From a virus (Duplodnaviria > Heunggongvirae > Uroviricota > Caudoviricetes): a stretch of 64,000 bases of DNA. A model generated the notes under the pieces. That model was given only the letters and a program-made list of their open reading frames with translations. It made no database searches and was not told the DNA's origin. Shown piece by piece: positions 1 to 64,000 of the stretch. Numbering within the stretch: position 1 is the stretch's first letter; every line of letters begins with the position of its first letter. The DNA lies in IMG/VR virus record IMGVR_UViG_3300011115_000934, positions 33,983 to 97,982 of that record; one strand, written 5' to 3'. The translations under genes were made by a program, and so were the position numbers.

Positions 1-1
1 G

Positions 2-1237
2 CATGATGAGTCACAAATCAACAAGTATATTAACGAGGATGACTATTTACAATCGGATGACGAATCTTCAATGGCAAAGTCGCAATTAAAATCCATTCAA
101 TCAAATGCAAGTAAGTTAATAAATATAATTGGAGATGATGAGCAATTGGATGCTTGGATTCAATCTAAATTAACAAAAGCAGAAGACTATTTAGATGCAG
201 CAGCAGGATACTTAGAATCAGAAGAAGGAGAACAAGAGCAAGGATCCGTAACAGTAGCACTAGCATTAAATGAAAAAAAAGGAACTTGTTGTCATAAATG
301 TGGACATGTTCACGTGAAAGGAACACCACACCCTTCTCCATACTTTACAGGTAAAAGAAGTTGTGAGTTTAACAATACCAACGAAGCATTAGATGCAGTT
401 GGAAAAGAGGATGACGATATCAATAATGATGGAAAAGTTGATAAAACAGATAAGTATTTAAAAAATAGAAGAAGTGTTATTTCTAAAAAACTATCAGAAG
501 GAACAGTAAAAGATTTCTTTAAAGATCCAATGCATGCAGCGGATGCTAGAGGATGGATTAGAAATCCAAAACTAACAGATACTCAAAGAAGAGATAAGAT
601 TAAAGCAGTAATGAAAGATCCTTCTAAATTTAATGACTTAATGGATGCTTTTACAGATGAATTAGGAAACATAAAAAATGTAGTGTCTAAGAAAGAACTA
701 AAAGAAATAATGCTAGAAGCATACGTTGAGGTTCTTCAAGAAGAAGAAGGAGCAGTTCTTAAAACTTCTACTCAAGAAATATTAGGAAAATTTCCTACAG
801 TTAAGAAAACACTAACATCCCTATTCACATCAGAATTCCCAGAATTTGTAACGGACGTAAGATGGGTAGTTCCAAAACCTTCCACATTTGCAGTTGATCT
901 TAAAAATGGTCAATCATTCAATATTAAATGGATGGGTAAAGGATTCGAAGCACAAATTGAAGGTAAAAAATACTACCTAAACGATCTTCCAGATTATCAA
1001 CAAGCATTGGATAAATTAAACGACCTTCTTAAAAACGGACCAATCTCACAAGGTGAAGAACCAGGTGGAGAAGAATTCGGAGCACCAGCAGAACCTGCAG
1101 CAGCAGGAGGCGGTGGAGGTGGAGACTTTCCAGGTGGAGAAGCCGGAGGAGAAGAACCAGCAGCTGAATTCGGAGCAGAAGAAGCTCCAGCAGGAGATGA
1201 AGGAGGAGCAGAACCAGAAACACCAGAAGCACTATAA
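2..1237 (+). CDS. Acidic head-module protein, 5'-truncated by the window edge
   Basis: Frame is open from base 2 ([24 protein letters not shown]), so the ATG at 71 is probably internal. Contains a [14 protein letters not shown]-hand-like motif and a Glu/Gly/Ala-rich tail; lies upstream of the terminase. Confidence 0.7.
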
Positions 1238-2316
1238 TGAGCGTAGTAGATAAAATAGTTACAGAATGGGCCTTTCGTTGTAAGAAAGGATACCCAGATA
1301 TGAATAATCCTGATGATATGAAAATACTAAAAGAGATTTATTCACAGTTTGGTATTGTACAAGAAGAGGAAAAACCTGAGGAAGAGGAAATATCTATATC
1401 AGTAGCTGATATAAAAGGAGTATTAGGATCAATTAAAGACGATCAAGATGCAATAAAATATATATACAAATACATAAAAGGTAGATCAAGAAATACAGAA
1501 CTACAAACAGTATTGACTAGAGCAAACATAAATGCAAAAACTATATCAGGAATGAATGCTCCTAAGGCTATTTTTGACATACTAACACATAACGATGATT
1601 TAGAAAACTTTATGCAATACGTAAAGAGCGATAAACATCTAACCTATCCAACTTTAGGAGAAGGAGGTAACTTAGTCGATAAATTAGCAGTCACAGGTAT
1701 ATCGAGAAAGAGTATTGAAGAGCTTATTGGGTTAGGAGGATTTGAGGGAGGAAGAGGAGTTGGTAAGGGAGAAGTTGCATTAGCACTTCTTGTAGACGAC
1801 CTAAGCATGAGAGAAGGATCTGGAGACTTAGATTGGCAAGGAAAGTACGTAGAGGTAAAAGGATCAGGAGGACGTATGGGAGGTAGAAATACTAAAATTC
1901 CCGAAAACCTAAGCCTAGTAAAAAGATACAGACAAGCAAACCCACCAATTGCATCAAAAAGGTTAAACGAAATAATCCCAGCACTACTACAACAAGGTAC
2001 TCCAAAAGAAGATCTTCGCAAAGAGTGCGAGGAACTAATAGATAGCATATATCCACAAGGAAAAGGTAGTGCATACATTACAGCGGAAAACTTGGGTAAT
2101 TCAAAAGAGTTGAGAGCAGCATTTCAAAAAGCATATTTTTACAACTACCTAAATACAGAAGGAGTAGACTACTTGCTTATGCTAAATACATCTTCAACAG
2201 GATTGGGTAGGTACATTAATCTACCTGTAAGCAAAGTGGGAGCATATGTAGAAGAGCATCCAACAATAACTTCTCCAATAAACTTGGATGAGAGTACACC
2301 ACAGATAAAAGTATAG
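1237..2316 (+). CDS. Hypothetical protein with a possible PD-(D/E)xK nuclease domain
   Basis: GKGE...GDLDWQGKYVEVKG resembles a restriction-endonuclease-like D...ExK core; the start overlaps the upstream stop. Confidence 0.5.
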   Translation: MSVVDKIVTEWAFRCKKGYPDMNNPDDMKILKEIYSQFGIVQEEEKPEEEEISISVADIKGVLGSIKDDQDAIKYIYKYIKGRSRNTELQTVLTRANINAKTISGMNAPKAIFDILTHNDDLENFMQYVKSDKHLTYPTLGEGGNLVDKLAVTGISRKSIEELIGLGGFEGGRGVGKGEVALALLVDDLSMREGSGDLDWQGKYVEVKGSGGRMGGRNTKIPENLSLVKRYRQANPPIASKRLNEIIPALLQQGTPKEDLRKECEELIDSIYPQGKGSAYITAENLGNSKELRAAFQKAYFYNYLNTEGVDYLLMLNTSSTGLGRYINLPVSKVGAYVEEHPTITSPINLDESTPQIKV

Positions 2317-2333
2317 GTAACAGAAAAATAAAC

Positions 2334-2341
2334 TATTTATA
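2334..2341 (+). promoter_or_regulatory. Representative of the recurrent TATTTATA putative late-promoter motif
   Basis: Exact copies upstream of genes at 2334, 5605, 7494, 14608, 20458, 23683, 25838, 26393, 28149, 30907 and 48127. Confidence 0.7.
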
Positions 2342-2359
2342 AACAAAATAAAAACACAA

Positions 2360-3952
2360 ATGGCAGATAATTTTAATTTAAGAGCATTCTTATCAGAGAA
2401 TAAACTTACAAAGAACGCACAACTTCTAAAAGAGCAAGAATCACAACACACACCCGAAGAGGAACTATACTACAAAATAGTAGAACAACTTGATATAGCA
2501 GGCCTAACAGGAGAAGTAACTGTAGCACTTCACTCAACCCACGGTATGCCTAAACCAGAATTCCAAGTAATGAATGCAGATGATGCTGCGTGGATGATCG
2601 CAGAAGCAGTAGTAGAGGCCGAAGCAGATGTAGACGATATACTGTTTGCACAAGGTGATGAAATAGATCAACAAGGAGAACTTGACCCAGAAACAGAAGG
2701 ACTTGAATGTGGATTAGAGATTGCAATTGTAGATGTTGGTACCTATGAGATTTATCAAGGTTCTAACAAAGGAGGAGAAGACAATCTTGACGAAGGAAGT
2801 TACTCAGACAGCTACGATACACCAGCTGCTAAAAAAGTAGGAGGACAACTTCAATCAGCAATTCATGACGTACGGTCTCGTAGTGAGATTGATCCAACAA
2901 TAGATAAACTAATTGCAGCAGCAGAGCAAGAAACACAAAGTCAAGTAACTTCTTCTGAAAAAAGAATACTATCATCACAAGGATACCACATCTATAGCAA
3001 TAATGCAGAAATGGAAAGAGAAGGAACACAAAATAAAAAACCAATGATGAAAGAAACAAAATTAACTGCTAAAGAAAGACGTTTAGTAGAAATGGTAAAC
3101 AATGCCATGGGAATGAAAAAAGAAAACCACCTAGGATATGCAACTCATGACGAGGATCAAGAATTCGATCCAGGACATGACATCGAACAAGCACAACACG
3201 ATATTGAAAGACAATACGAGGGAGAAGATTACGGCACTAATGCAGTTACAGGAAAGCCTTTACCTAAACCAGATCCAATCGTAGAAGATGGAATGGCTGA
3301 CGAAACTGTAATACCTGAATACAATACAATCGACGAGTTAATGAATAGCATTGACCACGGAACTAACGAGGTAGCAGAAAAGCATAAAATGGAGCAAATG
3401 AAAAAGATTGCTGAAGCATTAAGAATGAAAGCAAAGAAAATGGAAGAAAGTGAGCATGCTGCACACATTAGTCCAAAAGACTTAAAGCAATTAGCAACAG
3501 ATGCTGCAAAGTTAGAAAAAGCAGCAGAAAAGTTAAAAGCAGCATTCGATAAAAAATTCAACAAAAAAGAAAAACCAGCTTCAGCTGCAAAAGCAGAAAA
3601 AGTAGAAGCATTACAAGAAAATAGAATGGAAAATTTTGATTTAAAAAAGTTCTTAGTAGAGAACAAATTGACTACCAACTCTAGAATGGTAAATGAAGAG
3701 TTAAAATTTATAGATGCGACTGATCCGGTAAGAAACAAAGGAGGTGACCAACACCTAAAACTTTCAGACTTAGTACCAGGAAAAACAGTAATTGCACTTA
3801 ATAAACATTACAGTAATAAAGCTGAATTAGAAGATGAAGCAGGAACCTTTATAGAAGTAGACGAAAACGATTACATACACTGGAAAACTAAGGACGGCAA
3901 AGATAAAGTATGGAAATACTTTGAAGATCTAGCAATAATTAAAAACCTATAA
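2360..3952 (+). CDS. Acidic putative head-internal (multi-module) protein
   Basis: 530 aa ORF preceded by TATTTATA. Near-duplicate motif at the N-terminus (MADNFNLRAFLSENKLT) and internally from 3626 (MENFDLKKFLVENKLT). Confidence 0.6.
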   Translation: MADNFNLRAFLSENKLTKNAQLLKEQESQHTPEEELYYKIVEQLDIAGLTGEVTVALHSTHGMPKPEFQVMNADDAAWMIAEAVVEAEADVDDILFAQGDEIDQQGELDPETEGLECGLEIAIVDVGTYEIYQGSNKGGEDNLDEGSYSDSYDTPAAKKVGGQLQSAIHDVRSRSEIDPTIDKLIAAAEQETQSQVTSSEKRILSSQGYHIYSNNAEMEREGTQNKKPMMKETKLTAKERRLVEMVNNAMGMKKENHLGYATHDEDQEFDPGHDIEQAQHDIERQYEGEDYGTNAVTGKPLPKPDPIVEDGMADETVIPEYNTIDELMNSIDHGTNEVAEKHKMEQMKKIAEALRMKAKKMEESEHAAHISPKDLKQLATDAAKLEKAAEKLKAAFDKKFNKKEKPASAAKAEKVEALQENRMENFDLKKFLVENKLTTNSRMVNEELKFIDATDPVRNKGGDQHLKLSDLVPGKTVIALNKHYSNKAELEDEAGTFIEVDENDYIHWKTKDGKDKVWKYFEDLAIIKNL

Positions 3953-3962
3953 GAACAAACAT

Positions 3963-3990
3963 AACCCACCCCACAAAGGTGGGTTTTTTT
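3963..3990 (+). terminator. Rho-independent terminator
   Basis: AACCCACC-ccacaaa-GGTGGGTT followed by a T tract; near-identical to the hairpin at 10550. Confidence 0.85.
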
Positions 3991-4024
3991 ATATCCATAT
4001 ATTTATTATATATAATTATATAAT

Positions 4025-5599
4025 ATGTCACAACAAGATATCAAACAAATAGTTGCACAGGAATACGTAAAGTGTGCAAAAGATCCGGCATACTTCATGA
4101 AGAAGTATTGCTATATTCAACATCCAACAAGAGGTAGAATTTTATTTAACCTCTATCCGTTCCAAGAAGGAGTATTACATTTATTCAGAGATGAAAAAAT
4201 GTTAATAACTCTTAAGTCAAGACAGTTAGGAATATCAACACTAGCCTCAGCATACGCTTTATGGTTAATGATCTTCCACAAAGATAAAAACGTACTAGCA
4301 TTAGCGATTACTCAAGCAACAGCTAGAAACCTTGTAACCAAAACAATTTTCATGTATGAGAATTTACCAAAATGGTTACAACTTCCTTTCTTAGAAAAGA
4401 ATAAGCTATCAATGAGACTTAAAAACGGTTCTAAAATAACAGCTAAATCTTCCAATTCAGATGCAGCTCGTTCAGAAGCAGTATCTTTATTACTAATAGA
4501 TGAGGCAGCTTTCATCGATAACATTGAAGAAACATTTACAGCAGCTCAACAAACACTTGCAACAGGGGGTCAATGTATGGCTCTTTCTACTCCAAATGGT
4601 GTAGGAAACTGGTTTCACAAAACATGGGAAAAAGCAGAAGCAGGAGAGAATGGATTTGTACCCATTAAACTAAAATGGGATGTACATCCTGAGAGAGCAC
4701 AAGACTGGAGAGATGAACAATCAAGACAATTAGGAGAAAAGCATGCAGCACAGGAATGTGATTGTGATTTCTTATCATCTGGAGATACAGTAATAGAAGT
4801 TGAGAATATGACCTTTTATGAAGAAACCTATGTAAAAGATCCAACTGAAAGAAGAGGGGTTGATGGAAATCTTTGGATATGGGAATCACCTGACTACCAA
4901 AAATCTTATATGGTTGTTGCCGATGTCGCTAGAGGGGATTCTACCGATTATTCTGGCTTCCATGTATTCGATATTGAAAGCTGTACACAAGTTGCAGAAT
5001 ACAAAGGTAAAATATCTCCTAAAGAATACGGAAACGTATTGGTAGGAATAGCAACAGAATATTGCGATGCACTTTTAGTAATAGAAAATGCAAATATTGG
5101 ATGGTCAACAATCGAACAAGTAATATCCAGAGAATATAAAAACCTATACTACTCGTCAAGATCGGATACTGAAACAGTTGAATCATATATGGCCAAATAC
5201 GAAAGAGATAAACTGGTACCAGGATTTACAATGTCTTTAAAAACCAGACCTTTAGTAATTGCTAAGATGACTGAGTACGTTCGAGAAAGATCAGTTATAG
5301 TACAATCAAAAAGGTTGCTAGGAGAAATGCGTGTATTCATATGGAGAAACGGTAAGGCCCAAGCACAATCAGGATACAATGATGATTTAGTTATGTCTTT
5401 TGCTACAGCTTTGTACGTAAGGGATACTGCAATTCGTATGAGACAACAGGGATTAGATCTTTCAAGAGCCACAATGAATGCATTTGTAGGACTGAACCAA
5501 AGGCAGACTGGAGTATATAACGTTGCTCCTAGACAAAATAATCCCTATCTTATGGAAACACCTGGTGGCCAAGAGGATCTTACGTGGCTATTAGGATAA
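4025..5599 (+). CDS. gp17: Terminase large subunit (T4 gp17-like)
   Basis: LKSRQLGIST Walker A region, LLLIDEAAFI Walker B, STPNG motif III, ADVARG nuclease Asp, C-terminal NDDLVM. Confidence 0.95.
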   Translation: MSQQDIKQIVAQEYVKCAKDPAYFMKKYCYIQHPTRGRILFNLYPFQEGVLHLFRDEKMLITLKSRQLGISTLASAYALWLMIFHKDKNVLALAITQATARNLVTKTIFMYENLPKWLQLPFLEKNKLSMRLKNGSKITAKSSNSDAARSEAVSLLLIDEAAFIDNIEETFTAAQQTLATGGQCMALSTPNGVGNWFHKTWEKAEAGENGFVPIKLKWDVHPERAQDWRDEQSRQLGEKHAAQECDCDFLSSGDTVIEVENMTFYEETYVKDPTERRGVDGNLWIWESPDYQKSYMVVADVARGDSTDYSGFHVFDIESCTQVAEYKGKISPKEYGNVLVGIATEYCDALLVIENANIGWSTIEQVISREYKNLYYSSRSDTETVESYMAKYERDKLVPGFTMSLKTRPLVIAKMTEYVRERSVIVQSKRLLGEMRVFIWRNGKAQAQSGYNDDLVMSFATALYVRDTAIRMRQQGLDLSRATMNAFVGLNQRQTGVYNVAPRQNNPYLMETPGGQEDLTWLLG

Positions 5600-5629
5600 G
5601 TTACTATTTATAAATAAAACATTTCACAA

Positions 5630-7489
5630 ATGGCAGAAAGAAATTTATTCACCTCACTCCAGAGACTGTTCTCAACAGACATATTAGTTAGAAACGTAGG
5701 AGGAGACGAGTTGAAGATTGCTGATGTTAACCACATTCAATCAACAGGGAAGTATCAAACCAATTCACTATTGGATAGGTTTTCTCGTTTATACATATAC
5801 AATAATAAAAACATATTTAATCCGAACCTAAACTACCAAACACTTAGGATACAACTTTATTCGGATTACGAAGCAATGGATACAGATGCAATTATTGCTT
5901 CCACTTTGGATGTACTAGCAGATGAATCCACTTTAAAAAGTGCAATGGGAGAAGTTCTTTCCATTAAATCTACAGATGAAAATATACAAAGAGTCCTTTA
6001 TAACCTTTATTACGATGTACTAAATATCGAATTTAATCTATGGTCATGGGTTAGAAATATGTGTAAGTATGGGGACTTCTTTTTAAAATTAGAAATATCA
6101 GAAAAATTTGGTGTTTATAATGTACTTCCTTATACAGTTTACCACATGGTAAGACATGAGGGAATGGATAAAGAAGATCCAACCAAAGTAACATTCTCAA
6201 TTGATCCAGACGGATTAGCAGCTTCATCAGATCCAAACTATATTCCAAATAATAGTAAACAAACAATCACTTTAGACAATTACGAAGTAGCCCATTTCAG
6301 ACTACTATCAGATACAAACTACTTACCATACGGTAGATCTTATATTGAACCAGCTAGAAAAATTTACAAGCAATTAACTCTTATGGAGGATGCGATGTTG
6401 ATTCATAGAATCATGAGAGCTCCAGAAAAGAGAATGTTCTACATTAACGTAGGATCTATTCCACCAAATGAAGTTGAGCAGTTTATGCAAAAAACTATTA
6501 ACAGTATTAAGAAAACTCCTTATGTTGATCCACAAACAGGTCAATATAACTTGAAGTTTAACATGCAAAACATGATGGAGGATTTCTACCTACCAGTTAG
6601 GGGTGGTGATACTTCAACTCGTATTGATACTACAAAAGGATTAGAGTATGATGGTACAAATGATATCGAATACTTAAGAGATAAAATGTTTGCAGCACTT
6701 AAAGTGCCAAAAGCATATTTTGGATACGAAAAAGATTTGACAGGAAAAGCAACTCTAGCAGCTGAAGATATTCGTTTTGCCAGAACAGTAGAAAGACTTC
6801 AAAGAATTGTAGAGAGTGAATTAACTAAAATTGGTTTAGTGCATTTATACGCTCAAGGATTTACAAAAGAATCTCTTACCAATTTTGAGATTAAATTAAC
6901 AACTCCTTCTATCATCTACGAACAAGAAAAAGTAGCTCTTTGGAAAGAGAAAGTTGACCTAGCAACTCAAATACAAGCAACAAAACTATTCTCATCAGAT
7001 TACATCTACGATAAACTATTTGATATCTCAGAAGACAGCTATAACGAAATGAGAGATCTTATTAGAGAGGATAGCAAAAGATCATTTAGAATATCTCAAA
7101 TAGAGAATGAGGGTAACGATCCAGTATCAACAGGAACTTCTTTTGGAACACCTCACGATTTAGCTACAATTTACGGATCAAGAGAGCAGGGAGAATTACC
7201 AGCAGGGTACGATGAGAATGCAACAATAGGAAGACCAAGAGAGAAATTCTCAATACTAGGAACACAAGCAGATCCAGTAGGAGGAAGAGATAGATTGGGA
7301 GTTCATGGAATGAAAGGTGGGTATCCAAGTGATCCTGAAAATGTAAGAGAAGGTATGAATAATACAATGTCAGTTTTTCTAAGAAACAAAGATCTGTTTC
7401 CAACCAAGAAACAAAACATCTTTGAGGAAGAGGTAGAAACACCATCAGATCTTTTAAATGAAAATAACATTAAAGATTTAGATAACTAA
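5630..7489 (+). CDS. gp20: Portal protein (T4 gp20-like)
   Basis: YGRSYIEPARKIYKQLTLMEDAMLIHRIMRAPEKRMFYINVG and EDFYLPVRGG..T.I.T motifs; follows the terminase. Confidence 0.95.
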   Translation: MAERNLFTSLQRLFSTDILVRNVGGDELKIADVNHIQSTGKYQTNSLLDRFSRLYIYNNKNIFNPNLNYQTLRIQLYSDYEAMDTDAIIASTLDVLADESTLKSAMGEVLSIKSTDENIQRVLYNLYYDVLNIEFNLWSWVRNMCKYGDFFLKLEISEKFGVYNVLPYTVYHMVRHEGMDKEDPTKVTFSIDPDGLAASSDPNYIPNNSKQTITLDNYEVAHFRLLSDTNYLPYGRSYIEPARKIYKQLTLMEDAMLIHRIMRAPEKRMFYINVGSIPPNEVEQFMQKTINSIKKTPYVDPQTGQYNLKFNMQNMMEDFYLPVRGGDTSTRIDTTKGLEYDGTNDIEYLRDKMFAALKVPKAYFGYEKDLTGKATLAAEDIRFARTVERLQRIVESELTKIGLVHLYAQGFTKESLTNFEIKLTTPSIIYEQEKVALWKEKVDLATQIQATKLFSSDYIYDKLFDISEDSYNEMRDLIREDSKRSFRISQIENEGNDPVSTGTSFGTPHDLATIYGSREQGELPAGYDENATIGRPREKFSILGTQADPVGGRDRLGVHGMKGGYPSDPENVREGMNNTMSVFLRNKDLFPTKKQNIFEEEVETPSDLLNENNIKDLDN

Positions 7490-7518
7490 ACACTATTTAT
7501 AACAAAGACATACCTAAG

Positions 7519-8373
7519 ATGCGTATTAAACACAGTAAGTATAAAAACACGGGCTTAATATTTGAACTATTAGTAAAACAAATAGCAGCGGACACCTTAT
7601 CGAAAAGAGACTCCCCAGCTTTGACAGTACTAAGAAAGTTCTATACAGGAAACACGACCCTTGTAAGAGAATTCAAATTATACGATTTTGTATTAAAAAA
7701 TAAAGGAGTAGGACCTAAAAAAGCAGAATCAATACTTAGCACAATTGTAGAGATTTCTAGAAAGCTTGATGCAAAGTCTCTTAGTAAACAAAAATACGAA
7801 TTAATAAAAGAACTTAAAAGTCACTACGATTTAGAAGAATTCTTTTCTATTAAAGTTGAATCATACAAGCCATTAGCAGCTCTTTACTGTTTGATGGAAG
7901 CACAATCAACAGCAGGTCTTGTAGACCTAGATGTATTTGTTGATAATAAAACTACAATACTTGAGCATTTAACTCAAAGTAAAACAGATAACGGACAAGT
8001 AAAAAATGCTTTAATTGAAGAGTATTCAAAATACGATAAAGATTTAAGACTTTTGACATATAAAATACTTTTAGAAAAATTTAACCACCAATACAAAGAT
8101 CTACTTCCAGAACAAAAGAATATTCTAAAAGAATTTATTGTATCTGTTAACTCTTCTACACGATTAAGAAACGTAGTAAATGAGGAAATGACGAAATTGC
8201 AAACACAAATTTCTAAATTAAAAAAGAATGTTACTGATAAAGTAGTAAAAATTAAATTAGAAGAAATTCAAAAAGCAATTGTTCCTGTAAAAAATACTCA
8301 AAAAGTAGACGATAATCATTTAGTATCTTTAATGCAGTACTATGAATTGGTAAATGAACTAAAAGCTCTATGA
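7519..8373 (+). CDS. Conserved head-module hypothetical protein
   Basis: 284 aa ORF between portal and protease, preceded by TATTTATA (7494). Confidence 0.7.
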   Translation: MRIKHSKYKNTGLIFELLVKQIAADTLSKRDSPALTVLRKFYTGNTTLVREFKLYDFVLKNKGVGPKKAESILSTIVEISRKLDAKSLSKQKYELIKELKSHYDLEEFFSIKVESYKPLAALYCLMEAQSTAGLVDLDVFVDNKTTILEHLTQSKTDNGQVKNALIEEYSKYDKDLRLLTYKILLEKFNHQYKDLLPEQKNILKEFIVSVNSSTRLRNVVNEEMTKLQTQISKLKKNVTDKVVKIKLEEIQKAIVPVKNTQKVDDNHLVSLMQYYELVNELKAL

Positions 8374-8741
8374 AAAGGTCAAAATTACTTGAGATAATAA
8401 GAGAAGTCCTAAGTGAAGACGGAGCAATAGGAAACGTAACTGGAGCTATGGATGGTGGAATGGGATCTCCTAAAACACCTAGAGCTTTTGCTAAACCAGG
8501 ACAAGGAGAAAATTCTGCTACTAAAGTAATGAAAAAGGATGGATTTAAAACAGTAGCAAGACCAAAACGTCCGTCAAATACTAAGATGTTTGACTATCTA
8601 GATGAAATGCATTTTGGAACTCCACATGCTTTTGTAACAGAAGCAGAAATGGAAAACAGTGATGCAGTTAAACATACAGAGGAAATGGGTTACAAGCTAG
8701 TAAAGAAAACCAACAAAGCATCAGATAAAAAGAATAAATAA
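8370..8741 (+). CDS. Hypothetical head-module protein
   Basis: ATGA overlap with the upstream gene; N-terminus MKRSKLLEIIREVLSE. Confidence 0.65.
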   Translation: MKRSKLLEIIREVLSEDGAIGNVTGAMDGGMGSPKTPRAFAKPGQGENSATKVMKKDGFKTVARPKRPSNTKMFDYLDEMHFGTPHAFVTEAEMENSDAVKHTEEMGYKLVKKTNKASDKKNK

Positions 8742-8742
8742 C

Positions 8743-9648
8743 ATGAGAACACTACAAGAAAAATATAATGCAATTCAAGAGGGAAAATTCTCTAAGGATC
8801 ATTTTTTAGCTGAAGCTAGAATGCAACAACCACAACTAGTAACTCGTTTCAACGGATACGACGATGCTGTTCAGATCCTTAAGAATAAAGGAATGATTAA
8901 AGAAGCTGTGGTAGAAGAAGCAAAACAACCAAAAGCAACAAAAAAAGGATTAGCAGATTACAGATATAAACCAACTAACGAAATGGACAAGTATCCATAC
9001 GAACAAATCCTAAGAGGTTTGAGAGTTGAGTTAGAGGGGTTAGGAGTTCAAGGAACACCAACTGCAGAACAATATGCAAAAGCATTAGCAACAGTATCTA
9101 AAAATTTAGCAAAAGATTCAATCTTCTATACAAATCAAGTAGCAGGTGTTAATCCAAAAGTAGATCTTCACGATAAAATGGTTCCTGTAACAGCAAAAAA
9201 TACTGTTGACACTTTCAACGGTATGAAAAAAGCTGAATTAAAAGAAGGATTCAAAAAACTAATCAAAAAAGTATTATCTGAAGAATTAACTGACGTAGAG
9301 AATTACAATAAGCCTGACGTGTATGAAATGTACGGAGAGGATAGTGTAGATGAATCAGCAATGGGAGACATCTACACTTTAGCTCAAGAGCATGATAGAT
9401 TTGAACACTTTGTACAAGCTGTAGAAGATGAGTTTGGACCAGTAGACGATATAGCAGAACTAGAGCACATTTTCAATGCTACAAGAGGTGAAGACGATAT
9501 TGACTATGGTGATGAGAACTTCTCAGATGCTGAAATTGATACAGAATACGAATCACCATCAGACAGAATGTATAACTCAGATGCATGGGTACAAGCACAA
9601 AGAGATATGATGGAAACAAAAAAATCGTTATCTGAATTATTAAAATAA
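8743..9648 (+). CDS. Hypothetical acidic head-module protein
   Basis: 301 aa ORF tightly packed in the head operon, with typical phage codon usage. Confidence 0.65.
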   Translation: MRTLQEKYNAIQEGKFSKDHFLAEARMQQPQLVTRFNGYDDAVQILKNKGMIKEAVVEEAKQPKATKKGLADYRYKPTNEMDKYPYEQILRGLRVELEGLGVQGTPTAEQYAKALATVSKNLAKDSIFYTNQVAGVNPKVDLHDKMVPVTAKNTVDTFNGMKKAELKEGFKKLIKKVLSEELTDVENYNKPDVYEMYGEDSVDESAMGDIYTLAQEHDRFEHFVQAVEDEFGPVDDIAELEHIFNATRGEDDIDYGDENFSDAEIDTEYESPSDRMYNSDAWVQAQRDMMETKKSLSELLK

Positions 9649-9653
9649 GTAAG

Positions 9654-10235
9654 ATGAACAATCCACTATTAATAAATGTAACTCCTTTCAAAGGACTTCT
9701 TACCGAAGTAAAAAACAGACCAGGTGTATTTGAGGTAACAGGTATTATGCAAAGAGCAGGAGCTAAAAACCAAAACGGAAGAATCTACAAAAGAGAAATA
9801 CTAGAAGATCAAGTAAGAGAGTATGTAGAGAATTTTGTAAAAGTAGGAAATGCTTACGGAGAATTAGATCATCCAGAATCAGCAATTGTATCTTTAAAAA
9901 ATGCATCACACGTTGTAAAAGACTTATGGTGGGATGGAGATGATTTAATGGGGAAAGTAGAATTACTAAACACACCTTCAGGAAACATTGTAAAAGAAAT
10001 ACTAAGAGGAGGACATACAATAGGAATATCTTCTCGAGGAACAGGATCAGTAACACAAACAAACGAAGGAACTTTAATGGTTCAACCAGACTTTGAATTA
10101 GTATGCTGGGATTTCGTTTCTAATCCTTCTACGCAAGGAGCTTTCATGAATCCAATTTCTTTAAACGAACAAAAACAAGCAGTAGGAAAATACGATAGAC
10201 TAGATTCTATCATTAACAACATATTAAGAGCATAA
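9654..10235 (+). CDS. gp21: Prohead core protease (T4 gp21-like)
   Basis: KNQNGRIY, GELDHP, GISSRGTGS and DFVSNPS motifs. Confidence 0.93.
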   Translation: MNNPLLINVTPFKGLLTEVKNRPGVFEVTGIMQRAGAKNQNGRIYKREILEDQVREYVENFVKVGNAYGELDHPESAIVSLKNASHVVKDLWWDGDDLMGKVELLNTPSGNIVKEILRGGHTIGISSRGTGSVTQTNEGTLMVQPDFELVCWDFVSNPSTQGAFMNPISLNEQKQAVGKYDRLDSIINNILRA

Positions 10236-10519
10236 TGGAAAACAATTTCGACATGCACCAATGGCGTGCAAATTTTTTAAAAGAAGACTATAAAATAGGA
10301 GGAGATAGTGGCTTAGATATACCAGGAGACGAGCCTACTCCCGTAAAAGTAGATAAAGTTGCACAAGAAGTAGGTAGCATTGCAAGTACAATAGAGGACA
10401 CATTTCAAGCATTTACTAAAGAGGTACAACAGAAGTACCCTGACATATTTCAGGATAAGAATATACTAGACCGTATCAATATGATGGCACAACAGATTAA
10501 ACGGTTAAAAGGACTATAA
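10235..10519 (+). CDS. Small hypothetical protein (candidate head-internal)
   Basis: N-terminus MENNFDMHQWRANFLKE resembles the motifs at 2360, 3626 and 38319. Confidence 0.6.
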   Translation: MENNFDMHQWRANFLKEDYKIGGDSGLDIPGDEPTPVKVDKVAQEVGSIASTIEDTFQAFTKEVQQKYPDIFQDKNILDRINMMAQQIKRLKGL

Positions 10520-10549
10520 AGAGGTATATAACAACTATACACAAAACAC

Positions 10550-10575
10550 ACCCACCCCATAAAGGTGGGTTTTTT
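10550..10575 (+). terminator. Rho-independent terminator
   Basis: ACCCACC-ccataaa-GGTGGGT followed by TTTTT. Confidence 0.85.
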
Positions 10576-10701
10576 ATGTTTTGTAAAACAGTATATATTT
10601 ATTTAAGAATATATCACGACCCTATGTGATATCTACTACAAAGTAAAACACTATTACGCTACTACTTAATAAGCGTACGACAATCAAAAAATCAAATTAA
10701 A

Positions 10702-12177
10702 ATGTCAAACAAAGATTTATTAAAGCAAGCTATTGCCGAAGCGAAAACTATTCGTGAAGCTGCAATTGCCAATGCTAAAGAAGCTTTAGAAGAAACATTG
10801 ACTCCTCACTTAAAAGAAATGCTTGCTCAAAAATTGCAAGAAATGGAAGATGCAGATGATGAGACAGTGGATGAAACTATTAACAACGCCGAAGCCGAAA
10901 GCTATTCTGAAAATCCATCAAAACATGGTAATTTAGAAGAAGCAGAAGAAGAGGAAGAGGAAGCTGAAGAAGAAGAAACTCCTGAAGAAGGAGAAGAAGG
11001 TGAAGAAGAAGAGGAATTAGAAATCGAAGACATGTCTGTTGAAGATTTAAAAGACCTAATCAGAGACATCGTTGCACAGGAAGTAGGTAATGACGAAGAA
11101 GCAGAAATTGAAACTGGTGAGGAGTCTGAGGACGATATGACTAGTGTAGATGATTCAGAAGAAATCGACATTAACGAATTATTAGCAGAATTAGAAGGAA
11201 TGGACGAATCATCTTACACCAAGAACCCAAAAGACTCAGACAAAAGTGGAGCTAATGATGGATTTACAAATCCTTCAAAAAGAACACCAGCAAACTCTAA
11301 ACATGGAAACACTTATCAAGCAGGTGCTGGTCATAAGCCAGGAAGAGAAACCTACACAAACGAAGGTGAAGAAGTAAATGAGGATTTACAAGCAGACGTA
11401 AAAGCTTTAGCCGCTAAGTACGGTCAAGCATTTGATGCTTGGATTACAAAAACTGGAGAAAAAATTCACGGTGGTCAAGGATTAGGTCTTACTAAAGGTG
11501 CATTCAAAGAAACAGTAAATGAGGACTTGAAGGCAGACATGGAAGCTTTAGCTAGTAAATATGGAAAAGCTTTTGATGCTTGGATTACAAAAACTGGAGA
11601 AAAGATTCATGGTGGTCAAGGATTAGGACTTACTAAAGGTGCATTTAAAGAAACAGTAAATGAAGATCTAAAACAAGACGTAGAAGCTTTAGCCGCTAAG
11701 TACGGAAAAGCATTTGAAGATTGGATTACAAGAACTGGAGAAAGGATTCATGGTGGTCAAGGATTAGGTCTTAATAAACCATCTAGAGGTATCGGAATGG
11801 AAGAAGAAGTATCTGAAGAATTAAACGAAGCTTTAAAAGCAGTTAGAATTCTAAGAAATCAACTTCAAGAAGTTAATCTTTTAAATGCAAAATTACTTTA
11901 TGTAAATAAAGTATTCAAATCAACTAATTTATCTGAAGGTCAAAAAGTAAATGTTATCGCAGCATTTGACAAAGCCGAAACAGTTAAAGAAGTAAAATTA
12001 GTTTTCGAAACAGTTTCTAAAAATGTAGTTGCTAAACCAGCTGCATTAAAAGAGCACAGATCTTTTGCTTCTAAAGCAACAGGTAACGCACAAACAACTG
12101 CACCAAAAGAAATCTTATCAGAAGTATCTGAGCAAGTTCAAAGATGGCAGAAGTTAGCAGGAATCATTAAATCATAA
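10702..12177 (+). CDS. gp22: Prohead core scaffold protein (gp22-like)
   Basis: Highly acidic, helical ORF directly upstream of the major capsid gene; C-terminal EVNLLNAKLLYVNK...RWQKLAGI. Confidence 0.8.
   Translation: MSNKDLLKQAIAEAKTIREAAIANAKEALEETLTPHLKEMLAQKLQEMEDADDETVDETINNAEAESYSENPSKHGNLEEAEEEEEEAEEEETPEEGEEGEEEEELEIEDMSVEDLKDLIRDIVAQEVGNDEEAEIETGEESEDDMTSVDDSEEIDINELLAELEGMDESSYTKNPKDSDKSGANDGFTNPSKRTPANSKHGNTYQAGAGHKPGRETYTNEGEEVNEDLQADVKALAAKYGQAFDAWITKTGEKIHGGQGLGLTKGAFKETVNEDLKADMEALASKYGKAFDAWITKTGEKIHGGQGLGLTKGAFKETVNEDLKQDVEALAAKYGKAFEDWITRTGERIHGGQGLGLNKPSRGIGMEEEVSEELNEALKAVRILRNQLQEVNLLNAKLLYVNKVFKSTNLSEGQKVNVIAAFDKAETVKEVKLVFETVSKNVVAKPAALKEHRSFASKATGNAQTTAPKEILSEVSEQVQRWQKLAGIIKS
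11374..11772 (+). repeat. Three tandem 141-nt (47-aa) in-frame repeats inside the scaffold gene
   Basis: AAT-GAG/GAA anchors at 11377, 11518 and 11659. Unit is VNEDLQADVKALAAKYGQAFDAWITKTGEKIHGGQGLGLTKGAFKET; the third copy diverges at its end. Confidence 0.95.
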
Positions 12178-12201
12178 AAATAAAAAACAAAAAACAACCA
12201 A

Positions 12202-13815
12202 ATGGAATTAAATCAATTATTCGAAGGTTCAAATAACTACAAGTCTTTACAAGCTGACGCAGCTCGTTTGTCTGGTAAATGGGCCAAATCAGGTTTGTTA
12301 GAAGGAATTTCTAACGAAATCGAAAGAAACAACATGGCTATGATTCTTGAGAATCAAGCAAAACAAATTGTATCTGAGGTATCTAACACAGGTAACGGTG
12401 CAATCGGAACAACTTCAGGTAATGCTGCAGGTGGTGCTGAGCAGTGGGCAGGTGTTGCTTTACCATTAGTACGTAAAGTATTCGCTCAAATCGCAGCTAA
12501 AGATTTCGTATCTGTACAACCAATGAACTTACCTTCAGGTCTTGTATTTTACTTAGACTTTAAATACGGTACTGCAACTGGTGGTAGAACTGCAGGTGAG
12601 AACATCTACGGTAACGTTTCTACAGCTAACTCTAAAATAGCAGTAGATAGTGAAGTATCAGGAGGTTTATATGGAGCAGGTCAGTTTGGATACTCAATTA
12701 ACCAAACATCTTCTGTTGTTCCAACTATTACAAACGGAACTGCAACTTCAGCTTCTATAGGATATCAAGATGGAATAAACCCAGCTTCTTTCAAAACTGC
12801 TGCAATCGCAATAACAAGCCTTTCAGGATCTGACATAGAGGCAGTTAGAGCCTTTAGATTATTGTCAGCATCAGTAGATGTAACAACTAACCCTGAATTA
12901 ACATTTGTTTCTAGTTCAGCAGGTGTCAACTTCGTAGTATTTGTTTCTTCTACAATAGGAGCAGCAGCTACTATTACAACTCCTAACGTTAGATTTACAA
13001 AACAACCACTTGACACTACAAGAGGTGACTTTGAAGATACAGGAGCTTCTACAGGATTCGGTAACATTACCATCCCAGAAATCAACGTATCTCTTGCTTC
13101 TGAAGCAATTGTTGCGAAAACAAGAAAATTAAAAGCACAATGGACTCCTGAGTTCGCACAAGATTTGAATGCTTACCACTCAATTGATGCTGAAGCAGAA
13201 TTAACTTCATTATTATCTGAATACATCTCTATGGAGATTGACTTAGAATTAATGGATATGTTGATTCAAGATGCAGCTACAACTGAAAGATGGTCAGCAG
13301 CAAACAACAAAACTTGGACAGGAACAGCTTGGTCTACTACAGCATCAGCTTTCTACAACACTCAAGGTCAATGGTTTGGAACTTTAGGTACTAAAGTACA
13401 AAAAGTATCTAACAAAATTCACCAAAAAACTTTAAGAGGTGGAGCTAACTTCTTAGTATGTTCTCCAACTGTAGCTACAATCTTGGAATCAATCCCTGGA
13501 TATGCAGCAGATACAAATGGTGATAAAATGGACTTCGCAATGGGAGTTCAAAAAGTAGGTAACTTGAATTCTCGTTTCAGAGTTTACAAAAACCCTTACA
13601 TGACTGAAAACGTAATCTTATTAGGATACAGAGGATCTCAATTCTTGGAAACTGGTGCAGTTTATGCTCCTTACATTCCATTAATCATGACTCCACTTGT
13701 ATACGATCCAGTTACCTTCACACCAAGAAAAGGTATCATGACTCGTTACGCTAAGAAAATGATTAGACCAGAATTCTATGGTAAAATCTTCGTATCAGAT
13801 ATCACTACAGTGTAA
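12202..13815 (+). CDS. gp23: Major capsid protein (T4 gp23-like)
   Basis: VQPMNLPSGLVFYL, TRKLKAQWTPEFAQDLNAYH, AVYAPYIPL, PRKGIMTRY motifs. Confidence 0.96.
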   Translation: MELNQLFEGSNNYKSLQADAARLSGKWAKSGLLEGISNEIERNNMAMILENQAKQIVSEVSNTGNGAIGTTSGNAAGGAEQWAGVALPLVRKVFAQIAAKDFVSVQPMNLPSGLVFYLDFKYGTATGGRTAGENIYGNVSTANSKIAVDSEVSGGLYGAGQFGYSINQTSSVVPTITNGTATSASIGYQDGINPASFKTAAIAITSLSGSDIEAVRAFRLLSASVDVTTNPELTFVSSSAGVNFVVFVSSTIGAAATITTPNVRFTKQPLDTTRGDFEDTGASTGFGNITIPEINVSLASEAIVAKTRKLKAQWTPEFAQDLNAYHSIDAEAELTSLLSEYISMEIDLELMDMLIQDAATTERWSAANNKTWTGTAWSTTASAFYNTQGQWFGTLGTKVQKVSNKIHQKTLRGGANFLVCSPTVATILESIPGYAADTNGDKMDFAMGVQKVGNLNSRFRVYKNPYMTENVILLGYRGSQFLETGAVYAPYIPLIMTPLVYDPVTFTPRKGIMTRYAKKMIRPEFYGKIFVSDITTV

Positions 13816-13835
13816 TCTAACTTAGAATAGAAATT

Positions 13836-13863
13836 AAAGAGAGCTTCGGCTCTCTTTTTTTTT
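13836..13863 (+). terminator. Rho-independent terminator after the major capsid gene
   Basis: AAAGAGAGC-TTCG-GCTCTCTTT plus T tract. Confidence 0.92.
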
Positions 13864-13910
13864 ATACAAACATTTCGTATATTTATTAGAAACAAATACA
13901 GTTTATATAC

Positions 13911-14597
13911 ATGGGATCTAATCACCACACCGATGAAGTTTTCACTCCAAAGAGAAAACCAAAAAATCCAATTAAGTTCCAACTCCAACTTAATGAAGAA
14001 CAAAAATTAGCAAAAGCACTTATTATTGAAAACCCAGTAGTCGTTCTAAAGGGAATGGCAGGTTCGGGAAAAACCTTAGTAGCAGTACAAGCAGCCCTTG
14101 ATATGCTATTCTGTAAAGAGGTAGAAAAGATTGTTATAACAAGACCTACCGTTGCTAAAGAAGAACTAGGGTTTCTACCAGGCGATCTTAAAGAAAAGAT
14201 GGATCCTTGGTTGGCACCAATTTATCACAACTTATATATGCTTTATGGAAAAGATAAAGTAGATAAGGAATTAGAACAAGGACATATCGAAATTGTACCA
14301 TTTGCATTTATGAGAGGTAGAACATTTGTTAACTCTTTTGTAATAGTAGATGAGGCTCAGAACGTTACTCAAGACCAAATGGAAACAGTATTGGGGAGAC
14401 TTGGTAAAGGATCCAAAATGGTAATCTGTGGAGATTTAGCTCAAATAGATTTAAAAATAAAAAAGGAAACAGGATTTTCTTTTCTAACAAGAGTTGAAGA
14501 ACAAGTAAAAGGATTTAAGATATTTGCTCTAAAAGCCAATCACAGACATGAGATCGTTTCACCTATTTTAAAAGTGTACCAAGACTTCAGGGATTAA
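13911..14597 (+). CDS. phoH: PhoH-family ATPase
   Basis: GMAGSGKT, ITRP, LGFLPGDLKEKMDPW, FMRGRTF, IVDEAQN, GDLAQID, HRH motifs. Confidence 0.95.
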   Translation: MGSNHHTDEVFTPKRKPKNPIKFQLQLNEEQKLAKALIIENPVVVLKGMAGSGKTLVAVQAALDMLFCKEVEKIVITRPTVAKEELGFLPGDLKEKMDPWLAPIYHNLYMLYGKDKVDKELEQGHIEIVPFAFMRGRTFVNSFVIVDEAQNVTQDQMETVLGRLGKGSKMVICGDLAQIDLKIKKETGFSFLTRVEEQVKGFKIFALKANHRHEIVSPILKVYQDFRD

Positions 14598-14629
14598 AGT
14601 AAACTGCTATTTATACATAAAAGATATCA

Positions 14630-15028
14630 ATGGCTGCAGGAATATACAATTTTACAATAGAACAAGGAACTACAGTAGACTTTGAGGTACAGTATAAAGA
14701 CTCAAATTTAGTACCTGTAGATCTAAGTGCCTACACTGGTAGAATGCAAATACGATCTACCTATGCAGATAACCAACCAACAACATACATTACTCTATCA
14801 AGCTCACGAGCACCTGATGGAACAGGTTTAAATTTTAGTGGAAGTGCTGCAAGAGGATTGAAACCACCTACAAGTGGTTCAATTGGAGTATACATATTGG
14901 CAGCATCTTCATCCGCTCTTAACTTTGCAAAAGCAAAGTACGACTTAGAATTATACTCAGGAAGCTTCGCAGTAAGATTGTTAGAAGGAACAGTAACACT
15001 AGATAAGGAAGTAACTCGAGTACCATGA
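14630..15028 (+). CDS. Putative structural protein (fibre adaptor-like)
   Basis: YNFTIEQGT...KYDLEL...RLLEG pattern typical of small proteins preceding phage tail fibres; TATTTATA at 14608. Confidence 0.55.
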   Translation: MAAGIYNFTIEQGTTVDFEVQYKDSNLVPVDLSAYTGRMQIRSTYADNQPTTYITLSSSRAPDGTGLNFSGSAARGLKPPTSGSIGVYILAASSSALNFAKAKYDLELYSGSFAVRLLEGTVTLDKEVTRVP

Positions 15029-17118
15029 TAGTAAACGTATTAACAGACGATGGAACTACTGTAGAAATAATTCAAGGTGGTTTACCTAACGTTGTAGAAG
15101 TTTTTCAATCTGCAGCACCACAGGTTGTAGAAATAGTTACGGCTGGACCTCAAGGACCTCAAGGACCAGCAGGAGCCACTGCTAGTACAGCATCCTTTGT
15201 AACAACTGCATCTTTCAATTCATATACAGGTTCAAGTACATCTCAATTTGCAGGTACTTCGTCATTTGCAACAACTGCTTCCTATGTACTAGGAGGTGGT
15301 GGAACTGGAGCAGGATTCCCATACTCAGGTTCAGCAGTCATAACAGGTTCATTAGCAATAACAGGATCATTAAGGGTAACTCAAGGAATAACAGGTTCTT
15401 TATTTGGAACTGCATCAACAGCAACTACTGCATCTTTTGCATTGACATCGTCAAACATTTCACCTGCTATAGCAAATAATATAAATAATTTAATACTAAC
15501 AGCAACAGGTGGAGGTACTATAAATGGTGAAAGTAATTTAAGATTTGACGGAACTACACTTGTAGCGAATTCAAACTTTCAACAAGGAGGTGATGTAACA
15601 GCAACTGGAGGATACTCACATGCTGAAGGAGGAGGAGGTACAGTAGCATCAGGAGACTATTCACATGCAGAAGGAGAGAGCACACAAGCAATAGGACGAT
15701 CTTCACACGCTGAAGGTAATAGCACAGTGGCATCAGGGAGTTGGCAACACGTACAAGGAGCTTATAACATATCTTCATCAGCTCAATCAGCTTTTATAAT
15801 AGGTAATGGTACATCAAATACAGCTAGATCAAACTTAGTATTTGCTTCTGGAAGTACTTTTCAGGTAACAGGATCATTACGAGTATCAGGCTCAATAACA
15901 GGATCACTATTTGGAACTGCTTCAAGAGCAGTATCAAGTTCATATGCTTTAAATGCTACCAATGCAACAAGTGCTTCAGACATCTCACCTGCTATTACAA
16001 ATAACCAAGACAACTATTTACTAACAGCAACAGGTGGAGGTACAATAAACGGTGAATACCAGCTAACGTTTGATGGAACTAGATTCATAGCTTATTCATC
16101 ATTTCAACAAGGAAATAGTACAGACGCAAGTGGAAACTATTCCAATGCTCAAGGAAGTTCAACAAAAGCTGAAGGAGTTAGCTCGCATGCAGAAGGAAGA
16201 AGTACCTCTGCAACAGGAGACTATTCACATGCAGAAGGATATAGTGCAAGAACGTATAGAGGCTATTCACATGCAGAAGGAAATCGTGCAAGATCTTATG
16301 GTAGCTACTCACATGCTGAAGGACAAGAAACTGAGACAGGAATTACAACTGCCTTTAAGTCAACAGTATCATCAGGAGTTTTTACTATTGAATCAGGATA
16401 TGGGGATATAACAAGTATCTTTACAATAGGAAACACACTAATATCAGATGACTCAGAGTATGATGCTTTATATGGAAAACAGCTATATACAATATCAGCT
16501 GTAGATTGGAACGGTACAAATACTATAATTACAATTACAGATAACTCAATTAATACATCTTATTCAAATATAGGAGATATTAGTTACATATTTCAATGGA
16601 AAGATTATAACGGTAACAAAACAATCTCTGGAGAAGCTTCACATACAGAAGGATATTTTACACAAGCAGTAGGAAAGAGTTCACATGCTGAAGGAAACGG
16701 TACAATGGCACTAGGAGATTATCAACATGTACAGGGTCAATTCAACATACCACTTACAACACCATCTTCTTTTATTCATGGAAATGGTACAGATAATGCA
16801 AATAGATCAAACTTAATACATGCACATGATTCTACAGTAGAGATAACAGGATCTTTAATAGTAACAGATACAATAACTGGAAATTTAACAGGAACAGCCA
16901 CAAATGCGACAAATGCAGATAATGCTACAAATGCTGCAAATGCAACTCAAGCAGTAAGTGCTTCTTTTGCAGTATCATCTTCAAGAGCAATATCGAGTTC
17001 TTTTGCAACAACAGCTTCATTTGCAGCTACAGCATCTTTTGCTTTAAATGCAGGAGGTGGTGGAATAGATTTAGGACTAGTACAAGCATTCTCAGTAGGA
17101 TTACAAAATATATTTTAA
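15025..17118 (+). CDS. Tail fibre / adhesin-like protein with YadA-head-like SHAEG repeats
   Basis: Short collagen-like GPQGPQGPAG, about 10 (S/Y)SHAEG repeats, duplicated SPAI..N..N..LTATGGGTINGE module, many S/T/A-rich TAS(F/Y)A repeats. Confidence 0.75.
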   Translation: MIVNVLTDDGTTVEIIQGGLPNVVEVFQSAAPQVVEIVTAGPQGPQGPAGATASTASFVTTASFNSYTGSSTSQFAGTSSFATTASYVLGGGGTGAGFPYSGSAVITGSLAITGSLRVTQGITGSLFGTASTATTASFALTSSNISPAIANNINNLILTATGGGTINGESNLRFDGTTLVANSNFQQGGDVTATGGYSHAEGGGGTVASGDYSHAEGESTQAIGRSSHAEGNSTVASGSWQHVQGAYNISSSAQSAFIIGNGTSNTARSNLVFASGSTFQVTGSLRVSGSITGSLFGTASRAVSSSYALNATNATSASDISPAITNNQDNYLLTATGGGTINGEYQLTFDGTRFIAYSSFQQGNSTDASGNYSNAQGSSTKAEGVSSHAEGRSTSATGDYSHAEGYSARTYRGYSHAEGNRARSYGSYSHAEGQETETGITTAFKSTVSSGVFTIESGYGDITSIFTIGNTLISDDSEYDALYGKQLYTISAVDWNGTNTIITITDNSINTSYSNIGDISYIFQWKDYNGNKTISGEASHTEGYFTQAVGKSSHAEGNGTMALGDYQHVQGQFNIPLTTPSSFIHGNGTDNANRSNLIHAHDSTVEITGSLIVTDTITGNLTGTATNATNADNATNAANATQAVSASFAVSSSRAISSSFATTASFAATASFALNAGGGGIDLGLVQAFSVGLQNIF

Positions 17119-17136
17119 TAAATTAAATAAAAAACA

Positions 17137-17559
17137 ATGGCAGTAAACACAGCACCAATATTCTCAGCAAAAGGAGCTATAGAATGGACAACGGTACAAA
17201 CATCAGCAAATACAACATATGACGGAACAATTGGTACACCAGCAATTGTATTTACAGCTTCCATAGATGGAGGATTTGTACAAAGACTAAGATTTAAAGC
17301 ATCAGGTTCAGCACAAGCAACTGTGGCTAGAGTTTTTATTAACAATGGGCAATCAACTGGATCGGCAGCAAACAACGTACTATTTGATGAAATTACACTA
17401 GCAGCTACTACTGCAACTCAAACAGCAGCTACAGTTGTTTACGAATTACCTCTAAACATTGCTCTACCAACAGGGTACAGAATTTTAACAACTTTAGGAA
17501 CAGTACAAACTACAGGTGGTTGGTATGCAGTAGCAGTTGGAGGATCCTACTCACTATAA
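17137..17559 (+). CDS. Putative tail-associated structural protein
   Basis: 140 aa beta-rich ORF (MAVNTAPIF) in the fibre cluster. Confidence 0.55.
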   Translation: MAVNTAPIFSAKGAIEWTTVQTSANTTYDGTIGTPAIVFTASIDGGFVQRLRFKASGSAQATVARVFINNGQSTGSAANNVLFDEITLAATTATQTAATVVYELPLNIALPTGYRILTTLGTVQTTGGWYAVAVGGSYSL

Positions 17560-17573
17560 TATAAATAAAAACT

Positions 17574-17753
17574 ATGAAATACTTATTAATGCAAAGCGAT
17601 GTAGAACCGTTTAATCAGTTCTATTATGTAGTAGATTCACAAGACGCAAACATCTTTATTAAAGCAACAGATTTAGAGTGCAATGAAATTTCATTACCAC
17701 CAGCTTTCAGTATTGTGGATCTAAATCCACAACAACCAACTTGTGCAGTTTAG
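17574..17753 (+). CDS. Small hypothetical protein (59 aa; absent from the ORF track)
   Basis: Manually translated MKYLLMQSDVEPFNQFYYVVD...PQQPTCAV*; fills the gap between genes and has an A-rich start context. Confidence 0.6.
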   Translation: MKYLLMQSDVEPFNQFYYVVDSQDANIFIKATDLECNEISLPPAFSIVDLNPQQPTCAV

Positions 17754-17762
17754 TAAAAAAAT

Positions 17763-18647
17763 ATGTTAGATATATCTCACATACCTTCTCAACAACAATC
17801 TACCTTTATACTTTACACTACAGGTGACTGGCAAACCTTTGTAAAACCTCGTAATGCAAAATTTATAGAAATATTTTGTTTAGGTGGAGGTGGTGGTGGG
17901 GGACACTGCACTATAAATGCTGCAGGTTCTGCAGGAGCTGGAGCAGGAGGTTCATCAGGAATTGTAAGAGGAATTATTCCTGCATTTCTACTACCGGATA
18001 CTTTATATATCCAAGTTGGAAAAGGAGGAGCCGGTGCTAAAACTAGTGGTGGTGGTGGTAGTACTGGAGGGATTAGCTATGTAGGATTGCAACCATCAAT
18101 ATCCGAACAAACTCTTGTTTGTAAATCATCAACTACAGGAGCTACAGGCGGACTAGCATCAGGAACAGCAGGCTCTGCAGGTTCAGTATCAGTACCAGCA
18201 TTATCTGCATTTGGTAATTTGGGACTATTTACAGCTATTATAGGAATTAATGGAAACAGTGGAGGTAACAATACAGGCACAGGAGGAACATCACAAACAG
18301 CATTAGCCTCTAACATAATAACAGGAGGAGCAGGTGGTGGTGGAAAAACCGCATCTGTATTTGGAGGTGGAGGTAGTATAGATCCAGCTACAGTTATATT
18401 AACTTCAATTGTAAAAGGTGGAATAGCATCAGGAGAAGATGGAGCAAGTGGATATGGAACTTTACAACCTTTTTGTGGAACAGGAGGATCCGGAGGAGCC
18501 GGCAGATCAGGGACAACTTTAGCAGGCGGAAAAGGTGGAAATGGATTCTACGGATGTGGCGGCGGTGGAGGCGGTGGGGCTTCTACTACTGGAGGGTTTG
18601 GTGGTGATGGTGGAGACGGAATAGTAATAATAACAGTTATATCATGA
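17763..18647 (+). CDS. Glycine-rich tail-fibre-associated protein, paralogue 1
   Basis: WQTFVKPRNAKF...GGGGGGG and C-terminal GGDGGDGIVIITV. Confidence 0.7.
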   Translation: MLDISHIPSQQQSTFILYTTGDWQTFVKPRNAKFIEIFCLGGGGGGGHCTINAAGSAGAGAGGSSGIVRGIIPAFLLPDTLYIQVGKGGAGAKTSGGGGSTGGISYVGLQPSISEQTLVCKSSTTGATGGLASGTAGSAGSVSVPALSAFGNLGLFTAIIGINGNSGGNNTGTGGTSQTALASNIITGGAGGGGKTASVFGGGGSIDPATVILTSIVKGGIASGEDGASGYGTLQPFCGTGGSGGAGRSGTTLAGGKGGNGFYGCGGGGGGGASTTGGFGGDGGDGIVIITVIS

Positions 18648-19510
18648 TAGACGTTTCATATTTTCAAACAAATAACGCTAACACACAAATATTTCAAAAT
18701 GGTGATACTTGGCAAACTTGGATAAAACCAAGAAATGCTAAAACAGTAAACTTCTTTGTTGTAGGAGCAGGTTCCGGTGGTGGAGGTGGATTCGTAGCTG
18801 CTGCTGGAAATAAAAGCGGTGGACAAGGAGGTTCTAATGGTGGTAATGTAAAACTAATACTACAAGCATCTCTTCTACCAGACATATTATATATTATTCC
18901 AGGAACTGGAGGAGCAGGTGGTATAGGAGGTAATCCTTCAACAGCAGGAGGAGCAGCAACTAAATCATTCGTATGCCTAACACCAGATACTGGAAGCGTT
19001 TCAAATATAGTCTGTACTTCAGGAAATGCAGCAGCAACAGGTGGTACAGGTGGATCTACATTAACTGCAACAGGTGGAGTTGGAGAAACCATAGCCACGA
19101 CTGCAAATATGATATTTGTAAATTTAGGAAATTTTATAGCAACAGCAGGTACTGCGGGGTCCTCTGGAGGATTAACTACTGGTGGAAATAATGGAGTTGT
19201 TGCATTCATGGTACCAGGTTCAGGCGGTGGAGGTTCATCCACAGCAGGTGGAAACCCGTCTGCTGCGGCAGGACCATTCCCTTTACAATCAGGAGCTACA
19301 ACTGCCACAGGTCCAAAAAACGGATTAATATTCTACAAACCTATTTTTGGATTAGTAGGAGGAGTTGGTGGAGGTGGAGGAACCACAGGAGTAAACGGCG
19401 GAAACGGAGCACCAGGATGTGGTGGTGGTGGAGGTGGAGCAGGAACCACATCAGCAGGAAATGGTGGAAGAGGTGGAGACGGATTCGTTATAATAACTAC
19501 AAACTTTTAA
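18644..19510 (+). CDS. Glycine-rich tail-fibre-associated protein, paralogue 2
   Basis: WQTWIKPRNAK...GAGSGGGGG and C-terminal GRGGDGFVIIT. Confidence 0.7.
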   Translation: MIDVSYFQTNNANTQIFQNGDTWQTWIKPRNAKTVNFFVVGAGSGGGGGFVAAAGNKSGGQGGSNGGNVKLILQASLLPDILYIIPGTGGAGGIGGNPSTAGGAATKSFVCLTPDTGSVSNIVCTSGNAAATGGTGGSTLTATGGVGETIATTANMIFVNLGNFIATAGTAGSSGGLTTGGNNGVVAFMVPGSGGGGSSTAGGNPSAAAGPFPLQSGATTATGPKNGLIFYKPIFGLVGGVGGGGGTTGVNGGNGAPGCGGGGGGAGTTSAGNGGRGGDGFVIITTNF

Positions 19511-19513
19511 TTT

Positions 19514-20416
19514 ATGTTAGATTTATCTCATATACCAAGTAATCAAGAAAATATAAAAGTATTCTACTCAAATGGAATTACAAATGCCTGGCAAACTTGG
19601 CAAAAGCCAAGAAAATGTCAATATGTTTGGATAATGTGTATTGGAGGTGCAGGTGGTGGTGGTGGAGGAACTTCGGGTGGTTTTCCATATTCAACAGGAG
19701 GAGGATCAGGAGCAGTAACGAGAGCTTTATTTAATGCAGCACACTTACCCAATACACTATATGTGCAAGTAGGTTTAGGTGGTGCAGGTGGACTAGAGGG
19801 GCTTAATGGATCATCAGGTACTAGAAGTAACATAAGTATCTTACCAAATACCACAGCAACAAATGTCGTATTAGCATCAGGCACTACAGCAGCCGTAGGA
19901 GGAAAAGGTGATGGGACAGCAACAAATGCTGCAGGAGAAACTGCATTTACTAGTGGTATAGGAGCTTTTGTAACTTTAGCTAATTTTATTTCAACAGCAG
20001 GAGTTACAGCAGTAGGAGTAGCATTGGCCCAAGCACCCGATTTAGTACCTTTTACTTCTCAAATAGTAACAGCAGGAGGTGGAGGTCCTAGTTATAATCC
20101 TCCATTACAACTAGCATTTAATGGTGCCTCAATATTATCGTCCAGCATTAGTTCACTAATCCCAGGAGGAGTGGGTACAAATACTTCAGGAAGTAATGCT
20201 ACAAATGGAGCAAATGGTATTACATCTTTTAATCCTTTTTTCTCAACAGGAGGAGCTGGTGGTGGAACCGCAGTAAGTGGTTCTGGAGGGAATGGTGGAC
20301 TTGGAGGAATAGGCTCAGGTGGTGGTGCTGGAGGGGCAGGAAACACATCTTTAGGATATACATCCGGAATAGGTGGGAAAGGTGGTGATGGTTTGGTTAT
20401 TATAGTATCGTTCTAG
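19514..20416 (+). CDS. Glycine-rich tail-fibre-associated protein, paralogue 3
   Basis: WQTWQKPRKC...GGAGGGGGG and C-terminal GKGGDGLVIIV. Confidence 0.7.
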   Translation: MLDLSHIPSNQENIKVFYSNGITNAWQTWQKPRKCQYVWIMCIGGAGGGGGGTSGGFPYSTGGGSGAVTRALFNAAHLPNTLYVQVGLGGAGGLEGLNGSSGTRSNISILPNTTATNVVLASGTTAAVGGKGDGTATNAAGETAFTSGIGAFVTLANFISTAGVTAVGVALAQAPDLVPFTSQIVTAGGGGPSYNPPLQLAFNGASILSSSISSLIPGGVGTNTSGSNATNGANGITSFNPFFSTGGAGGGTAVSGSGGNGGLGGIGSGGGAGGAGNTSLGYTSGIGGKGGDGLVIIVSF

Positions 20417-20484
20417 ATAGCAAACTTCAATAAAAACAAACTATTGGAATAGTTTGATATTTATAATAAAAATAAACATATAAC

Positions 20485-21642
20485 ATGGCCAATATTTCTA
20501 TATGGAACGGTAGTTCTACTTTTGCAGCCGGACAAACCCCTTTTGGATTCTACGATAGTGACACATCTTTTCGAACAGAAGCAGATAAAGTTGCAAAATT
20601 CTGTGCAATACGTTTAGGATACCCACTAATGGATGTAGAATTAAATTCAGGTTCATTCTATGCTTGCTTTGAAGAAGCACTTACTACTTACGGAAACGAA
20701 GTATACCAAGCACTTGCAGTTCAGAATTATATATCATTAGAAGGAGGAGATATTAACAATCCACTAAATGATGCAGTAGTAACTCCAAGTCTTCAAAATG
20801 TTGTTAGACTTTCAAACAGCTACGGAACAGAAGCTGGAGTAGGAGGAAATGTTACATTGAATAAAGGATATATAAACGTTTCTTCAAGCATACAAGAATA
20901 CGATCTAAAGCAATGGGCAATAAACGAGGGAATAACAGGAGGTATCGAAATACGAAAAGTATACTACGAAGCACCACCAGCCATCATGAGATATTTTGAC
21001 CCTTATGCAGGAACAGGTACAGGTATTCAATCACTTATGGATGCGTTTGATTTCGGATCTTTTTCACCAGGGGTGAACTTTTTATTAATGCCAATTTCTT
21101 ATGACTTACTGAAAGTACAAGCAATTGAATTTAATGACCAAGTAAGAAAATCAGCATACTCTTTTGAGGTACATAATAATCATTTAAGACTTTTCCCAAC
21201 TCCTAAATCAGATGGTTTAATTTGGTTTGAGTATTATAAATTAACAGACAAGCAATTACTAGACGATGCAGCTTCAACTCCTGGAGGAGTAGGAGGAGCA
21301 ATTACAAACGTATCAAACGTACCTTACGAAAATCCAACATACAGTGCAGTCAATTCAATTGGAAGACAGTGGATATACAAATATGCATTGGCTCTATCAA
21401 AGGAACTCTTAGCGTATGTTAGGGGTAAGTACACAACTGTACCAGTTCCTGGATCAGAAGCAACTTTAAACCAAGCAGACCTCTTAGCAGATGCTCGTTC
21501 AGAAAAAGAAGCATTAATTGTAAACTTAAGGGATATATTAGAAAAGACATCAAGGGTAAGTCAATTAGAAAGAAAGTCTCAAGAGGCTGGATTTTTACAG
21601 TCAGTACTTAAAGAAGTACCAATGGTAATATTTGTAGGATAA
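20485..21642 (+). CDS. Neck / head-completion protein (gp13-like)
   Basis: LGYPLMDVEL N-terminal motif, WIYKYALALSKELLAYVRGKY...TLN, C-terminal PMVIFVG. Confidence 0.7.
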   Translation: MANISIWNGSSTFAAGQTPFGFYDSDTSFRTEADKVAKFCAIRLGYPLMDVELNSGSFYACFEEALTTYGNEVYQALAVQNYISLEGGDINNPLNDAVVTPSLQNVVRLSNSYGTEAGVGGNVTLNKGYINVSSSIQEYDLKQWAINEGITGGIEIRKVYYEAPPAIMRYFDPYAGTGTGIQSLMDAFDFGSFSPGVNFLLMPISYDLLKVQAIEFNDQVRKSAYSFEVHNNHLRLFPTPKSDGLIWFEYYKLTDKQLLDDAASTPGGVGGAITNVSNVPYENPTYSAVNSIGRQWIYKYALALSKELLAYVRGKYTTVPVPGSEATLNQADLLADARSEKEALIVNLRDILEKTSRVSQLERKSQEAGFLQSVLKEVPMVIFVG

Positions 21643-21947
21643 TGAAAATAAAAAATTTAATTAACGAAGTAACTTTTACAATGTACCAAGGATTGGTACG
21701 AGTAGGACATACAGATGAAATAACAGCCTCAGAGGTAGCCGACTTTGTAAGAGCAATGCCAGGAGTAACAAGAGTATCAGCAGTAGATTCAAATGAAGAT
21801 ACCAATATAGTGATACTAAAAGTAAAAATACTAACTGCCAAACCAGGACCAGTAGTATTTGAAAAATTAAAAAAAGATACTTTTAAACTTGTACCAAATA
21901 TTAAAAAGGTAGAGATTTCAATAAAATCAATTGAGAAAATAGAGTAA
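21642..21947 (+). CDS. Hypothetical protein
   Basis: 101 aa ORF coupled to both neighbours. Confidence 0.6.
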   Translation: MKIKNLINEVTFTMYQGLVRVGHTDEITASEVADFVRAMPGVTRVSAVDSNEDTNIVILKVKILTAKPGPVVFEKLKKDTFKLVPNIKKVEISIKSIEKIE

Positions 21948-22435
21948 TGATATTTGGAAGCCAAAACGATTTTAAACTATTTGTAGGAATAAACAGAGAG
22001 CTACTATCAGATGTAATAGAGCAAGAAGTTTTATACCATAAGATATCTTTGGAACAAACTACAGCAAATATCTATGGAGAGGCACAAGATAAACTATACT
22101 GGTCTCCAATAAAATTAAACTGCTTAATTGATAGAGGAGATCAACAAACAACGGTAGATGATTTTGGACCAGACAATATAAGAAGCCTAAGTTTTAAATT
22201 TTTAAGACAAGATCTTAAAGATGCAAATACCTTCCCTGAGGTAGGAGATATTATACAGTGGAATGAAGATTATTACGAAGTTGATAATACAACAGAGAAC
22301 CAACTATTCCTAGGGAAAGACGAAAATTACAACCTAACCGATTACGGACCAAACTTTGGAGGAACACTTTCAATTATCTGTATTTGCCACTTAACAAGAG
22401 CAGACAAAGTAGGATTACTTAAACAAAGAATCTAA
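21947..22435 (+). CDS. Neck protein (gp14-like head closure)
   Basis: NIYGEAQDK and FPEVGDIIQWNEDYYEV motifs; synteny. Confidence 0.65.
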   Translation: MIFGSQNDFKLFVGINRELLSDVIEQEVLYHKISLEQTTANIYGEAQDKLYWSPIKLNCLIDRGDQQTTVDDFGPDNIRSLSFKFLRQDLKDANTFPEVGDIIQWNEDYYEVDNTTENQLFLGKDENYNLTDYGPNFGGTLSIICICHLTRADKVGLLKQRI

Positions 22436-23316
22436 TGGCATTAACAAGAAAACCTATACCAAAATCACAAGTTGAATTGTCTCAAGAGACGATCACACCC
22501 TATATAGATCAAGGTAAGGCTCCCGTACCTGCTAATAAAAAAAGAGAGAATCAAATATCACTAAAAGGAGATGATGTAAAACAACTCTCAGTAGGATTAA
22601 AAGACGTAGATGAATCAATCTTTTTTTACTTTAATAATGTTATTAGACCATCAGTAATCCAAAACAGTACTAAATTAAATGTACCAGTTCTATACGGATC
22701 ACCTGAAAGATGGGCATCTATGCAAAAGGATGGATTTTACAGAGATAATAACGGTAAGATTCAGACCCCACTTATCATGGTAAAACGTGATTCTATAGAG
22801 AAAAATAGGTCTTTGGGTAACAAAATGGATGCAAATAATCCAATTCACTTTGGTGTTTTTCAAAAAAAATACTCACAAAAGAACGTCTATGACCACTTTT
22901 CTACACTAAATAACAGACAACCAGTCAAAGAATACTACGGAGTTATCATGCCTGACTATGTAAATTTGGTTTACACTTGTGTAATTTTTACAGAATACGT
23001 AGAGCAAATGAATAAGATTATCGAATCTGTAAACTTTGCATCAGATTCATACTGGGGAGATCCAGAAAGATTTAAGTTTAGAGCAGCAATTGACAACTAT
23101 ACAACGACAACAGAGCTAGTAGATGGAGGGGATCGTACAGTAAAAACTTCTTTCCAAATAAAAATAGCAGGATATATTGTTTCAGATGCAATAAATACAT
23201 CAGTTGGTAATCCAAATAAGTTCTTTTCCAAAGCAGCAGTAACGTTTGGAGTAGAAACAGTAGGATCAATAGATGTACTAACAAACAAAACAGATCCAGG
23301 TACATCAATAAATTAA
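22435..23316 (+). CDS. Tail terminator / sheath stabiliser (gp15-like)
   Basis: VPVLYGSPERW...KIQTPLI motif; synteny upstream of the sheath. Confidence 0.6.
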   Translation: MALTRKPIPKSQVELSQETITPYIDQGKAPVPANKKRENQISLKGDDVKQLSVGLKDVDESIFFYFNNVIRPSVIQNSTKLNVPVLYGSPERWASMQKDGFYRDNNGKIQTPLIMVKRDSIEKNRSLGNKMDANNPIHFGVFQKKYSQKNVYDHFSTLNNRQPVKEYYGVIMPDYVNLVYTCVIFTEYVEQMNKIIESVNFASDSYWGDPERFKFRAAIDNYTTTTELVDGGDRTVKTSFQIKIAGYIVSDAINTSVGNPNKFFSKAAVTFGVETVGSIDVLTNKTDPGTSIN

Positions 23317-23344
23317 TTATGGTATACAATTAACAATAAAATTT

Positions 23345-23596
23345 ATGGAAACAAAAAAGTTACAAGAAACAGAAGTACAACAACTCAAATTAATTCAACA
23401 AAAAAACCAAGACATATTATTAGAGTTTGGACAAATTGAACTAATTAAATTAGAGCTAAAAAGCAGAGTACAAAGTGCAAAAGCATTTTTAGAAGAGCTA
23501 AGAGAAGAGGAAAAAACTCTATCTGAATATTTACAAAGTACATACGGAAAAGGAAGTGTAAATTTAGATAAAGGAGAGTTTACTCCTTTTGAATAA
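23345..23596 (+). CDS. Small coiled-coil protein
   Basis: Heptad pattern with C-terminal YGKGSVNLDKGEF. Confidence 0.6.
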   Translation: METKKLQETEVQQLKLIQQKNQDILLEFGQIELIKLELKSRVQSAKAFLEELREEEKTLSEYLQSTYGKGSVNLDKGEFTPFE

Positions 23597-23715
23597 TATA
23601 GAAGGGTTTTGATCCTCCTTTCCTATTTATTATAGAATATAGAACCTAGCACTATAGGAAGGTTTACCAAAACCACATGATATTTATAATAAATTAAAAA
23701 ACAAATTTACAAAAC

Positions 23716-25824
23716 ATGGCAGAATCAATTATCTCTCCAGGAGTATATACAAGAGAAAACGATACCTCTTTCATTACACCAGCACCAATTCAGGCAGGAG
23801 CAGCATTTGTTGGACCAACAGTTAAAGGGCCGGATAACCAGCCTCTTATCGTTACATCCTATAGTGACTACGTAAGAAAGTTTGGTGAAACCTTTTTATC
23901 AGGTTCTACCTTTTACGAATATCTTACCTCAGTATCAGTAAAAAACTATTTCCAGAATGGTGGTCAAACAGCTTTAGTAACAAGAGTCGTATCAGGATCA
24001 TACACAGGAGCAGTTTCAACTAACTTATTTACAGGAGCAAACAAAGCTACAGGTTCAGGAACATTTGCATCACAATCAGCAGATGGTCAACAGTATGCAA
24101 TATCGTATGCAGGAACTACTTACACATTTGTTGCCACTGGATCAATACCAACACCAACAGATTCACCTTCTAGTGGAGTGTTTTATTTTGCAACTGGATC
24201 ATCAATAGCAACTACAATTACAAATTTAGCTACTGAGATAAACCTATACCCAACATATCTACCAGTTTCAGCATCAGCTACTGCTACAGCATTGCAATTA
24301 TCATCTTCATTAGGTACTGTAGGAAATGGAATCACTTTCTTAACAGGGTCTATTGCAGGTGGAACACCAAACCTTACCTTAGCAACTTTAGGAGGTGGTA
24401 CAGATCAAGCACCATTCACTCTAACAACATTAGGAGAAGGGGCTATCTATAACAATGCAACAGGATCAGCAGATTCAGGAAGGTCAAACAGTGATGGATC
24501 CTTAGTATCAGGTTCAGCAGATAACGTAAGATGGGAAATTCAAAATACTAATACTACATTAGGAACATTTACAATAGTTGTAAGACAAGGAAATGATAAT
24601 ACTAACAACAAAACAATCCTTGAAACATTTACTGTAAATCTTGATCCAAACTCAGATAATTATATTGAAAAAGTAATTGGTAACCAATTTGTTTCAGTAG
24701 CAACAGATTCTTCAACAGGAACATCATATAACTACTTAAACGGAACATTCCCAAATAGATCAAGCTATGTTAGAGTATCTTCAGTAGCATTATCAACTCC
24801 AAACTACTTAGGTAATGATGGAGTGACAGTTAATAGAGATGCAGCTGGTAACTTATTCTCAACATACATACCAAGAATAGCATCAGGAGCATTCTACAAT
24901 GCAACAGGAGCAGCTAAATCAGGAGCTAGCTATTTTGGTGGAATTGGAACTACATCAGGAGAATCTCAAGGACTGGTACCTGCAAACTACACGACTGCAT
25001 TATCGCTATTATCAAATAAAGATGATTACCAATTTAATATCGTATCAGCACCAGGATTAATTAATAATGCAGGATTTACTTCTACAATAAGCTCATTTAT
25101 TGCATTAGCAGAAAATAGAGGAGATTGTATTGCAGTAGTAGATTTAGTAAAAACAGGATCTATTGTAAGTGATGTAACAGGTCAAGCAGTAACAATAAAC
25201 TCATCATACGCAGCAACATACTGGCCTTGGTTACAAATTCAATCAGCTACAGGTAGAAACGAATACGTTCCAGCAGGAACAGTAATACCAGGAGTTTATG
25301 CATTTACAGATGCTTCATCAGCACCATGGTTTGCACCAGCAGGACTTGTAAGAGGTGGAATTGGAGGAGTAATTCAAGCAGAAAGAAAATTAACTAAAGG
25401 TGATAGAGATGTTCTTTATGCAGGAAAAGTTAATCCAATCGCTTCTTTCCCAGGAACTGGTATATCAGTATTCGGACAAAAAACTTTACAAACTAAAGCA
25501 TCAGCATTAGATAGAGTAAATGTAAGAAGATTATTAATTGAACTTAAGAAATTTATTGGTGATCAAGCAAGAAACTTAGTATTCGAACAAAATACTATTT
25601 CAACTAGAAACAAGTTCTTAGCGACGGTCAATCCTTACTTAGAATCAGTAGTACAAAGACAAGGTCTTTATGCTTACAGAGTTGTAATGGACGATACTAA
25701 CAACACAGCAGACGTAGTTGATAGAAATCAATTAGTAGGTCAAATATTTATTCAACCAGCTAAAACAATTGAATTTGTAGTATTAGACTTCACAATTGAG
25801 CCAACTGGAGCAACTTTTGGATAA
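23716..25824 (+). CDS. gp18: Tail sheath protein (gp18-like)
   Basis: SPGVYTRE, AAFVGPTVKGP, YWPW, PWFAPAGLVRG, GQKTLQTKASALDRVNVRRL motifs. Confidence 0.96.
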   Translation: MAESIISPGVYTRENDTSFITPAPIQAGAAFVGPTVKGPDNQPLIVTSYSDYVRKFGETFLSGSTFYEYLTSVSVKNYFQNGGQTALVTRVVSGSYTGAVSTNLFTGANKATGSGTFASQSADGQQYAISYAGTTYTFVATGSIPTPTDSPSSGVFYFATGSSIATTITNLATEINLYPTYLPVSASATATALQLSSSLGTVGNGITFLTGSIAGGTPNLTLATLGGGTDQAPFTLTTLGEGAIYNNATGSADSGRSNSDGSLVSGSADNVRWEIQNTNTTLGTFTIVVRQGNDNTNNKTILETFTVNLDPNSDNYIEKVIGNQFVSVATDSSTGTSYNYLNGTFPNRSSYVRVSSVALSTPNYLGNDGVTVNRDAAGNLFSTYIPRIASGAFYNATGAAKSGASYFGGIGTTSGESQGLVPANYTTALSLLSNKDDYQFNIVSAPGLINNAGFTSTISSFIALAENRGDCIAVVDLVKTGSIVSDVTGQAVTINSSYAATYWPWLQIQSATGRNEYVPAGTVIPGVYAFTDASSAPWFAPAGLVRGGIGGVIQAERKLTKGDRDVLYAGKVNPIASFPGTGISVFGQKTLQTKASALDRVNVRRLLIELKKFIGDQARNLVFEQNTISTRNKFLATVNPYLESVVQRQGLYAYRVVMDDTNNTADVVDRNQLVGQIFIQPAKTIEFVVLDFTIEPTGATFG

Positions 25825-25865
25825 TTTAGAAACAAAGATATTTATAATAAAATAAATAAAATAAA

Positions 25866-26354
25866 ATGGCAGTATTAGATCCAAATGAAATTATGTTTAG
25901 AGCCTTCGAACCAATGGTTCAACACAGGTTCGTAATGTATATAGACAATATCCCAGCATTCATGATTAAAAACGTGAAAGCTCCAAACTTCACAGATTCA
26001 GAGATCAAACTTGATCACATTAACTCTTACAGAAAAATAAGAGGAAAAAGAAACTGGGAGAATATGGATATGACTTTATACTCACCAATCACTCCTTCTG
26101 GAGCTCAAGCAGTAATGGAATGGGCTCGTTTAGGATACGAATCAGTAACAGGTAGAGCTGGATATTCAGATTTCTATAAGAAAGATTTAACTCTTAACAT
26201 TCTAGGTCCTGTAGGAGATATTGTAGGGGAGTGGATTATCAAAGGAGCTTTCTTAACAAAAGGAGATTTTGGACAATTTGACTGGACTTCTGCTGACGGA
26301 GTAGTAGAGATAGGAATTTCAATTGCAATGGATTATTGTGTCCTCAACTATTAG
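25866..26354 (+). CDS. gp19: Tail tube protein (gp19-like)
   Basis: Follows the sheath; KIRGKRNWENMDMTLY, YKKDLTLNILGPVGDIVGEWIIKGAF. Confidence 0.9.
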   Translation: MAVLDPNEIMFRAFEPMVQHRFVMYIDNIPAFMIKNVKAPNFTDSEIKLDHINSYRKIRGKRNWENMDMTLYSPITPSGAQAVMEWARLGYESVTGRAGYSDFYKKDLTLNILGPVGDIVGEWIIKGAFLTKGDFGQFDWTSADGVVEIGISIAMDYCVLNY

Positions 26355-26387
26355 AGTCGTATACTAAATTACTACTTTTTAAAACTT

Positions 26388-26422
26388 ATGCCTATTTATA
26401 ATAAAGTAAATAGGCATTTTTT
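26388..26422 (+). terminator. Terminator-like hairpin containing the TATTTATA motif, immediately upstream of the HNH start codon
   Basis: ATGCCTATTTA (26388-26398) pairs with TAAATAGGCAT (26407-26417), then TTTTT, then ATG at 26423. Confidence 0.7.
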
Positions 26423-27049
26423 ATGGAACAGTATTTTAAAATTATTAGACAAGCAATACAAGAGGGTAGGAAAAAAGGACAAGGGACTTACTATGAGGCA
26501 CATCATATCATTCCTAGAAGTTTTAATAAGAAGTCAACAACAATACTACTGACACCCGAAGAACACTACACAGTTCATAAGATATTAGCAGAGTATTGGA
26601 AAGGACATTCAATCTATAGTAGGAAAATGTTATGGGCTTTCCATAGAATTTCTTTTGATGGTAAGAGGAAAATTACAAAAAAGGAGTATGGAGAAGCAAG
26701 GAGAATTTTACAAGAGTTGTGGCAAAGTGATAAATCTATTTCTCATAAAGAAAAAATAGCAATTGCACTAAAAGGGAATACAAATAATTCTACAAGAGTC
26801 TTCAAAGGAATGAAATCGGACATGACAGATGAAGGTAGAGCATCCCTATCAAAAAGCATTTCAAAAAGAAACAAGGGACTTAAGTTAGCAGCAAAAGGTC
26901 CATACACAGTAGTATTTGAAGATGGAAGAACTTATACAGAGAAATCCTACCAGGACATATCCAATCAGATAGGAATAGCATACGCTACACTCCAACACAG
27001 ACATAAAAATAATCCAGGAGAGTTTAAAAAAGGATGGAAAATACAATAA
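26423..27049 (+). CDS. HNH homing endonuclease
   Basis: YYEAHHIIPRSF...LLTPEEHYTVHKIL, basic NUMOD-like repeats, C-terminal HTH-like segment; inserted between tail tube and chaperone genes. Confidence 0.85.
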   Translation: MEQYFKIIRQAIQEGRKKGQGTYYEAHHIIPRSFNKKSTTILLTPEEHYTVHKILAEYWKGHSIYSRKMLWAFHRISFDGKRKITKKEYGEARRILQELWQSDKSISHKEKIAIALKGNTNNSTRVFKGMKSDMTDEGRASLSKSISKRNKGLKLAAKGPYTVVFEDGRTYTEKSYQDISNQIGIAYATLQHRHKNNPGEFKKGWKIQ

Positions 27050-27051
27050 GA

Positions 27052-27072
27052 CCTGGCAATCGTCAGGCTTTG
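27052..27072 (+). terminator. Probable terminator after the HNH gene
   Basis: CCTGGC-aatc-GTCAGG followed by a T-rich stretch. Confidence 0.5.
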
Positions 27073-27135
27073 TTGTTTTAAAAAAGTTTTAACCGTATAT
27101 TTATATATAGAAAAAGTTATTAACAAATAAAATTT

Positions 27136-27885
27136 ATGGAAAACAAATTTAACCTACCAACCGAAACGGTAGATCTTCCTTCAAAGGGACTTCTTTATCC
27201 AAAAGATTCTCCACTATCAGAAGGTAAAATTGAAATGAAATATATGACCGCTAAGGAAGAGGATATTTTAACAAATTCAAACTATATTAGACAAGGAGTA
27301 GTTATTGATAAACTACTACAATCATTAATTATCTCTCCAATTAACTACTCGGACTTGCTTATAGGAGATAAGGATGCAGTTATGATGGCAGCTCGTATTT
27401 TGGGGTATGGAAAGGATTACGACTTTCAATACGCAGGAGAAAAAATTACAGTAGATTTGTCTACGTTAAAACTTAAAGAACTAGACGAAAGTGTAATAAA
27501 GGAGAAAGGTAAAAATGAGTTTGAATATAAACTTCCAAATACTGACAATGTTATTACTTTTAGATTATTAACACAAAAAGATGATAGGGATATTGATGCT
27601 GAATTAGAAGGATTAAAAAAACTTAATAAGAATTCTAACAACGAACTAACAACACGTCTAAAGTATATGATACTGTCAATTAACGGTAACTACGAAAGAG
27701 GAACAGTAAGACAGTTTGTAGACACAGCATTTTTGGCTAGAGATTCAAGAGCATTTAGAGAGTACTACGCACAAATATCTCCAGGAGTAGAAACAAAAAT
27801 TAAATTTGAAACAGAGTTTGGTGACGAGGAGGACATCAACATTCAGTTTAATTCTAACTTTTTTTGGCCTGAGTCCGGAAACTAG
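27136..27885 (+). CDS. Baseplate hub / tail assembly chaperone (T4 gp26-like)
   Basis: VDLPSKGLLY, MKYMTAKEEDIL, C-terminal NFFWP; position between tube and tape measure. Confidence 0.8.
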   Translation: MENKFNLPTETVDLPSKGLLYPKDSPLSEGKIEMKYMTAKEEDILTNSNYIRQGVVIDKLLQSLIISPINYSDLLIGDKDAVMMAARILGYGKDYDFQYAGEKITVDLSTLKLKELDESVIKEKGKNEFEYKLPNTDNVITFRLLTQKDDRDIDAELEGLKKLNKNSNNELTTRLKYMILSINGNYERGTVRQFVDTAFLARDSRAFREYYAQISPGVETKIKFETEFGDEEDINIQFNSNFFWPESGN

Positions 27886-28138
27886 AGGAAACATTTTTAG
27901 ACAAATACATGAAATAGTATTTCATGGACAAGGAGGTTATGACTGGGAGGCAGTATATAACATGCCTGTATGGCTAAGGAGATTTACATTCAGTACACTA
28001 CAAGAACATTATGATAAACTAAATGCAGAAAATGATGATGAACTCAAACCAGTTAAAAACGGCAACAAAGTAGCACCACCAGATATTGTCCAAAAAGCAA
28101 TGACACCAACTTATAGTACGAAGGCATCCAGTAAATGA
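27860..28138 (+). CDS. gp51-like chaperone extension, probably reached by frameshift from 27136
   Basis: The +1 frame is open across the T7 run (FFGLSPETRGNIFRQIHEIVFHGQGGYDWEAVYNMPVWLRRF). The conserved-looking portion lies upstream of the first downstream ATG (27960). Confidence 0.6.
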   Translation, partial: FFGLSPETRGNIFRQIHEIVFHGQGGYDWEAVYNMPVWLRRFTFSTLQEHYDKLNAENDDELKPVKNGNKVAPPDIVQKAMTPTYSTKASSK

Positions 28139-28146
28139 TGCCTTTT
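28121..28146 (+). terminator. Probable terminator
   Basis: AAGGCATC-cagtaaat-GATGCCTT followed by TT. Confidence 0.65.
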
Positions 28147-28171
28147 GCTATTTATACATATATAGAACACT

Positions 28172-30892
28172 ATGGCAACTAACCAAGGACCACAAAAAAC
28201 TTTCGACGATTATTCTAAATTAATCACACAACTAGACGCTAAGATTAAAAACTTAGGTGGAGATGGTATTCCAAATCTACAGAATTTTTTAAAGTCTATG
28301 GGTAGTGACACTGCCTTAGCTGCAAAGCAGTTTGGACTTATGTCAAGAGAGGCTCGTGACTTGGAAGATGTATTTGGAGCAATCTCAACTACAATAAAAA
28401 ACGTAGTAGCAGATTTAGATAGATCAACAAAGTCAACTACTCTATTCAAAAGAGGATTAAATAGCGTAGAGGGGATAGCTAGAAAATTAGCAGATCACAA
28501 AAATGATGAGAATATACTTACTGTAAAGCAGCTAGGTAATCTAAATAAGCAATTAGGTCTTGAGATAGAAAACCTAAAGATAGCTCGTGAAAAAGCATCT
28601 GAAGAGCAAAAAACACTACAAAGAAAGATAACTTCCGGTAGAGCTTCTGCAGCAGAGGTACGGTATTCTGAAGAATTACACAACTACACTAAAGAAATAA
28701 ACTCAGCCTTAAACCTAAAGAATAGCTATCTTGATAAAATTGTAAAGCATTCTGAAAGAGAAATACAGATTGAGAGGGACATTCAAAAAACAATTGGACT
28801 TACAGGATTAGCTTTCAAAGGAATTGCAGGAACACTTCAAAAAATAGGAGTAGAATCCCAAGCTATAGAAGATCTTAATAAAAAAATCCGAGCTACAGCA
28901 AAAGAGACTGGAAGTGCTTGGAAGACAGCAGGTACGGCTATTGGTGGTACTTTTAAAATGATTGGTGAAAGCCTAAACGATCCAGCTGTTCAAATTGCTT
29001 TTGTAACAAAGTATTTTAAAACATTATACGAAATAGGTACACAGTTTAGTGCTAGGACTTTTGAAATACAGAAATCACTAGGACTCTCGACTTCTGCAGC
29101 AAAAGCTATGAATCAAGAATTCTATAGCATGCAGCAAAGTACTAATAATATTTATGCAAACTACAAAGATCTAGCAGATGCAAACGCAAACCTAAATGAA
29201 TCTTTAGGAACATCTGCTACTTTTTCTGCAGATATGCTTACAACGCAAGCTAAGATAATGCAGGTAACGGGATTGACTTCTGAAGAATCTGCTAAAATTT
29301 ACGAATACTCACTACTTAACGGACAAACCCAAGAGCAGACATATAACTCAATGGGTAAGACTAATAAGGGAGTTCTTAGTAATAAAAAAGTAATGCAAGA
29401 GGTTTTAAAGACAAGTGGACAGCTAGCAGCACAGTATAAAAACAACCCAGCATTACTTGCACAGGCAGTAGTACAAGTACAAAAGATGGGAATTAACTTA
29501 GAGCAAGCCAAAAAAATGGCTAGCGGACTACTAAACTTTGAAGATTCAATTGCCTCAGAACTAGAAGCAGAATTACTAACCGGACAAGAGCTTAATTTAG
29601 AAAAAGCAAGAGCACTGGCTCTTCAAGGTAAGACAGCAGAAGCAGCAGCTGAAATGCTGAAGCAAACAGGAGGTTTGGCTAAATTCCAAAGCATGAATGT
29701 GCTACAACAAGATGCATTAGCTAAATCGATGGGAATGTCTACAGATGAGCTAGCTGATTCGTTAGTAAAGGCAGAGCAGTTAAATAAATTAGGAGCCAGT
29801 GAGAAAAAAGCATTAGACGAAAAAGTAAGTGCACTAAAAAAAGCAGGAGACTTCGAAAAAGCATCTCAGCTAGAAACAATGGCACTACAAGGAAAAAAAG
29901 TCGAATTAGCAGCACAGGAATTAGACACACAAAGTAAGATCGACAAATCAGTAAGTTCGATCAAAGAATCTCTTAAATCGGCAATTGCAGGACCACTTGC
30001 AAGTGTAACAGATAAATTAGCAAGTGTACTAGCAGCAATGGCAGCTAATCCTGTAATAAAAGCAATGCTAGGAGTAGCAGGTGGAGCGGCAGCTATCTTA
30101 GCAGGAGTTATGGCAGGAGCAATGGCTATTAGTGCTGCAAAGAGTATGTTATTTGGTGCTAGAGGTTCAAACGCTACTAGACCAATGTACACCAGTGAGG
30201 TTGGTGGTGCAGGAGGTGGTGGCGGATTAGGAGACATGGTATCAGGATCACTAGGAAAAGGAGCCGGCAAAGCTGGTATGGGTAAACAACTTATGACACT
30301 TTTGAAAAATCCAAAAGCCTACATGAGAGCTTTGAAAATGGGAGGAGGACTTACGAAAATAGCAGGAGGAGTTGGATCACTACTTGGTGGAGTTGCACTA
30401 GATGCTGTAGCTGAAAATAGAATGAAAAAAGCTCAAGAACTACAACAAGCTGGTAAAATTAAAGAAGCTAGAACAGCTAGAAATATAGGGAAAGGTGCAG
30501 ATATAGGTAGCTTGGCTCTAACAGGAGCAGGTATAGGAGCAACAGTAGGTTCCATTATCCCTGGTGTAGGTACGGCCATTGGTGCAGGTGTTGGTGGAGC
30601 AATTGGAGCAGGATATGGAGCTTATAAAAACTTCTTTGCAGATGCCGAAGACATGAATGACTTTATCATAAGGCCAGGTACAAAACAGGTACTAAAAGCA
30701 AACAAAGGAGACTACATATTCGGAAGCACCAACAACCCAGGCAATGGAGCAGGAAATAGTAGTACTGGAGGAGGAAACGTAGAAGCACTATTACAGGAAC
30801 TAATCGCAGCAGTTAAGCAAAGTGGAAACATACACATTGGAGCTAATAAGCTAAATGAAGCCATAGGTATCAACCTGCATCCAATGAGATAA
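28172..30892 (+). CDS. Tape measure protein
   Basis: Long helical Ala/Leu/Lys-rich ORF with LLNFEDSIASELEAELLTGQELNLEKARALAL and Gly/Ala-rich hydrophobic C-terminal segments; follows the chaperones. Confidence 0.88.
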   Translation: MATNQGPQKTFDDYSKLITQLDAKIKNLGGDGIPNLQNFLKSMGSDTALAAKQFGLMSREARDLEDVFGAISTTIKNVVADLDRSTKSTTLFKRGLNSVEGIARKLADHKNDENILTVKQLGNLNKQLGLEIENLKIAREKASEEQKTLQRKITSGRASAAEVRYSEELHNYTKEINSALNLKNSYLDKIVKHSEREIQIERDIQKTIGLTGLAFKGIAGTLQKIGVESQAIEDLNKKIRATAKETGSAWKTAGTAIGGTFKMIGESLNDPAVQIAFVTKYFKTLYEIGTQFSARTFEIQKSLGLSTSAAKAMNQEFYSMQQSTNNIYANYKDLADANANLNESLGTSATFSADMLTTQAKIMQVTGLTSEESAKIYEYSLLNGQTQEQTYNSMGKTNKGVLSNKKVMQEVLKTSGQLAAQYKNNPALLAQAVVQVQKMGINLEQAKKMASGLLNFEDSIASELEAELLTGQELNLEKARALALQGKTAEAAAEMLKQTGGLAKFQSMNVLQQDALAKSMGMSTDELADSLVKAEQLNKLGASEKKALDEKVSALKKAGDFEKASQLETMALQGKKVELAAQELDTQSKIDKSVSSIKESLKSAIAGPLASVTDKLASVLAAMAANPVIKAMLGVAGGAAAILAGVMAGAMAISAAKSMLFGARGSNATRPMYTSEVGGAGGGGGLGDMVSGSLGKGAGKAGMGKQLMTLLKNPKAYMRALKMGGGLTKIAGGVGSLLGGVALDAVAENRMKKAQELQQAGKIKEARTARNIGKGADIGSLALTGAGIGATVGSIIPGVGTAIGAGVGGAIGAGYGAYKNFFADAEDMNDFIIRPGTKQVLKANKGDYIFGSTNNPGNGAGNSSTGGGNVEALLQELIAAVKQSGNIHIGANKLNEAIGINLHPMR

Positions 30893-30935
30893 TAAATTAA
30901 ACAAACTATTTATAATAAATTAAAACACAATTAAT

Positions 30936-31160
30936 ATGGGACTATTAGATCTACTACCAACATCTAACTTAGGATTAGACGGAGCAACACCAGCAATCAT
31001 ACCAAGTGCTAATCGAACATCAACATTACATTATCAATCATCGATTAATGATCAACCAAATATCGATCAAAGCCCTTCTGCATTAGACTTAGATGGTATT
31101 AAACCAGTTATTTCTCCTACAGGACAGCAACTTCCATATCTAGATCATTTACCAGGATAA
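30936..31160 (+). CDS. Small tail-module protein
   Basis: 74 aa, TATTTATA at 30907, internal LGLDG/LDLDG repeat. Confidence 0.6.
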   Translation: MGLLDLLPTSNLGLDGATPAIIPSANRTSTLHYQSSINDQPNIDQSPSALDLDGIKPVISPTGQQLPYLDHLPG

Positions 31161-31171
31161 TAAAAGACTAA

Positions 31172-32749
31172 ATGGCAAACGGATTAATAAACTTACAAAC
31201 AGACCTTACAAGTCTGAAGTATGGCTCTATGCCTCTTGGAAGTGATAAGCCCTATATAACTAAAAACATAGGACAGGCACCAGGAAGTCAAATTGGAGCA
31301 GAGATTTCACATCGCATTGACGATGTTTCGCGTATTGCCAAAATGCTGGTAGATAAACCAGGTATAAAATTTTTACTACATGAAGCTTTACTTCAACAAG
31401 TAAATGTAGGAGATAAAATAAAAAAAGCACAAAAAGGAGGAAAATCTTTAGTTGGAGCAGTTCTTCAACAAGCAGGAAGCACCCTACTAACAACAGCTAA
31501 GATCGTAGGATCAACTCTAGCACAAGTTCCAGTAAATGGAACAGGTACCCATTTCTTAAGAGGATTTAGAACCGATACATACCTACAACCATCAGGGCCA
31601 GGCAACATCTCAGCCTTTGCTTCTTTCTTTGGAGCAGGAGGAATTGAAGGAGCACAATATGTTCTGAGAGGAGAAGTAGTACCTGGAGTAGTAGAAAAAG
31701 GAAAATCAAACTTCTACGCAGAGGATAATACAATAACATCTGGTATTGAATCGTTAGACTTATCAAAAACATCCAATACATATACGCCAAGTAAGGATTT
31801 TAACAAAGCAATAACTCCAGAGGGGCAGGCTAGTAGAGTAACTCAACCCGACATAGTACAGGGAAGTGTTTCAAACTTAACAACAGGTAGCTACGGTCCA
31901 GACAATCTTAACATAGTCCAACCAACAACCTCAACATATTCAGAAAGTAGTACATATCTGGATAAAGAGAAGAAATTACCTACATTTAATAAAAACGTAA
32001 CAAAAGAGTACAGACTAAGATCAGGAGATCAGGGAGCTGCAATTAGTGAGAAGAAACAAGCAGCAAGAAGAAAGAGCGAGTACTGGTTTATGTCAGATAC
32101 CACTAATCCAACCAGATCGTTAGAGGTAGATAGAATAAACGTATTACGACCAAATAACGGAAAGGTAACTGGAGAAAGAGAGGGAAGAGATTTAATTAAA
32201 TTTAGGTTTCACATTCTTACAGCAGATGGAAAAGAAAAGGTGCTATACTTTAGAGCATTTCTTGATTCTTTTGCAGACAACTACTCAGGACAATGGAATC
32301 CAGTTAAATATTTAGGTAGAGCAGAAGATTTTCAAATCTATAGTGGCTTTCAAAGAAAAATTTCACTATCTTTTAAAATAGCAGCAGCTACTAGGGTAGA
32401 GATGAAACCGATATATCAAAAAATGATCTGGCTTGCATCAGCAACCGCTCCAACATATGCAAATGATGGACAGTTTATGAGAGGAACTATTACAAAGATA
32501 ACGGTAGGAGATTATATCTACGAACTACCAGGAGTTTTAAATAGTGTAGGATATACCTGGAATACGGAGTATCCTTGGGAAATAGCAATGCTAGAACCAG
32601 AAGGAAAGCAAGGAGATCCAGAAATGCAAGAATTGCCAATGGTAATGGACTGTAGCATAGACTTCACACCAATACATACATTTACTCCTACAACAGGACT
32701 TAATAAGTTTATCACAGCAGGAACAACACCAGCAAACACATACATATAA
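31172..32749 (+). CDS. Baseplate tail-tube initiator-like protein
   Basis: C-terminal YFRAFLDSFADNY...WNPVKYLGRAE..QIYSGFQRKISLSF domain; synteny after the tape measure. Confidence 0.65.
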   Translation: MANGLINLQTDLTSLKYGSMPLGSDKPYITKNIGQAPGSQIGAEISHRIDDVSRIAKMLVDKPGIKFLLHEALLQQVNVGDKIKKAQKGGKSLVGAVLQQAGSTLLTTAKIVGSTLAQVPVNGTGTHFLRGFRTDTYLQPSGPGNISAFASFFGAGGIEGAQYVLRGEVVPGVVEKGKSNFYAEDNTITSGIESLDLSKTSNTYTPSKDFNKAITPEGQASRVTQPDIVQGSVSNLTTGSYGPDNLNIVQPTTSTYSESSTYLDKEKKLPTFNKNVTKEYRLRSGDQGAAISEKKQAARRKSEYWFMSDTTNPTRSLEVDRINVLRPNNGKVTGEREGRDLIKFRFHILTADGKEKVLYFRAFLDSFADNYSGQWNPVKYLGRAEDFQIYSGFQRKISLSFKIAAATRVEMKPIYQKMIWLASATAPTYANDGQFMRGTITKITVGDYIYELPGVLNSVGYTWNTEYPWEIAMLEPEGKQGDPEMQELPMVMDCSIDFTPIHTFTPTTGLNKFITAGTTPANTYI

Positions 32750-32758
32750 AGTACTGTT

Positions 32759-33055
32759 ATGAAAAGATACGAGAACATAAAAGTATTACAATCGCCTGAA
32801 GGAAAGCAGTATAGAACAACAACAGTCTATCCCGAAACTCCTATAAGCGAAAATGACTACTATATAATTACAACTGCAGGAGATCGGTACGATACTTTAG
32901 CAGATCAGTTCTATAGTGACTATACGCTTTGGTGGATAATAGCAGCAGCAAACAATTCTGAAAGAGCTTCGTTAATTGTAGAACCAGGAATTCAAATTAG
33001 AATACCGGGAAACCTAGATACAATTCTAAGCAACTTTGATAAGATAAATAGGTAA
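32759..33055 (+). CDS. LysM-like baseplate protein (gp53/P2 gpX-like)
   Basis: GDRYDTLADQFYSDYTLWWIIAAAN...GIQIRIP. Confidence 0.85.
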   Translation: MKRYENIKVLQSPEGKQYRTTTVYPETPISENDYYIITTAGDRYDTLADQFYSDYTLWWIIAAANNSERASLIVEPGIQIRIPGNLDTILSNFDKINR

Positions 33056-33062
33056 ATAAAAA

Positions 33063-35777
33063 ATGGCAGAAGGTAAAATTATAGGAGGACCTTTTAGCGA
33101 TGAAGTTATAACTCAACTAGATGTGAGAAGTAAAATTGTTTCTAAAGGTACTAGAACTAACGACGACTTGCAGTACATAACTGCAAAGACAGGTTGGGTT
33201 AAACTTACGTCGGGAGTAAATGTAGGAGGTTCTTCTGAACTAGCCAAGAAATATATTATGATTGGTGGTGTTAAAGGAAGGACAGGTACAGATACTTATA
33301 GCAATTTTACAGGAGAAAACGGAAAAGGTTTTAGACCAATGCCAGGTATTACAGGAGTTCAAATAAATTCACTAGGACAATTTGGACAATTAAAAGAAGC
33401 TACAGTCACTTTCAACTGCTGGGACAGATCTCAAATAACAGAACTAGAACTTCTTTTTATGAGACCAGGATTTACAGCACTACTTGAATGGGGCCACAGC
33501 ATATACGCAAAATCAGAAACAAACTTCATAAAAACACCAGAAACAATACAGTCCTTCTTTACTACAGGAACTACAAAGGAGACACTATACAATGAAATAA
33601 AGGCTTTAAAAAAGAAAAGCGGATGTAACTACGAAGGTATGTTTGGCTTCATAAAAAACTTTTCATGGACTTACCGACAAGATGGAGGATATGATTGTAC
33701 AACTAGCTTAGTCTCAATAGGAGAGATTATGGAATCTCTAACAATAGACATAGACACACCTGCAATTACAACAATAGTAGGATCGTCAGGAGGCCAAGCA
33801 AGAATTATACCTGCTACAATGCTACAGGATGTTTTACAAACAGTTCTAGCAAGTCAGTCAAAAAGTGCTTGGCCCGACATACGAACCAAATTCCCAGAGT
33901 TTGCATCTAAGCATATAACCGTTGGAGGAAGAGATACGTTAGATGTAGTAAAGCTATTTTTATCTAGCAAAAAAATAGCAGGTGTAGAAAATAAGGATAC
34001 AGGTCAAAGCTTCCACTACATGTCACTAAAAAGCTTTTGTGAATTAGTAAATACGCTTATTATTGTAGATAATAATAAGAAAAGTGTTATAAGGCTAAAT
34101 ACAGATATACTTCCAATTGGCGGAGACAACAAAACAATGCCTACCTGTAGATTCAGAACTTATAAATTTCATACATCAAGCGATCCAGGAGTTTGTGTTT
34201 TAATGACTGAAGGATCAAAAAACTGGCCTTACGAAGAAGGTCTTATGGCAGAAATGCTATCTAATAGAGAAGGATCTACTGATGAAATTCTTAATATATA
34301 TGTAAATGTAAATTTACTAGAAAGTGCAATGGCAAATCTAATTGCAATGCCAGAGAAGGGTGATAGAAATCTTCTAAATTTAATGAATCCTATCTTTGCA
34401 GAAATAAACTCTGCACTAGGAGAGATAAACGATATAGGATTGCAGTATGAAGAAGAGGAGTTTACATACTATATAGTTGATAGAAAAGTACAAGTAGAAA
34501 CAAAAGATGTTTCTATACTGAATGTTACAGGACTTAAGTCAACTGTCTCACAGTTCAACTTCACCACCAAACTATCTCCAGCCATTACAACTATGTGTGC
34601 AATATCAGCACAAGCAGGAGCAACAGATGTAGGGTTAGAAGCAGGAGCATTGTTAAGATGGAATGAAGGATTAGAGGATAGGATTATTACTAAAAAATCC
34701 ATGAAGGTTGATGAACCAGCTTTTCCAACTGTTCCAACAACTTTCCCAATAGCAGGAATACCACCACCATCAGCAGCTACTCCACCAACACCGGAACAAG
34801 AAAGAGCCACTCAGCAGACTGATAGAAGAAATACAATTAAAAACACACTAGCACAGGTATACAACAGTAAGCAGTACGATAGTGAAGCAGTAGCAGTTGC
34901 AAGAACACAGTATGGACAATTTTCAACAAATTACGTACAGTTTTATGCAGAAAGTGGAGAAAACGCAGGAAACGCAGGACCAGCAGGAATTATTCCTTTT
35001 CAAGTAGGAATTGAAATGGATGGAATCGGAGGTATAAAAATCGGACAAGCCTTTAGAATTAATCAAGGAATAATGCCATCTAAGTATGATGGAGTAGTAG
35101 GATTTATTGTAACTGGAATAGATCATAGTATTGCAGGAAATAGATGGGTAACCAATATAAAAGCACAGACAATTGTACTCAAAGGAACAACAGCGAAAGG
35201 TTCAGGACCAGCTTATTCAAACGACTTTAGTAAAACAGGAGTTTCTCAAACTGAGATAAAGGTAAAAAACTTTACACCATCAACAGCTATAAACTTATCA
35301 GCAGACTGGATAACTCTAGCCTCTCAGCTAATTAGTAGTAAAGAAGGATTTACCCAGACAGCAACTTGGGATATAAATGCATATCGATTGGGATATGGTA
35401 CAGATCAAATTTACGATCCAACTACCAAATCTATTAGAAAAGTAAAAAATGGAGATAGTACGACACCAAGTGCGGCAATTGCAGTACTAAAGCAGGAAAT
35501 AGAAACTACTTACTACGGTAGAGTAGTAGGAACTGGAGGTGCTACTAAAATAGGTAAAGCTGATTGGGAAAAATTAAACAACAAACAAAAAGCAGCTTTA
35601 ATAAGCTATGTATATAATGTAGGTAGTTTAAGGAAAAAAATAAGAGCAGCTGTAGTAGGCGGAGATTATAAACTAGCTGCTGAACAAATACAAGCAGGAC
35701 CTGTAACCGCTGGTGGGAAGATTCTTCCAGGACTAGTAACAAGAAGAGCGCAAGAAGCTTCAATATTTCTTGCATAG
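33063..35777 (+). CDS. Baseplate hub protein with a C-terminal GH24 lysozyme domain
   Basis: N-terminal RPMPGITGV...ATVTFNCW hub domain. C-terminal KEGFTQTATWDINAYRLGYG (E-x8-D), KQKAALISYVYNVG, GLVTRRAQEASIF. Confidence 0.85.
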   Translation: MAEGKIIGGPFSDEVITQLDVRSKIVSKGTRTNDDLQYITAKTGWVKLTSGVNVGGSSELAKKYIMIGGVKGRTGTDTYSNFTGENGKGFRPMPGITGVQINSLGQFGQLKEATVTFNCWDRSQITELELLFMRPGFTALLEWGHSIYAKSETNFIKTPETIQSFFTTGTTKETLYNEIKALKKKSGCNYEGMFGFIKNFSWTYRQDGGYDCTTSLVSIGEIMESLTIDIDTPAITTIVGSSGGQARIIPATMLQDVLQTVLASQSKSAWPDIRTKFPEFASKHITVGGRDTLDVVKLFLSSKKIAGVENKDTGQSFHYMSLKSFCELVNTLIIVDNNKKSVIRLNTDILPIGGDNKTMPTCRFRTYKFHTSSDPGVCVLMTEGSKNWPYEEGLMAEMLSNREGSTDEILNIYVNVNLLESAMANLIAMPEKGDRNLLNLMNPIFAEINSALGEINDIGLQYEEEEFTYYIVDRKVQVETKDVSILNVTGLKSTVSQFNFTTKLSPAITTMCAISAQAGATDVGLEAGALLRWNEGLEDRIITKKSMKVDEPAFPTVPTTFPIAGIPPPSAATPPTPEQERATQQTDRRNTIKNTLAQVYNSKQYDSEAVAVARTQYGQFSTNYVQFYAESGENAGNAGPAGIIPFQVGIEMDGIGGIKIGQAFRINQGIMPSKYDGVVGFIVTGIDHSIAGNRWVTNIKAQTIVLKGTTAKGSGPAYSNDFSKTGVSQTEIKVKNFTPSTAINLSADWITLASQLISSKEGFTQTATWDINAYRLGYGTDQIYDPTTKSIRKVKNGDSTTPSAAIAVLKQEIETTYYGRVVGTGGATKIGKADWEKLNNKQKAALISYVYNVGSLRKKIRAAVVGGDYKLAAEQIQAGPVTAGGKILPGLVTRRAQEASIFLA

Positions 35778-35790
35778 ATAATAGAAACAA

Positions 35791-36450
35791 ATGGCAAATA
35801 CTCCAAAACGATATATACCAAAGTCGAAGTATAAAAAACCAAAATCTACAAGTGGAGGTGATTTTATTGAGCTAGAGTCTAAAAAACCATACAAAGGATT
35901 CTATATAGAAACCTACAAAGGAAAATTCTACGCAGGAAAGAGGCCAGAGGAAAACGGATTAGAATTGCAAAAACTTCCAAAAAAATCTTTAGGATTACCC
36001 CTAGGACTACTAGCACTATTTAGAGGATTTTTTAAGAAGAAGCCAACCCAATCTGAAATAGATAAAGGAATAATGAAGAGGTATTTTATACAAGATAAAA
36101 ACAACTATAAGGTACAAGAAACAGATTCAGACACCTATCAACAGGCTAAGGAAGTTCTTGTAAATAGTACCTTTGCAGAAATAGATTGGATACTAAAAGG
36201 ACCAGCTGAGGATACAATATTTGGGAACTATAAGTACGAAGGAGCAACATCAAAAAATAGAAAAGCAATTAAAGCACTAGAGAAAGTAATGCCTGGAATT
36301 TCAACCTTTGTGACAGACTACACATACTTAGTAGAAGAGCCAGTAGTAGCTGCACAACAGCAAGAAAAGACATCAGAAACTTTTATAGAACGAGATGTAG
36401 ATATTCAACTAGATAATGATCGAAAAGCAAATTTCGATACTAGAGAATAA
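35791..36450 (+). CDS. Hypothetical protein
   Basis: 219 aa ORF at the end of the tail module. Confidence 0.65.
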   Translation: MANTPKRYIPKSKYKKPKSTSGGDFIELESKKPYKGFYIETYKGKFYAGKRPEENGLELQKLPKKSLGLPLGLLALFRGFFKKKPTQSEIDKGIMKRYFIQDKNNYKVQETDSDTYQQAKEVLVNSTFAEIDWILKGPAEDTIFGNYKYEGATSKNRKAIKALEKVMPGISTFVTDYTYLVEEPVVAAQQQEKTSETFIERDVDIQLDNDRKANFDTRE

Positions 36451-36460
36451 AAATACAACA

Positions 36461-36487
36461 ACGCTTGCTTCGGTAAGCGTTTTTTTG
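36461..36487 (+). terminator. Rho-independent terminator
   Basis: ACGCTTGC-TTCG-GTAAGCGT followed by TTTTTT. Confidence 0.85.
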
Positions 36488-36513
36488 TATATTATAAAAA
36501 AAGGTTATAAGAT

Positions 36514-37839
36514 ATGTTCTATATTATAGAAACAGACGAGCAAATACAATTGCTTAAAAATTTAGGTAGGAAAGGGGGGTACGTAGAGGTTATTTCTTCA
36601 AATGATAATTACCATCCACTTCTTACATCTACAGTAGCAGTTTACCTAAGACCTTTAGATCACCATGAGGGATACATTATTCCAATAAATCATGATGAGG
36701 GATTAAATTTAGATAAAAATTGTGTCTATGACATTCTAAAACAATACACAACACTTTATACTTTGGATAAGAAACAGTTGATGTATCACTTTGTACTACC
36801 TTCTGTAATAGATCTTTCTTTACTTTATTCAATGACCAACTACAATAGGTTGGAACTTGCAAGATCAAACTCAACTTGCAACTGGTACTACAATCGTTTT
36901 TATCAATTCAAACAAATAAATGCTATTATTCCAATATCAAAGTTGTTTGAGAAATGTGAAGATAATTATAATACGGTATATCGTATATTGCAATATGAAA
37001 TACCAAATGGGTTTGACTTTTACAACAAAACAGCAACCTCGGTTTTCTTTATGATAGAAAGAGCTGGTTTAAGAATAATTCACGAACAATTTTTACAACT
37101 TTTTAAACCTAATAATGAATCCTATAGTATCGAGGATAATATTGTTTACACATCGTATAATCTGTATAACACTACATCTCGTCCGACAAATGCTTTTAAT
37201 TCTATAAACTTCGCAGCAATACCAAAAGCTCCTGAGTTTAGAAAAACAATTATACCTCAGAACGATGTATTTGTGGAGATGGACTTTGATGGCTATCACT
37301 TACGATTACTATGCGAACAAATAGGCTATCCACTAACAGATGAATCTGCACACATTCAATTAGCAAGACTTTACTTTGGAAAGGATGAAATAGCTGAAGA
37401 TGAATACGCAAAAGCAAAACAAATTAACTTCCATGCAATTTATGGAAAGATTCCACCTGAGTATGCTTTCCTAGATGTGTTTGAAAAAATACAAAATTAC
37501 ATAGATAGACTTTGGCAGCATTTCCAAGAAAAGGGATATGTGGAAGATCCAATCTCAGGTAAAAGATTTACTAGTGAATTGAAAGAGATGCATCCACAAA
37601 AGCTAATGAATTACATGATGCAGAGCTTGGAAACTAGCAGAAATATACTTATATTAAAAGATGTGTTAATGTTTCTCCAAGATAAAAAAAGTAAACTAGC
37701 ACTTTATACGTACGACGCCGTGATCTTCGATTTTGATAAATCAGACGGAAAAGATACTTTAGAATCTTTAGAAAAAATAATGAACCAAGGAGGAAAGTAT
37801 CCTATCAAGTTCAAATACAGTAATAACCTAGTTTTGTAA
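36514..37839 (+). CDS. polA: Divergent family A DNA polymerase (no 5'-3' exonuclease domain)
   Basis: YNLYNTTSRPT, motif A MDFDGYHLRLL, motif B KAKQINFHAIYG, NYMMQSLE, motif C YTYDAVIFD. Confidence 0.8.
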   Translation: MFYIIETDEQIQLLKNLGRKGGYVEVISSNDNYHPLLTSTVAVYLRPLDHHEGYIIPINHDEGLNLDKNCVYDILKQYTTLYTLDKKQLMYHFVLPSVIDLSLLYSMTNYNRLELARSNSTCNWYYNRFYQFKQINAIIPISKLFEKCEDNYNTVYRILQYEIPNGFDFYNKTATSVFFMIERAGLRIIHEQFLQLFKPNNESYSIEDNIVYTSYNLYNTTSRPTNAFNSINFAAIPKAPEFRKTIIPQNDVFVEMDFDGYHLRLLCEQIGYPLTDESAHIQLARLYFGKDEIAEDEYAKAKQINFHAIYGKIPPEYAFLDVFEKIQNYIDRLWQHFQEKGYVEDPISGKRFTSELKEMHPQKLMNYMMQSLETSRNILILKDVLMFLQDKKSKLALYTYDAVIFDFDKSDGKDTLESLEKIMNQGGKYPIKFKYSNNLVL

Positions 37840-37858
37840 AATAAAAACATATTTATAA

Positions 37859-38314
37859 ATGATACAAATAGATGTAGCGCCAACAATGTTCGATTACGAT
37901 ATCGAATATAATTTCAATTACGCCGACATGAGCAATAAGTTATTTTGTACTTTTTCATCTGAACAACAATTGGATGAGATTTTAAGTACAATACAAACCA
38001 AATACAAGATCATTTATAATAAGATTTTTGTTCTCTATTCAAAGAGCCAAGATGAATATATCTGTACATATAACGTAGAATTTGGAAACGTTTCTAATTT
38101 CCTAGAAAATACTATTCTAGTTCATAGAAAAAAAGAAAGCAATTCTCTATATACAATTAATTCACTTAACAGATTGATTGAGTCCTTAAACGGAGGAGTA
38201 TTGGATACAAGTTACAAAATAAACTGGATGGATTATCAAAATTGTATATTATTGACCAAAGGAAATGAATTAAAGCGAGTAAATACTAAACTTTTTCGTA
38301 TTATAGAGTTATAA
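37859..38314 (+). CDS. Conserved phage hypothetical protein
   Basis: KLFCTF...ICTYNV...HRKKESNSLYTINSLN; the true start may be the later MSNKLF. Confidence 0.6.
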   Translation: MIQIDVAPTMFDYDIEYNFNYADMSNKLFCTFSSEQQLDEILSTIQTKYKIIYNKIFVLYSKSQDEYICTYNVEFGNVSNFLENTILVHRKKESNSLYTINSLNRLIESLNGGVLDTSYKINWMDYQNCILLTKGNELKRVNTKLFRIIEL

Positions 38315-38318
38315 GTAA

Positions 38319-38606
38319 ATGGAATCATTTGATATAGCAAAATGGAAGAAGAACTTCCTAACTGAGAATACACAAGAAAAGTACCAAGTAGTATTTCACG
38401 ATTACGGTGGAGATGATGTTCCCTATACTGAAAAATTGTTTGATACTGAAATGGAAGCTGATAAGTTTGCTCAAGAGTACGAATCTGATGAAGAGGTAGA
38501 GGTTTATAGGGATGGTGATTACAGATACGAAACCAGATATAGATATTACAATCCCGAAGATAGGGAATCTTATTTTGGATATCACATAGAAAAAGTGGCG
38601 GTTTAG
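38319..38606 (+). CDS. Small acidic hypothetical protein
   Basis: N-terminus MESFDIAKWKKNFLTE. Confidence 0.65.
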   Translation: MESFDIAKWKKNFLTENTQEKYQVVFHDYGGDDVPYTEKLFDTEMEADKFAQEYESDEEVEVYRDGDYRYETRYRYYNPEDRESYFGYHIEKVAV

Positions 38607-38633
38607 TAAAAAAATTGCTATTTATATTAAATA

Positions 38634-38722
38634 AGAGTACTGCAACCACTCTATAAAAACATTACGGAGATTTTAAAATAATACCTTGTTGCAGAGGGTC
38701 TATTTTAATTTCTCCTTTTTTT
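38634..38722 (+). promoter_or_regulatory. Structured leader (two hairpins with complementary loops, ending in a terminator) upstream of the GIY-YIG gene
   Basis: AGAGT/ACTCT hairpin with loop CTGCAAC; GGAGA..TTAAAATA/TATTTTAA..TCTCC hairpin with loop GTTGCAG, then T7. Confidence 0.5.
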
Positions 38723-38729
38723 ATTTAAT

Positions 38730-39356
38730 ATGATAGGAATTTATAAAATAACAAATCCAAAAGGGAAAATTTACATAGGACAGAGTGTACATATCCAAAA
38801 CAGGTTTAGTGCGTATAGGAGATTATCAAACTGCTCAGAACAACATAAACTTTACAGATCTTTTTTAAAGTATGGTGTAGAGTTTCATATTTTTGAAGTA
38901 CTAGAAGAGTGTGTAGTAGAAAAACTTAATCAACAAGAAAGATATTGGCAAGACTTTCATAATGCAGTAGCAGAAGGACTAAACTGCATGCTAACAGGAG
39001 TGGATGATCGAATAGGAAGCCACTCACAGGAAACGATAGAGAAAATGCGAATAGCAGCAAAAGGAAGGCCAAAGTCGTTAGAGCATATAGAAAAAATAAG
39101 ACAAGCAAGATTGGGAACCAAGCAATCAGCTGAAACAAGAGAGAAAAGAAAACAGACTCTAAAAGTTATTTGTAGTTCTAAAGAATTCCTAGATAAAGTA
39201 ACAAGAAGAGCCGTTCTACAAATAAAAGACTCAGAAGTTGTACAGGAATTTCCATCCATACTAACTGCTAAGCAGCTTACTGGAATAACCACAATAGGTG
39301 ATTGTTTAGCAGGTAGAATAAAAGTTGCAGGAGGATTTATTTGGAAATATAAATAA
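38730..39356 (+). CDS. GIY-YIG homing endonuclease
   Basis: MIGIYKITNPKGKIYIGQS, ERYWQD, GLNC, NUMOD3-like repeats, C-terminal NUMOD1 (AGGFIWKY). Confidence 0.92.
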   Translation: MIGIYKITNPKGKIYIGQSVHIQNRFSAYRRLSNCSEQHKLYRSFLKYGVEFHIFEVLEECVVEKLNQQERYWQDFHNAVAEGLNCMLTGVDDRIGSHSQETIEKMRIAAKGRPKSLEHIEKIRQARLGTKQSAETREKRKQTLKVICSSKEFLDKVTRRAVLQIKDSEVVQEFPSILTAKQLTGITTIGDCLAGRIKVAGGFIWKYK

Positions 39357-39432
39357 AAGGAGTTGTAAAATTGAAAAAGGTTTCGTATATTAATAAAAAG
39401 TAAAATAAAGTTAAATTAAAAAAAGTTACATT

Positions 39433-40263
39433 ATGGATTTGAATGCAATTAAAAACAAGCTTGCCGCTCTAAACAGTGCAGGAAATCAAGATCGTGAAAA
39501 AGTTGATTTTGATAAAATTTACTGGAAACCAGTAAACGGAAAATCAACCATACGCATAGTTCCTTCAGCATTTAACGCTGCAGACCCCTTTACGGAACTA
39601 AAGCTACATTACAATATTGGCCGTTTTCCTATGATGTCCCTTTCCAATTATGGAAAACAAGATCCAATCGAAGAGTTTGTAAAAGAATTAAGAAAAACAT
39701 CCGATAAAGATAATTGGTCTTTGTCAGGAAAGTTGTCTCCTAAATCAAGATTCTTTGCTCCTGTTGTTGTAAGAGGAGAAGAAGAAAAAGGAGTTCGTCT
39801 TTGGTCATTCGGAGTAAACATTTATAAAGCATTACTTGCTTTAGCAGAAGATGAAGACATCGGAGATTTTACAGACGTAATGAGTGGATGGGATATGGTT
39901 GTAGAAAATACACCAGCTGCAGGACCAGGTCAGTTCCCAAGCACTACGGTTCGTATTAAACCAAAACAAACAGTATTGTCAGAAGACGACAGTAAAGTAA
40001 ACTCTTGGTTAAAAGATCAACCAAACGCATTAGAAGTACAAACCCAGTACGACTATGAATTTATCAAGAAAAAATTACAAGAGTACTTGAATCCAGGAGA
40101 GGAAGTTGCTGAAGCACCTGCAACTCCAACTGAGGCAATAGCACCAGTAGTAGAACCAGACCTGTCAGCAACTTTAGGAAATCAAAAAACAGATTTTACT
40201 TTAGAGACTGCTACAGAAGGAAACAAAAGTACAGTTAATAAATTTGACGATTTATTCAACTAA
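39433..40263 (+). CDS. gp32: Single-stranded DNA-binding protein (gp32-like)
   Basis: YWKP...TIRIVP, DPIEE, GVRLWSFG, acidic C-terminus FDDLFN. Confidence 0.85.
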   Translation: MDLNAIKNKLAALNSAGNQDREKVDFDKIYWKPVNGKSTIRIVPSAFNAADPFTELKLHYNIGRFPMMSLSNYGKQDPIEEFVKELRKTSDKDNWSLSGKLSPKSRFFAPVVVRGEEEKGVRLWSFGVNIYKALLALAEDEDIGDFTDVMSGWDMVVENTPAAGPGQFPSTTVRIKPKQTVLSEDDSKVNSWLKDQPNALEVQTQYDYEFIKKKLQEYLNPGEEVAEAPATPTEAIAPVVEPDLSATLGNQKTDFTLETATEGNKSTVNKFDDLFN

Positions 40264-40265
40264 GA

Positions 40266-41336
40266 ATGGCAAAAGCAAAATCACAAACCGCTAGCGAAAT
40301 AATCAAAGGCGGTTTTAGTTTGGACAACTTTAAAAAAAATAAAGGCTTTTCTAATACTTCAGTAAAGTTCAAGAGTCAGGATTGGATTAAAGTTTCAGAT
40401 GCATTCTCAGAAGTAACATCTCTCAAAGGAATTCCTATGGGACATATTACACTTCTAAGAGGACATTCAGATACAGGAAAAACAACCTTACTATTAGAAG
40501 CAGCAGTCCAAGCACAGAAAAGACAAATCCTTCCAGTATTCATTATTACTGAGATGAAATGGTCATGGCCACATGCTCAAATGATGGGTCTTGAGGTTCA
40601 AGAAGTTGTTGATGAGGAAACAGGAGAAATAACTGACTACAAAGGATTTTTCTTATATGCAGATAGAGGAACTCTAAATACAATAGAAGACGTAGCAGTT
40701 TATATCTTAGACTTAATCGATGAACAAAAGAAAGGAAACCTTCCTTACGATTTATGTTTCTTCTGGGATTCAGTTGGATCAGTTCCATGTGACCTATCTG
40801 TGAGATCAAATAAGAACAATAACGAATGGAATGCTGGAGCAATGTCAACTCAATTTGGAAATAACGTAAACCAAAAGATTATGTTATCAAGAAAAGAAGC
40901 AAGCAAGTACACCAATACATTAGTAGCAATCAATAAAGTTTGGACTGCAAAACCTGAACATCCAATGGGACAACCTCGTTTGGAGAATAAAGGAGGAAAA
41001 ACAATGTGGTATGATTCAACAGTAATCGTTACGTTTGGAAACATAACAAACTCAGGAACCAGTAAGATCAAAGCAGTTGCAAAAGGAAAAGAGTTTGAAT
41101 TTGCTAAAAGAACTAAAGTTCAGATAGAGAAGAACCACATCGATGGTATCCAATCAAGAGGAGCGATTATTATGACCAGTCATGGATTCATTGCAGACGA
41201 TAAGAAAGCAATTGATACATATAAGGATGCTCATAAAGGATCTTGGGCTAACACATTAGGCTCTACAGACTTTACGGTAATGGTAGAAGCAGATGTAGAA
41301 GAGGATACAACTAACCTAGAAGCATTAGATGATTAA
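40266..41336 (+). CDS. uvsX: RecA/UvsX-like recombinase
   Basis: P-loop GHSDTGKT, FFWDSVGS, VAINKVW, GGKTMWYDS. Confidence 0.88.
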   Translation: MAKAKSQTASEIIKGGFSLDNFKKNKGFSNTSVKFKSQDWIKVSDAFSEVTSLKGIPMGHITLLRGHSDTGKTTLLLEAAVQAQKRQILPVFIITEMKWSWPHAQMMGLEVQEVVDEETGEITDYKGFFLYADRGTLNTIEDVAVYILDLIDEQKKGNLPYDLCFFWDSVGSVPCDLSVRSNKNNNEWNAGAMSTQFGNNVNQKIMLSRKEASKYTNTLVAINKVWTAKPEHPMGQPRLENKGGKTMWYDSTVIVTFGNITNSGTSKIKAVAKGKEFEFAKRTKVQIEKNHIDGIQSRGAIIMTSHGFIADDKKAIDTYKDAHKGSWANTLGSTDFTVMVEADVEEDTTNLEALDD

Positions 41337-42351
41337 TTATTTAGATATCCTAAATAAAATTGAACAAAAGCCAGACAGAAAACTAAACGACCATGTTTTG
41401 ATTGTGGATAGCATGAACACCTTTATAAGGTCCTTTGCAATGTTACAATCTATGAATCCACAAGGCCACCACACAGGTGGTCTCGTTGGCTTCTTAAGGT
41501 CCTTAGGGTTCCTAACTAGAACAATTGATCCAACTAGAGTTATTTGTGTATTCGATGGACAGGCATCCTCATCAAGTAGGAAAACTATCAATCCAGAATA
41601 CAAAGCAACTAGAAATATTAAAAGGATTACTAATTGGGAATTGTTCGATGATAAAGACGATGAGTTTGCTTCAATGACTATGCAAATGCATAGATTGGTT
41701 GAGTACTTACAATGTCTACCAGTTACTCTAATATCAATAGATAAAGTAGAGGCAGATGATACAATTTCATATTTAGCACAAAAGTTTGCAGCTAATAATA
41801 AAAAAGTAACAATTGTGTCCTCTGATAAAGATTTTTTACAAATAGTAGATCAAAACATAGAAGTTTATTCTCCTATTAAGAAAAAAACATATCAAAAAAA
41901 AGATATACAAGAAGAAATAGGACTGATTCCTGAGAATTATTTAATAATGAAAGCATTGCTAGGTGATAACTCAGACAACCTTTCAGGGATAAAAGGATTA
42001 GGACCTAAAACATTATTGAAAGAATTTCCAGAGCTAATAAGCAAACCTGGAGTAACACTAAAAGATATTTACAATATTTGTGAACAAAAGTTGCAAACTA
42101 AGAAAATATTCGCTAGTATTATCTATGACTGGGATAAAGTAAAAACTAATTGGGAATTGATGAATTTATCCGAGCCAAGGTTGGGAGATTACGAAATTTT
42201 TCATATATTAGAGAAGATAAAAGAGCCAACACCAAATTTACAAGCAGTTACTTTTTTAAGCATGTTAGAGTCAGATCAAATTGAAGCTCTAAACAAAAAC
42301 GTTGAAGGATGGTTAGAATTATTTAGACCGCTTTCGACATATAAAAAATAA
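41329..42351 (+). CDS. 5'-3' exonuclease (Pol I 5' nuclease / T4 RNase H-like)
   Basis: LIVDSMN, CVFDG, YKATR, EADD, SSDKDFLQ, GDNSDNLSGIKGLGPKT. Confidence 0.92.
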   Translation: MINYLDILNKIEQKPDRKLNDHVLIVDSMNTFIRSFAMLQSMNPQGHHTGGLVGFLRSLGFLTRTIDPTRVICVFDGQASSSSRKTINPEYKATRNIKRITNWELFDDKDDEFASMTMQMHRLVEYLQCLPVTLISIDKVEADDTISYLAQKFAANNKKVTIVSSDKDFLQIVDQNIEVYSPIKKKTYQKKDIQEEIGLIPENYLIMKALLGDNSDNLSGIKGLGPKTLLKEFPELISKPGVTLKDIYNICEQKLQTKKIFASIIYDWDKVKTNWELMNLSEPRLGDYEIFHILEKIKEPTPNLQAVTFLSMLESDQIEALNKNVEGWLELFRPLSTYKK

Positions 42352-42371
42352 GTTATAATAAAATAAGTTAC

Positions 42372-43724
42372 ATGACATCATTAGCAAAATTATCTTCCTA
42401 CGGGAAAGGCTTTCAGTTGAAAGTATTAGGAGCACTACTAACAGACAAGAAATTCTTGCTCAACACAAGAGACCTACTAAGACCAGATTATTTTGATTCA
42501 GATGCTCACAGATGGATTTTAGAAACCACAATTAAGTACTACGACAAGTATCACACTACGATTTCTTTAGAAGCATTAAAAATAGAATTACAAAAAGTAG
42601 AGAATGATATTCTACAAGTAGCAGTTAAATCAGAATTAAGAAATTGCTATGAAGCAACTCAAGATGATTTAGCATACGTAGTAGAGGAATTTACAACCTT
42701 TGCTAAGAACCAAGAACTTAAAGCAGCATTGTTAAGTTCAGCAGATCTTTTGAACCAAGGAGACTTTGATGGAATCAGAGGAGTGATTGAAAAGGCTATG
42801 AGAGCTGGTATGGATAAGAACATGGGTCACGAATATAACAAAGACGTTGAGAGTCGTTATAGAGAAAACTACAGACCAACTATTCCATCACCTTGGCCAA
42901 TTCTAAATGAAACTATTGGAGGAGGATTCGGTCCTGGAGATTTAGCAATTATGTTTGGTAATCCTGGAGGAGGAAAATCTTGGACGATGGTTGCAATAGC
43001 AGCACATGCAGTACTATTGGGATACAATGTAAACTATTACACATTGGAGCTTGGAGAGGATTATGTAGGAAAGAGATTCGATTGCTACTTCACAGGTTAT
43101 GGAATTGAAGAAGTAAACAAACACAGAGGTGAAGTTGAAAAGATTGTAGGTAAATTGAAAGGAAAACTTATTGTAAAAGAATATCCACCAAAAGGAGCCT
43201 CAGTAAGTACAATCAAAGCACATATCCAAAAATGTATGGATGTTGATCACAAACCCGATATGATTATTATCGATTACGTTGATTATTTGAAAGCACCTTC
43301 AAAATCTCGTTTCACAGAAAGAAAAGATGAAATCGATGACGTATTCATTGCAACAAAAGGATTGGCTAAGGAACTTCAAATTCCTATCCTAACACCCTCT
43401 CAAGTCAATAGAATGGGAGCAAAGGATTCAGTTATTGAAGGAGACAAAGCAGCAGGGTCGTATGACAAGATGATGGTTGCAGATGTATGTTTATCTTTAT
43501 CAAGAATGAAAGAAGATAAGGTTTTAGGAACAGGACGTATCCACGTAATGAAAAATAGATACGGAATGGATGGTATGACTTGGGATGCAAAAGTCGATAC
43601 AAACAATGGTCATATTGAAATTCTAGGAAACATGCTAATAACCGAGTCAGGAGATAAACCTAGAGGAAATTTTAAAGAAATCGCGAATAAGTTCTTTCAA
43701 TTGGAGCAAGACGTTCCTTTCTAA
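42372..43724 (+). CDS. dnaB: Replicative DNA helicase (DnaB/gp41-like)
   Basis: GNPGGGKS, IIIDYVDY, SQVNR, KNRYG motifs. Confidence 0.92.
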   Translation: MTSLAKLSSYGKGFQLKVLGALLTDKKFLLNTRDLLRPDYFDSDAHRWILETTIKYYDKYHTTISLEALKIELQKVENDILQVAVKSELRNCYEATQDDLAYVVEEFTTFAKNQELKAALLSSADLLNQGDFDGIRGVIEKAMRAGMDKNMGHEYNKDVESRYRENYRPTIPSPWPILNETIGGGFGPGDLAIMFGNPGGGKSWTMVAIAAHAVLLGYNVNYYTLELGEDYVGKRFDCYFTGYGIEEVNKHRGEVEKIVGKLKGKLIVKEYPPKGASVSTIKAHIQKCMDVDHKPDMIIIDYVDYLKAPSKSRFTERKDEIDDVFIATKGLAKELQIPILTPSQVNRMGAKDSVIEGDKAAGSYDKMMVADVCLSLSRMKEDKVLGTGRIHVMKNRYGMDGMTWDAKVDTNNGHIEILGNMLITESGDKPRGNFKEIANKFFQLEQDVPF

Positions 43725-43778
43725 AATGCTATTTATTCTTACAGTCCTAATTTATAACAAATATTAAAAAAAGCGAAT

Positions 43779-44756
43779 ATGAGTCTAAAAGACGAACGCA
43801 TAGTTTACAAGCCTTTTGAGTACCAACAAGCACACGATTACTGGCTGAAAGCACACCAAGCCCACTGGCTACATACAGAAGTTCCAATGTCACAAGACGT
43901 AACAGATTGGAATTCGAATCTTAAACCACACGAAAAAAATGTTATAGGAGGAATCTTAAAAGGATTTGCTCAAACAGAAACAGTTGTAAATGATTATTGG
44001 ACAAACCTTGTTACAAAGTGGTTCAGAAAACCTGAGATCATTATGATGGCAGTTACCTTTGGAGCATTTGAAACTATTCATGCAGAGGCGTATGCTTTAT
44101 TAAATGAGCAATTAGGATTGGATAATTTTGCAGAATTTCTAGAAGATGAATCAACTGCGGCTAAAATTCAATCTTTAATGGATGTTAGAGATGGAAATAG
44201 CGGAGAAACAGATTGGCATGAAGCAGCTAGATCCTTAGCAATATTCTCAGCATTTACTGAAGGAGTAAACCTATTCTCTTCTTTTGCAGTATTGTTATCA
44301 TTTAAAATGAGAAACAAACTAAAAGGAGTAGGACAAATAGTTGAATGGTCTGTAAGAGATGAATCACTTCACTCAGAGGCAGGATGTTGGTTATTCAGAC
44401 AATTAATGAAAGAGTACCCAGAATTAAAAACAGAAAAACTTATTAATGATATTAGAGAAGCAGCAACCCTTGCTCTTCAACTAGAATTCAATTTTATCGA
44501 TAAGATATTTGAAATGGGAGATTTAGAAAATTTATCTAAAGAGGAATTAAAAAACTTTATCAAACACAGAGTAAATACTAAGATGGGAGATTTAGGACTG
44601 AAACCATTAATACCTTCAGATCAAATCGATAAAGGAGCTTTAAAACAAATGTTATGGTTTGATGCTGTAGTAGCAGGAAAACAGCACACAGACTTCTTTG
44701 CAAATAGAGTAACGAATTATGCCAAAGGGCATATGGATTGGGACAACGCATTTTAA
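43779..44756 (+). CDS. nrdB: Class I ribonucleotide reductase beta subunit
   Basis: ETIHAEAY, EGVNLFSSF, RDESLH, HTDFF..RVTNY motifs. Confidence 0.96.
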   Translation: MSLKDERIVYKPFEYQQAHDYWLKAHQAHWLHTEVPMSQDVTDWNSNLKPHEKNVIGGILKGFAQTETVVNDYWTNLVTKWFRKPEIIMMAVTFGAFETIHAEAYALLNEQLGLDNFAEFLEDESTAAKIQSLMDVRDGNSGETDWHEAARSLAIFSAFTEGVNLFSSFAVLLSFKMRNKLKGVGQIVEWSVRDESLHSEAGCWLFRQLMKEYPELKTEKLINDIREAATLALQLEFNFIDKIFEMGDLENLSKEELKNFIKHRVNTKMGDLGLKPLIPSDQIDKGALKQMLWFDAVVAGKQHTDFFANRVTNYAKGHMDWDNAF

Positions 44757-44765
44757 TTTAATTTT

Positions 44766-46475
44766 ATGGGAGTAGATTACAGTGCCTGGAAACCAGGCGT
44801 AGATTATCCAGACTGGATGAATGAAGTTTCTTTGGCTACAATTTCAAATGGTTATTTATTACCTGATGAGAATCCAAAGAAAGCTTACAGAAGAGTTGCT
44901 GATGCAGTAGCTAAAAGATTAGATCGTCCTGATCTAGCAAATAAGTTTTTCAAGTACATGTGGAAAGGTTGGTTAAACCTAGCTTCACCTGTATTATCAA
45001 ACACCGGAACTGACAAAGGACTTCCAATCTCATGTTTTGGTATAGATACTCCTGATTCGATCAGAGGTATAGGATTAACCAATGCAGAACTAATGAGACT
45101 TACCTCTTTAGGAGGAGGAGTTGGAATTGGACTTGGAAGAGTAAGAGGAAGAGGAGTAAAGATTGGAAATGGAGAAACAGGACAGTCAGAGGGAATTGTG
45201 CCTTGGGCTAAAATATTTGACTCAACTATTATTGCTACAAATCAAGGATCAGTTCGTAGAGGAGCAGCATCTGTAAATTTAGACATCAACCATATCGATA
45301 TAAAAGAATTCTTACGTATTAGAAGACCTCAAGGAGATCCAAACCGTCAGTGTTTGAATTTACACCAATGTGTTTCTATTGACGATAAGTTTATGAAAAG
45401 ATTAGAGCACAGAGATCCGGAAGCAATGGAACTATGGGTTGAGATTCTTAAATCAAGAGTTGAGACAGGAGAACCTTATATTATGTTTAAGGATAATGTC
45501 AACAATGCTAACCCACCAGCATATGTAAAAAACAACTTAGACGTTACAATGACAAACATCTGTTCAGAGATTGCTTTACATACCGATGAAGAACATTCAT
45601 TTGTTTGTTGTTTATCTTCTCTAAACATTACAAGATACGAAGAGTGGAAGGATACTGACTTAGTTGAGACAGCAATCTATTTCTTAGATGGAGTATTGGA
45701 AGAGTTCTTAATTAAAACAAATGGAAAAGATTCTATGATTAGATCTCACCGTTCTGCTAAAAAAGGAAGAGCATTAGGATTAGGAGTTTTAGGATGGCAT
45801 TCATTCTTACAAGCAAAAGGAATTCCATTCACTTCTATTGCAGCAACTTCTTGGACAAATAAAATTTTCTCTCAGATTAAAAACCAAGCAGAAGATGCTT
45901 CTAGAAAATTAGCAGAAGAATACGGAGAACCAGTTTGGTGTAAAGGAACAGGAATGAGAAACACTCACCTAATTGCAATTGCACCTACAGTTTCTAATTC
46001 AACAATCTCAGGAGGAGTATCAGCAGGTATTGAACCAATTCCAGCTAACGTTTATACGTTTAATTCTTCTAAAGGAACTTTCATTAGAAAGAATCCAGTA
46101 TTAGAAAAGTACTTAGAAGATAAAGGACATAACTCAGAAGAGGTATGGCAACAGATTCTAAAAGATAGAGGATCAATTGCAAATCTACCAGAAGACGTTA
46201 TGCCGTTTGACGATAAAGAAGTATTCTTAACATTTGCAGAAATAAACCAATTGGCCCTAGTTGAACAAGCTTCAGTAAGACAGAAGTACGTTGACCAGGC
46301 TCAATCACTAAACTTAGCATTCGATCCAGGAGATAGTCCTAAGTTTATAAACCTAGTTCACCAGACAGCTTGGAAACTTGGATTAAAAACGTTATATTAT
46401 TTACGAACGGATTCTGTCATAAACGGGGACATCGGAAGTAGAACTTCTGAAGACTGTTTAAGCTGTGACGGATAA
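44766..46475 (+). CDS. nrdA: Class I ribonucleotide reductase alpha subunit (no ATP cone)
   Basis: PISCF, TNICSEI, VCCLSSLN, IAPTVSNS, KTLYY, C-terminal CLSCDG. Confidence 0.96.
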   Translation: MGVDYSAWKPGVDYPDWMNEVSLATISNGYLLPDENPKKAYRRVADAVAKRLDRPDLANKFFKYMWKGWLNLASPVLSNTGTDKGLPISCFGIDTPDSIRGIGLTNAELMRLTSLGGGVGIGLGRVRGRGVKIGNGETGQSEGIVPWAKIFDSTIIATNQGSVRRGAASVNLDINHIDIKEFLRIRRPQGDPNRQCLNLHQCVSIDDKFMKRLEHRDPEAMELWVEILKSRVETGEPYIMFKDNVNNANPPAYVKNNLDVTMTNICSEIALHTDEEHSFVCCLSSLNITRYEEWKDTDLVETAIYFLDGVLEEFLIKTNGKDSMIRSHRSAKKGRALGLGVLGWHSFLQAKGIPFTSIAATSWTNKIFSQIKNQAEDASRKLAEEYGEPVWCKGTGMRNTHLIAIAPTVSNSTISGGVSAGIEPIPANVYTFNSSKGTFIRKNPVLEKYLEDKGHNSEEVWQQILKDRGSIANLPEDVMPFDDKEVFLTFAEINQLALVEQASVRQKYVDQAQSLNLAFDPGDSPKFINLVHQTAWKLGLKTLYYLRTDSVINGDIGSRTSEDCLSCDG

Positions 46476-46486
46476 AACTAAAAAAT

Positions 46487-46942
46487 ATGGCATTATTAAT
46501 TACTTCACTATTTCTAGCAATTGTAATTTTTCTACTAACTGTAAAACTAAAAGAGTATGTAGAGGAGGTAGCACAACTTAGAAAGCAAATTGAAGAAACA
46601 GCAGCATCTCATATAGTAGAGAAAGCAAAGGTAAAGAAAGACTCAATGTTTAGATCCTCAGCAGTAAATTGGGGAAAGACAATTGAACACTTTGTACCAT
46701 TCATGTCTAAGTTTCCTGTACCAGCAGAAGATGTGGTTTTCTTAGGGATGCCAATCGACTACGTAGGATTTACTCACACAGATAGTAAAACAAAATGTGA
46801 AGTGCACTTTATTGAAGTCAAGTCAGGAAATGCAGCTTTGATGGGTAAACAGAGAAATATTAAAAAAGCAATTCAAGAGGGAAGAGTTCACTGGCATGAA
46901 ATTGCAGTGGATGGAAACCGAGCAGAAATCAAAGAAGAATAG
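46487..46942 (+). CDS. Holliday-junction-resolvase-related endonuclease with an N-terminal TM helix
   Basis: GKTIEHFVPF...FLGMPIDYVGF...FIEVKSG...QRNIKKAI; PD-(D/E)xK fold. Confidence 0.75.
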   Translation: MALLITSLFLAIVIFLLTVKLKEYVEEVAQLRKQIEETAASHIVEKAKVKKDSMFRSSAVNWGKTIEHFVPFMSKFPVPAEDVVFLGMPIDYVGFTHTDSKTKCEVHFIEVKSGNAALMGKQRNIKKAIQEGRVHWHEIAVDGNRAEIKEE

Positions 46943-46955
46943 CTATTTATTAGAG

Positions 46956-48122
46956 ATGGACGTACTATCTAAAATAAAACAAATGTTATACCCTCTACTA
47001 ATCCTAGGGGGTATTTTGTCTACACAGAGTCAGACCTTTACGTACTCTGGGAATATTTATGGCTCAAATGCAGCAGGTATATCAGGTGTACCAGTCTCTC
47101 TTTACAAAAGGACAACTACTACAACTGCAAATGCAAACACTACTGTAAGAACATTTAAAACTCACGCCAGTAATGGAAGTACAAACCAATACGCTTCCTA
47201 TCCGTCGACTAGAGCAGAAATGGATAGATTGTTTAATACAGCTTATTCAAATACAGTTCTGTGGTGGACAGGTACAGTAAGTGCATTATACTCATTGAAC
47301 TTTAATGCAGCCAGTACACTAACAGCAGGAGGAGCATCAGTACCTAATAACGGTGATTACTACTCAGCAGAAGTTACATTTGTATTTACACCAAAAGAAA
47401 CAGGAACGTACTCATTTGGACTAACCTCGGATGATGGTGGTGACTTATGGTTAATGGGATATGGAAATGTAATTGAATGGTACGGAGGAAAAGGAACTGG
47501 CCAATACTTATACGGAAATGTAAATCTAACAGCAGGTACAGCTTATACTTTTATAGCCAGAATGCAAGAGTATGGAGGTGGTGATGGATTATTGGTATAT
47601 TGGAAAAGACCATCACAAGCCGGATACTCACTACAAACAGATGAGGTAGGAGGAACAACCACTACAACATCGGCTTGGGCAGTACAAACAACCACAACTA
47701 CATCAGCATTAGGAGCTTACTCTTTTTCAACACCCTCAGGAACAGGAGTAGAGTTTTACATTACATTCAATCCTCCAGCATTAACAGTACCAGTTCTTTC
47801 AGATGGAACACTTACAAATAGTATTGTAATAGGAAACACAGCATTAAAATCTGTAGATTATTTTAGATATGATGTAAATGGAGATAACAGATTCACAGTT
47901 TCAGATGTATATTCAATATTGGCTAGAAAATCTGGATTGCTTTCTGCCTTTACTCCAACACCACTTAGTAGAATTTTTAATTCAACAGAATGGTCAACTA
48001 TTAACGTATCGACAGCAAATCTAAAAGTATCGTATCCTGGAGTACAGACAGTAACAATTAACTCTCCTGTATCAGGAGGAAGTTCAAACTACTATGTTAG
48101 TAGATTAGGAAACACTAATTAA
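46956..48122 (+). CDS. Secreted PA14-domain protein with a dockerin-like EF-hand module
   Basis: Start revised to the ATG at 46956 (signal-like LLILGGILSTQSQ). PA14 signature GTYSFGLTSDDGGDLW...MQEYGGGDGL; YDVNGDNRFTVSD. Confidence 0.75.
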   Translation: MDVLSKIKQMLYPLLILGGILSTQSQTFTYSGNIYGSNAAGISGVPVSLYKRTTTTTANANTTVRTFKTHASNGSTNQYASYPSTRAEMDRLFNTAYSNTVLWWTGTVSALYSLNFNAASTLTAGGASVPNNGDYYSAEVTFVFTPKETGTYSFGLTSDDGGDLWLMGYGNVIEWYGGKGTGQYLYGNVNLTAGTAYTFIARMQEYGGGDGLLVYWKRPSQAGYSLQTDEVGGTTTTTSAWAVQTTTTTSALGAYSFSTPSGTGVEFYITFNPPALTVPVLSDGTLTNSIVIGNTALKSVDYFRYDVNGDNRFTVSDVYSILARKSGLLSAFTPTPLSRIFNSTEWSTINVSTANLKVSYPGVQTVTINSPVSGGSSNYYVSRLGNTN

Positions 48123-48191
48123 ACTATATTTATAAAAAGTAAGGTGCATGGGCACTCGGTTGTATTAAACAAATAACTTAAAAACAAAAAA

Positions 48192-49283
48192 ATGAAGAAA
48201 ATTCTTTTAATTTTAAGTGTGATGTTAGTAACACTATCGGGATTTGCACAACAAGTTGCACCAGATAACACTAAACCATACTTAGTATTCGACGCAAGTT
48301 ACAACTTAGCTCCTGTAGCATCAGGAACAAACACGCAAGTTGCAATTTATTACAGCAATCTTAACGCAACAGCTATTAAAGCTATTCAGTTTAGATTCTG
48401 GTATGACAAAACAGTTTTTGATGCTCCAACAGTAACTTATACTGGAGCTGAGACAAACAATGTATTCAACACAAAAGTAAACGCTACAGAAGGAAACGTA
48501 ACAGTTACTTGGGTTTACACAGGAACAAATGCTTCTTTTAATATTGTAAATGGAGCAATGTTCAATGCATCTCTACCATTTAAAGCAGCTTATACCAATG
48601 GTGCAGTAACTGCAATGGCATTTACAGGAGCAACAGCATTCTCAGCTTACGGTACTCTTGCAGCAGGAACAGATACAGCATTAGGATTACAAAACTACGG
48701 AGGTGCATTCACAGAACCAGTATTTAACTATGCAGCTACATTCTTAAATAACCCAACCAATCCTTCAACAGGTATTCCAGTAATCTTACAAAAATCTGCA
48801 AACGGAACAACTTGGACAGATGTAATGACTGTTAATACAGTAACAACAGGAGTAGCAGCATTTACAACTAACTTAGATCAAAACTACTGGCAGATTAGAG
48901 TAAAAGTAGCTCCAGGTACTACAGCACCAGCAGCAATTGCAGCAGCTGATGCAGATATGATTGCTCAAATTGCTACAGGATTACAAACACCAACTGGAAC
49001 TCAATTCTACACTGCTAACCCTAACCAAGCAAACGGAATTACAATTTCAGATTCATATACAGTATTCTCTAGATTGGCTCAAGGTTTAACAACCTATCCA
49101 GGTAACCCTGATATCTTATTCTTTACAGAAGCTCAATACAACACCATTGCAGCAGCTACAACAGATCAATCAGCAACAATTCCAGGAGTTTCAACTTTCC
49201 TTTCAGCTAACATCAATAATACAGTAGCAGCAAATTACTATCTGCTAGTATTAGGAGACGCCAACGGAACAGGTCATAACTAA
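48192..49283 (+). CDS. Secreted cohesin-like domain protein with a C-terminal module paralogous to 46956
   Basis: Sec signal MKKILLILSVMLVTLSGFA; IKAIQFRFWYDKTVF cohesin-like strand; shared ...PGV.T...NYY...LG..N tail. Confidence 0.65.
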   Translation: MKKILLILSVMLVTLSGFAQQVAPDNTKPYLVFDASYNLAPVASGTNTQVAIYYSNLNATAIKAIQFRFWYDKTVFDAPTVTYTGAETNNVFNTKVNATEGNVTVTWVYTGTNASFNIVNGAMFNASLPFKAAYTNGAVTAMAFTGATAFSAYGTLAAGTDTALGLQNYGGAFTEPVFNYAATFLNNPTNPSTGIPVILQKSANGTTWTDVMTVNTVTTGVAAFTTNLDQNYWQIRVKVAPGTTAPAAIAAADADMIAQIATGLQTPTGTQFYTANPNQANGITISDSYTVFSRLAQGLTTYPGNPDILFFTEAQYNTIAAATTDQSATIPGVSTFLSANINNTVAANYYLLVLGDANGTGHN

Positions 49284-49284
49284 T

Positions 49285-50016
49285 ATGGTACGCTATATAA
49301 TCATAGCGTTACTAACAATAAATTCACTCTACTCCCAGGTACAATTTCAAGTGCCTGGGATTACTGTGACTCCCTCCAATACAATAGATCTACCTATAAC
49401 AATCCAAACAAATGGAAATACAGTAGGGAGTTTAGAATTTGCTCTAAATTACGATCAAACAATTTTACAATTCTCAGAAATAGTATTATCAGAAAAAACA
49501 CAGACTTGGTTGACATATGTAATGGATACTGGAAGTGGAAAAGTAAGATGGGGTGGTTATGATAAATCACATGGTCAGCATTCTATCAATACACCAATTG
49601 CATTATTCATATTAAAATTTACTGTCCTAAATCCGAACTGGTTAACAACTCCTATTACAGTTGGAAGAAAGACAGCAGGAGATGTTCAAGGATGGGATAT
49701 CGCAGTAACAAATACAGATGGATATGTAAACTACAACAAAACTGGAATACCAGTTGATGAAACTAGAATTCAAGGAATCATACATCCAAATCCTACAGAT
49801 GGATTAGTAACTGTGGATTTAATATTACCGGTAAGTGGTTTTTATAAAACAACAATTCTTAATCTAAATGGTTCTGAACTAAGAAGAAGAGTAGAACAGT
49901 ACATCAAAGGAGTTAATATCCTAGAAGAGGATCTCACACCTTACCCTAGCGGTACCTATTTATTAAATATAACAACAAGGGACTTTACCCAAACATTTAA
50001 AATTATAAAAAAATAA
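49285..50016 (+). CDS. Cohesin-domain protein with a T9SS (Por) C-terminal sorting domain
   Basis: Signal peptide; VGSLEFALNYDQTILQF cohesin motif; IHPNPTDG...ILNLNG...PSGTYLLNITT...TFKIIKK type-A CTD. Confidence 0.85.
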   Translation: MVRYIIIALLTINSLYSQVQFQVPGITVTPSNTIDLPITIQTNGNTVGSLEFALNYDQTILQFSEIVLSEKTQTWLTYVMDTGSGKVRWGGYDKSHGQHSINTPIALFILKFTVLNPNWLTTPITVGRKTAGDVQGWDIAVTNTDGYVNYNKTGIPVDETRIQGIIHPNPTDGLVTVDLILPVSGFYKTTILNLNGSELRRRVEQYIKGVNILEEDLTPYPSGTYLLNITTRDFTQTFKIIKK

Positions 50017-50019
50017 GCT

Positions 50020-50334
50020 ATGTCAGAAGAAACAAACGAAGGTGGATTATCAGGATTGAAAAAAACCTTAATTGGAACTCTAGGAACTGTTGTAACAGCA
50101 GGAGGAGTATGGTTAACAACACACTTAGGTGGTGGTGAAGCTACAGATAAAGAAGAAGTAAAAACAGAAGTAGCAGCACCTGCAGCAGCAGCACCAGTTG
50201 TTATTAATTTACAAAACAACAACACAAACCAACAAAAACAATCAGGAGGTACACATACCATTGTTAAAGAAAGAGTAATTGAGAAAGCAGCTCCAGTACA
50301 ACAAGCAGCACCTGCTCAAAAAGAATCTTGGTAA
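50020..50334 (+). CDS. Small membrane-anchored protein
   Basis: Hydrophobic LIGTLGTVVTAGGVWL followed by an Ala/Pro/Asn/Gln-rich tail. Confidence 0.6.
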   Translation: MSEETNEGGLSGLKKTLIGTLGTVVTAGGVWLTTHLGGGEATDKEEVKTEVAAPAAAAPVVINLQNNNTNQQKQSGGTHTIVKERVIEKAAPVQQAAPAQKESW

Positions 50335-50337
50335 TAG

Positions 50338-50601
50338 ATGAAAGAAGCTGAAGGTTTTGCAGGTACATTTTTTTCTAAACTAAAAGAGCAATCTTTTACT
50401 ATAATCCTTATGGTAGGAGTTATTTGGTATCAAGGAGTGATGATGGAAGAAAGAGTAGCGTATTGGCAAAAGTTATACGAAGAGAAAGAAGCTTACATTG
50501 AACAAAGTACTAAAGACGACAAAGCGCTTTTATTGAATAGAATAGAATATTTACAACAACAGAGAGACAAATACGTAGAAGATTTACTAGAAAAAAAATA
50601 A
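50338..50601 (+). CDS. Small membrane protein with a coiled coil
   Basis: TM segment FTIILMVGVIWY. Confidence 0.6.
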   Translation: MKEAEGFAGTFFSKLKEQSFTIILMVGVIWYQGVMMEERVAYWQKLYEEKEAYIEQSTKDDKALLLNRIEYLQQQRDKYVEDLLEKK

Positions 50602-50604
50602 AAA

Positions 50605-51561
50605 ATGGCAGAAGAAACTATTGAAGTTACGACAGGTAACGAACAAGTAGGTGCATCAGCAGAAGCACACGCAGGAACAGAAGTAACAGATACATCAGTA
50701 TCAGCAAATGCAGGAGTATCAGCCGAAGCTCATGCCAATGTAGAAAATACAACAGAGGTTGTAGAAGGAGTAGATATCAACTCAGAAGCACACGCTACAG
50801 CAGAAGCATCAGTAGAGGCAGAAGCACAAGCAGGATGGGATGGACAAGACGCATCAGCATCAGCTGGAGTATCAGCTGAGGTAAGAGTAGAGGTAGGAGC
50901 TTCAACAGAAGTAGAAACTGATTACGGAACAGCAGGAGTACATGCCGGAGCATATGCAGAAGCACATGCAGGAGTTGGAGCAGATGCTTCAATAGGAGCA
51001 CACGGTGCTGAAGCAAATGCAGGAGCATCAGTAGGTACATCAGTAGGAGTAGAAGCTGGAGTAACAGCACAATCAGGTGATGTATCAGCAGAAGCTAATG
51101 CAGGAGTATCTGTAGGAGTACAAGCAGGTGCTGAAGTTGGAGGTGGAGCTACTTATGATGATGGAGCTATTACATTAGGAGTTGAAGGTGAATTAGCACT
51201 TTTAGTTGGAGTAGATATAGATGCATCAGTAACAATAGATGTATCAGATGAAGTTGAAGCAGCAAAAGAGGCAGCAGCACAAGCAGCTCAAGCTGCAGCA
51301 GACTTATTGGCATCTCAAGAAGCAGCAGAAGCACAACGTGTAGCAGAAGAAGCAGCTAGAATTGCACAAGAACAAGCAGCAGCAGCTCAAAGAGAATTAG
51401 AAAGACAAGCAAGAGAAGCTCAACAAGCCTATGAAGCAGCTCAAAGAGAATTAGAAAGACAAGCAAGAGAAGCTGAAAGAGTTGCAAGAGAAACTCAAGA
51501 CGCACTTGATAGAGCAGCTAGAGAAGCAAAACATCACTTAAACCCAAAGAACTGGTTCTAA
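50605..51561 (+). CDS. Ala/Gly/Val/Glu beta-strand repeat protein with a C-terminal coiled coil
   Basis: Repeated A.A.AG(V/A)S..A.A alternating pattern, then QRELERQAREA repeats. Confidence 0.7.
   Translation: MAEETIEVTTGNEQVGASAEAHAGTEVTDTSVSANAGVSAEAHANVENTTEVVEGVDINSEAHATAEASVEAEAQAGWDGQDASASAGVSAEVRVEVGASTEVETDYGTAGVHAGAYAEAHAGVGADASIGAHGAEANAGASVGTSVGVEAGVTAQSGDVSAEANAGVSVGVQAGAEVGGGATYDDGAITLGVEGELALLVGVDIDASVTIDVSDEVEAAKEAAAQAAQAAADLLASQEAAEAQRVAEEAARIAQEQAAAAQRELERQAREAQQAYEAAQRELERQAREAERVARETQDALDRAAREAKHHLNPKNWF
51382..51474 (+). repeat. 39-nt direct repeat (AAQRELERQAREA x2)
   Basis: gcagctcaaagagaattagaaagacaagcaagagaagct at 51382 and 51436. Confidence 0.9.
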
Positions 51562-51649
51562 TGGGAAATATAATAATGGGACTTGTGGTTTATGAATGCC
51601 TAAGAGCTATTTTATTAAATGCTGTAGGTAAATATAATAACAGAGAAAG

Positions 51650-52360
51650 GTGAAAAAATTCATAACATTATTATTAATAATATTTAGTTTAACAGGCTCT
51701 GCTCAAAAGATAGGGTCTGTTAAAACTGAAGTATATCAAGCAGATTTTGAAAAGAAACAATCACTGGCTGTGGTATCTGATTATGCTGGGGATGTTGTCA
51801 TTCCTATTCAGATTCTTAAAATTGGTATCAACGAAGAGTTGTACGAAATGTACCCTGAACTAAAAGATAAAAGAGTTGGTTTAGGAGTATCAAATATAGT
51901 ATTAGAATATCTAGAATCTACAAACAGATTTAAGTTTACAGAAGACAGAGAAGAAATAAAACAAAAAATGATTGCCCAACATATAGCTTCAGCTAAAGGT
52001 ATATCAGAAAATAAAATAGAAGTTAAAGGAAATGTTATATTAGCAAAGTATTTTGTTTATATAGAAGTATACGATTTCAGCATAGGTGAGGATGAAGAAG
52101 TTTCAACCTCTGGAGCTGAAATAAGACAGAAAACAATATTAGGGTTACAGATAAGATTTGTGGATGCACAAAGCGGTGAAATAATCACAGGATCAGGATC
52201 CGGTGAAGCAGTTACAGTGAAGAAAGCAAGCCTATTAGACGGACTCGACGATATTAAGTTTAACCAATCAACAATCGGAGTATCTACCAAAAAGTCATTA
52301 GAAACTGCCTCTTCAAGAGTAGTATCAAAATTGATTAAGAAGGGGATATTTCCGAACTAA
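51650..52360 (+). CDS. CsgG-like (curli secretion channel fold) protein
   Basis: GTG start, signal peptide; LGVSNIVLEYLESTNRFKFTEDRE and LGLQIRFVDAQSGEIITGSGSG match CsgG-family motifs. No lipobox Cys seen. Confidence 0.7.
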   Translation: MKKFITLLLIIFSLTGSAQKIGSVKTEVYQADFEKKQSLAVVSDYAGDVVIPIQILKIGINEELYEMYPELKDKRVGLGVSNIVLEYLESTNRFKFTEDREEIKQKMIAQHIASAKGISENKIEVKGNVILAKYFVYIEVYDFSIGEDEEVSTSGAEIRQKTILGLQIRFVDAQSGEIITGSGSGEAVTVKKASLLDGLDDIKFNQSTIGVSTKKSLETASSRVVSKLIKKGIFPN

Positions 52361-53847
52361 TGAAAAAATGGATTTCTTTATTTATATTTTTTGTTTTCCT
52401 ACAGGCGTCAGCCCAGTACAGCTACACCTATACAGACCCATGTACACTTCAGTTAAAGAGCGTATTTGTACCTGCTGGAGGTGGTGTAGTAGTAAACTAC
52501 TTCGATAACCACAATACATTCTCAGCAAATGACTTCTCCTCAGGAGCATTTGATAGTTGGATCACTCAAGTATCCCAACAAAATTCTAACTCACCTTGCC
52601 AAACAGTTACAACCACTTTAGTAAATAACATAACATCAACCGTAGTATCAAACACAGTTGGCATATTAACAAACGTTGTAGCAATATCTTCTCTAGCTCA
52701 ATCAATGGCTAGTATAAGTAGTTCTATAGGAAGTTCAATGTCTGCAACAGCAGGTGGTATTTCAAATACCAGCATTGGAAATGCAGTAGACAATAACCAA
52801 AGTAATTCAAATGGAAAATCAGATAGTAAAAACGGAGGAAGTACAGGAAGTGCTGGAAGTAATCAAACAAACAACCAAAATGAAGGAAGCACTACCCCTA
52901 GTACATCAACTGGAGGAAATACTAACCCAACAGGAGGAACAAGCACAAGCCAAGGAGGAAACCCTTCAAGTCCAAATCAACCAACTCAAGGAGGAGAACA
53001 AACGTCTCAACCATCTGTAGAAGGAGGAACATCCTCAGGGACAACAGGTAATACAGCAAACTCAATTTCAAATTCTGTAGATGGGGGATCTTCATCAGGA
53101 GCATCAAGCAATACAGCAAACTCAATTTCTAACTCTATAGATGGAGGAAGTAGTGAAGGTGGTAGTTCATCAGGAGGTTCATCTAGTTCTAAAAAACAAG
53201 CCAATGCTAAAACATCCTCAGGAAGTTTAATTGCCTCAGGAGATATGGTTGCCATTTCAAGTACGGATGGAACAACAGCAAACCAATATAAGATAGTAGC
53301 AAGTATAACACATGCTAATACTAGAGGTACAAGAATTAAAGGAGTACTGTTCAATTATACAACAGGAGCAAATAATGTAAATGTAACTCTATATAAATCC
53401 TGGATTAATAAAACAAGAAGTTTAAATACCATTGCAGCAAATTCTACTATGATGGATTTTGAAAAAAATATATTTAATACTACAACAGGATTAGAATCTT
53501 ACAAAATAAATAAAAGCATAACAGCAATGTTTGGTATGAATTTTACAGCAGGGAAGATGGGTGAGAGAAGCTTCTATAACTTATCTGCAGTAGGAGGAGG
53601 ACATGTTAGTACAAAAGTAACTGATAGAGTTTCAACTAGCTTTTTAGTTCTAGCAATCTATTCTCCGTTCACTCAATTCTATGATGGAAAGTGGTGGAGT
53701 GCAGGAGTTTTATTTGTACCATTTAATTCATGGGATTTTAAAATAACAAAGACGTTCAAATATAATGTAAGCTTTACAGGAGTTTATCAAATGAATGAAA
53801 GTTTTCTTAATTATCAAATATTAACCGGAGGCAAAATATCATTCTAA
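52360..53847 (+). CDS. Secreted protein with an S/G/N/T low-complexity linker and a probable C-terminal outer-membrane beta-barrel
   Basis: Signal peptide, two Cys, duplicated NTANSISNS(V/I)DGGSS, amphipathic strands ending in C-terminal Phe (GGKISF). Confidence 0.6.
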   Translation: MKKWISLFIFFVFLQASAQYSYTYTDPCTLQLKSVFVPAGGGVVVNYFDNHNTFSANDFSSGAFDSWITQVSQQNSNSPCQTVTTTLVNNITSTVVSNTVGILTNVVAISSLAQSMASISSSIGSSMSATAGGISNTSIGNAVDNNQSNSNGKSDSKNGGSTGSAGSNQTNNQNEGSTTPSTSTGGNTNPTGGTSTSQGGNPSSPNQPTQGGEQTSQPSVEGGTSSGTTGNTANSISNSVDGGSSSGASSNTANSISNSIDGGSSEGGSSSGGSSSSKKQANAKTSSGSLIASGDMVAISSTDGTTANQYKIVASITHANTRGTRIKGVLFNYTTGANNVNVTLYKSWINKTRSLNTIAANSTMMDFEKNIFNTTTGLESYKINKSITAMFGMNFTAGKMGERSFYNLSAVGGGHVSTKVTDRVSTSFLVLAIYSPFTQFYDGKWWSAGVLFVPFNSWDFKITKTFKYNVSFTGVYQMNESFLNYQILTGGKISF

Positions 53848-54299
53848 TGAAAAAACTATTACTACTATTACCGTTATTGTTCCTACTATCATCAGATACA
53901 GCACCAAAGTGTTACAAAGTAACCAAAGTTACAACCCTAGTAGAAGCACCTGAAATGAAAAAGGAAAGGATCTTATTTGGAATCAAACAGATGACAGAAG
54001 AAATCCTATCTGAAAAACACAACATATGCGAAGATGGAACTCCAGTTGAAGTTGAAATAATGTCAATTGAAGCTCCTTCTACATCTACCTCTTTTGGTCC
54101 ATTTGCAAAAGAGAAAAAAGAAACCATTGTCAAACTTAGAATCATAATTGGAAAAGATGATTACTGGGGACAGGGTAAAGCAAACGTCACAGTTCAGTCT
54201 ACATTCCTAGATCTAAACGACGATAACTTACCATTTAGTAAAACTGCATTTTCAGGAGCAGTTAAAAAAGCTTTGGTCGAAGCTGTTGGAGAAATGTAA
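53847..54299 (+). CDS. Secreted/periplasmic accessory protein
   Basis: Signal MKKLLLLLPLLFLLSS; closes the envelope locus. Confidence 0.6.
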   Translation: MKKLLLLLPLLFLLSSDTAPKCYKVTKVTTLVEAPEMKKERILFGIKQMTEEILSEKHNICEDGTPVEVEIMSIEAPSTSTSFGPFAKEKKETIVKLRIIIGKDDYWGQGKANVTVQSTFLDLNDDNLPFSKTAFSGAVKKALVEAVGEM

Positions 54300-54320
54300 A
54301 TAATTCCGTATCTTTAACAT

Positions 54321-54527
54321 ATGGAAGATAAGCAGTACACCATTACATACAGAAAGCAAAAATACGAACTAGATCCAGAATATTGGGACGAAGAACAGCC
54401 TAATAGTACTAGAGCGTTTCAATTAAGACAGCTTACGTATTGTGTAGAGATAGGAGATTTTACTACTCTAGAAAATAGAATAAACAATATGCTTAAATGG
54501 GGAGGTATAAAAAAAGTAGAGAAATAG
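54321..54527 (+). CDS. Hypothetical protein
   Basis: 68 aa ORF after a CGTATCTTTA promoter-like motif. Confidence 0.55.
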   Translation: MEDKQYTITYRKQKYELDPEYWDEEQPNSTRAFQLRQLTYCVEIGDFTTLENRINNMLKWGGIKKVEK

Positions 54528-54580
54528 TTGTATTTCTTAAATAAAATACCTATCTTATATTATAATCAAAAATCAAATCT

Positions 54581-54736
54581 ATGTCAAAGAATTCAACAAA
54601 GAGTCAGTATGAACAACTAATGGCTTGGTTACCAACTTTAAACCAACCTAAAGTAGCAAAAGAACAGTCATCAACCAAATTCAGCAAAGCTGATCACTAC
54701 AAATCAAAAGGAGCATATGGCAAAGCAGGTAATTAA
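54581..54736 (+). CDS. Small basic protein (51 aa; absent from the ORF track)
   Basis: Manually translated MSKNSTKSQYEQLMAWLPTL...YGKAGN*; follows a promoter-like motif. Confidence 0.55.
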   Translation: MSKNSTKSQYEQLMAWLPTLNQPKVAKEQSSTKFSKADHYKSKGAYGKAGN

Positions 54737-54983
54737 ATTTTACGCAGATTGGTGTGGACCTTGTACAGTATACGCACCAGCTTTTACTAAAGTAAGAGAA
54801 GAGTTAGAAAGTGATGAGATTACCTTCTTAGAAATTAATGTTGAGAACGATCCAGAGAACTTATCAGGACAGTACGGAGTAAGAGGAATTCCTCATACAG
54901 TTGTAATTACAGAGGGAGCTGAAACGCAAGCCAGATCCGGAAGAATAGCAGAAGACGAGTTAAAGCAATTTATTTTAAACTAA
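54717..54983 (+). CDS. trxA: Thioredoxin
   Basis: FYADWCGPC active site, GVRGIPH cis-Pro loop. Confidence 0.93.
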   Translation: MAKQVIKFYADWCGPCTVYAPAFTKVREELESDEITFLEINVENDPENLSGQYGVRGIPHTVVITEGAETQARSGRIAEDELKQFILN

Positions 54984-54994
54984 AAACTAAAAAA

Positions 54995-55306
54995 ATGTTA
55001 CGTAATCCAAACACCATCCCAGTAGGGGATACAGTTATAGAAGATCCAACACTAGAACCATACTTCATTGTTAACTCTAGCTCAGGAGGATACACAGTGT
55101 TCGAAAAAGTAAATAGAGGCAAGGACGATAGAGCGTATCTACGATCAGTTTGTTATCCATCAACATTCAATCATGCATTAAAAGTTATTGCCAAAGAAAA
55201 GCTAAATACAAGTGAGAACAATCACTACACTTCAATTCAAGAATATATTTCTAAATGGGAATCAATTACCAAATCAATTGAGAATGCAACTTTAATAGAG
55301 CTGTAA
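54995..55306 (+). CDS. Hypothetical protein
   Basis: 103 aa, phage-like codon usage. Confidence 0.6.
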   Translation: MLRNPNTIPVGDTVIEDPTLEPYFIVNSSSGGYTVFEKVNRGKDDRAYLRSVCYPSTFNHALKVIAKEKLNTSENNHYTSIQEYISKWESITKSIENATLIEL

Positions 55307-55307
55307 C

Positions 55308-55448
55308 ATGGGAGAAGTAATTGAACACGTATGCGGAGCATGTGGAGAAAATCATCCACATTTATTAAATATTTCTGCACTTTTTGTTGTCTTTGGAGGA
55401 TATTTTTCTTATATTAAATGTAAAATAAAATCATTATGGAACAAGTAG
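55308..55448 (+). CDS. Small Cys/His-motif membrane peptide (46 aa; absent from the ORF track)
   Basis: MGEVIEHVCGACGENHPHLLNISALFVVFGGYFSYIKCKIKSLWNK*. Confidence 0.55.
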   Translation: MGEVIEHVCGACGENHPHLLNISALFVVFGGYFSYIKCKIKSLWNK

Positions 55449-55684
55449 AATTAATATCGTTGTATGATTATTTAGGTTATGCAGCAGGTGCTGAGTTAGG
55501 AAAGCAAGTAGCGACAGCTGCTACTAGAGCTAAAGAACAATTTGGAAAAAGAACTATTAGCAATACTCGATATAAAGGAGAGGTACTGCTTTACAGAAGA
55601 GAGTTTCTAAAAGAGTATTTTAACAAACAACAAAATCCAGATATACAACTTTCAGTAAGTGATCATCAGGACTATAACCAATGA
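55436..55684 (+). CDS. Hypothetical protein
   Basis: 82 aa, SLYDYLGYAAG motif. Confidence 0.6.
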   Translation: MEQVELISLYDYLGYAAGAELGKQVATAATRAKEQFGKRTISNTRYKGEVLLYRREFLKEYFNKQQNPDIQLSVSDHQDYNQ

Positions 55685-55696
55685 CTGACAAAGAAC

Positions 55697-56062
55697 ATGT
55701 ACAAATCAACAACAACAAATTTAAACGGCTACTCAGGAACAGTAGGAACAGCAACTCCACTATCAGGAAACATTAATACGATAGGATCTTCAGGAACAGG
55801 GTTAACCACGTCAGGAAATTCATCATATTCATTATCAAATCAAATTCAAAATAACATGACACCAAAACAAGTAAACGTAGCAGTATTTACAATCACAAGA
55901 GACAAGAAAACAAATGAAATCAATTCAACAAAATTTGTAAAAGAATTATGGATTGAGCAAAAGAATGGAATATCAATCGACTTACTAGTTGCAAAACAAT
56001 TAGGAACTGATTTTGATCCAGAAACAACTATAATTAAAGTACTTTCTACAGTAAGTTTCTAA
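55697..56062 (+). CDS. Hypothetical protein
   Basis: S/T/G-rich N-terminal half. Confidence 0.55.
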   Translation: MYKSTTTNLNGYSGTVGTATPLSGNINTIGSSGTGLTTSGNSSYSLSNQIQNNMTPKQVNVAVFTITRDKKTNEINSTKFVKELWIEQKNGISIDLLVAKQLGTDFDPETTIIKVLSTVSF

Positions 56063-56331
56063 TGGCACAGTACAGAAAGAAGCCAGTTGTAATTGAAGCA
56101 GTTCAATTAGAAGACCTAGAAGTCTATACTTTAATGGCAATCCAACAATTTGTTGGATTAGCTAATGACAAGGTACTAGCTGTAAGCGATGGAGTGTTGA
56201 TTAATACCCTAGAAGGTACCATGAAAGCTTCAATAGGTGATTTCATTATAAAAGGAGTACAAGGAGAATTTTATCCATGCAAACCAGATATTTTTGAAAA
56301 AACTTACGAAAAAGTTGCAGAAGAAGAATAA
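56062..56331 (+). CDS. Conserved phage hypothetical protein (RKKPVVIEA family)
   Basis: YRKKPVVIEAVQ...TLEGTMKASIGDFIIKGVQGEFYPCKPDIFEKTYE. Confidence 0.8.
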   Translation: MAQYRKKPVVIEAVQLEDLEVYTLMAIQQFVGLANDKVLAVSDGVLINTLEGTMKASIGDFIIKGVQGEFYPCKPDIFEKTYEKVAEEE

Positions 56332-56373
56332 AGTTCGTATCTTTAAGTATTATTAATAACAAATAAAACAAAA

Positions 56374-56535
56374 ATGAAAAAATTAGTTTTAGTATTAGCT
56401 GTAATGGCTTTAGTGGCAGTAAGTTGTAATAAGGTGACTCCGTCAGCTAAATTAACAACAGTAGATTCAACAGCAGTAGCAACTGATTCAGTATCGGTTG
56501 ACACAACTGCAGTAGATACTACAGCTGTAAAATAA
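56374..56535 (+). CDS. Small Bacteroidota-type lipoprotein (53 aa; absent from the ORF track)
   Basis: MKKLVLVLAVMALVAVSC lipobox followed by VDSTAVATDSVSVDTTAVDTTAVK*; upstream CGTATCTTTA motif. Confidence 0.8.
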   Translation: MKKLVLVLAVMALVAVSCNKVTPSAKLTTVDSTAVATDSVSVDTTAVDTTAVK

Positions 56536-56644
56536 AACATCACCCAGTAGATAGGTCCGCCAAGAAAGTCTTTAAACAACGTGGGAACTGCGGCTCTCCC
56601 AATGTGGCTGGAATGTTTTATAAAAGTTACCAATGCTCGCTGTT

Positions 56645-56768
56645 AGTTGATGATGGTGCTAAACGGATGAAAAAGGGTTTATAGTAATCTAGAGTACAAG
56701 CAAATCATCAATCAGAAACCCTGATCTTGTATAAGCCCCGTAACTGATAACTCGGAAGGCTACAAGAA
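56645..56768 (+). ncRNA. Candidate pseudoknotted ncRNA
   Basis: TTGATGAT/ATCATCAA crossed by AGGGTTT/AAACCCT, followed by a CTTGTA/TACAAG hairpin. Confidence 0.45.
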
Positions 56769-56789
56769 AGACCAAGGTTGGTAAATAAA

Positions 56790-56877
56790 GAATCGGTTGG
56801 TGTCAACGGGACGAGTCCTGCTAGGGTTAACATGGACGGTAAGTCTGGATGAGGGTTCGAATCCCTCACCGATTCCA
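56790..56877 (+). ncRNA. Atypical tRNA-like RNA with a long variable arm (weak GCT anticodon arm)
   Basis: Acceptor (G)AATCGGT/ACCGATT(C), T arm GAGGG-TTCGAAT-CCCTC, variable hairpin GGAC/GTCT. Confidence 0.55.
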
Positions 56878-57036
56878 AAATAAAAACTACTTGAGTAAGT
56901 GGGAGTGGTCAATCAACAACCCAAAGAAGTTTCAGGTAAATCTATATGATACAGGACAGGCGAGCCTATAATAGAGTAAGTAGCAAGTTGATATGTTTTT
57001 TCAAGGATTGGATAGTTTTTAATATCAGCGAAAAAT

Positions 57037-57179
57037 AGTCAGGTGGCGGAAATGGAAGACGCGGGATAACTGTTAAAGGGTCCTTATAAACGGAGGTGAT
57101 GCTCCGGTCTGTAGTTGATTTGAGGGTTAGATCGAATCACGCAACTAAACTCATGCAGGTTCGAGTCCTGTCCTGACTA
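57037..57179 (+). ncRNA. Oversized (143 nt) tRNA-Leu-like RNA
   Basis: AGTCAGG/CCTGACT acceptor, Leu-type D arm GCGGAAATGGAAGACGC, T arm GCAGG-TTCGAGT-CCTGT, about 70-nt two-hairpin variable region. Confidence 0.65.
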
Positions 57180-57222
57180 CAAATTTAAGATTACCGTTCT
57201 TTGAATTTAAAAAAACAAAACT

Positions 57223-57528
57223 ATGGAACAAATTTTAGCATTTGTTTTAGGTGTTGGTGCAGTTGCCTTTGTATGGGCAGTTGTGGTAGCGTTTAAGACA
57301 ACAAAAAAAGTAAAACAGATTGAACAAGCAATCACAGGTCATCAAGAATGGATTCAAAGAAACGATGAAATGGTTAACAGAAGAATTGATCAAGAAATTG
57401 ATCGAGTAGACCTAATCTATACAAACGTACTATCAACTCTAGATTCTAGAATAGATAAATTAGATGCAAAATTCTGCCGTGACGGAAAAGCATTAACTGA
57501 GAAATCAAAGGAATTTTTAAAAGGATAA
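57223..57528 (+). CDS. Membrane-anchored coiled-coil protein
   Basis: N-terminal TM ILAFVLGVGAVAFVWAVVVAF. Confidence 0.65.
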   Translation: MEQILAFVLGVGAVAFVWAVVVAFKTTKKVKQIEQAITGHQEWIQRNDEMVNRRIDQEIDRVDLIYTNVLSTLDSRIDKLDAKFCRDGKALTEKSKEFLKG

Positions 57529-57589
57529 ATTAACCCAAAGAACGGTATTCTTTTTAGAAACAATCCTATTTATAGGAAAATATATACAA

Positions 57590-57766
57590 ATGAAAAAATC
57601 ACAATTAGTTCAAATTATAAAAGAGTCTTTAAACGAATCACAGAAAGACACCATAGCTCAGAAACAATTCAAAATGAATTACAGTCAATTGGGTAAGAAT
57701 GAAAAGGAATGGGTTGACGACGAGATTGATAATATAGAATATAAAAAGAATAAAGCAAAAAAATAA
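57590..57766 (+). CDS. Small protein (58 aa; absent from the ORF track), candidate head-internal
   Basis: MKKSQLVQIIKESLNE...; TATTTATA upstream. Confidence 0.65.
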   Translation: MKKSQLVQIIKESLNESQKDTIAQKQFKMNYSQLGKNEKEWVDDEIDNIEYKKNKAKK

Positions 57767-57827
57767 ATCAACCATTAGTTGGTTCGGAAAGGAAAAGTTC
57801 ATATATTTATATATAGAAACAAATAAA

Positions 57828-57983
57828 ATGAAAGCACAACAAAACATACATCAACTTAATAACGTAGCGCAGAGAGCCATTAGTATATGGTCGGATTCGT
57901 TATGTAATGATATTATATTTGAAGGAAGTGTTCTTGGCTTTACGTATAATAACGAACCGAAACAAACCAAAACCGGGATATGA
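57828..57983 (+). CDS. Candidate leader peptide (51 aa)
   Basis: MKAQQNIHQLNNVAQRAISIWSDSLCNDIIFEGSVLGFTYNNEPKQTKTGI*, followed 34 nt later by a terminator. Confidence 0.55.
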   Translation: MKAQQNIHQLNNVAQRAISIWSDSLCNDIIFEGSVLGFTYNNEPKQTKTGI

Positions 57984-58016
57984 TATAAATTATTTATACA
58001 TATAAATTCTAATAAG

Positions 58017-58050
58017 AACCCGGATCAAATAAAAAAGATTCGGGTTTTTT
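58017..58050 (+). terminator. Rho-independent terminator (candidate attenuator)
   Basis: AACCCGGATC-loop-GATTCGGGTT followed by TTTT. Confidence 0.85.
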
Positions 58051-58060
58051 ATTAAAAAAA

Positions 58061-58097
58061 AGTTGCTAGAAAGAAAAAAAGATCATATCTTTAGGCA
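58061..58097 (+). promoter_or_regulatory. Representative of the TTG-N(~19)-TA(T/C)nTTTA host-sigma-like promoter class
   Basis: GTTGC...ATATCTTTA; similar motifs near 39362, 54530, 56315, 58680 and 62348. Resembles the Bacteroidota -33 TTG / -7 TAnnTTTG consensus. Confidence 0.55.
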
Positions 58098-58108
58098 TAG
58101 AAATAAAA

Positions 58109-58672
58109 ATGATAGGAATTTACAAAATTACAAATCCGACAGGCAGAGTCTATATAGGGCAGAGCACTAATGTAGAACGAAGAAAGGAAGAGTATTCTGG
58201 TAAAAATAAAGGGAAAGGGCAGGTAGCATTGTGCTTGTCTTTAGAAAAATACGGTTTCTCTCAACATACTTTTGAAGTAATAGAAGAATGTGCTATTGAG
58301 AATTTAAACAAGAGAGAAAGATATTGGCAAGATTATTATAATGTATTAAAAGAAGGGTTAAATTGTAGACTTACAGGAACCGAGGATAAATCGGGACTAT
58401 TTTCTAAAGAAAGTATAGAGAAGAGAGTCGCTAATACAGACTACAAAGCCTTTCAGAAAAAAAGACTTGCAAGCAGAGATGAACACTTAATTTCTAAAAA
58501 GAAATACAAACCAATCCTCCAATATACAAAAGAGGGGATATTTGTTAAAGAGTGGGAATCCCTTAAACAAGCCGCTGACAGTTTAAAACTATATTATGTA
58601 AATATTACTAATTGCTTAAAAGGTAGGCAAAGGACAGCAGGAGGATTTGCTTGGGAGTATAAAAAAAATTAA
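58109..58672 (+). CDS. GIY-YIG homing endonuclease (SegB-like position in the tRNA region)
   Basis: MIGIYKITNPTGRVYIGQS, ERYWQD, GLNC, NUMOD1 tail (TAGGFAWEY); paralogue of 38730. Confidence 0.92.
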   Translation: MIGIYKITNPTGRVYIGQSTNVERRKEEYSGKNKGKGQVALCLSLEKYGFSQHTFEVIEECAIENLNKRERYWQDYYNVLKEGLNCRLTGTEDKSGLFSKESIEKRVANTDYKAFQKKRLASRDEHLISKKKYKPILQYTKEGIFVKEWESLKQAADSLKLYYVNITNCLKGRQRTAGGFAWEYKKN

Positions 58673-58759
58673 AAAAAAGTTGCTTCGTATTAAATAAAGT
58701 ATTATCTTTATTGAGTAGAAAATAACAAAGGATCTTTGACATATTGGATAAAATTAAAC

Positions 58760-58843
58760 GGAGAAGATCCGGCTGGATCAGGAGCTGCTCTTGAAAAGCA
58801 GTAGCGGGTTACACCGTTGTGAGTTCGAGTCTCACCTTCTCTT
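58760..58843 (+). tRNA. tRNA-Ser(TGA)
   Basis: CTGCT-CTTGAAA-AGCAG anticodon arm, long variable arm, GTGAG-TTCGAGT-CTCAC. Confidence 0.88.
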
Positions 58844-58848
58844 CAATT

Positions 58849-58919
58849 TGCCTGTTCGTATAAAGGTAGTACAATGCTCTTTGACAGCATCGGAGGAGGA
58901 TCGTTACCTCCACAGGCAA
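58849..58919 (+). tRNA. tRNA-Gln(TTG)
   Basis: TGCCTGT/ACAGGCA; ATGCT-CTTTGAC-AGCAT; atypical T loop ATCGTTA. Confidence 0.85.
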
Positions 58920-58928
58920 CAAATAATT

Positions 58929-59074
58929 GTAAGTATTGAAAGCCCATCCCAACACTTGATCAGTAAGTAGGACGGTTAGTAAAGAAAGCATTATCAGTAA
59001 GTAGTGGAGAAATCCATGCGGAGAAAACGATGCAAGACGCAAGTACAGGGAACCAGCCCGATGGCTTTGCTTAC
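58929..59074 (+). ncRNA. Candidate structured spacer RNA
   Basis: Closing helices GTAAGT/GCTTAC and AAAGCC/GGCTTT; internal TGGA-GAAA-TCCA hairpin. Confidence 0.4.
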
Positions 59075-59081
59075 GAAATTA

Positions 59082-59157
59082 CTGGATGTAGAGGAGCCCG
59101 GTTTATCTCGCTGGCCTTGGACGCTAGAGCACGCAGGTTCGAATCCTGCCATCCAGA
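59082..59157 (+). tRNA. tRNA-Pro(TGG)
   Basis: CTGGATG/CATCCAG; CTGGC-CTTGGAC-GCTAG. Confidence 0.92.
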
Positions 59158-59162
59158 CAATC

Positions 59163-59233
59163 GCCCTCTAGGCTTTAAAGTGAAGCACGATACTTTTAAT
59201 ATCGGGAAGAAGGAGCATTACCTTCAGGGGGTA
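59163..59233 (+). tRNA. tRNA-Lys(TTT)
   Basis: CGATA-CTTTTAA-TATCG; atypical T loop AGCATTA. Confidence 0.8.
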
Positions 59234-59287
59234 CAAAGTAGTTTTGAGGTTGGCGAATTCTACTATAAAAAAATAATCCATCTGCCA

Positions 59288-59358
59288 GCCTCGTTGGCGT
59301 AATGGGAGCGTATTTCTTTTACATGGAAATGGCAGTAGTTCGATTCTACTACGAGGTA
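59288..59358 (+). tRNA. tRNA-Val(TAC)
   Basis: GCCTCGT/ACGAGGT; TTTCT-TTTACAT-GGAAA. Confidence 0.85.
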
Positions 59359-59363
59359 CAAAA

Positions 59364-59434
59364 GGGGACGACAGGCAAGGTGCCGAGCAGCTCTGTAAAA
59401 GCTCACTGGGTAGGTTCGATTCCTACCGGCCCCA
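59364..59434 (+). tRNA. tRNA-Tyr(GTA), short variable loop
   Basis: AGCT-CTGTAAA-AGCT; GTAGG-TTCGATT-CCTAC. Confidence 0.8.
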
Positions 59435-59447
59435 CTTTATTAACCTT

Positions 59448-59520
59448 GGACCTTTGGTATAGCTGGTGCGTACGCTAGTCTGAAGAACTAGAGGAGTAGG
59501 TTCGATTCCTACAGGGTCCA
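59448..59520 (+). tRNA. tRNA-Phe(GAA)
   Basis: GGACCTT/AGGGTCC; CTAGT-CTGAAGA-ACTAG. Confidence 0.9.
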
Positions 59521-59670
59521 CAAACAAGGAAACAACCCCAGAGTTGGTAAGCGCTTACCCGGACTCAAGAGAAGTAAAGTTACTAGATGGGTGCGTAACG
59601 CCTTGGACTATTATGATTTAACAATGATACGAGCTTCATACGTTCGCAAAATAACATAATAGTCAAAATT

Positions 59671-59742
59671 GGACTTGTAGCTCAGAGGAAGAGCGTTTGC
59701 CTGTTAAGCAAAGGGTCGGGATTTCGAAATTCCCCAAGTCCG
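59671..59742 (+). tRNA. tRNA-Asn(GTT)
   Basis: GGACTTG/CAAGTCC; TTTGC-CTGTTAA-GCAAA. Confidence 0.92.
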
Positions 59743-59750
59743 CAAAAAAT

Positions 59751-59904
59751 GTTCGTATAGATGTGCTGTGGATACGCAGGAAACACATCGAGTGGGTTAA
59801 TGATGGTAGTAGGTATACAACACTCCTTAATACTAGGATTGGAGAGAAGAGCTGATGAATACTACAAGTAATTAACAAGGTTGGTTCGATTCCAGCTACG
59901 GGCG
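59751..59904 (+). ncRNA. Oversized (154 nt) tRNA-like RNA without a canonical anticodon arm
   Basis: GTTCGTA/TACGGGC acceptor, GTTGG-TTCGATT-CCAGC T arm; internal GATGTG/CACATC, GTTAAT/ATTAAC and GTAGTA/TACTAC helices. Confidence 0.6.
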
Positions 59905-59910
59905 CAAAAT

Positions 59911-59984
59911 AGGTAATTAGCTCAATTGGTTAGAGCACTCGCCTGATACGTGAGAGGTTATAGGTTCGATTCCTATATTACCTA
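59911..59984 (+). tRNA. tRNA-Ile(GAT)
   Basis: AGGTAAT/ATTACCT; CTCGC-CTGATAC-GTGAG. Confidence 0.93.
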
Positions 59985-59990
59985 CAAAAT

Positions 59991-60073
59991 GGAAAGTAAA
60001 TCAACTAGGAGTTGAGACCGCTTGCTAAGCGTATCGTGCCTTCGGGCATGGGGTTCGATACCTCTGCTTTCCT
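59991..60073 (+). tRNA. tRNA-Ser(GCT)
   Basis: GGAAAGT/GCTTTCC; loop TTGCTAA; variable arm GTGCC-TTCG-GGCAT. Confidence 0.85.
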
Positions 60074-60287
60074 CAATGTGTTGTTCCCTTGAGAAAGGAA
60101 TAAATATTAAGAGTATTAAATTGATATACTACAACACAGATGAACCCTCAGCATCAATTAAAAACCTATTCCCCGTCCTCACAAAGCATCTAAGGAATGC
60201 AGGAGTAGAATAGTACGTTCGGGGCCTCAGCGGTAAGACGCCGTAAAATCTAAAGTACAACGATAAGTTAATGGGTTCTTATCAACT

Positions 60288-60357
60288 ACCGACTTGATCT
60301 AGTGATCGAGGATATCTCATAAGTATTCTCAGACAAGAGCGTAACTTGTAGTCGGTA
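60288..60357 (+). ncRNA. Non-canonical cloverleaf with tRNA-Pyl-like architecture and a CAT anticodon
   Basis: ACCGACT-T-GATC-TAGT-GATC-G-AGGATAT-CTCATAA-GTATTCT-CAG-ACAAG-AGCGTAA-CTTGT-AGTCGGT-A. Confidence 0.65.
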
Positions 60358-60415
60358 CTGCATCTCCCAAGGGAGAAGGCTCTGGTTGACGATCTGACCT
60401 TATAGATCGTAACAT

Positions 60416-60489
60416 GGTGATTGTAGCTGAATTGGTAAAGCGTCTGATTGTGGTTCAGGAGATTGTGGGTTCGAGTCCCATCTTTCACA
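60416..60489 (+). tRNA. tRNA-His(GTG)
   Basis: TCTGA-TTGTGGT-TCAGG; encoded G-1 opposite A73; two T-T mismatches in the acceptor stem. Confidence 0.82.
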
Positions 60490-60495
60490 CTTAAC

Positions 60496-60568
60496 ATCCC
60501 TGTGGTGAAATGGTAAACACAACGAGTTTAAGCCTCGTAAGCTGCTGGTTCGACTCCAGTCAGGGATA
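60496..60568 (+). tRNA. tRNA-Leu(TAA), short variable loop
   Basis: ATCCCTG/CAGGGAT; ACGAG-TTTAAGC-CTCGT; variable loop AAGCT. Confidence 0.88.
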
Positions 60569-60573
60569 CAAAT

Positions 60574-60645
60574 GGTCTTATAGTTTAATTGGAAAAACTT
60601 ATCGCTACGAACGATAGAACAAAGGTTCGACTCCTTTTAAGACTT
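60574..60645 (+). tRNA. tRNA-Arg(ACG)
   Basis: TATCG-CTACGAA-CGATA. Confidence 0.9.
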
Positions 60646-60646
60646 C

Positions 60647-60827
60647 AAAATATAATTACAAAGCGTAGGTAAGAAGACGTGGAGAGACGTTACGCAAGGG
60701 TACACACTAAGGATAGGACCTCAATCTGCAAGCTTCAAAGCCCAGAGGAATCCCGACTCTCTAATGGTGTGTGAAGCACTGAGCAATCAGAAACCAGATT
60801 CCTGATAAAACTTACTAATTATATTTT
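60647..60827 (+). ncRNA. Candidate structured spacer RNA
   Basis: 12-bp closing stem AAAATATAATTA/TAATTATATTTT; GCGTA/TACGC, ACGT-GGAGAG-ACGT and CTGA-GCAA-TCAG hairpins. Confidence 0.5.
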
Positions 60828-60831
60828 AACC

Positions 60832-60903
60832 GCCCTATTAGTTAAACGGATATAACGAATCTCTTCTAAAGATTAATTCTAGGTTCGATTCCTGGATGGG
60901 GTA
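60832..60903 (+). tRNA. tRNA-Arg(TCT)
   Basis: AATCT-CTTCTAA-AGATT. Confidence 0.9.
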
Positions 60904-60977
60904 CAAAAAAATCGTCTTGGTAAAACAAGTTAAGTGACAGGGCCAAGTCACGGTAGAGTAAGCGATACTCTACAAAT

Positions 60978-61048
60978 GCGTTCCACAGACAAGGTGTCGG
61001 TACGGTCTCCAAAACTGTTACGGCTGGGTTCGATTCCTAGGGTTCGCG
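60978..61048 (+). tRNA. tRNA-Trp(CCA)
   Basis: ACGGT-CTCCAAA-ACTGT; CTGGG-TTCGATT-CCTAG; two T-T mismatches in the acceptor stem. Confidence 0.85.
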
Positions 61049-61126
61049 CAAATAAATTGTTCATAACTTTATGGCTAGTTCTATAATTTCTTAAAATTTT
61101 CGTATATTTATACTAAACGATAAGAT

Positions 61127-61828
61127 ATGAAAAAGATATGTACTAGATGTAAGGAAGAGAAACACTTAGATGAATTTAGTAATTATAAAAGCTCTAAAGA
61201 TGGTAAGCACATTTATTGTAAAGTATGTTCTAGGGATAAATCAAAAGAAAGATACTCTCAAGATGCTGAAAGAATAAAAAAGTATCGTGAGGATAATAAA
61301 GAAAAGATAAAAGAAATTAACAAAGCTTATAGTCTTAAAAATAAAGAAATACTAAATGCTCGTTCTAAGCAATGGAATTTAGATAATAAAGAAAAAAGAC
61401 AAGAGTATGTAAAGCAATGGGCTAGAGAAAATTACGAAAAGAATCATTCAAAAGTAAGAGAATATCAAAATACATACAATAGAAGTAAGTATGCCAACGA
61501 TCCTCTTTATAGACTTGCTCAACAACTTCGATCATTAATATACCAGAGTTTTAAGTATAAGTATAAAAAGCAAAAAAGAACACAAACAATACTAGGATGT
61601 ACTTATGAAGAGTTCAGAGTATACCTAGAGTCAAAATTTGAACCTTGGATGAATTGGGAAAACCAAGGATTGTACAACGGAGATTTTAATTTTGGTTGGG
61701 ACATGGATCATATAGTACCAGCTTCAAGTGCAAAAACTGAAGAGGAGATTTGTAAATTAAATCATTACACCAACTTACAACCCCTGTGTTCTAAAGTAAA
61801 TAGAGATATAAAGAAAAATAAAATATAA
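61127..61828 (+). CDS. HNH homing endonuclease with an N-terminal Zn ribbon
   Basis: CTRC...YCKVC, Lys/Glu-rich helical linker, WDMDHIVP...HYTNLQPLCSKVN; has its own CGTATATTTATA motif upstream. Confidence 0.85.
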   Translation: MKKICTRCKEEKHLDEFSNYKSSKDGKHIYCKVCSRDKSKERYSQDAERIKKYREDNKEKIKEINKAYSLKNKEILNARSKQWNLDNKEKRQEYVKQWARENYEKNHSKVREYQNTYNRSKYANDPLYRLAQQLRSLIYQSFKYKYKKQKRTQTILGCTYEEFRVYLESKFEPWMNWENQGLYNGDFNFGWDMDHIVPASSAKTEEEICKLNHYTNLQPLCSKVNRDIKKNKI

Positions 61829-61832
61829 AGTC

Positions 61833-62339
61833 ATGTCAAAATATCAGAGAACCTTAGTTATTGATTCAAGCTTTATGGCTCGCAGCATCATATCGACTGA
61901 GCGTGCTTTCGTGATTTCGTATAAGGGTAATGCAGAAGTTATAGCTGAACATCCAGAAACATTCGGATTAGTAAATCCAAAATTAGAAATTTTTAAACCT
62001 TCAATCATTAGGGTTTATAAATACGTAAAACAAAACATTCAAAAAGTTCCTCTAACAAGAGAGAATGTTTATCGAAGAGATAATTACGAATGTGTTTATT
62101 GTGGATCAAGCCACATCAAGTCACTAACACTTGATCATGTCATTCCACAATCAAAAGGTGGAGAAAATGCTTGGGATAATTTAGTAACAGCTTGTAGAAG
62201 TTGCAATTCAGAAAAAGCAGATTTAACTCTGGAGGAATATGGTAAAGAAATAGTAGAACCAAAAAGACCTCATTATCTGATGCTGATGAAACAACTAACA
62301 CACATTCCAGTGGAATGGGAAAAGTTTTTATTTTTCTAA
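61833..62339 (+). CDS. HNH endonuclease (McrA/HNH_5-like)
   Basis: RDNYECVYCG...TLDHVIPQSKGGENAWDNLVTACRSCN. Confidence 0.92.
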   Translation: MSKYQRTLVIDSSFMARSIISTERAFVISYKGNAEVIAEHPETFGLVNPKLEIFKPSIIRVYKYVKQNIQKVPLTRENVYRRDNYECVYCGSSHIKSLTLDHVIPQSKGGENAWDNLVTACRSCNSEKADLTLEEYGKEIVEPKRPHYLMLMKQLTHIPVEWEKFLFF

Positions 62340-62469
62340 CAAAAAGTTTGGATATTAGAAAATAAGTTCGTATATTTAAGTATAAGAAAAAATAAATCAC
62401 CTACTACGTAACCAACCGGTAAAAAAAATGGACACGTACTGTCTGGCAGGTCAGGCTAGGTGAAAATAT

Positions 62470-62579
62470 AAAAACTGATTTAGAGAACATATGCGGGAAA
62501 TAGTTGCAGCATAGATTAAAGTGCATACAACAAGTATATGGGTCCTACGATAAGGATACAAATCAACTAAATCAGTTTT
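62470..62579 (+). ncRNA. Candidate structured spacer RNA
   Basis: Perfect 13-bp closing stem AAAACTGATTTAG/CTAAATCAGTTTT enclosing several short hairpins. Confidence 0.5.
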
Positions 62580-62584
62580 AATTT

Positions 62585-62654
62585 GGGCAGGATGGTTATG
62601 GAGACCGGCAGGATTGCAAACTCTGCAGAGTAAGTTCGATTCTTACCTTGCCCT
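62585..62654 (+). tRNA. tRNA-Cys(GCA)
   Basis: GGGCAGG/CTTGCCC, loop TTGCAAA, U73 discriminator. Confidence 0.85.
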
Positions 62655-62749
62655 CATTGAAGGTTCGACCCTCTACCAAATGTGTTACACCCACAGATGG
62701 ACAACGAGAGGGAGCTACCGATTGATAAGTGACCGCACATGCGGTAAAT

Positions 62750-62823
62750 GCCCGAGTGGTGGAACTGGTAGACACGGCAGCCTTAGAAGCTGTAAATTGG
62801 GGGTTCGATTCCCCCCTTGGGTA
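62750..62823 (+). tRNA. tRNA-Leu(TAG), short variable loop
   Basis: GCCCGAG/CTTGGGT; GCAGC-CTTAGAA-GCTGT; variable loop AAATT. Confidence 0.88.
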
Positions 62824-62828
62824 CAAAA

Positions 62829-62895
62829 TTACAGTTAGCTTATAGTAAAGCAGCAGGGGCTAACCTGGAGAACGGATACGAGAACCGGCTGTAAT
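62829..62895 (+). pseudogene. Degenerate tRNA-like RNA
   Basis: TTACAGT/GCTGTAA acceptor, GCT/AGC D stem, CAGG-GGCTAA-CCTG 6-nt loop, aberrant T arm. Confidence 0.5.
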
Positions 62896-62902
62896 TTAAT
62901 TT

Positions 62903-62975
62903 GCTTCCTTAGCTCAATTGGCAGAGCACTTGTTTTGTAAACAAGAGGTTATCGGATCGTGGCCGGTAGGAAGCT
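62903..62975 (+). tRNA. tRNA-Thr(TGT)
   Basis: GCTTCCT/AGGAAGC; CTTGT-TTTGTAA-ACAAG; atypical T loop ATCGTGG. Confidence 0.88.
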
Positions 62976-63060
62976 CAAAAGATGAATTCGATCACACCTA
63001 GGGTTAGTGATTTAATTAAAGGATCCATTCAGTACACAAGGCTGAGATTCATCTTCAATT

Positions 63061-63133
63061 GCGATTATAGTGTTCAACGGTAGCACGTGGGCCTTCCAAG
63101 TCTGAAGTTTCGGTTCGAATCCGAATAATCGCT
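63061..63133 (+). tRNA. tRNA-Gly(TCC)
   Basis: GCGATTA/TAATCGC, loop CTTCCAA, U73. Confidence 0.9.
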
Positions 63134-63184
63134 CAGGGGTATGTAGGAGCCCAAGAGTATGTGATGAGCATACACCTACAACTT

Positions 63185-63256
63185 GCTGCCATCGTCTAAC
63201 GGCTAGGACCTATGGTTTTCATCCATAAAATCGGAGTTCGATTCTCCGTGGCAGTA
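63185..63256 (+). tRNA. tRNA-Glu(TTC)
   Basis: TATGG-TTTTCAT-CCATA. Confidence 0.92.
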
Positions 63257-63260
63257 CGAA

Positions 63261-63307
63261 ACCAGAAAGGCCATTGTTCACAACCTCTGGTGCGAAAAAG
63301 GTGAACA
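63261..63307 (+). ncRNA. Candidate H-type pseudoknot
   Basis: ACCAGA/TCTGGT crossed by TGTTCAC/GTGAACA. Confidence 0.45.
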
Positions 63308-63366
63308 CGAGGTTAAGGTACACTCGTAATAACAATATCTTGACAACCTGGAACAGACAGGTAACT

Positions 63367-63439
63367 GGGGTCATAGCTCAATTGGCTGAGCGCTATCTTT
63401 GCACGGTAGAGGATGTGGGTTCGAATCCCATTGGCTCCA
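63367..63439 (+). tRNA. tRNA-Ala(TGC)
   Basis: GGGGTCA/TGGCTCC with G3-U70; loop TTTGCAC. Confidence 0.93.
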
Positions 63440-63440
63440 C

Positions 63441-63593
63441 AAAACATTTAGTGAGGTAAGACTGGTAGGCTTTTAATCCTAAACCTAGAAATAGGAGGGA
63501 GAGGCTAACGAAAGAACCAAACGAGTAGTTAGTTGAAGGGATTTACTTGAAAGTTAAGTTTGGTGTAGAGTAAATTGTGTAGTTAGATGTTTT
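63441..63593 (+). ncRNA. Candidate kissing-loop spacer RNA
   Basis: Closing stem AAAACATTTA/TAGATGTTTT; loop-loop complement ACCAAAC/GTTTGGT. Confidence 0.5.
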
Positions 63594-63597
63594 AATT

Positions 63598-63670
63598 GGC
63601 TGAGAGGTGTTATAGGTAACATGCTGCACTGTCACTGCAGAGATTGCGGGTTCGATGCCCGTGTCAGCCG
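63598..63670 (+). tRNA. tRNA-Asp(GTC)
   Basis: CTGCA-CTGTCAC-TGCAG; G73. Confidence 0.9.
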
Positions 63671-63676
63671 CTATAT

Positions 63677-63750
63677 CGCGAGTTGGTAGAAGATGGTATC
63701 TCGCTAGGCTCATAACCTAGAGGTCGGGGGTTCGAATCCCTCACTCGCTA
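63677..63750 (+). tRNA. tRNA-Met(CAT), initiator-like
   Basis: Unpaired C1-T72; CTAGG-CTCATAA-CCTAG. Confidence 0.88.
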
Positions 63751-63755
63751 CAAAG

Positions 63756-63829
63756 GTCCTTTTAGCTCAGTTGGTCAGAGCAGCTCGCTCATAACGAGAA
63801 GGTCACAGGTTCGAGCCCTGTATAGGACA
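63756..63829 (+). tRNA. tRNA-Met(CAT) elongator (or Ile2 if lysidine-modified)
   Basis: CTCG-CTCATAA-CGAG; ACAGG-TTCGAGC-CCTGT. Confidence 0.88.
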
Positions 63830-64000
63830 CTAAATTTATCCGATATGAGAGCAATTCAATCGTCTCCAATGTAGTTTTAGCTATTAGCTAAAATTATGAC
63901 TCAGAAATTGAGAATTTGGAGAGTAGTCCCTACCAGCATGACTGGTGTTCAGGCTCCCACGTTTTTTGTTGAAACAACAGAAAATGGTAGAGAAGAAGCA

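What the first reader, a model, noticed from the sequence alone, without database searches (positions are those of the whole stretch)
46956..54299. Phage-encoded host-envelope locus: cohesin/dockerin-like modules, a T9SS cargo, a CsgG-like channel and a beta-barrel-like protein in one operon
Seen: nine contiguous co-oriented genes between the replication module and the small-gene region. Most carry Sec signal peptides or TM anchors, and none looks like a virion or replication protein. Established: T9SS exports CTD-bearing proteins in Bacteroidota; cohesin and dockerin form high-affinity scaffolds; CsgG forms outer-membrane secretion pores. Inference: the phage builds a multi-protein structure on the infected cell surface using host Sec/T9SS/BAM plus its own pore. 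Possible roles are superinfection exclusion, grazing defence, or aggregation and glycan capture by the virocell. This is the best candidate for an undescribed system in the window.
Basis: partly seen in the sequence, partly recalled or inferred. Interest (0 to 1): 0.88.

Follow-up and report, generated by a model that had tools for sequence, protein, structure and literature searches.

The report
Phage-encoded lectin display and envelope module
A large Flavobacterium phage carries a conserved, phage-specific gene set that probably sends a cellulosome-style chain of a sugar-binding protein, an adaptor and a type IX secretion anchor into the host envelope, next to three outer-membrane-type proteins; what it does has not been tested.

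Summary
The nine genes are real and sit at the stated coordinates in a complete 162-kb relative of Flavobacterium phage immuto.

**Domain calls**
- Confirmed: PA14 in O1, cohesin plus a type A T9SS sorting domain in O3, and a CsgG fold in O7.
- Borderline: the cohesin in O2.
- Supported by structure only: a roughly 12-strand beta-barrel in O8.
- Consistent but weak: the shared C-terminal module of O1 and O2 is dockerin-like.

**New here**
- O2 and O3 are one fused protein in 49 of 76 related viral loci.
- The sugar-binding head of O1 is swapped between close relatives (PA14, C-type lectin, GEVED, LamG) on a constant tail.
- O9 is a shortened paralogue of O7.
- O2-O3-O4-O7-O8-O9 plus an O1-type protein travel together in about 76 loci. 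O5 and O6 are optional.
- The module is essentially absent from 201 Flavobacteriaceae genomes.

- O7 lacks the lipid-anchor cysteine.
- Its hairpins are short and acidic, so a CsgG-type pore is doubtful.
- "One operon" is not shown.

**Context**
- Phage T9SS cargo and phage CsgG genes are already published separately.
- This scan has already noted the same module in other genomes.
- The function is untested. Surface lectin display for receptor masking or cell capture is my inference.

The parts
46956..48122 (+). O1: exported lectin protein. It has a signal peptide, a conserved N-terminal beta-sandwich segment, a PA14 head (residues 131-227), a beta-sandwich remainder, and a C-terminal ~115-aa dockerin-like module (residues ~264-388).
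   Evidence: Pfam PA14 scores 29.2 bits against a cut-off of 24. Compared with the immuto orthologue, only residues 4-63 and 241-388 are conserved; the middle is a C-type lectin there. The tail is homologous to the O2 tail (E 8e-8; alignment A2).
48192..49283 (+). O2: exported adaptor. It has a signal peptide, a cohesin-like domain (43-151), a CarboxypepD_reg-like beta-sandwich, and the dockerin-like module (238-363).
   Evidence: Pfam Cohesin scores 21.2 bits against a cut-off of 24.1, and 24.1 bits in the six-frame search. The family profile's only PDB hit is the ScaC cohesin 5lxv (E 0.23). O2 is fused in frame to O3 in 49 of 76 related loci.
49285..50016 (+). O3: T9SS-sorted anchor. It has a signal peptide, a cohesin (19-125) and a type A C-terminal sorting domain (166-243).
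   Evidence: Pfam Cohesin 31.9 bits and Por_Secre_tail 29.8 bits. TIGR04183 37.9 bits. The family profile hits solved cohesins 2vn5 and 1g1k (E 1.7e-6 and 3.6e-6) and solved T9SS CTDs such as 8glk_D.
50020..50334 (+). O4: small, probably single-pass membrane protein with a low-complexity tail and a conserved C-terminal E-S/P-W. It always lies directly upstream of O7.
   Evidence: Present in essentially all related loci, often overlapping the O7 start. The alignment shows a conserved GLKKT motif, a weakly hydrophobic Gly/Thr-rich segment and a terminal Trp. The hydropathy scan did not flag it as TM.
50338..50601 (+). O5: optional 87-aa protein with one candidate TM segment and a coiled coil.
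   Evidence: Found in only a minority of loci. In L033 and L049 it lies after the endolysin gene instead. There is a weak PHROG holin hit (E 0.0014).
50605..51561 (+). O6: optional Ala/Glu/Val/Gly-rich repeat protein with a C-terminal coiled coil and no signal peptide.
   Evidence: Present in about 10 of 80 loci and always together with O5; displaced in L033 and L049. No family hit. The only Atlas neighbours are phage hypothetical proteins.
51650..52360 (+). O7: exported CsgG-superfamily protein. It is not lipidated here, and its hairpins are short and acidic.
   Evidence: 18 of 34 homologues hit Pfam CsgG, and 7 hit LpoB. The family profile hits E. coli CsgG at E 6.6e-5. The AF2 model has pLDDT 83. 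Foldseek matches CsgG at E 5e-8, and VIA-align gives Z 13.8, with 175-194 residues aligned across the top CsgG chains. No Cys lies at the signal-peptide junction, and the hairpin is short.
52360..53847 (+). O8: signal peptide, a ~60-aa two-Cys domain, a ~150-200-aa S/G/T/N-rich linker, and a C-terminal ~12-strand beta-barrel-like domain (about 283-495) ending in Phe.
   Evidence: The Atlas model matches DUF481, OmpG, autotransporter and other barrels (TM 0.67-0.78 over about 200-212 residues). No Pfam or PDB sequence hit. A distant homologue (L082) keeps both end domains but lacks the linker.
53847..54299 (+). O9: exported 150-aa shortened paralogue of O7 (CsgG/LptE-like alpha/beta fold), with two Cys.
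   Evidence: hhalign of the O9 family against the O7 family gives probability 96.8%, E 2.1e-10, over 116 columns. Atlas feature leads point to Lipoprotein_16, DUF4410 and LptE. It is conserved after O8 in all loci, including the distant L082.

Best explanation
This is a conserved, phage-specific envelope module made of two linked parts.

**Part A: a cellulosome-style chain.** O3 (cohesin plus type A CTD) is exported by host Sec and then by the host type IX secretion system. It serves as the surface anchor. O2 (cohesin-like domain plus dockerin-like tail) plugs into O3. O1 (PA14 lectin plus dockerin-like tail) plugs into O2. The infected Flavobacterium cell would then display a glycan-binding head. 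In most relatives O2 and O3 are one polypeptide, and the head is exchanged between close relatives.

**Part B: O4, O7, O8 and O9.** These are a probable inner-membrane protein with a periplasmic tail, two CsgG/LptE-fold periplasmic proteins, and a ~12-strand outer-membrane barrel carrying a small domain on a long flexible linker. Together they resemble a barrel plus accessory assembly (PelBC- or LptDE-like) more than a CsgG pore. This part is the natural candidate for anchoring or exporting O1 and O2, which have no CTD.

**Likely purpose (inferred).** The module remodels the virocell surface with a host-glycan-specific lectin. That could mask receptors or exclude superinfecting phages, or it could hold neighbouring host cells or particles close.

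**What is shown:** gene content, domains, fusion and split states, head swapping, co-conservation, and restriction to phages.

**What is inferred:** cohesin-dockerin pairing, T9SS export, surface location, the role of part B, and the biological purpose.
For: - **Domains:** (cohesin and CTD; PA14).
- **Shared tail:** O1 and O2 share a ~115-aa tail. The only informative sequence and fold matches of its first ~60 residues are dockerins.
- **Module count:** the whole 162-kb genome holds exactly two dockerin-like modules (O1, O2), two cohesins (O2, O3) and one CTD (O3), which fits a linear chain.
- **Fusion:** O2 and O3 are fused in 49 of 76 loci. The split falls in the linker, and O3 has gained its own signal peptide.
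- **Head swapping:** Lectin_C, PA14, GEVED, Laminin_G_3 or Ig_7 heads sit on a constant tail.
- **Synteny:** the core order is kept in about 76 loci even where the flanking genes differ.
- **Ancient sub-unit:** the order small protein - O7 - O8 - O9 is kept in contigs with only 29-35% O7 identity.
- **Export signals:** Q-rule signal peptides are found in most orthologues.
- **Phage restriction:** the O7 family occurs in 2 of 201 Flavobacteriaceae genomes, and the dockerin-like module in 0 of 201.
- **Fold assignments:** O7 has the CsgG fold, O9 is an O7 paralogue, and O8 resembles a barrel.
- **Lysis genes elsewhere:** a separate, canonical-looking lysis cassette lies 35 kb away.
Against: - There is no Pfam Dockerin hit. 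The PDB profile and fold matches are not significant (E 0.15-6).
- The O2 cohesin is borderline.
- O1 and O2 have no CTD and no demonstrated way across the outer membrane.
- O7 lacks the lipid anchor and membrane-length amphipathic hairpins, so part B has no proven channel.
- No expression, localisation or binding data exist. The only hint is that contigs of a relative occur in one metatranscriptome, which may contain DNA.
- In 48 of 80 loci the module lies within a few kb of the endolysin gene, which allows a lysis-linked reading.
Confidence: 0.55

Rival explanations
1. These are two unrelated units that merely travel together. One is a T9SS-exported lectin scaffold (O1-O3). The other is an independent outer-membrane set (O4, O7, O8, O9) with its own job, such as solute or macromolecule uptake or envelope conditioning, as proposed for the CsgG/CsgF genes of pelagimyophages.
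For: - The unit small protein - O7 - O8 - O9 occurs on short distant contigs, and no cohesin was seen in the 3 kb available.
- O1-type genes move from before O2 to after O9.
- Phage CsgG clusters without cohesins are published (PMC7029224, PMC9004378).
Against: - Both units are co-present and colinear in essentially all of the ~76 loci with enough flank, across different genomic contexts.
- The distant contigs are too short (about 3 kb) to show that cohesins are absent.
Confidence: 0.2
2. The module is a lysis accessory. It would weaken or gate the outer membrane, or time lysis, in place of or alongside spanins. O5 would act as a holin or antiholin, and the CsgG-like and barrel proteins would perforate the outer membrane.
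For: - A GH19/PG_binding_1 endolysin lies next to the module in 48 of 80 loci, and O5-O6 follow it in L033 and L049.
- O5 has a weak PHROG holin hit (E 0.0014).
- A role in lysis control was proposed for phage CsgG (PMC9004378).
Against: - This phage has a separate cassette 35 kb away: a holin-like gene, the GH19 endolysin, a multi-TM protein, and an overlapping spanin-like pair.
- Lectin heads, cohesins and a T9SS signal have no obvious role in lysis.
- O5 and O6 are dispensable in most loci.
Confidence: 0.1
3. The proteins are virion components, such as adhesive decoration or accessory receptor-binding proteins with exchangeable lectin heads.
For: Head swapping between close relatives resembles receptor-binding protein cassettes.
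Against: - Six proteins carry cleavable Sec signal peptides that obey the host Q-rule, and one carries a T9SS CTD. These route them out of the cytoplasm, where tailed virions assemble.
- No PHROG structural hit.
- No other protein in the genome carries a cohesin or dockerin-like module that could tether them to the particle.
Confidence: 0.05

Closest known systems
Cellulosome-type cohesin-dockerin scaffolds (Clostridium/Acetivibrio/Ruminococcus scaffoldins, adaptor scaffoldins, anchoring scaffoldins)
   Same: - A cohesin domain recognisable by Pfam and by profile matches to solved cohesins.
- A two-helix F-hand-like module at the C-terminus of the 'cargo' proteins.
- An adaptor that carries both a cohesin and a dockerin-like module.
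- An anchoring protein with a cell-surface sorting signal.
   Different: - It is encoded by a lytic phage.
- The cargo is a lectin, not an enzyme.
- The anchor is a T9SS CTD rather than SLH or sortase.
- The dockerin-like module fails the Pfam model, has a degenerate first loop, and carries an extra ~60-aa subdomain.
- Binding is unproven.
Phage-encoded T9SS type A CTD cargo of 'Cryophage' (Bellas et al. 2020, PMC7468147)
   Same: A Bacteroidota phage encodes proteins with T9SS type A sorting domains. These include a PA14 protein, and they are variable between phage variants.
   Different: In Cryophage the CTD sits directly on each enzyme or PA14 protein. Here a single CTD-bearing cohesin is proposed to carry CTD-less partners, and the set is coupled to CsgG-fold and barrel genes.
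Phage-encoded CsgG/CsgF cluster of pelagimyophages and OM43 phage Melnitz (PMC7029224, PMC9004378)
   Same: CsgG-family genes without curli subunits, in a variable region of large aquatic myophages. Their function is unknown, with proposals of uptake, 'sibling capture' and lysis control.
   Different: - No BLAST-level similarity: tblastn of O7, and of a 35%-identical homologue, against 50,697 phage records finds only the immuto phages.
- No CsgF.
- The hairpins are short.
- The partners are a beta-barrel protein and a mini-paralogue.
PelBC and LptDE outer-membrane machines (a barrel plus a CsgG/LptE-fold lipoprotein)
   Same: The O7 model also matches PelC and LptE (Z 8-10). Genes for CsgG/LptE-fold proteins flank a barrel gene, which suggests a barrel-with-accessory architecture.
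   Different: This is fold-level resemblance only. O7 and O9 are not lipidated here, and no polysaccharide or LPS pathway genes are present. The assembly has not been modelled.

Membership tests
Cohesin (PF00963) | Score above Pfam gathering threshold | tested here: met
   O3 scores 31.9 bits against 24.1, and 33.4 bits in the six-frame search. O2 scores only 21.2 bits, or 24.1 bits, exactly at the cut-off, in the six-frame search, so O2 is borderline.
Cohesin (PF00963) | Profile similarity to solved cohesin structures over the whole domain | tested here: met
   The O3 family profile hits 2vn5 at E 1.7e-6 and 1g1k at E 3.6e-6 over about 137 positions. The O2 N-terminal profile hits only 5lxv (ScaC cohesin) at E 0.23.
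Cohesin-dockerin pair | Specific binding of the dockerin-like module to the cohesin | not testable with these tools
   This needs pull-down or ITC. The one complex prediction gave no verdict and is recorded under Tried and rejected.
Dockerin (PF00404) | Match to the Pfam dockerin model | tested here: not met
   No Dockerin hit for O1 or O2, even at E<=1.
Dockerin (PF00404) | Duplicated F-hand: two Ca-binding loops (DxNxDxxxxxxD), each followed by a helix | tested here: inconclusive
   Alignment A2 shows a conserved second loop plus helix: DVNGDNRFTVSD in O1, degenerate NPNQANGITISD in O2. The first segment keeps the helix (xDAxxxNxxVLG) but has a degenerate loop.
Dockerin (PF00404) | Dockerin fold | tested here: inconclusive
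   The AF2 model has pLDDT 71.5 and the other four models are poor. All meaningful Foldseek hits are dockerins (5nrk, 4dh2, 4fl4, 1ohz; target TM 0.5-0.6, rmsd 2-3.5 A), but E is 0.6-6. 7 of 12 weak PDB profile hits are dockerins.
T9SS type A C-terminal sorting domain (TIGR04183 / PF18962) | HMM score above cut-off, at the extreme C-terminus of a protein with an N-terminal signal peptide | tested here: met
   TIGR04183 scores 37.9 bits against 23, and PF18962 scores 29.8 against 27, over residues 166-243 of 243. The profile also hits solved CTDs. The signal peptide has Q at +1.
T9SS type A C-terminal sorting domain (TIGR04183 / PF18962) | Secretion depends on the host T9SS | not testable with these tools
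   This requires gldK, sprA or porV mutants.
CsgG (PF03783) | Sequence membership | tested here: inconclusive
   O7 itself has no Pfam hit. However, 18 of 34 homologues (23-69% identical) hit CsgG (best E 1.9e-17) and 7 hit LpoB. The family profile hits E. coli CsgG at E 6.6e-5.
CsgG (PF03783) | CsgG fold | tested here: met
   Foldseek E 5e-8. VIA-align Z 12.6-13.8, rmsd 2.9-3.7 A, 175-194 residues aligned, clearly above LptE and PelC at Z 8-10.
CsgG (PF03783) | N-terminal lipobox cysteine (outer-membrane lipoprotein) | tested here: not met
   The window O7 reads LTGSAQ with no Cys. Most remote homologues, and some orthologues, keep L-x-G/S-C.
CsgG (PF03783) | Two amphipathic hairpins long enough to build the 36-strand transmembrane barrel | tested here: not met
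   The TM1 equivalent is 4-6 residues shorter and carries E-D-E-E on both faces. The TM2 equivalent is about 11 residues shorter. The whole O7 family shares this. This was judged from sequence and the monomer model only.
CsgG (PF03783) | Curli partners CsgA/B/E/F nearby | tested here: not met
   No curli family hit in any of the nine proteins. O6, the proposed 'amyloid cargo', lacks a signal peptide and is absent from most loci.
Outer-membrane beta-barrel (O8 C-terminus) | Barrel fold with a C-terminal aromatic residue | tested here: inconclusive
   The Atlas model of residues ~272-495 matches DUF481, OmpG, autotransporter and other barrels (TM 0.67-0.78). The protein ends in ...ISF. There is no sequence family hit, and I could not fold it myself.
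PA14 (PF07691) | Score above gathering threshold | tested here: met
   29.2 bits against 24, over residues 131-227. There is also a weak hit to the RsgI3 PA14 structure 6qe7.
Phage lysis cassette (holin, endolysin, spanin) | Endolysin with adjacent holin- and spanin-type genes inside the locus | tested here: not met
   There is no endolysin in the window locus. The GH19 endolysin, with holin-like and overlapping spanin-like genes, lies at genome position 122.8-124.9 kb. O5 has only a weak holin hit.

The most novel reading that the evidence does not exclude
A self-contained, phage-encoded 'lectinosome'. The phage brings its own cohesin-dockerin scaffold, a T9SS anchor, exchangeable glycan-binding heads, and a dedicated outer-membrane assembly (a barrel plus two CsgG/LptE-fold subunits plus an inner-membrane tether). 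The host cell then displays a host-glycan-specific lectin coat during infection. This would be used to mask receptors on the virocell and its debris, or to capture neighbouring host cells ('sibling capture').
Probability: 0.3. Interest if true: 0.85.

Novelty: new variant of a known kind. Interest (0 to 1): 0.66.

Why it matters
If the chain assembles as inferred, it would be the first cohesin-dockerin-type display system known from a virus. It would also show a phage using the host type IX secretion system to carry partners that lack a sorting signal.

The module is common in freshwater and brackish viral contigs. O7 has 4755 database relatives, and the loci come from contigs of 4.6 to 308 kb. 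Its lectin head is exchanged between near-identical phages, which is the signature of a host-interaction determinant.

It also gives the puzzling phage CsgG-like genes a concrete genetic context. A cultured system, the immuto phages on Flavobacterium sp. LMO8, makes all of this testable.

Tried and rejected
- **Complex prediction.** O3 cohesin (residues 19-165) with the O2 dockerin-like tail scored 0.23 against a mark of 0.32, so there was no verdict. This counts neither for nor against binding.
- **Direct searches with nothing useful.** PDB sequence searches with O7 and O3 alone. PHROGs on the nine proteins gave only weak hits. hhalign of the O2 cohesin-like region against the O3 family found no meaningful match. 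The O8 barrel profile against PDB and Pfam found nothing.
- **Promoter motifs at chance level.** The sigma-70 scan, the Bacteroidetes -7 motif TAnnTTTG, GATAAATA and AAATATAATAA.
- **Other negatives.** The single-protein scan found one MAG contig, probably phage. The Bacteroidetes O-glycosylation motif D[ST][AILVMT] is not enriched. The genome has no reverse transcriptase, so the lectin heads are not DGR targets.
- **O6 as a curli-like cargo of O7: rejected.** It has no signal peptide, is absent from most loci, and is displaced to the endolysin region in others.
- **Module as this phage's lysis system: rejected.** A separate cassette exists elsewhere in the genome.

Full report
**Context**

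The window is positions 33,983-97,982 of a complete 161,982-bp IMG/VR phage record with direct terminal repeats. The locus region (window 46000-55000) is about 79% identical in nucleotides, over the 47% that aligns, to the Flavobacterium phage vB_FspM_immuto isolates (Immutovirus, host Flavobacterium sp. LMO8, Baltic Sea). All ORFs of at least 120 aa lie on the + strand. Nineteen tRNA genes follow at 56.8-63.8 kb. Upstream of the locus are a UvsX-like recombinase, an exonuclease, a DnaB helicase and RNR beta/alpha.

**Observation**

Nine tightly packed ORFs (gaps of -1 to 88 nt) occupy 46956-54299. I call them O1 to O9.

- O1, O2, O3, O7, O8 and O9 have N-terminal signal peptides.
- In the window, five of those six expose Gln after a small-x-small site. 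A crude pattern finds this in 61/68, 72/75, 24/26, 68/72, 60/71 and 64/73 orthologues respectively.
- This is the Bacteroidetes Q-rule for signal peptidase I substrates (PMC5837995). It has been noted before in Porphyromonas phage proteins (PMC10367356).
- O4 and O5 each have one weakly hydrophobic candidate TM segment. My 19-residue hydropathy scan flagged neither, and no dedicated predictor was available. O6 has no export signal.

"One operon" is not shown, because the promoter and terminator scans are at chance level.

**Domain calls**

- **O1:** PA14, 29.2 bits against a cut-off of 24.
- **O3:** Cohesin 31.9 against 24.1, Por_Secre_tail 29.8 against 27, and TIGR04183 37.9 against 23. A profile of 24 O3-type sequences hits the solved cohesins 2vn5 and 1g1k (E 1.7e-6 and 3.6e-6) and solved T9SS CTDs.
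- **O2:** Cohesin is borderline. It scores 21.2 bits and 24.1 bits, exactly at the cut-off, in the six-frame search. Its family profile's only PDB hit is a cohesin, at E 0.23.

**The dockerin-like tail**

O1 and O2 share a C-terminal module of about 115 aa (pairwise E 8e-8). An alignment of 34 O1-type and O2-type tails shows three elements:

- a helix segment (xDAxxxNxxVLG);
- an EF/F-hand-like loop plus helix (DVNxDxxITISDxYxIFxRxxG);
- a beta-rich extension of about 60 aa.

Pfam Dockerin does not match. The profile's weak PDB hits are mostly dockerins (7 of 12, best E 0.15). A moderate AF2 model (pLDDT 71.5) finds only dockerins among its meaningful Foldseek matches (target TM 0.5-0.6, rmsd 2-3.5 A, E 0.6-6). 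"Dockerin-like" is therefore consistent but not proven.

**Comparative genomics**

A scan of IMG/VR with O7 returned 80 loci at 66-98% identity, from contigs of 4.6 to 308 kb.

- **Core.** tblastn of all the window proteins shows that O2, O3, O4, O7, O8, O9 and an O1-type protein are present and colinear in essentially every locus with enough flank. This holds even where the RNR and small-gene flanks are different.
- **Optional genes.** O5 and O6 occur in only a minority of loci. In L033 and L049 they lie after the endolysin gene.
- **Movable gene.** The O1-type gene sits before O2 in immuto-like phages and after O9 in the others.

Three further observations bear on function.

First, O2 and O3 are a single protein of about 630 aa in 49 of 76 loci. 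They are split only in the immuto-like clade, 27 of 76. The break falls in the linker after a conserved GDANGTG motif, and O3 has a signal peptide where the linker used to be. The fused L049 protein still shows Cohesin, Por_Secre_tail and a CarboxypepD_reg-like domain. This is Rosetta-stone evidence that O2 and O3 act together.

Second, the head of the O1-type protein is exchanged on a constant N-terminal segment and tail:

| Locus or phage | Head |
|---|---|
| This window, L007, L078 | PA14 |
| immuto isolates and many loci | C-type lectin |
| L019, L075 | GEVED |
| L049, L055, L069 | Lectin_C plus Laminin_G_3 |
| L030 | Ig_7 plus Lectin_C |

Phages with 95-96% identical RNR carry different heads.

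Third, the whole genome holds exactly two dockerin-like modules (O1, O2), two cohesins (O2, O3) and one CTD (O3). This fits a linear chain O1 -> O2 -> O3 -> T9SS.

**O7, O8 and O9**

*O7 has the CsgG fold.*

- O7 has no direct Pfam hit. It has 4755 relatives in the 5.8-billion-protein collection, and JGI names some of the roughly 92%-identical ones CsgG.
- It has only 237 clusters at 50% identity.
- Of 34 diverse homologues, 18 hit Pfam CsgG (best E 1.9e-17) and 7 hit LpoB.
- The family profile hits E. coli CsgG at E 6.6e-5.
- The AF2 model (pLDDT 83) matches CsgG best: Foldseek E 5e-8 and VIA-align Z 12.6-13.8 over 175-194 residues. LptE, PelC, FlgT and PqiC follow at Z 8-10.

*O7 lacks pore features.*

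- The window O7 has no lipobox Cys (LTGSAQ). Most remote homologues and some orthologues have one.
- The hairpin equivalent to CsgG TM1 is shorter and carries E-D-E-E on both faces.
- The TM2 equivalent is about 11 residues shorter. Both hairpin features are shared by the whole family.
- A CsgG-type 36-strand pore is therefore doubtful.

*O9 and O8.* O9 is a shortened paralogue of O7 (hhalign probability 96.8%, E 2.1e-10). O8 consists of a signal peptide, a two-Cys domain of about 60 aa, a variable S/G/T/N-rich linker, and a C-terminal domain. The Atlas model of that domain matches 12-14-strand outer-membrane barrels (TM 0.67-0.78). It has no sequence family.

*The sub-unit is old.* The order small protein - O7 - O8 - O9 is kept on marine and other metagenome contigs where O7 is only 29-35% identical. 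There O8 lacks the linker.

*O4* is a conserved, probably single-pass membrane protein with a low-complexity tail ending in an invariant Trp.

**Restriction to phages**

- Among 50,697 isolate phage records, only the immuto phages carry O7.
- The O7 family profile matches 2 of 201 Flavobacteriaceae genomes. One of these is a MAG whose matching contig I take to be a phage contig.
- The dockerin-like module matches none of 201 genomes, while the same profile does find both copies in the phage's own genome.

**The lysis question**

A GH19/PG_binding_1 endolysin lies within a few kb of the module in 48 of 80 loci. In this genome the endolysin is 35 kb away. There it sits in a canonical-looking cassette: a holin-like gene, the endolysin, a multi-TM protein, and an overlapping spanin-like pair. 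I therefore rank a lysis role low.

**Expression**

One freshwater metatranscriptome contains contigs of a roughly 90%-similar relative. They cover O3-O5, O6-O7, O7-O8, O8 and O9-O10, at depths similar to the flanking genes. DNA carry-over cannot be excluded, so this is only a hint.

**Literature**

- Phage-encoded T9SS type A cargo, including a PA14 protein, was reported for "Cryophage" (PMC7468147).
- Phage CsgG/CsgF clusters without curli subunits are known from pelagimyophages and phage Melnitz. Uptake, sibling capture and lysis control have been proposed for them (PMC7029224, PMC9004378).
- I found no paper describing a phage cohesin-dockerin scaffold or this combined module.
- This scan has already noted the same module in other genomes.

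**Interpretation**

What is shown: a conserved, phage-restricted set of exported proteins with the domains listed above, the fusion and split states, the head swapping, and the synteny.

What is inferred:

- O3 is exported by the host T9SS and anchors O2 and O1 through cohesin/dockerin-like contacts.
- The lectin head is displayed on the infected cell.
- O4, O7, O8 and O9 form a barrel-plus-accessory assembly that anchors or exports the CTD-less partners.
- The purpose is receptor masking, superinfection exclusion or cell capture.

The weakest link is how O1 and O2 cross the outer membrane.

Noticed in passing
own genome 122.8-124.9 kb (outside the window; locus L085:1095-3112): A canonical-looking lysis cassette. 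It holds a 103-aa membrane protein, a 203-aa GH19 endolysin, a 141-aa multi-TM protein, and an overlapping pair: a 117-aa protein with an N-terminal TM and coiled coil, and a 132-aa protein with a signal peptide and coiled coil. The pair resembles i-/o-spanins.
   Followed up: partly
window 46487-46942 (+): O0 is a 151-aa protein with an N-terminal TM helix. It is 56-93% identical to what the immuto record annotates as an archaeal Holliday-junction-resolvase-like endonuclease. immuto has an extra EndoG-type nuclease gene between it and the module, which is absent here.
   Followed up: partly
L049:8707-9057 and 34 other loci: An extra 116-aa membrane protein gene (weak DUF456 hit) lies between O7 and O8 in most of these 35 distant loci (upstream of O7 in L031 and L032). 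It is missing from the window and from the immuto-like clade.
   Followed up: partly
window 51566-51576 and 51630-51640 (+): Two exact copies of AAATATAATAA lie 64 nt apart in the 88-nt O6-O7 spacer. The motif is not enriched elsewhere in the window.
   Followed up: partly
window 33063-35777 (+): A 904-aa protein with a C-terminal endolysin-like domain (phrog_7, E 4.9e-15). It may be a virion-associated lysin.
   Followed up: no
window 50795-51070 (-), 53007-53354 (-), 49956-50261 (-): Antisense ORFs of 91-115 aa lie opposite the low-complexity parts of O6, O8 and O4. They have extreme Leu/Pro/Glu composition and are almost certainly not genes.
   Followed up: no
L049 (308-kb contig), L071 (306 kb), L039 (271 kb): The same module occurs on jumbo-phage-sized contigs. 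L049 also encodes a class II aminoacyl-tRNA-synthetase-like protein about 1 kb upstream of the scaffold gene.
   Followed up: no

Follow-up and report, generated by a model that had tools for sequence, protein, structure and literature searches.

How is the transcription of a tRNA array controlled when the array belongs to a phage? To our knowledge, the regulation of phage tRNA genes is essentially unknown. Why phages carry tRNAs at all is likewise debated, with codon compensation and escape from tRNA-targeting defences both under discussion (PMC10264068). The question is raised here by a 64,000-nucleotide stretch of a Caudoviricetes genome (the window), in which a short leader ORF precedes a long tRNA array. 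The features on which the argument depends are as follows.

57778-57809, plus strand: P1, a promoter-like motif of the Bacteroidota type (GTTG, 20 nt, TATATTTA), whose end lies some 19 nt ahead of the leader ATG.
57828-57983, plus strand: leader ORF, 51 codons plus TGA, whose product contains all 20 amino acids.
57876-57891, plus strand: H1, a small hairpin (GCCAU / AUGGU) found in per-sequence folds.
57891-57960, plus strand: H2, an internal hairpin (UCGG-A-UUCGUUAU with AUAACGAACCGA).
57973-58023, plus strand: predicted antiterminator, a three-way junction, from folding and covariation.
58018-58050, plus strand: intrinsic terminator, in which 58018-58026 and 58037-58045 form the stem; its 10-nt loop is A-rich and its U-run covers 58045-58050.
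58062-58093, plus strand: P2, a promoter-like motif directly after the terminator.
58109-58672, plus strand: GIY-YIG / NUMOD homing endonuclease gene, 187 aa (Pfam PF01541 and PF22083; PHROG homing-endonuclease families).
58679-58710, plus strand: P3, a second promoter-like copy, after the endonuclease gene.
58734-58758, plus strand: conserved motif TTGACATATTGGATAAAATT, directly before the first tRNA.
58760-58842, plus strand: first tRNA of the array, Ser(UGA)-type.
58760-63830, plus strand: tRNA array, about 20 tRNA genes and tRNA-like RNAs (ARAGORN, Rfam).

We read the interval 57778-58050 as a ribosome-mediated two-state transcription attenuator, to which we assign a probability of about 0.6 from sequence evidence. 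The core idea of the preliminary description, that an all-amino-acid leader competes through its end with a terminator placed before the tRNA array, passed all of the comparative tests that we ran. In the proposed mechanism, P1 would act as a host-type promoter that starts a short transcript, and the 51-codon ORF would be translated while this transcript is being made. The last four codons and the stop codon would form the 5' strand of a three-way-junction antiterminator, which would sequester the terminator 5' arm some 35 nt further on. A ribosome following close behind the polymerase, at the last codons or the stop codon, would cover this strand, so that the terminator folds and the transcript ends at about 58050. 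With a ribosome delayed anywhere in the ORF, or never loaded, the antiterminator would form first and the polymerase would read on, into the endonuclease gene and then the array in this phage, and directly into the array in most relatives. Since the ORF holds a codon for every amino acid and several very rare codons, running short of nearly any charged tRNA could cause a delay. The switch would act as a gauge of overall decoding capacity, and poor decoding would lead to a higher output of phage tRNAs.

The comparative evidence comes from 54 related loci (52 viral contigs and 2 MAG contigs) together with two more diverged loci. Homologues of the leader peptide form more than 100 clusters of 44-60 aa each, which rules out a chance, unconserved ORF. 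The leader ORF is open in the window, in all 54 related loci and in both diverged loci, and throughout these 54 loci and the diverged pair it occurs together with a terminator, ahead of a tRNA array that always lies downstream on the same strand. The gap between the ORF and the array is usually no more than a few hundred nucleotides, and the array opens with Ser(UGA) where ARAGORN calls it. The upstream neighbour gene differs between loci and lies about 70 to 1000 nt from the leader ORF. L057, a diverged locus with about 40% identity, has the same layout as the related loci, and in L062 the leader ORF lies inside a tRNA array. In L017, the terminator 3' arm and P2 have both been lost. Single-protein scans with the diverged members P0129 and P0130 gave no match in viral contigs. 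No homologue was found in cultured phages, as a tblastn search against 50,697 phage records returned nothing below E = 4. The nearest cultured candidate, a 51-aa ORF before tRNA-Ser in Flavobacterium phage immuto, proved unrelated: it gives no BLASTP alignment, lacks Asn and Trp, and has no terminator behind it.

The terminator described earlier from the sequence is real. Folding gives a 9-bp stem, a 10-nt A-rich loop and six T, and it is because of the loop length that a simple scan misses it. Terminators across the family consist of a 9-bp GC-rich stem followed by 6-9 U, four of the stem pairs show compensatory changes in RNAalifold, and the distance from the stop codon to the terminator 5' arm is 30-36 nt in all of the loci with a terminator call. 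The complementarity noted between CCGGG at the end of the ORF (57973-57977) and CCCGG in the terminator 5' arm (58019-58023) is likewise present. The caveat that accompanied it, an antiterminator of just 5 bp, did not hold, as the pairing belongs to a three-way junction of about -12.5 kcal/mol. In its outer helix, 57973-57982 (CCGGGAUAUG) pairs with 57999-58003 and 58019-58023, and the inner hairpins are formed by 57984-57998 and 58007-58018. The CCGGGAUAUG strand runs through the final leader codons into the stop codon, of which it includes the first two bases, and lies within the footprint of a ribosome at the end of the ORF. In co-transcriptional folding, a growing transcript that ends at 58027-58037 adopts the antiterminator as its minimum-free-energy fold, and the terminator fold takes over after its 3' arm is made. 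When distinct sequences of the family are folded while the 3' arm is still missing, an antiterminator that includes the stop codon likewise has the lowest free energy, in 42 of 42 cases.

The two partners of this pairing vary together in the family. Duplexes between ORF ends and terminator arms had a mean energy of -10.3 kcal/mol for cognate pairs, as compared to -8.6 for non-cognate pairs and -4.5 for shuffled ORF ends (permutation test, p below 1/5000, kinship ignored). The helix formed by alignment columns 186-190 and 237-241 is 85% paired, its covariation score and pair counts beat 500 of 500 shuffles, and its pair counts also exceed those of both adjacent registers, again with kinship ignored. 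The ORF-end/arm pairs observed include CCGGG/CCCGG, CCGAG/CUCGG, GGUACC/GGUACC and UCGGG/CCCGA, along with the complementary pairs GAUUUGGG/CCCAAAUC and GAUCUGGG/CCCGGAUC.

The structures inside the ORF are less telling. H2 was reported earlier as an internal hairpin, and 57891-57903 indeed pairs with 57949-57960 over 12 bp interrupted by a single bulged A. Over 43 sequences, some 91% of cells are paired, with near-invariant arms and one compensatory pair (L044), and the pairing is broken or register-shifted in the L040 clade. The H1 arms are replaced by GCCAA/UUGGU or CUGAC/GUCAG in other clades, and column-wise support for H1 was weak. The pair counts of H1 and H2 showed almost no covariation; H2 is present as a hairpin and may serve as a pause or structural element. 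No conserved global fold of the ORF emerged, RNAalifold retaining only the terminator and 6 bp of H2. H1 and H2 are both clear of the antiterminator strand, and no competing pairing, that is, no anti-antiterminator, was conserved. The classical attenuator geometry first attributed to the locus therefore stands with respect to a translatable ORF, a terminator and an antiterminator, whereas a trp-like 1:2 anti-antiterminator was not found. Such 1:2 pairing characterizes trp-type leaders, and leader-peptide attenuators as a class can do without it. Its absence here implies a two-state design rather than strictly classical geometry, and, in contrast to trp, read-through is predicted when the leader goes untranslated.

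The genes and motifs around the switch determine what read-through could achieve. The motif GTTG-N18-21-TATNTTTA occurs eight times, always on the plus strand, against 0.66 expected. Upstream of the ORF, TTG-N17-22-TAnnTTT is present in 38 of the 54 loci, and the remaining loci have variant -7 boxes. The promoter-like motifs placed earlier near 58061 and 58680 were located at 58062-58093 and 58679-58710, and the concern that they could bypass the terminator is justified, since P2 follows the terminator in most relatives and both P2 and P3 are present here. Behind the terminator, a P2-equivalent motif is present in at least 40 of the 54 loci and is absent in L051 and L062; in L062, tRNA-Cys begins about 9 nt past the U-run with no promoter in between. 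Given the motif after the terminator in most relatives, the switch can add to the transcription of the array but is not its sole gate, and the array is probably also transcribed without read-through. As for the proposed read-through into the array, the array is downstream as stated, but in this phage the homing endonuclease gene is entered first. This gene sits between terminator and array, a position that it occupies only here and in L002. The TTGACATATTGGATAAAATT motif precedes tRNA-Ser in nearly all of the related loci. No Lys, Tyr or Trp tRNA was called in this phage, and no tRNA was found in the 2.7 kb beyond the window. The leader, which encodes all three of these residues, thus does not simply mirror its own array.

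The composition of the leader is its most unusual property. Both the coordinates and the translation of the ORF agree with the earlier claim of a 51-codon frame with every amino acid. Among the proteins of this phage, all 20 amino acids occur in about 0.7% of 46-aa windows and about 1.1% of 51-aa windows, and among the 72 small ATG ORFs in the window, the leader alone holds all 20. The reported excess of rare codons is stronger than was stated. G-ending codons make up 6 of 16 codons in the four-fold boxes of the leader, as compared to 3.9% in the long ORFs of the window, and 10 of the 51 codons have a relative use below 10% (GCG, GCC, TCG twice, GGC, ACG, CCG, ACC twice and GGG). The enrichment is confined to this rare-codon class, the overall GC3 of the leader not being significantly raised (0.31 vs 0.21, with 9.5% of gene windows reaching 0.31). 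Runs of one or a few regulatory codons are absent.

All 20 amino acids are found in 123 of 139 distinct leader peptides. Completeness is not strict, as the other 16 each lack one amino acid (Cys in seven, His in four, Val in three and Arg in two). It persists at greater distances, in 23 of the 36 members below 70% identity and in 17 of 24 representatives of 50%-identity clusters; for the latter, 0.7 would be expected from the pooled family composition and 4.4 from column-independent resampling, kinship being ignored. In the 36 representatives below 70% identity, residues that leave their usual position tend to reappear at another. His is found elsewhere in 13 of 17 members without the usual His and in 3 of 19 that keep it (p = 3e-4), and Trp in 8 of 9 without the usual Trp and in 5 of 27 that keep it (p = 3e-4), kinship again being ignored in both cases. 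The loss of Cys is not compensated by relocation in this set. These sequence comparisons support the view that selection retains at least one copy of each amino acid in the leader, and together with the conserved rare codons they would fit a multivalent sensor.

Among the alternatives, taken in decreasing order of probability, the first accepts the switch and changes its signal. It would sense coupling or initiation in general, through host shut-off, ribosomes or NTP as in pyrBI, or it would time or limit the leader unit itself. A two-state design does predict read-through on any delay, including a failure of ribosome loading, and both the lack of codon runs and an array that probably has its own promoters fit such a broad signal. 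We nevertheless consider this alternative unlikely, because it leaves unexplained the retention by relocation of a codon for every amino acid, the conservation of very rare codons and the constant link to tRNA arrays.

The second alternative sees the ORF as an unremarkable small protein gene of the phage that has its own promoter, a plain terminator and a peptide acting in trans, the pairing and the all-20 composition being incidental. With promoter-like motifs on both sides and a terminator, the unit does resemble an insulated gene. The peptide sequence is also well conserved, as at W21 and in GF.YNN.PK, and phage gene order is often kept by descent alone. What this explanation does not accommodate is the level at which the leader is conserved. 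The third-position entropy at conserved leader residues is 0.146 bits, as compared to 0.53-0.67 bits in neighbouring genes, so that codon identity is held about fourfold tighter than in those genes, and rare codons are conserved too. The neighbouring proteins themselves are mostly just 45-60% identical across the same loci. Furthermore, the C-terminal residues covary with the terminator arms, and His and Trp relocate instead of keeping structural positions. AlphaFold2 gave no confident fold for the peptide (mean pLDDT 53, pTM 0.21), with the most conserved block scoring below 50, and no Pfam family (E up to 1) or PHROG family (E up to 0.01) was matched. Finally, the ORF stays by tRNA genes while the upstream genes vary, as its place within the array of L062 illustrates. 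We therefore regard an ordinary protein gene as unlikely too, ranking it after a general coupling sensor.

Less probable still is a function of the RNA itself. The product would then be the terminated transcript, some 230 nt long, as an abundant early sRNA, possibly of dual function, that acts in trans, with the ORF and the alternative pairing serving the biogenesis or stability of the RNA. This proposal is compatible with attenuation, and a precedent is the attenuator-derived sRNA rnTrpL (PMC6614838). A unit with its own promoter-like motif and terminator suits it, and so does the nucleotide conservation of the invariant blocks at codons 5-9 and 14-16, which match no predicted structure or helix. 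On the other hand, target complementarity was not identified, no Rfam family was matched, and the frame is kept over many length differences. Every length difference observed in the leader ORF is a multiple of three, the ATG is invariant and the stop position is conserved, whereas the other two frames contain 1.7-4.8 stops per sequence. A frame maintained through so many length differences indicates that the translation of the leader matters. The same constraints weigh against a purely RNA-based element, a riboswitch or T-box-like tRNA sensor with an accidental ORF, which strong nucleotide-level conservation might have suggested but which we judge very improbable, since RNAalifold revealed no conserved, covarying long-range or aptamer-like structure, where a T-box has a specifier loop, the T-box sequence and a conserved stem I, and a search of 56500-59000 against Rfam (E up to 10) gave no T-box, leader or other RNA family.

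The two-state attenuator thus remains our preferred reading, and its parts can be graded separately. The phage probably makes more tRNA transcript when ribosomes decode slowly. We infer that P1 fires, that translation of the ORF keeps pace with transcription, that ribosomes stall and thereby alter termination as the sensing step, and that read-through contributes meaningfully to tRNA output even with promoters further downstream. We propose more tentatively, at somewhat less than even odds, that large Flavobacterium-type phages use the complete leader as a sensor of all charged tRNAs, whereby decoding speed would set the transcription of the array through the switch.

If this proposal is true, the locus would connect decoding capacity to tRNA supply directly, at the molecular level. 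It would amount to a feedback loop that replenishes tRNAs when those of the host become depleted, are cut by anticodon nucleases or do not match the codon usage of the phage, and it would bring the tRNA pool itself, beyond amino-acid synthesis, under trp-style attenuation. It would also be the first known leader-peptide attenuator governing tRNA genes and the first leader selected for compositional completeness rather than for enrichment in one amino acid. The element would serve as a compact natural reporter of global translation stress, and the family offers more than 100 natural variants that already include informative compensatory changes.

Several known systems share parts of this design. 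The pyrBI attenuator of E. coli has a leader ORF of about 44 codons. Termination there depends on how far the ribosome trails the polymerase, and the signal is UTP-dependent pausing. The phage leader resembles it in its longish ORF and in the decisive role of ribosome-polymerase spacing, but a close ribosome disrupts the terminator and causes read-through in pyrBI, whereas coupling in the phage leader is predicted to terminate. Leader-peptide attenuation also exists in the presumed host phylum, Bacteroidota, as the Bacteroid-trp leader of Rfam; unlike the phage leader, it has runs of Trp codons and precedes trp genes. The amino-acid operons include the trpL, hisL, pheL and leuL leaders and the multivalent thr and ilvGMEDA leaders. 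Such leader-peptide transcription attenuators (PMC1183508) and the phage locus have in common a short leader ORF, an intrinsic terminator and an antiterminator built on the terminator 5' arm, with the position of the ribosome selecting the structure and efficient translation to the stop codon leading to termination. The phage leader differs in having no codon runs, one or a few codons per amino acid and no 1:2 anti-antiterminator, and in its 44-54 codons that are conserved at the codon level. It is also phage-encoded, its output is a tRNA array instead of biosynthetic enzymes, and a promoter-like motif usually follows its terminator.

We found no published case of leader-peptide control of tRNA genes, the nearest being the uORF attenuator of whiB7 / wblC in Actinobacteria, which likewise combines uORF, terminator and antiterminator in a two-state arrangement that reports general translation stress. 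Which amino acids can be sensed as scarce depends on the composition of the whiB7 uORF, where one Trp codon suffices, and loss of its start codon raises basal expression and read-through (PMC10274678). These uORFs vary widely among species and are enriched in Ala, and that of M. tuberculosis lacks several amino acids (PMC10274678). The whiB7 element is cellular, regulates a transcription factor and does not conserve completeness, whereas the element described here is carried by phages, largely keeps completeness and has tRNAs as its output; the two leaders have no sequence relationship. The closest counterpart in output is the trn operon of Anabaena sp. PCC 7120, a horizontally mobile array of about 23-26 tRNA genes that is induced when translation is impaired (PMC8421152, PMC10272220). 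Unlike the phage leader switch, it is controlled at its promoter by the repressor TrcR (PMC8421152, PMC10272220), but the proposed physiological logic is the same.

The virus record that holds the window is complete (161,982 bp, with direct terminal repeats), and among cultured phages the Flavobacterium 'immuto' phages come closest to it, with 75% nucleotide identity across a single neighbouring gene. The coordinates and motifs that the preliminary description gave for the leader, the terminator and the promoter-like sites were all correct on re-check, but it had overlooked the endonuclease gene, promoter-like motif P1 and the first tRNA. The locus is arranged as follows.

Features of the leader and tRNA-array locus
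57778-57809, + strand: promoter-like motif P1 (GTTG-N20-TATATTTA)
57828-57983, + strand: leader ORF, 51 codons, with all 20 amino acids in its product
58018-58050: intrinsic terminator (9-bp stem, 10-nt A-rich loop, six U)
58062-58093, + strand: promoter-like motif P2
58109-58672: GIY-YIG/NUMOD homing endonuclease gene, 187 aa
58679-58710, + strand: promoter-like motif P3
58734-58758: conserved motif preceding the first tRNA (GTTCATTGACATATTGGATAAAATT)
58760-58842: Ser(UGA)-type tRNA
to about 63830: remainder of the tRNA array

The general form of the promoter-like motif, GTTG-N18-21-TATNTTTA, occurs eight times in the window, on the + strand only (2109, 27072, 45459, 54285, 56314, 57778, 58062 and 58679), as compared to 0.66 expected, with a gene start close downstream of at least five of them (54285, 56314, 57778, 58062 and 58679). 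We take it to fit the Bacteroidota -33/-7 promoter type. The endonuclease gene sits between the terminator and P2 on one side and the array on the other, with P3 as a second motif copy behind it.

A protein search with the leader ORF matched more than 100 clusters, with lengths of 44-60 aa and identities of 47-96%, none of which carries a Pfam domain. Back-searches placed it on 52 viral contigs, the longest of 173 kb, and on only two contigs in the genome collection, both from uncultured-bacterium assemblies. Downstream of it, in 54 of 54 loci, lies a tRNA array with as many as 23 genes, usually starting within a few hundred nucleotides and with Ser(UGA) first. The upstream side is variable, with a homologue of a 101-aa gene about 70 to 1000 nt away and a 58-aa gene in only four loci; the endonuclease is found at only two, the window and L002 (79% identity). 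By these comparisons the leader ORF is a conserved phage-specific element tied to tRNA arrays. It is open in all 54 loci, L048 included, its ATG is invariant, all length differences are multiples of three, and the five other frames contain 1.7-4.8 stops per sequence, which argues that its translation is under selection. An element acting as RNA only, without a translated frame, fits poorly.

Several features of the array itself were also observed. The type II, Ser-like tRNA with a UGA anticodon at 58760-58842, the first array gene in relatives, is not called by ARAGORN, and Rfam reports it as a tRNA-Sec below threshold (37.6 bits). A second tRNA missed by ARAGORN, at 62585-62654 (Rfam, 34.4 bits), occupies the position of the relatives' tRNA-Cys(GCA), about 95 nt before tRNA-Leu(UAG). 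No Lys, Tyr or Trp tRNA was called in this phage's array (58760-63830, L063); most relatives encode them at fixed array positions. The motif GTTCATTGACATATTGGATAAAATT hardly varies, stands immediately before the first tRNA in nearly all relatives (e.g. L057:3288-3314) and may be a signal for processing, an element of a promoter or a binding site. In many relatives (L008, L010, L016-L019, L022, L026, L028, L031, L042 and L048; e.g. L048:4274-4345), a conserved tRNA-like element that starts with GGGGCGGTGGTAAA, has a GGTTCGA T-arm and receives no ARAGORN call is inserted after P2, ahead of the tRNA-Ser leader.

Across loci, the final codons of the leader ORF vary in step with both terminator arms. 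CCGGG at the ORF end pairs with CCCGG in the 5' arm, CCGAG with CUCGG, GAUUUGGG with CCCAAAUC and GAUCUGGG with CCCGGAUC; an ORF end GGUACC pairs with a GGUACC that has arisen just 5' of the terminator arm, and UCGGG pairs with CCCGA in the diverged L062. Over 28 distinct combinations, the mean duplex energy was -10.3 kcal/mol for cognate pairs, -8.6 for non-cognate pairs and -4.5 for shuffled ORF ends, and none of 5000 permutations reached the cognate mean. In a 43-sequence alignment the 5-bp core pairs in 85% of cases, as compared to 46-53% when shifted by one column, and its covariation score was reached by none of 500 shuffles.

When folded from the ORF's last 24 nt through the whole 5' arm, all 42 distinct sequences form the same three-way junction, with two small inner hairpins and an outer helix that takes in the stop codon's first two bases. 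In folds of the window's growing transcript, this junction is the minimum-free-energy structure at 58027-58037, and the terminator displaces it only after the terminator 3' arm has been made; the two are matched in stability (-12.5 and -12.3 kcal/mol, respectively). Wherever a terminator was called, 30-36 nt separate the stop codon from the start of the 5' arm, which leaves room for terminator folding next to a ribosome at the stop codon. Given the established size of the ribosome footprint, the 5' strand of the antiterminator would be covered when a ribosome stands on the last codons.

Constraint extends to the leader's codons. Third-position entropy at conserved residues is 0.146 bits in the leader, as compared to 0.53-0.67 bits in neighbouring genes, whose proteins mostly share no more than 45-60% identity between these loci. 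The conserved codons, which include TCG (39/42 sequences), GGC (42/43), CCG (39/44) and AGA (44/44), are very rare in this phage, and G-ending codons make up 6 of 16 in the leader's four-fold boxes, as compared to 3.9% in this phage's genes. By these measures, selection acts on codon identity in the leader as well. The blocks at 57840-57854 (CAAAACATACATCAA, codons 5-9) and 57867-57875 (GCGCAGAGA, codons 14-16) are invariant at all codon positions in diverged phages, and no supported helix including either was found; the internal hairpins are nearly invariant, leaving their structure unproven by covariation. Rare codons combined with low entropy are not the pattern of an ordinary protein gene, and a plain small-protein gene fits poorly; structure prediction gave no confident fold for the peptide (mean pLDDT 53, below 50 in the most conserved block). 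The codon pattern would fit a leader in which the RNA and the kinetics of decoding are both important.

Of the 46-aa windows in this phage's proteins, about 0.7% hold all 20 amino acids; among 72 small ORFs in the window, only the leader ORF does. Among 139 distinct family peptides, 123 contain all 20 and 16 lack one. A profile search against 1.84 billion cluster representatives yielded 23 small relatives (44-54 aa); with the window's own, the set is complete in 17 of the 24 representatives, one amino acid short in six and two short in one, as compared to 0.7 complete sets expected from pooled family composition and 4.4 from independent column resampling, statistics that, like those on relocation below, ignore shared ancestry. 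Among 36 members below 70% identity, His occurs elsewhere in 13 of 17 peptides without the usual His and in 3 of 19 that keep it, and Trp in 8 of 9 and 5 of 27, respectively (p = 3e-4 for each). The trend is alike for Pro, Tyr, Arg, Glu and Phe and was not found for Cys in the same members. Across leader peptides, eight or more different positions carry His. The complete composition is thus under selection and not just a product of inheritance.

The design is retained in diverged members. On a 138-kb viral contig, the approximately 40% identical leader L057 has P1, a 51-codon ORF with all 20 amino acids, a terminator, P2, the conserved pre-tRNA motif and 16 tRNAs, and its ORF end, UCCGG G, pairs with the terminator arm. 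In L062 the leader ORF lies between tRNA-Arg and tRNA-Cys, the latter beginning about 9 nt past the U-run with no promoter motif between; L051 is without P2; and in L017 a deletion of the terminator 3' arm and P2 (L017:4040-4090) joins the leader ORF directly to a tRNA-like gene and the array, apparently a natural constitutive read-through variant. As a group, these loci argue that P1 transcripts can serve the array.

The most likely reading is a two-state, ribosome-mediated attenuator upstream of the tRNA array. A ribosome pacing the polymerase to the ORF end would block the antiterminator, and transcription would end; with the ribosome late at any codon, or absent, the antiterminator would form and transcription would continue. 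A leader that offers every amino acid at least one codon, with several rare ones among them, would combine signals of a lack of nearly any charged tRNA. In at least 40 of 54 loci the terminator is followed by P2-like motifs, and in the window read-through would reach the endonuclease gene and P3 before the array, so that the switch can only add to array transcription. A general sensor of coupling and a trans-acting attenuator RNA are not exclusive of the attenuator reading.

No description of a leader-peptide attenuator for tRNA genes was found in the literature searched. The Anabaena tRNA array is induced by translational stress, but its control is the repressor TrcR and not a leader attenuator (PMC8421152, PMC10272220). 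The closest experimental precedent to the phage leader switch is the whiB7 uORF, whose composition determines which shortages are sensed, a single Trp codon being sufficient; in M. smegmatis it contains all amino acids except Cys, and loss of its start codon raises basal expression (PMC10274678).

Follow-up and report, generated by a model that had tools for sequence, protein, structure and literature searches.

What kind of RNA is encoded by a 154-nt stretch that lies in the tRNA array of a freshwater phage, begins and ends like a tRNA, and carries much larger domains where the D and anticodon arms should be? The stretch, hereafter the element, occupies positions 59751–59904 (+ strand) of the window, that is, of the whole 64,000-nt piece of DNA that was analysed. 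The window is part of the record of a complete virus of 161,982 bp with terminal repeats.

Genomic setting

The window has about 35% G+C with every gene on the same strand, and the phage encodes a portal protein, a tail sheath and a ribonucleotide reductase. A tRNA array, consisting of at least 19 tRNA genes with homing endonuclease genes between them, extends from 56.8 to 63.8 kb of the window. Within it, tRNA-Asn ends 7 nt upstream of the element and tRNA-Ile begins 6 nt downstream. The gene leaders are A-rich, and only 6 of the window's 50 leaders and 10 of the genome's 169 have a Shine-Dalgarno motif. Such poor leaders recur in the phages of all subgroups of the RNA family described below (0–11%, compared with 78% in T4), a pattern that fits Bacteroidota-type hosts.

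In the array the tRNA 3′ ends are followed by C-A-A or C-N-N (for example at 59744–59746 and 59986–59988) and CCA is not encoded; the first C of CCA is templated throughout. The array also holds the following likely tRNA or tRNA-like genes for which ARAGORN made no call.

59364–59435: likely tRNA gene of the Tyr(GUA) type with a short variable region; only 18.2 bits with the tRNA-Sec model of Rfam
59990–60075: likely class II tRNA gene of the Ser(GCU) type with a long variable arm
62585–62654: tRNA-like gene; 34.4 bits with RF00005, above threshold
58760–58842: tRNA-like gene; 37.6 bits with the tRNA-Sec model
60977–61048: tRNA-like gene; 24.9 bits with the tRNA-Sec model

Architecture of the element

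The general plan keeps an acceptor stem of 7 bp and a canonical T arm, while a hairpin substitutes for the D arm and an arm of about 80 nt for the anticodon arm. The parts are listed below; counts of pairs and cells refer to the alignment of 56 distinct sequences discussed in the following sections.

59751–59757, + strand: 5′ strand of the acceptor stem, GUUCGUA, paired with 59897–59903; 7 of 7 pairs vary on both sides and 98% of cells pair
59758–59759, + strand: tRNA-like U8-A9 connector; UA in 51 of 56 members
59760–59789, + strand: replacement of the D arm, a GAUGUG/CACAUC helix around a CUGUG-GAUA-CGCAG hairpin; differs among subgroups
59790–59795, + strand: linker GAGUGG; A41, G44 and G45 are invariant (56 of 56)
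59796–59801, + strand: 5′ strand of P1, GUUAAU, paired with 59871–59876; 98% of cells pair and 3 of 6 pairs vary on both sides
59802–59805, + strand: 5′ strand of the internal loop, G52-A53-N54-G55; together with 59866–59870 it fits the bulged-G (sarcin-ricin/loop E) consensus
59806–59815, + strand: 5′ strand of P2, GUAGUA, a mismatch and then GUA, paired with 59856–59865; 9 of 9 pairs vary on both sides and 71–81% of cells pair
59818–59821, + strand: 5′ strand of P3, CAAC, paired with 59851–59854 (GCUG); 4 of 4 pairs vary on both sides and 95% of cells pair
59823–59844, + strand: apical hairpin, made of P4 (CUCC/GGAG, 59823–59826 with 59841–59844) and the 14-nt loop UUAAUACUAGGAUU
59845–59850, + strand: A-rich 3′ bulge AGAAGA between P4 and P3; purine/A-rich and 6–13 nt long in all members
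59866–59870, + strand: 3′ strand of the internal loop, A116-N117-G118-U119-A120, opposite 59802–59805
59877–59879, + strand: AAG connector, placed where a tRNA has its variable loop; of 56 members, 52 have the first A, 54 the second A and 52 the G
59880–59896, + strand: T arm GUUGG-UUCGAUU-CCAGC; 4 of 5 stem pairs vary on both sides
59897–59904, + strand: 3′ strand of the acceptor stem, UACGGGC, and discriminator G
59905–59907, + strand: CAA trailer like that of the neighbouring tRNAs, CCA not encoded; C directly follows the discriminator in nearly all members

The acceptor GTTCGTA/TACGGGC, a canonical T arm and the G-CAA shared with the adjacent tRNAs had been pointed out in the earlier note, and all are present in the sequence; two of the 7 acceptor bp are U·G, and the T arm reads GTTGG-TTCGATT-CCAGC. 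The minimum free energy (MFE) fold recovered the GATGTG/CACATC, GTTAAT/ATTAAC and GTAGTA/TACTAC helices that the same note had drawn, the first of them enclosing CTGTG-GATA-CGCAG. The note's cap TCCT/AGGA had to be given up: the true cap helix is CUCC/GGAG, and AGGA turns into AGUU or AGUA in variants. The window copy has two irregular positions. C102 at 59852 creates an A·C mismatch in P3 where relatives keep the pair, and in the P2 extension G63 is opposite A108 (59858), a position occupied by C in relatives.

Relatives and covariance model

The MFE fold of the single sequence is not significant alone (z = −1.5), so the case for the structure rests on relatives. An exact 25-mer of the apical region was found on 18 IMG/VR contigs. 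Shorter or split apical sequences were used to widen the set, and a 17-mer search gave 48 matches, 44 of them the same RNA and 4 due to chance. A pattern independent of this core, consisting of the linker, the internal loop and the T arm only, retrieved 31 viral and 42 metagenome loci, and a further core-independent search for members of the group C or D type with other loops gave no new ones. Altogether the family comprises about 90 uncultured viral or metagenome contigs; the distinct sequences number 56 and fall into at least six chassis subgroups. The D-replacement domain is missing from group C (L003, L010, L015) and very small in group D. Of 28 loci, 27 lie inside tRNA arrays on the same strand, often 3–8 nt from the flanking tRNAs, and they share a trailer that starts with C.

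The covariance model, trained on 18 sequences, scored the 45 loci then in hand at 102–156 bits and all 56 distinct members, core variants included, at 94–156 bits, while the ordinary tRNAs in about 440 kb of array DNA reached at most 35 bits. The model from related phages that the earlier note had called for thus separates members well from ordinary tRNAs. The window's other giant tRNA-like RNA (57037–57179) was considered as a member of the same family and rejected at 21.2 bits. Arrays of related phages contain other oversize (100–155 nt) tRNA-like matches, which scored 20–32 bits with the family model:

L011:1287–1434: oversize tRNA-like match
L013:1928–2050: oversize tRNA-like match
L032:3765–3919: oversize tRNA-like match
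L036:3009–3130: oversize tRNA-like match
L009:1053–1173: oversize tRNA-like match

The arrays of related phages hold several different non-canonical tRNA-shaped RNAs, and the window's own RNA at 57037–57179 belongs among them.

Searches of cultured phages (INPHARED, megablast and blastn) gave no relative. None of 185,579 prokaryote species genomes contains the 22-nt core, hence no prophage or cellular copy; the family is restricted to phages. ARAGORN called neither a tRNA nor a tmRNA on the element. Comparison with Rfam, named in the earlier note as a possible refutation, returned no family on the element either at gathering thresholds or at E ≤ 10, the sole match at E ≤ 10 being a chance-level YrlA fragment over the T arm. 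We are confident that these loci represent a real and new family of tRNA-shaped RNAs that do not decode. Standard tRNA and non-coding RNA finders overlook such genes, and the family model can be used for their annotation.

Covariation and conservation

In the alignment of 56 sequences, 90.3% of the paired cells are indeed paired, compared with 76.1% in shuffles, and 38 of 42 pairs vary on both sides. The covariation score was 0.493 against 0.229 in shuffles, none of 500 of which reached 0.493, and it fell to 0.06–0.08 with slid partners. The alignment was fitted to the model and therefore favours it; compensatory changes can nonetheless be seen directly in the raw sequences, and all helices have covariation support. 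The outer helix of the D-replacement domain is the least regular in this respect, with 5 of 5 pairs varying on both sides and only 77% of cells pairing. P4 did not vary in the initial sample, which had been selected by the core, but the core-independent sample revealed covariation to UCCC/GGGA, CUAC/GUAG, CUCU/AGAG, CACU/GGUG and CCC/GGG; all of its cells pair (100%) and 4 of 4 pairs vary on both sides.

Against this background of exchange, A41, G44, G45, U51, G52, A53, G55, A116, G118, U119, A120 and U123 are invariant in 56 of 56 sequences. Within the internal loop, variation among the 56 members is confined to the 54/117 pair. The apical loop is identical save for its last base (UUAAUACUAGGAU followed by U or C) in 33 of the 44 distinct core-independent sequences, and AUACUAG is present in 43 of them. 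The sole unrelated apical loop type, AAAAUGCGCAUUA, is that of L173. The chassis is variable in acceptor sequence, in the 1:72 pair and in the D-replacement domain. The discriminator column of the model alignment of 56 contains 42 A, 9 G, 3 U and 1 C, and three group C members have C when read by hand. An arm that stays fixed on a chassis that drifts would be the selected part of the molecule, as judged from the pattern of substitutions.

The tRNA-like side has its own constant features. The T loop is UUCGAUU in 54 of 56 members and UUCGAAU in the other 2, both of which fit the UUCRANY type. Together with U8-A9, the AAG connector and the invariant GG of the linker, the UUCGAUU T loop suggests that a tRNA-like elbow is retained, and G44-G45 may correspond to G18-G19, the residues that dock on the T loop in a tRNA.

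The bulged-G motif consists of AGUA opposite GA(N), with a sheared A·G pair, a reverse-Hoogsteen U·A pair and a bulged G. This sequence pattern is invariant in 56 of 56 members, and from the AGUA/GAA consensus we take the internal loop G52-A53-N-G55/A116-N-G118-U119-A120 to be a sarcin-ricin (loop E, bulged-G) motif. As in the sarcin-ricin and loop E motifs of rRNAs, G52-A53 lies opposite G118-U119-A120 and is flanked by G55·A116, which gives the AGUA/GA core. The one position of the loop that varies is the position that is also variable in known sarcin-ricin examples. The motif is a local three-dimensional one and does not define a family; here it is placed in a tRNA-like RNA.

Comparison with known RNAs

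A decoding tRNA was rejected as an identity for the element: RF00005 gave no match at E ≤ 10, ARAGORN made no call, the arm measures about 80 nt, and group C dispenses with the D arm. A 7-nt anticodon loop at the tRNA distance from the elbow is missing. The comparison supports a conserved tRNA mimic that is unable to decode.

Since the 1970s, stable tRNA-like RNAs have been recognised in phage tRNA clusters, namely RNA C and RNA D of T4 and RNA1 and RNA2 of T5. T4 RNA C is described as a stable RNA of unknown function (PMC3014915, PMC9697503). Also called species 1 RNA (rnaC, 139 nt), it shares with the element the location in a phage tRNA cluster, an acceptor-like terminal stem, a CAA trailer, a canonical T arm (CCGGG-UUCGAAU-CCCGG) and large inner hairpins that replace the D and anticodon arms. 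It differs in having neither the sarcin-ricin-type loop nor the AUACUAG apical loop and in its host, which is E. coli and not of Bacteroidota type, and it scored 20.7 bits with the family model, the level of ordinary tRNAs, compared with 94–156 for members. The T5 RNAs, RNA1 (144 nt) and RNA2 (125 nt), are annotated in the T5 record as 'tRNA-like stable RNA with unknown functions'. Both lie inside the T5 tRNA region and fold with an acceptor stem, a T arm and enlarged inner domains as the element does; these inner domains differ from those of the family, and RNA2 scored 15.5 bits while RNA1 gave no match at E ≤ 1. Homology to T4 rnaC and rnaD or to T5 RNA1 and RNA2 was rejected, since nothing is shared beyond the tRNA-like part.

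The element has the features of the stable RNAs of phage tRNA clusters, i.e., array location on the tRNA strand, acceptor and T arms, and no anticodon. By these features it appears to be of the same kind as T4 RNA C and T5 RNA1 and RNA2, not detectably homologous to them, and a member of a family not previously described. The proposal of a new tRNA-mimic non-coding RNA therefore holds for the family; the kind was already known from T4 RNA C and T5 RNA1 and RNA2.

Identity with a Y RNA was also considered, as YrlA (RF02553) had given the sole Rfam match (17.6 bits, E = 8.6, partial, over the T arm only). In the YrlA study the Ro-binding stem is reportedly made by the 5′ and 3′ ends, with the tRNA-like part lying inside, whereas the ends of the element form the acceptor stem. 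With this difference in topology, no Ro60/TROVE gene in the genome and a match at chance level, the identity was rejected. YrlA-type bacterial and phage Y RNAs are, like the element, non-coding RNAs with a tRNA-like module (PMC4201824).

Presence in RNA libraries

The stretch of the element was found in metagenomes of freshwater, rivers, lakes, estuaries and sediments, and six RNA libraries also contain it. Four RNA runs were compared with the element, single-run bins without cover being uninformative. In two freshwater runs of one study, contigs span 59757–59903 and 59769–59905, approximately the predicted RNA; they exclude the tRNAs, which lie only 6–7 nt off, and sequencing adapter directly adjoins 59905/6. 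A run of a second study also covers the element, but some of its contigs bridge into tRNA-Ile. These contigs hint, weakly to moderately, at a discrete RNA that ends at the discriminator plus C, given that contigs cannot prove transcription, mature ends or CCA addition and that DNA carry-over is possible. The second possible refutation named in the earlier note, lack of a discrete transcript, did not come about, although the element-sized contigs are weak evidence for such a transcript. Summed contig depth in the RNA libraries peaked over two inter-tRNA spacers, 59522–59670 and 60079–60119, with values up to 1266 (library X15) and 290–334 (X16 and X17). These spacers may be further small RNAs of the array.

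Proposed function and search for a partner

We lean, with modest confidence, towards a reading in which the tRNA part serves as a handle and the arm as a module that acts in trans on a conserved host factor. The element would be transcribed within the tRNA array of the phage. Because the acceptor/T-arm minihelix and the elbow of a tRNA are kept, the host enzymes that mature the flanking tRNAs should cut it out, RNase P acting at the 5′ end and the tRNA 3′-end machinery with the CCA-adding enzyme at the 3′ end, and the tRNA part would then be a handle for processing and stability. The working part would be the arm of about 80 nt, with the sarcin-ricin-type loop near its base and AUACUAG in its apical loop, which would offer in trans a binding surface, as decoy or recruiter, for a conserved component of Bacteroidota-type hosts. 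The partner would most plausibly be a factor of RNA metabolism or translation. That the arm is invariant across phages with almost no flanking genes in common points to a conserved partner, and since all subgroups are Shine-Dalgarno-poor, this partner may be specific to Bacteroidota-type hosts. The two weakened pairs of the window copy, A·C in P3 and G·A in the P2 extension, count against this explanation, as do the contigs that bridge into tRNA-Ile and the negative results on linked and candidate partner genes given next.

In the flanks of 96 loci no protein gene recurs consistently; the best ORF cluster was found at only 13 of the 96. Genes for ribosomal protein S21, the CCA-adding enzyme, SmpB and Ro60/TROVE are absent from the phage of the window. 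Look-alikes of rRNA were noticed for the 16S 3′ tail (AACACCUCCUU), for helix 18 and its 530 loop (ACUCC...UAAUAC...GGAG) and for the 23S sarcin-ricin loop. Taken as a whole, the arm resembles Flavobacterium rRNA no more than expected by chance. We rejected the idea that the RNA mimics host rRNA or is complementary to it, as the core compared with a Flavobacterium rrn operon (L110), sense or antisense, gave 9–10 against a null of 9.6 ± 1. A Shine-Dalgarno/anti-Shine-Dalgarno reading of CUCC...AGGA...GGAG was likewise rejected; covariation changes P4 to CUAC/GUAG, among other pairs, and AGGA is lost in variants. Targets complementary to the loop in the phage genome amount to chance 8–10-mers only. 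The 11-mer AATACTAGGAT at 61588–61598, inside an endonuclease VII-like ORF (61127–61828), repeats the apical loop motif, probably by chance, with about 0.08 such matches expected in this genome.

Alternative explanations

A gene located among tRNAs with acceptor and T arms kept could be a decaying or an intron-bearing tRNA gene. We find this hardly credible since compensatory changes and invariant motifs foreign to tRNAs run through 56 distinct sequences and group C lacks a D arm; moreover, the insert is far below the size of a group I intron, and its removal leaves no anticodon loop. A reduced tmRNA-like rescue RNA, which would be charged with an amino acid, enter stalled ribosomes and present a very short frame, draws on features that the element has in common with the tRNA-like domain and helix 2 of tmRNA: the acceptor/T minihelix, the lack of an anticodon, a reduced D region with conserved G residues, and a long helix that leaves the tRNA-like domain. 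Candidate frames are GCA-UAY-NNN-AWG-UAR in the 3′ strand of P2 and UAC-UAG in the loop, and GCA and UAA or UAG do occupy fixed places in many members. The P2 frame, however, lies inside a covarying helix, is shifted by indels in L020 and L021 and is interrupted in L031 (GCA-UAG). Position 3:70 is C-G in 36, U-A in 9 and U·G in 8 of 56 members, and G3·U70 can be drawn only in L003; with a discriminator and a 1:72 pair that vary as well, no single synthetase identity is kept. The earlier note's statement that the element is not tmRNA is borne out in that G3:U70, a conserved tag frame and pseudoknots are all lacking and ARAGORN and the Rfam tmRNA models are negative. The phage of L004, a group B member, has a full tmRNA besides (L004:1363–1749, with a 26-residue tag ending in AVAA), that of the window has no SmpB gene, and we judge a rescue function very unlikely. 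A purely cis-acting, tRNA-shaped spacer, which would influence how the polycistronic tRNA precursor is processed or how stable it is, without any role as a free RNA, is suggested by the distance of 3–8 nt to tRNAs in many arrays. The flanking tRNAs have processing signals of their own, such a spacer does not need invariant internal and apical loops across subgroups that differ in chassis and neighbours, and RNA libraries contain element-sized contigs, all of which make this reading quite improbable. Somewhat less doubtful, though still unlikely, is a decoy that soaks up a host anti-phage toxin directed against tRNAs (an anticodon nuclease, an acceptor-end modifying toxin or an endoribonuclease) and so spares the real tRNAs. 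The conserved top half and elbow of a tRNA would suit such a decoy, and so would the UAA-UAC-UAG of the loop, which is similar to short sites that some endoribonuclease toxins recognise. A look-alike of the anticodon loop at the correct distance from the elbow is missing, the arm resembles no part of a tRNA, and we know of no defence system that selects such a structure.

The self-complementary centre of the apical loop raises a different possibility, in which two molecules kiss through CUAG, ACUAGU or, in one subgroup, AUGCGCAU and form a rod with a tRNA-like head at each end. This is compatible with the handle-and-module reading and the two could coexist; on its own evidence it is improbable, if slightly less so than the toxin decoy. 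A palindromic centre is found in all loop types, as CUAG in the main one, ACUAGU in L171, L172 and L178 and the perfect 10-mer AUACUAGUAU in L175, and even the unrelated loop of L173 contains a perfect 10-nt palindrome, AAUGCGCAUU; against composition-preserving shuffles the latter two reach P = 0.02 (L175) and P = 0.004 (L173). The self-complementarity of the main loop, however, is no better than that of shuffles (P = 0.1–0.35), its self-duplex amounts to only −4.6 kcal/mol, and the same pairs can form intramolecularly (AAU/AUU closing a CUAG or GCGC loop), in which case covariation cannot separate the two. The idea is also post hoc, having been formed after the data were seen. The dimerisation loop of HIV-1 is a precedent for kissing loops. 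The phage-associated ROOL, GOLLD and OLE RNAs are described as kissing-loop homo-oligomers (PMC12286853). If the element did dimerise, its heads would lie about 150–200 Å apart and could cross-link or sequester two tRNA-binding sites, be it of two ribosomes or of a dimeric tRNA enzyme or toxin. It would represent an RNA-only quaternary structure built on a tRNA chassis, and a larger RNA-only assembly would be possible.

Implications

Covariation and fixed positions in 56 sequences show which nucleotides of the family matter: the chassis drifts, while the sarcin-ricin-type loop and the 7-nt apical motif are fixed. The family is more tractable in this respect than the T4 and T5 cases, and it gives concrete mutants and baits for a partner search. 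Under the reading of a tRNA handle with a trans-acting arm, the findings suggest that large Bacteroidota phages use the tRNA shape as a natural scaffold that delivers a functional RNA module.
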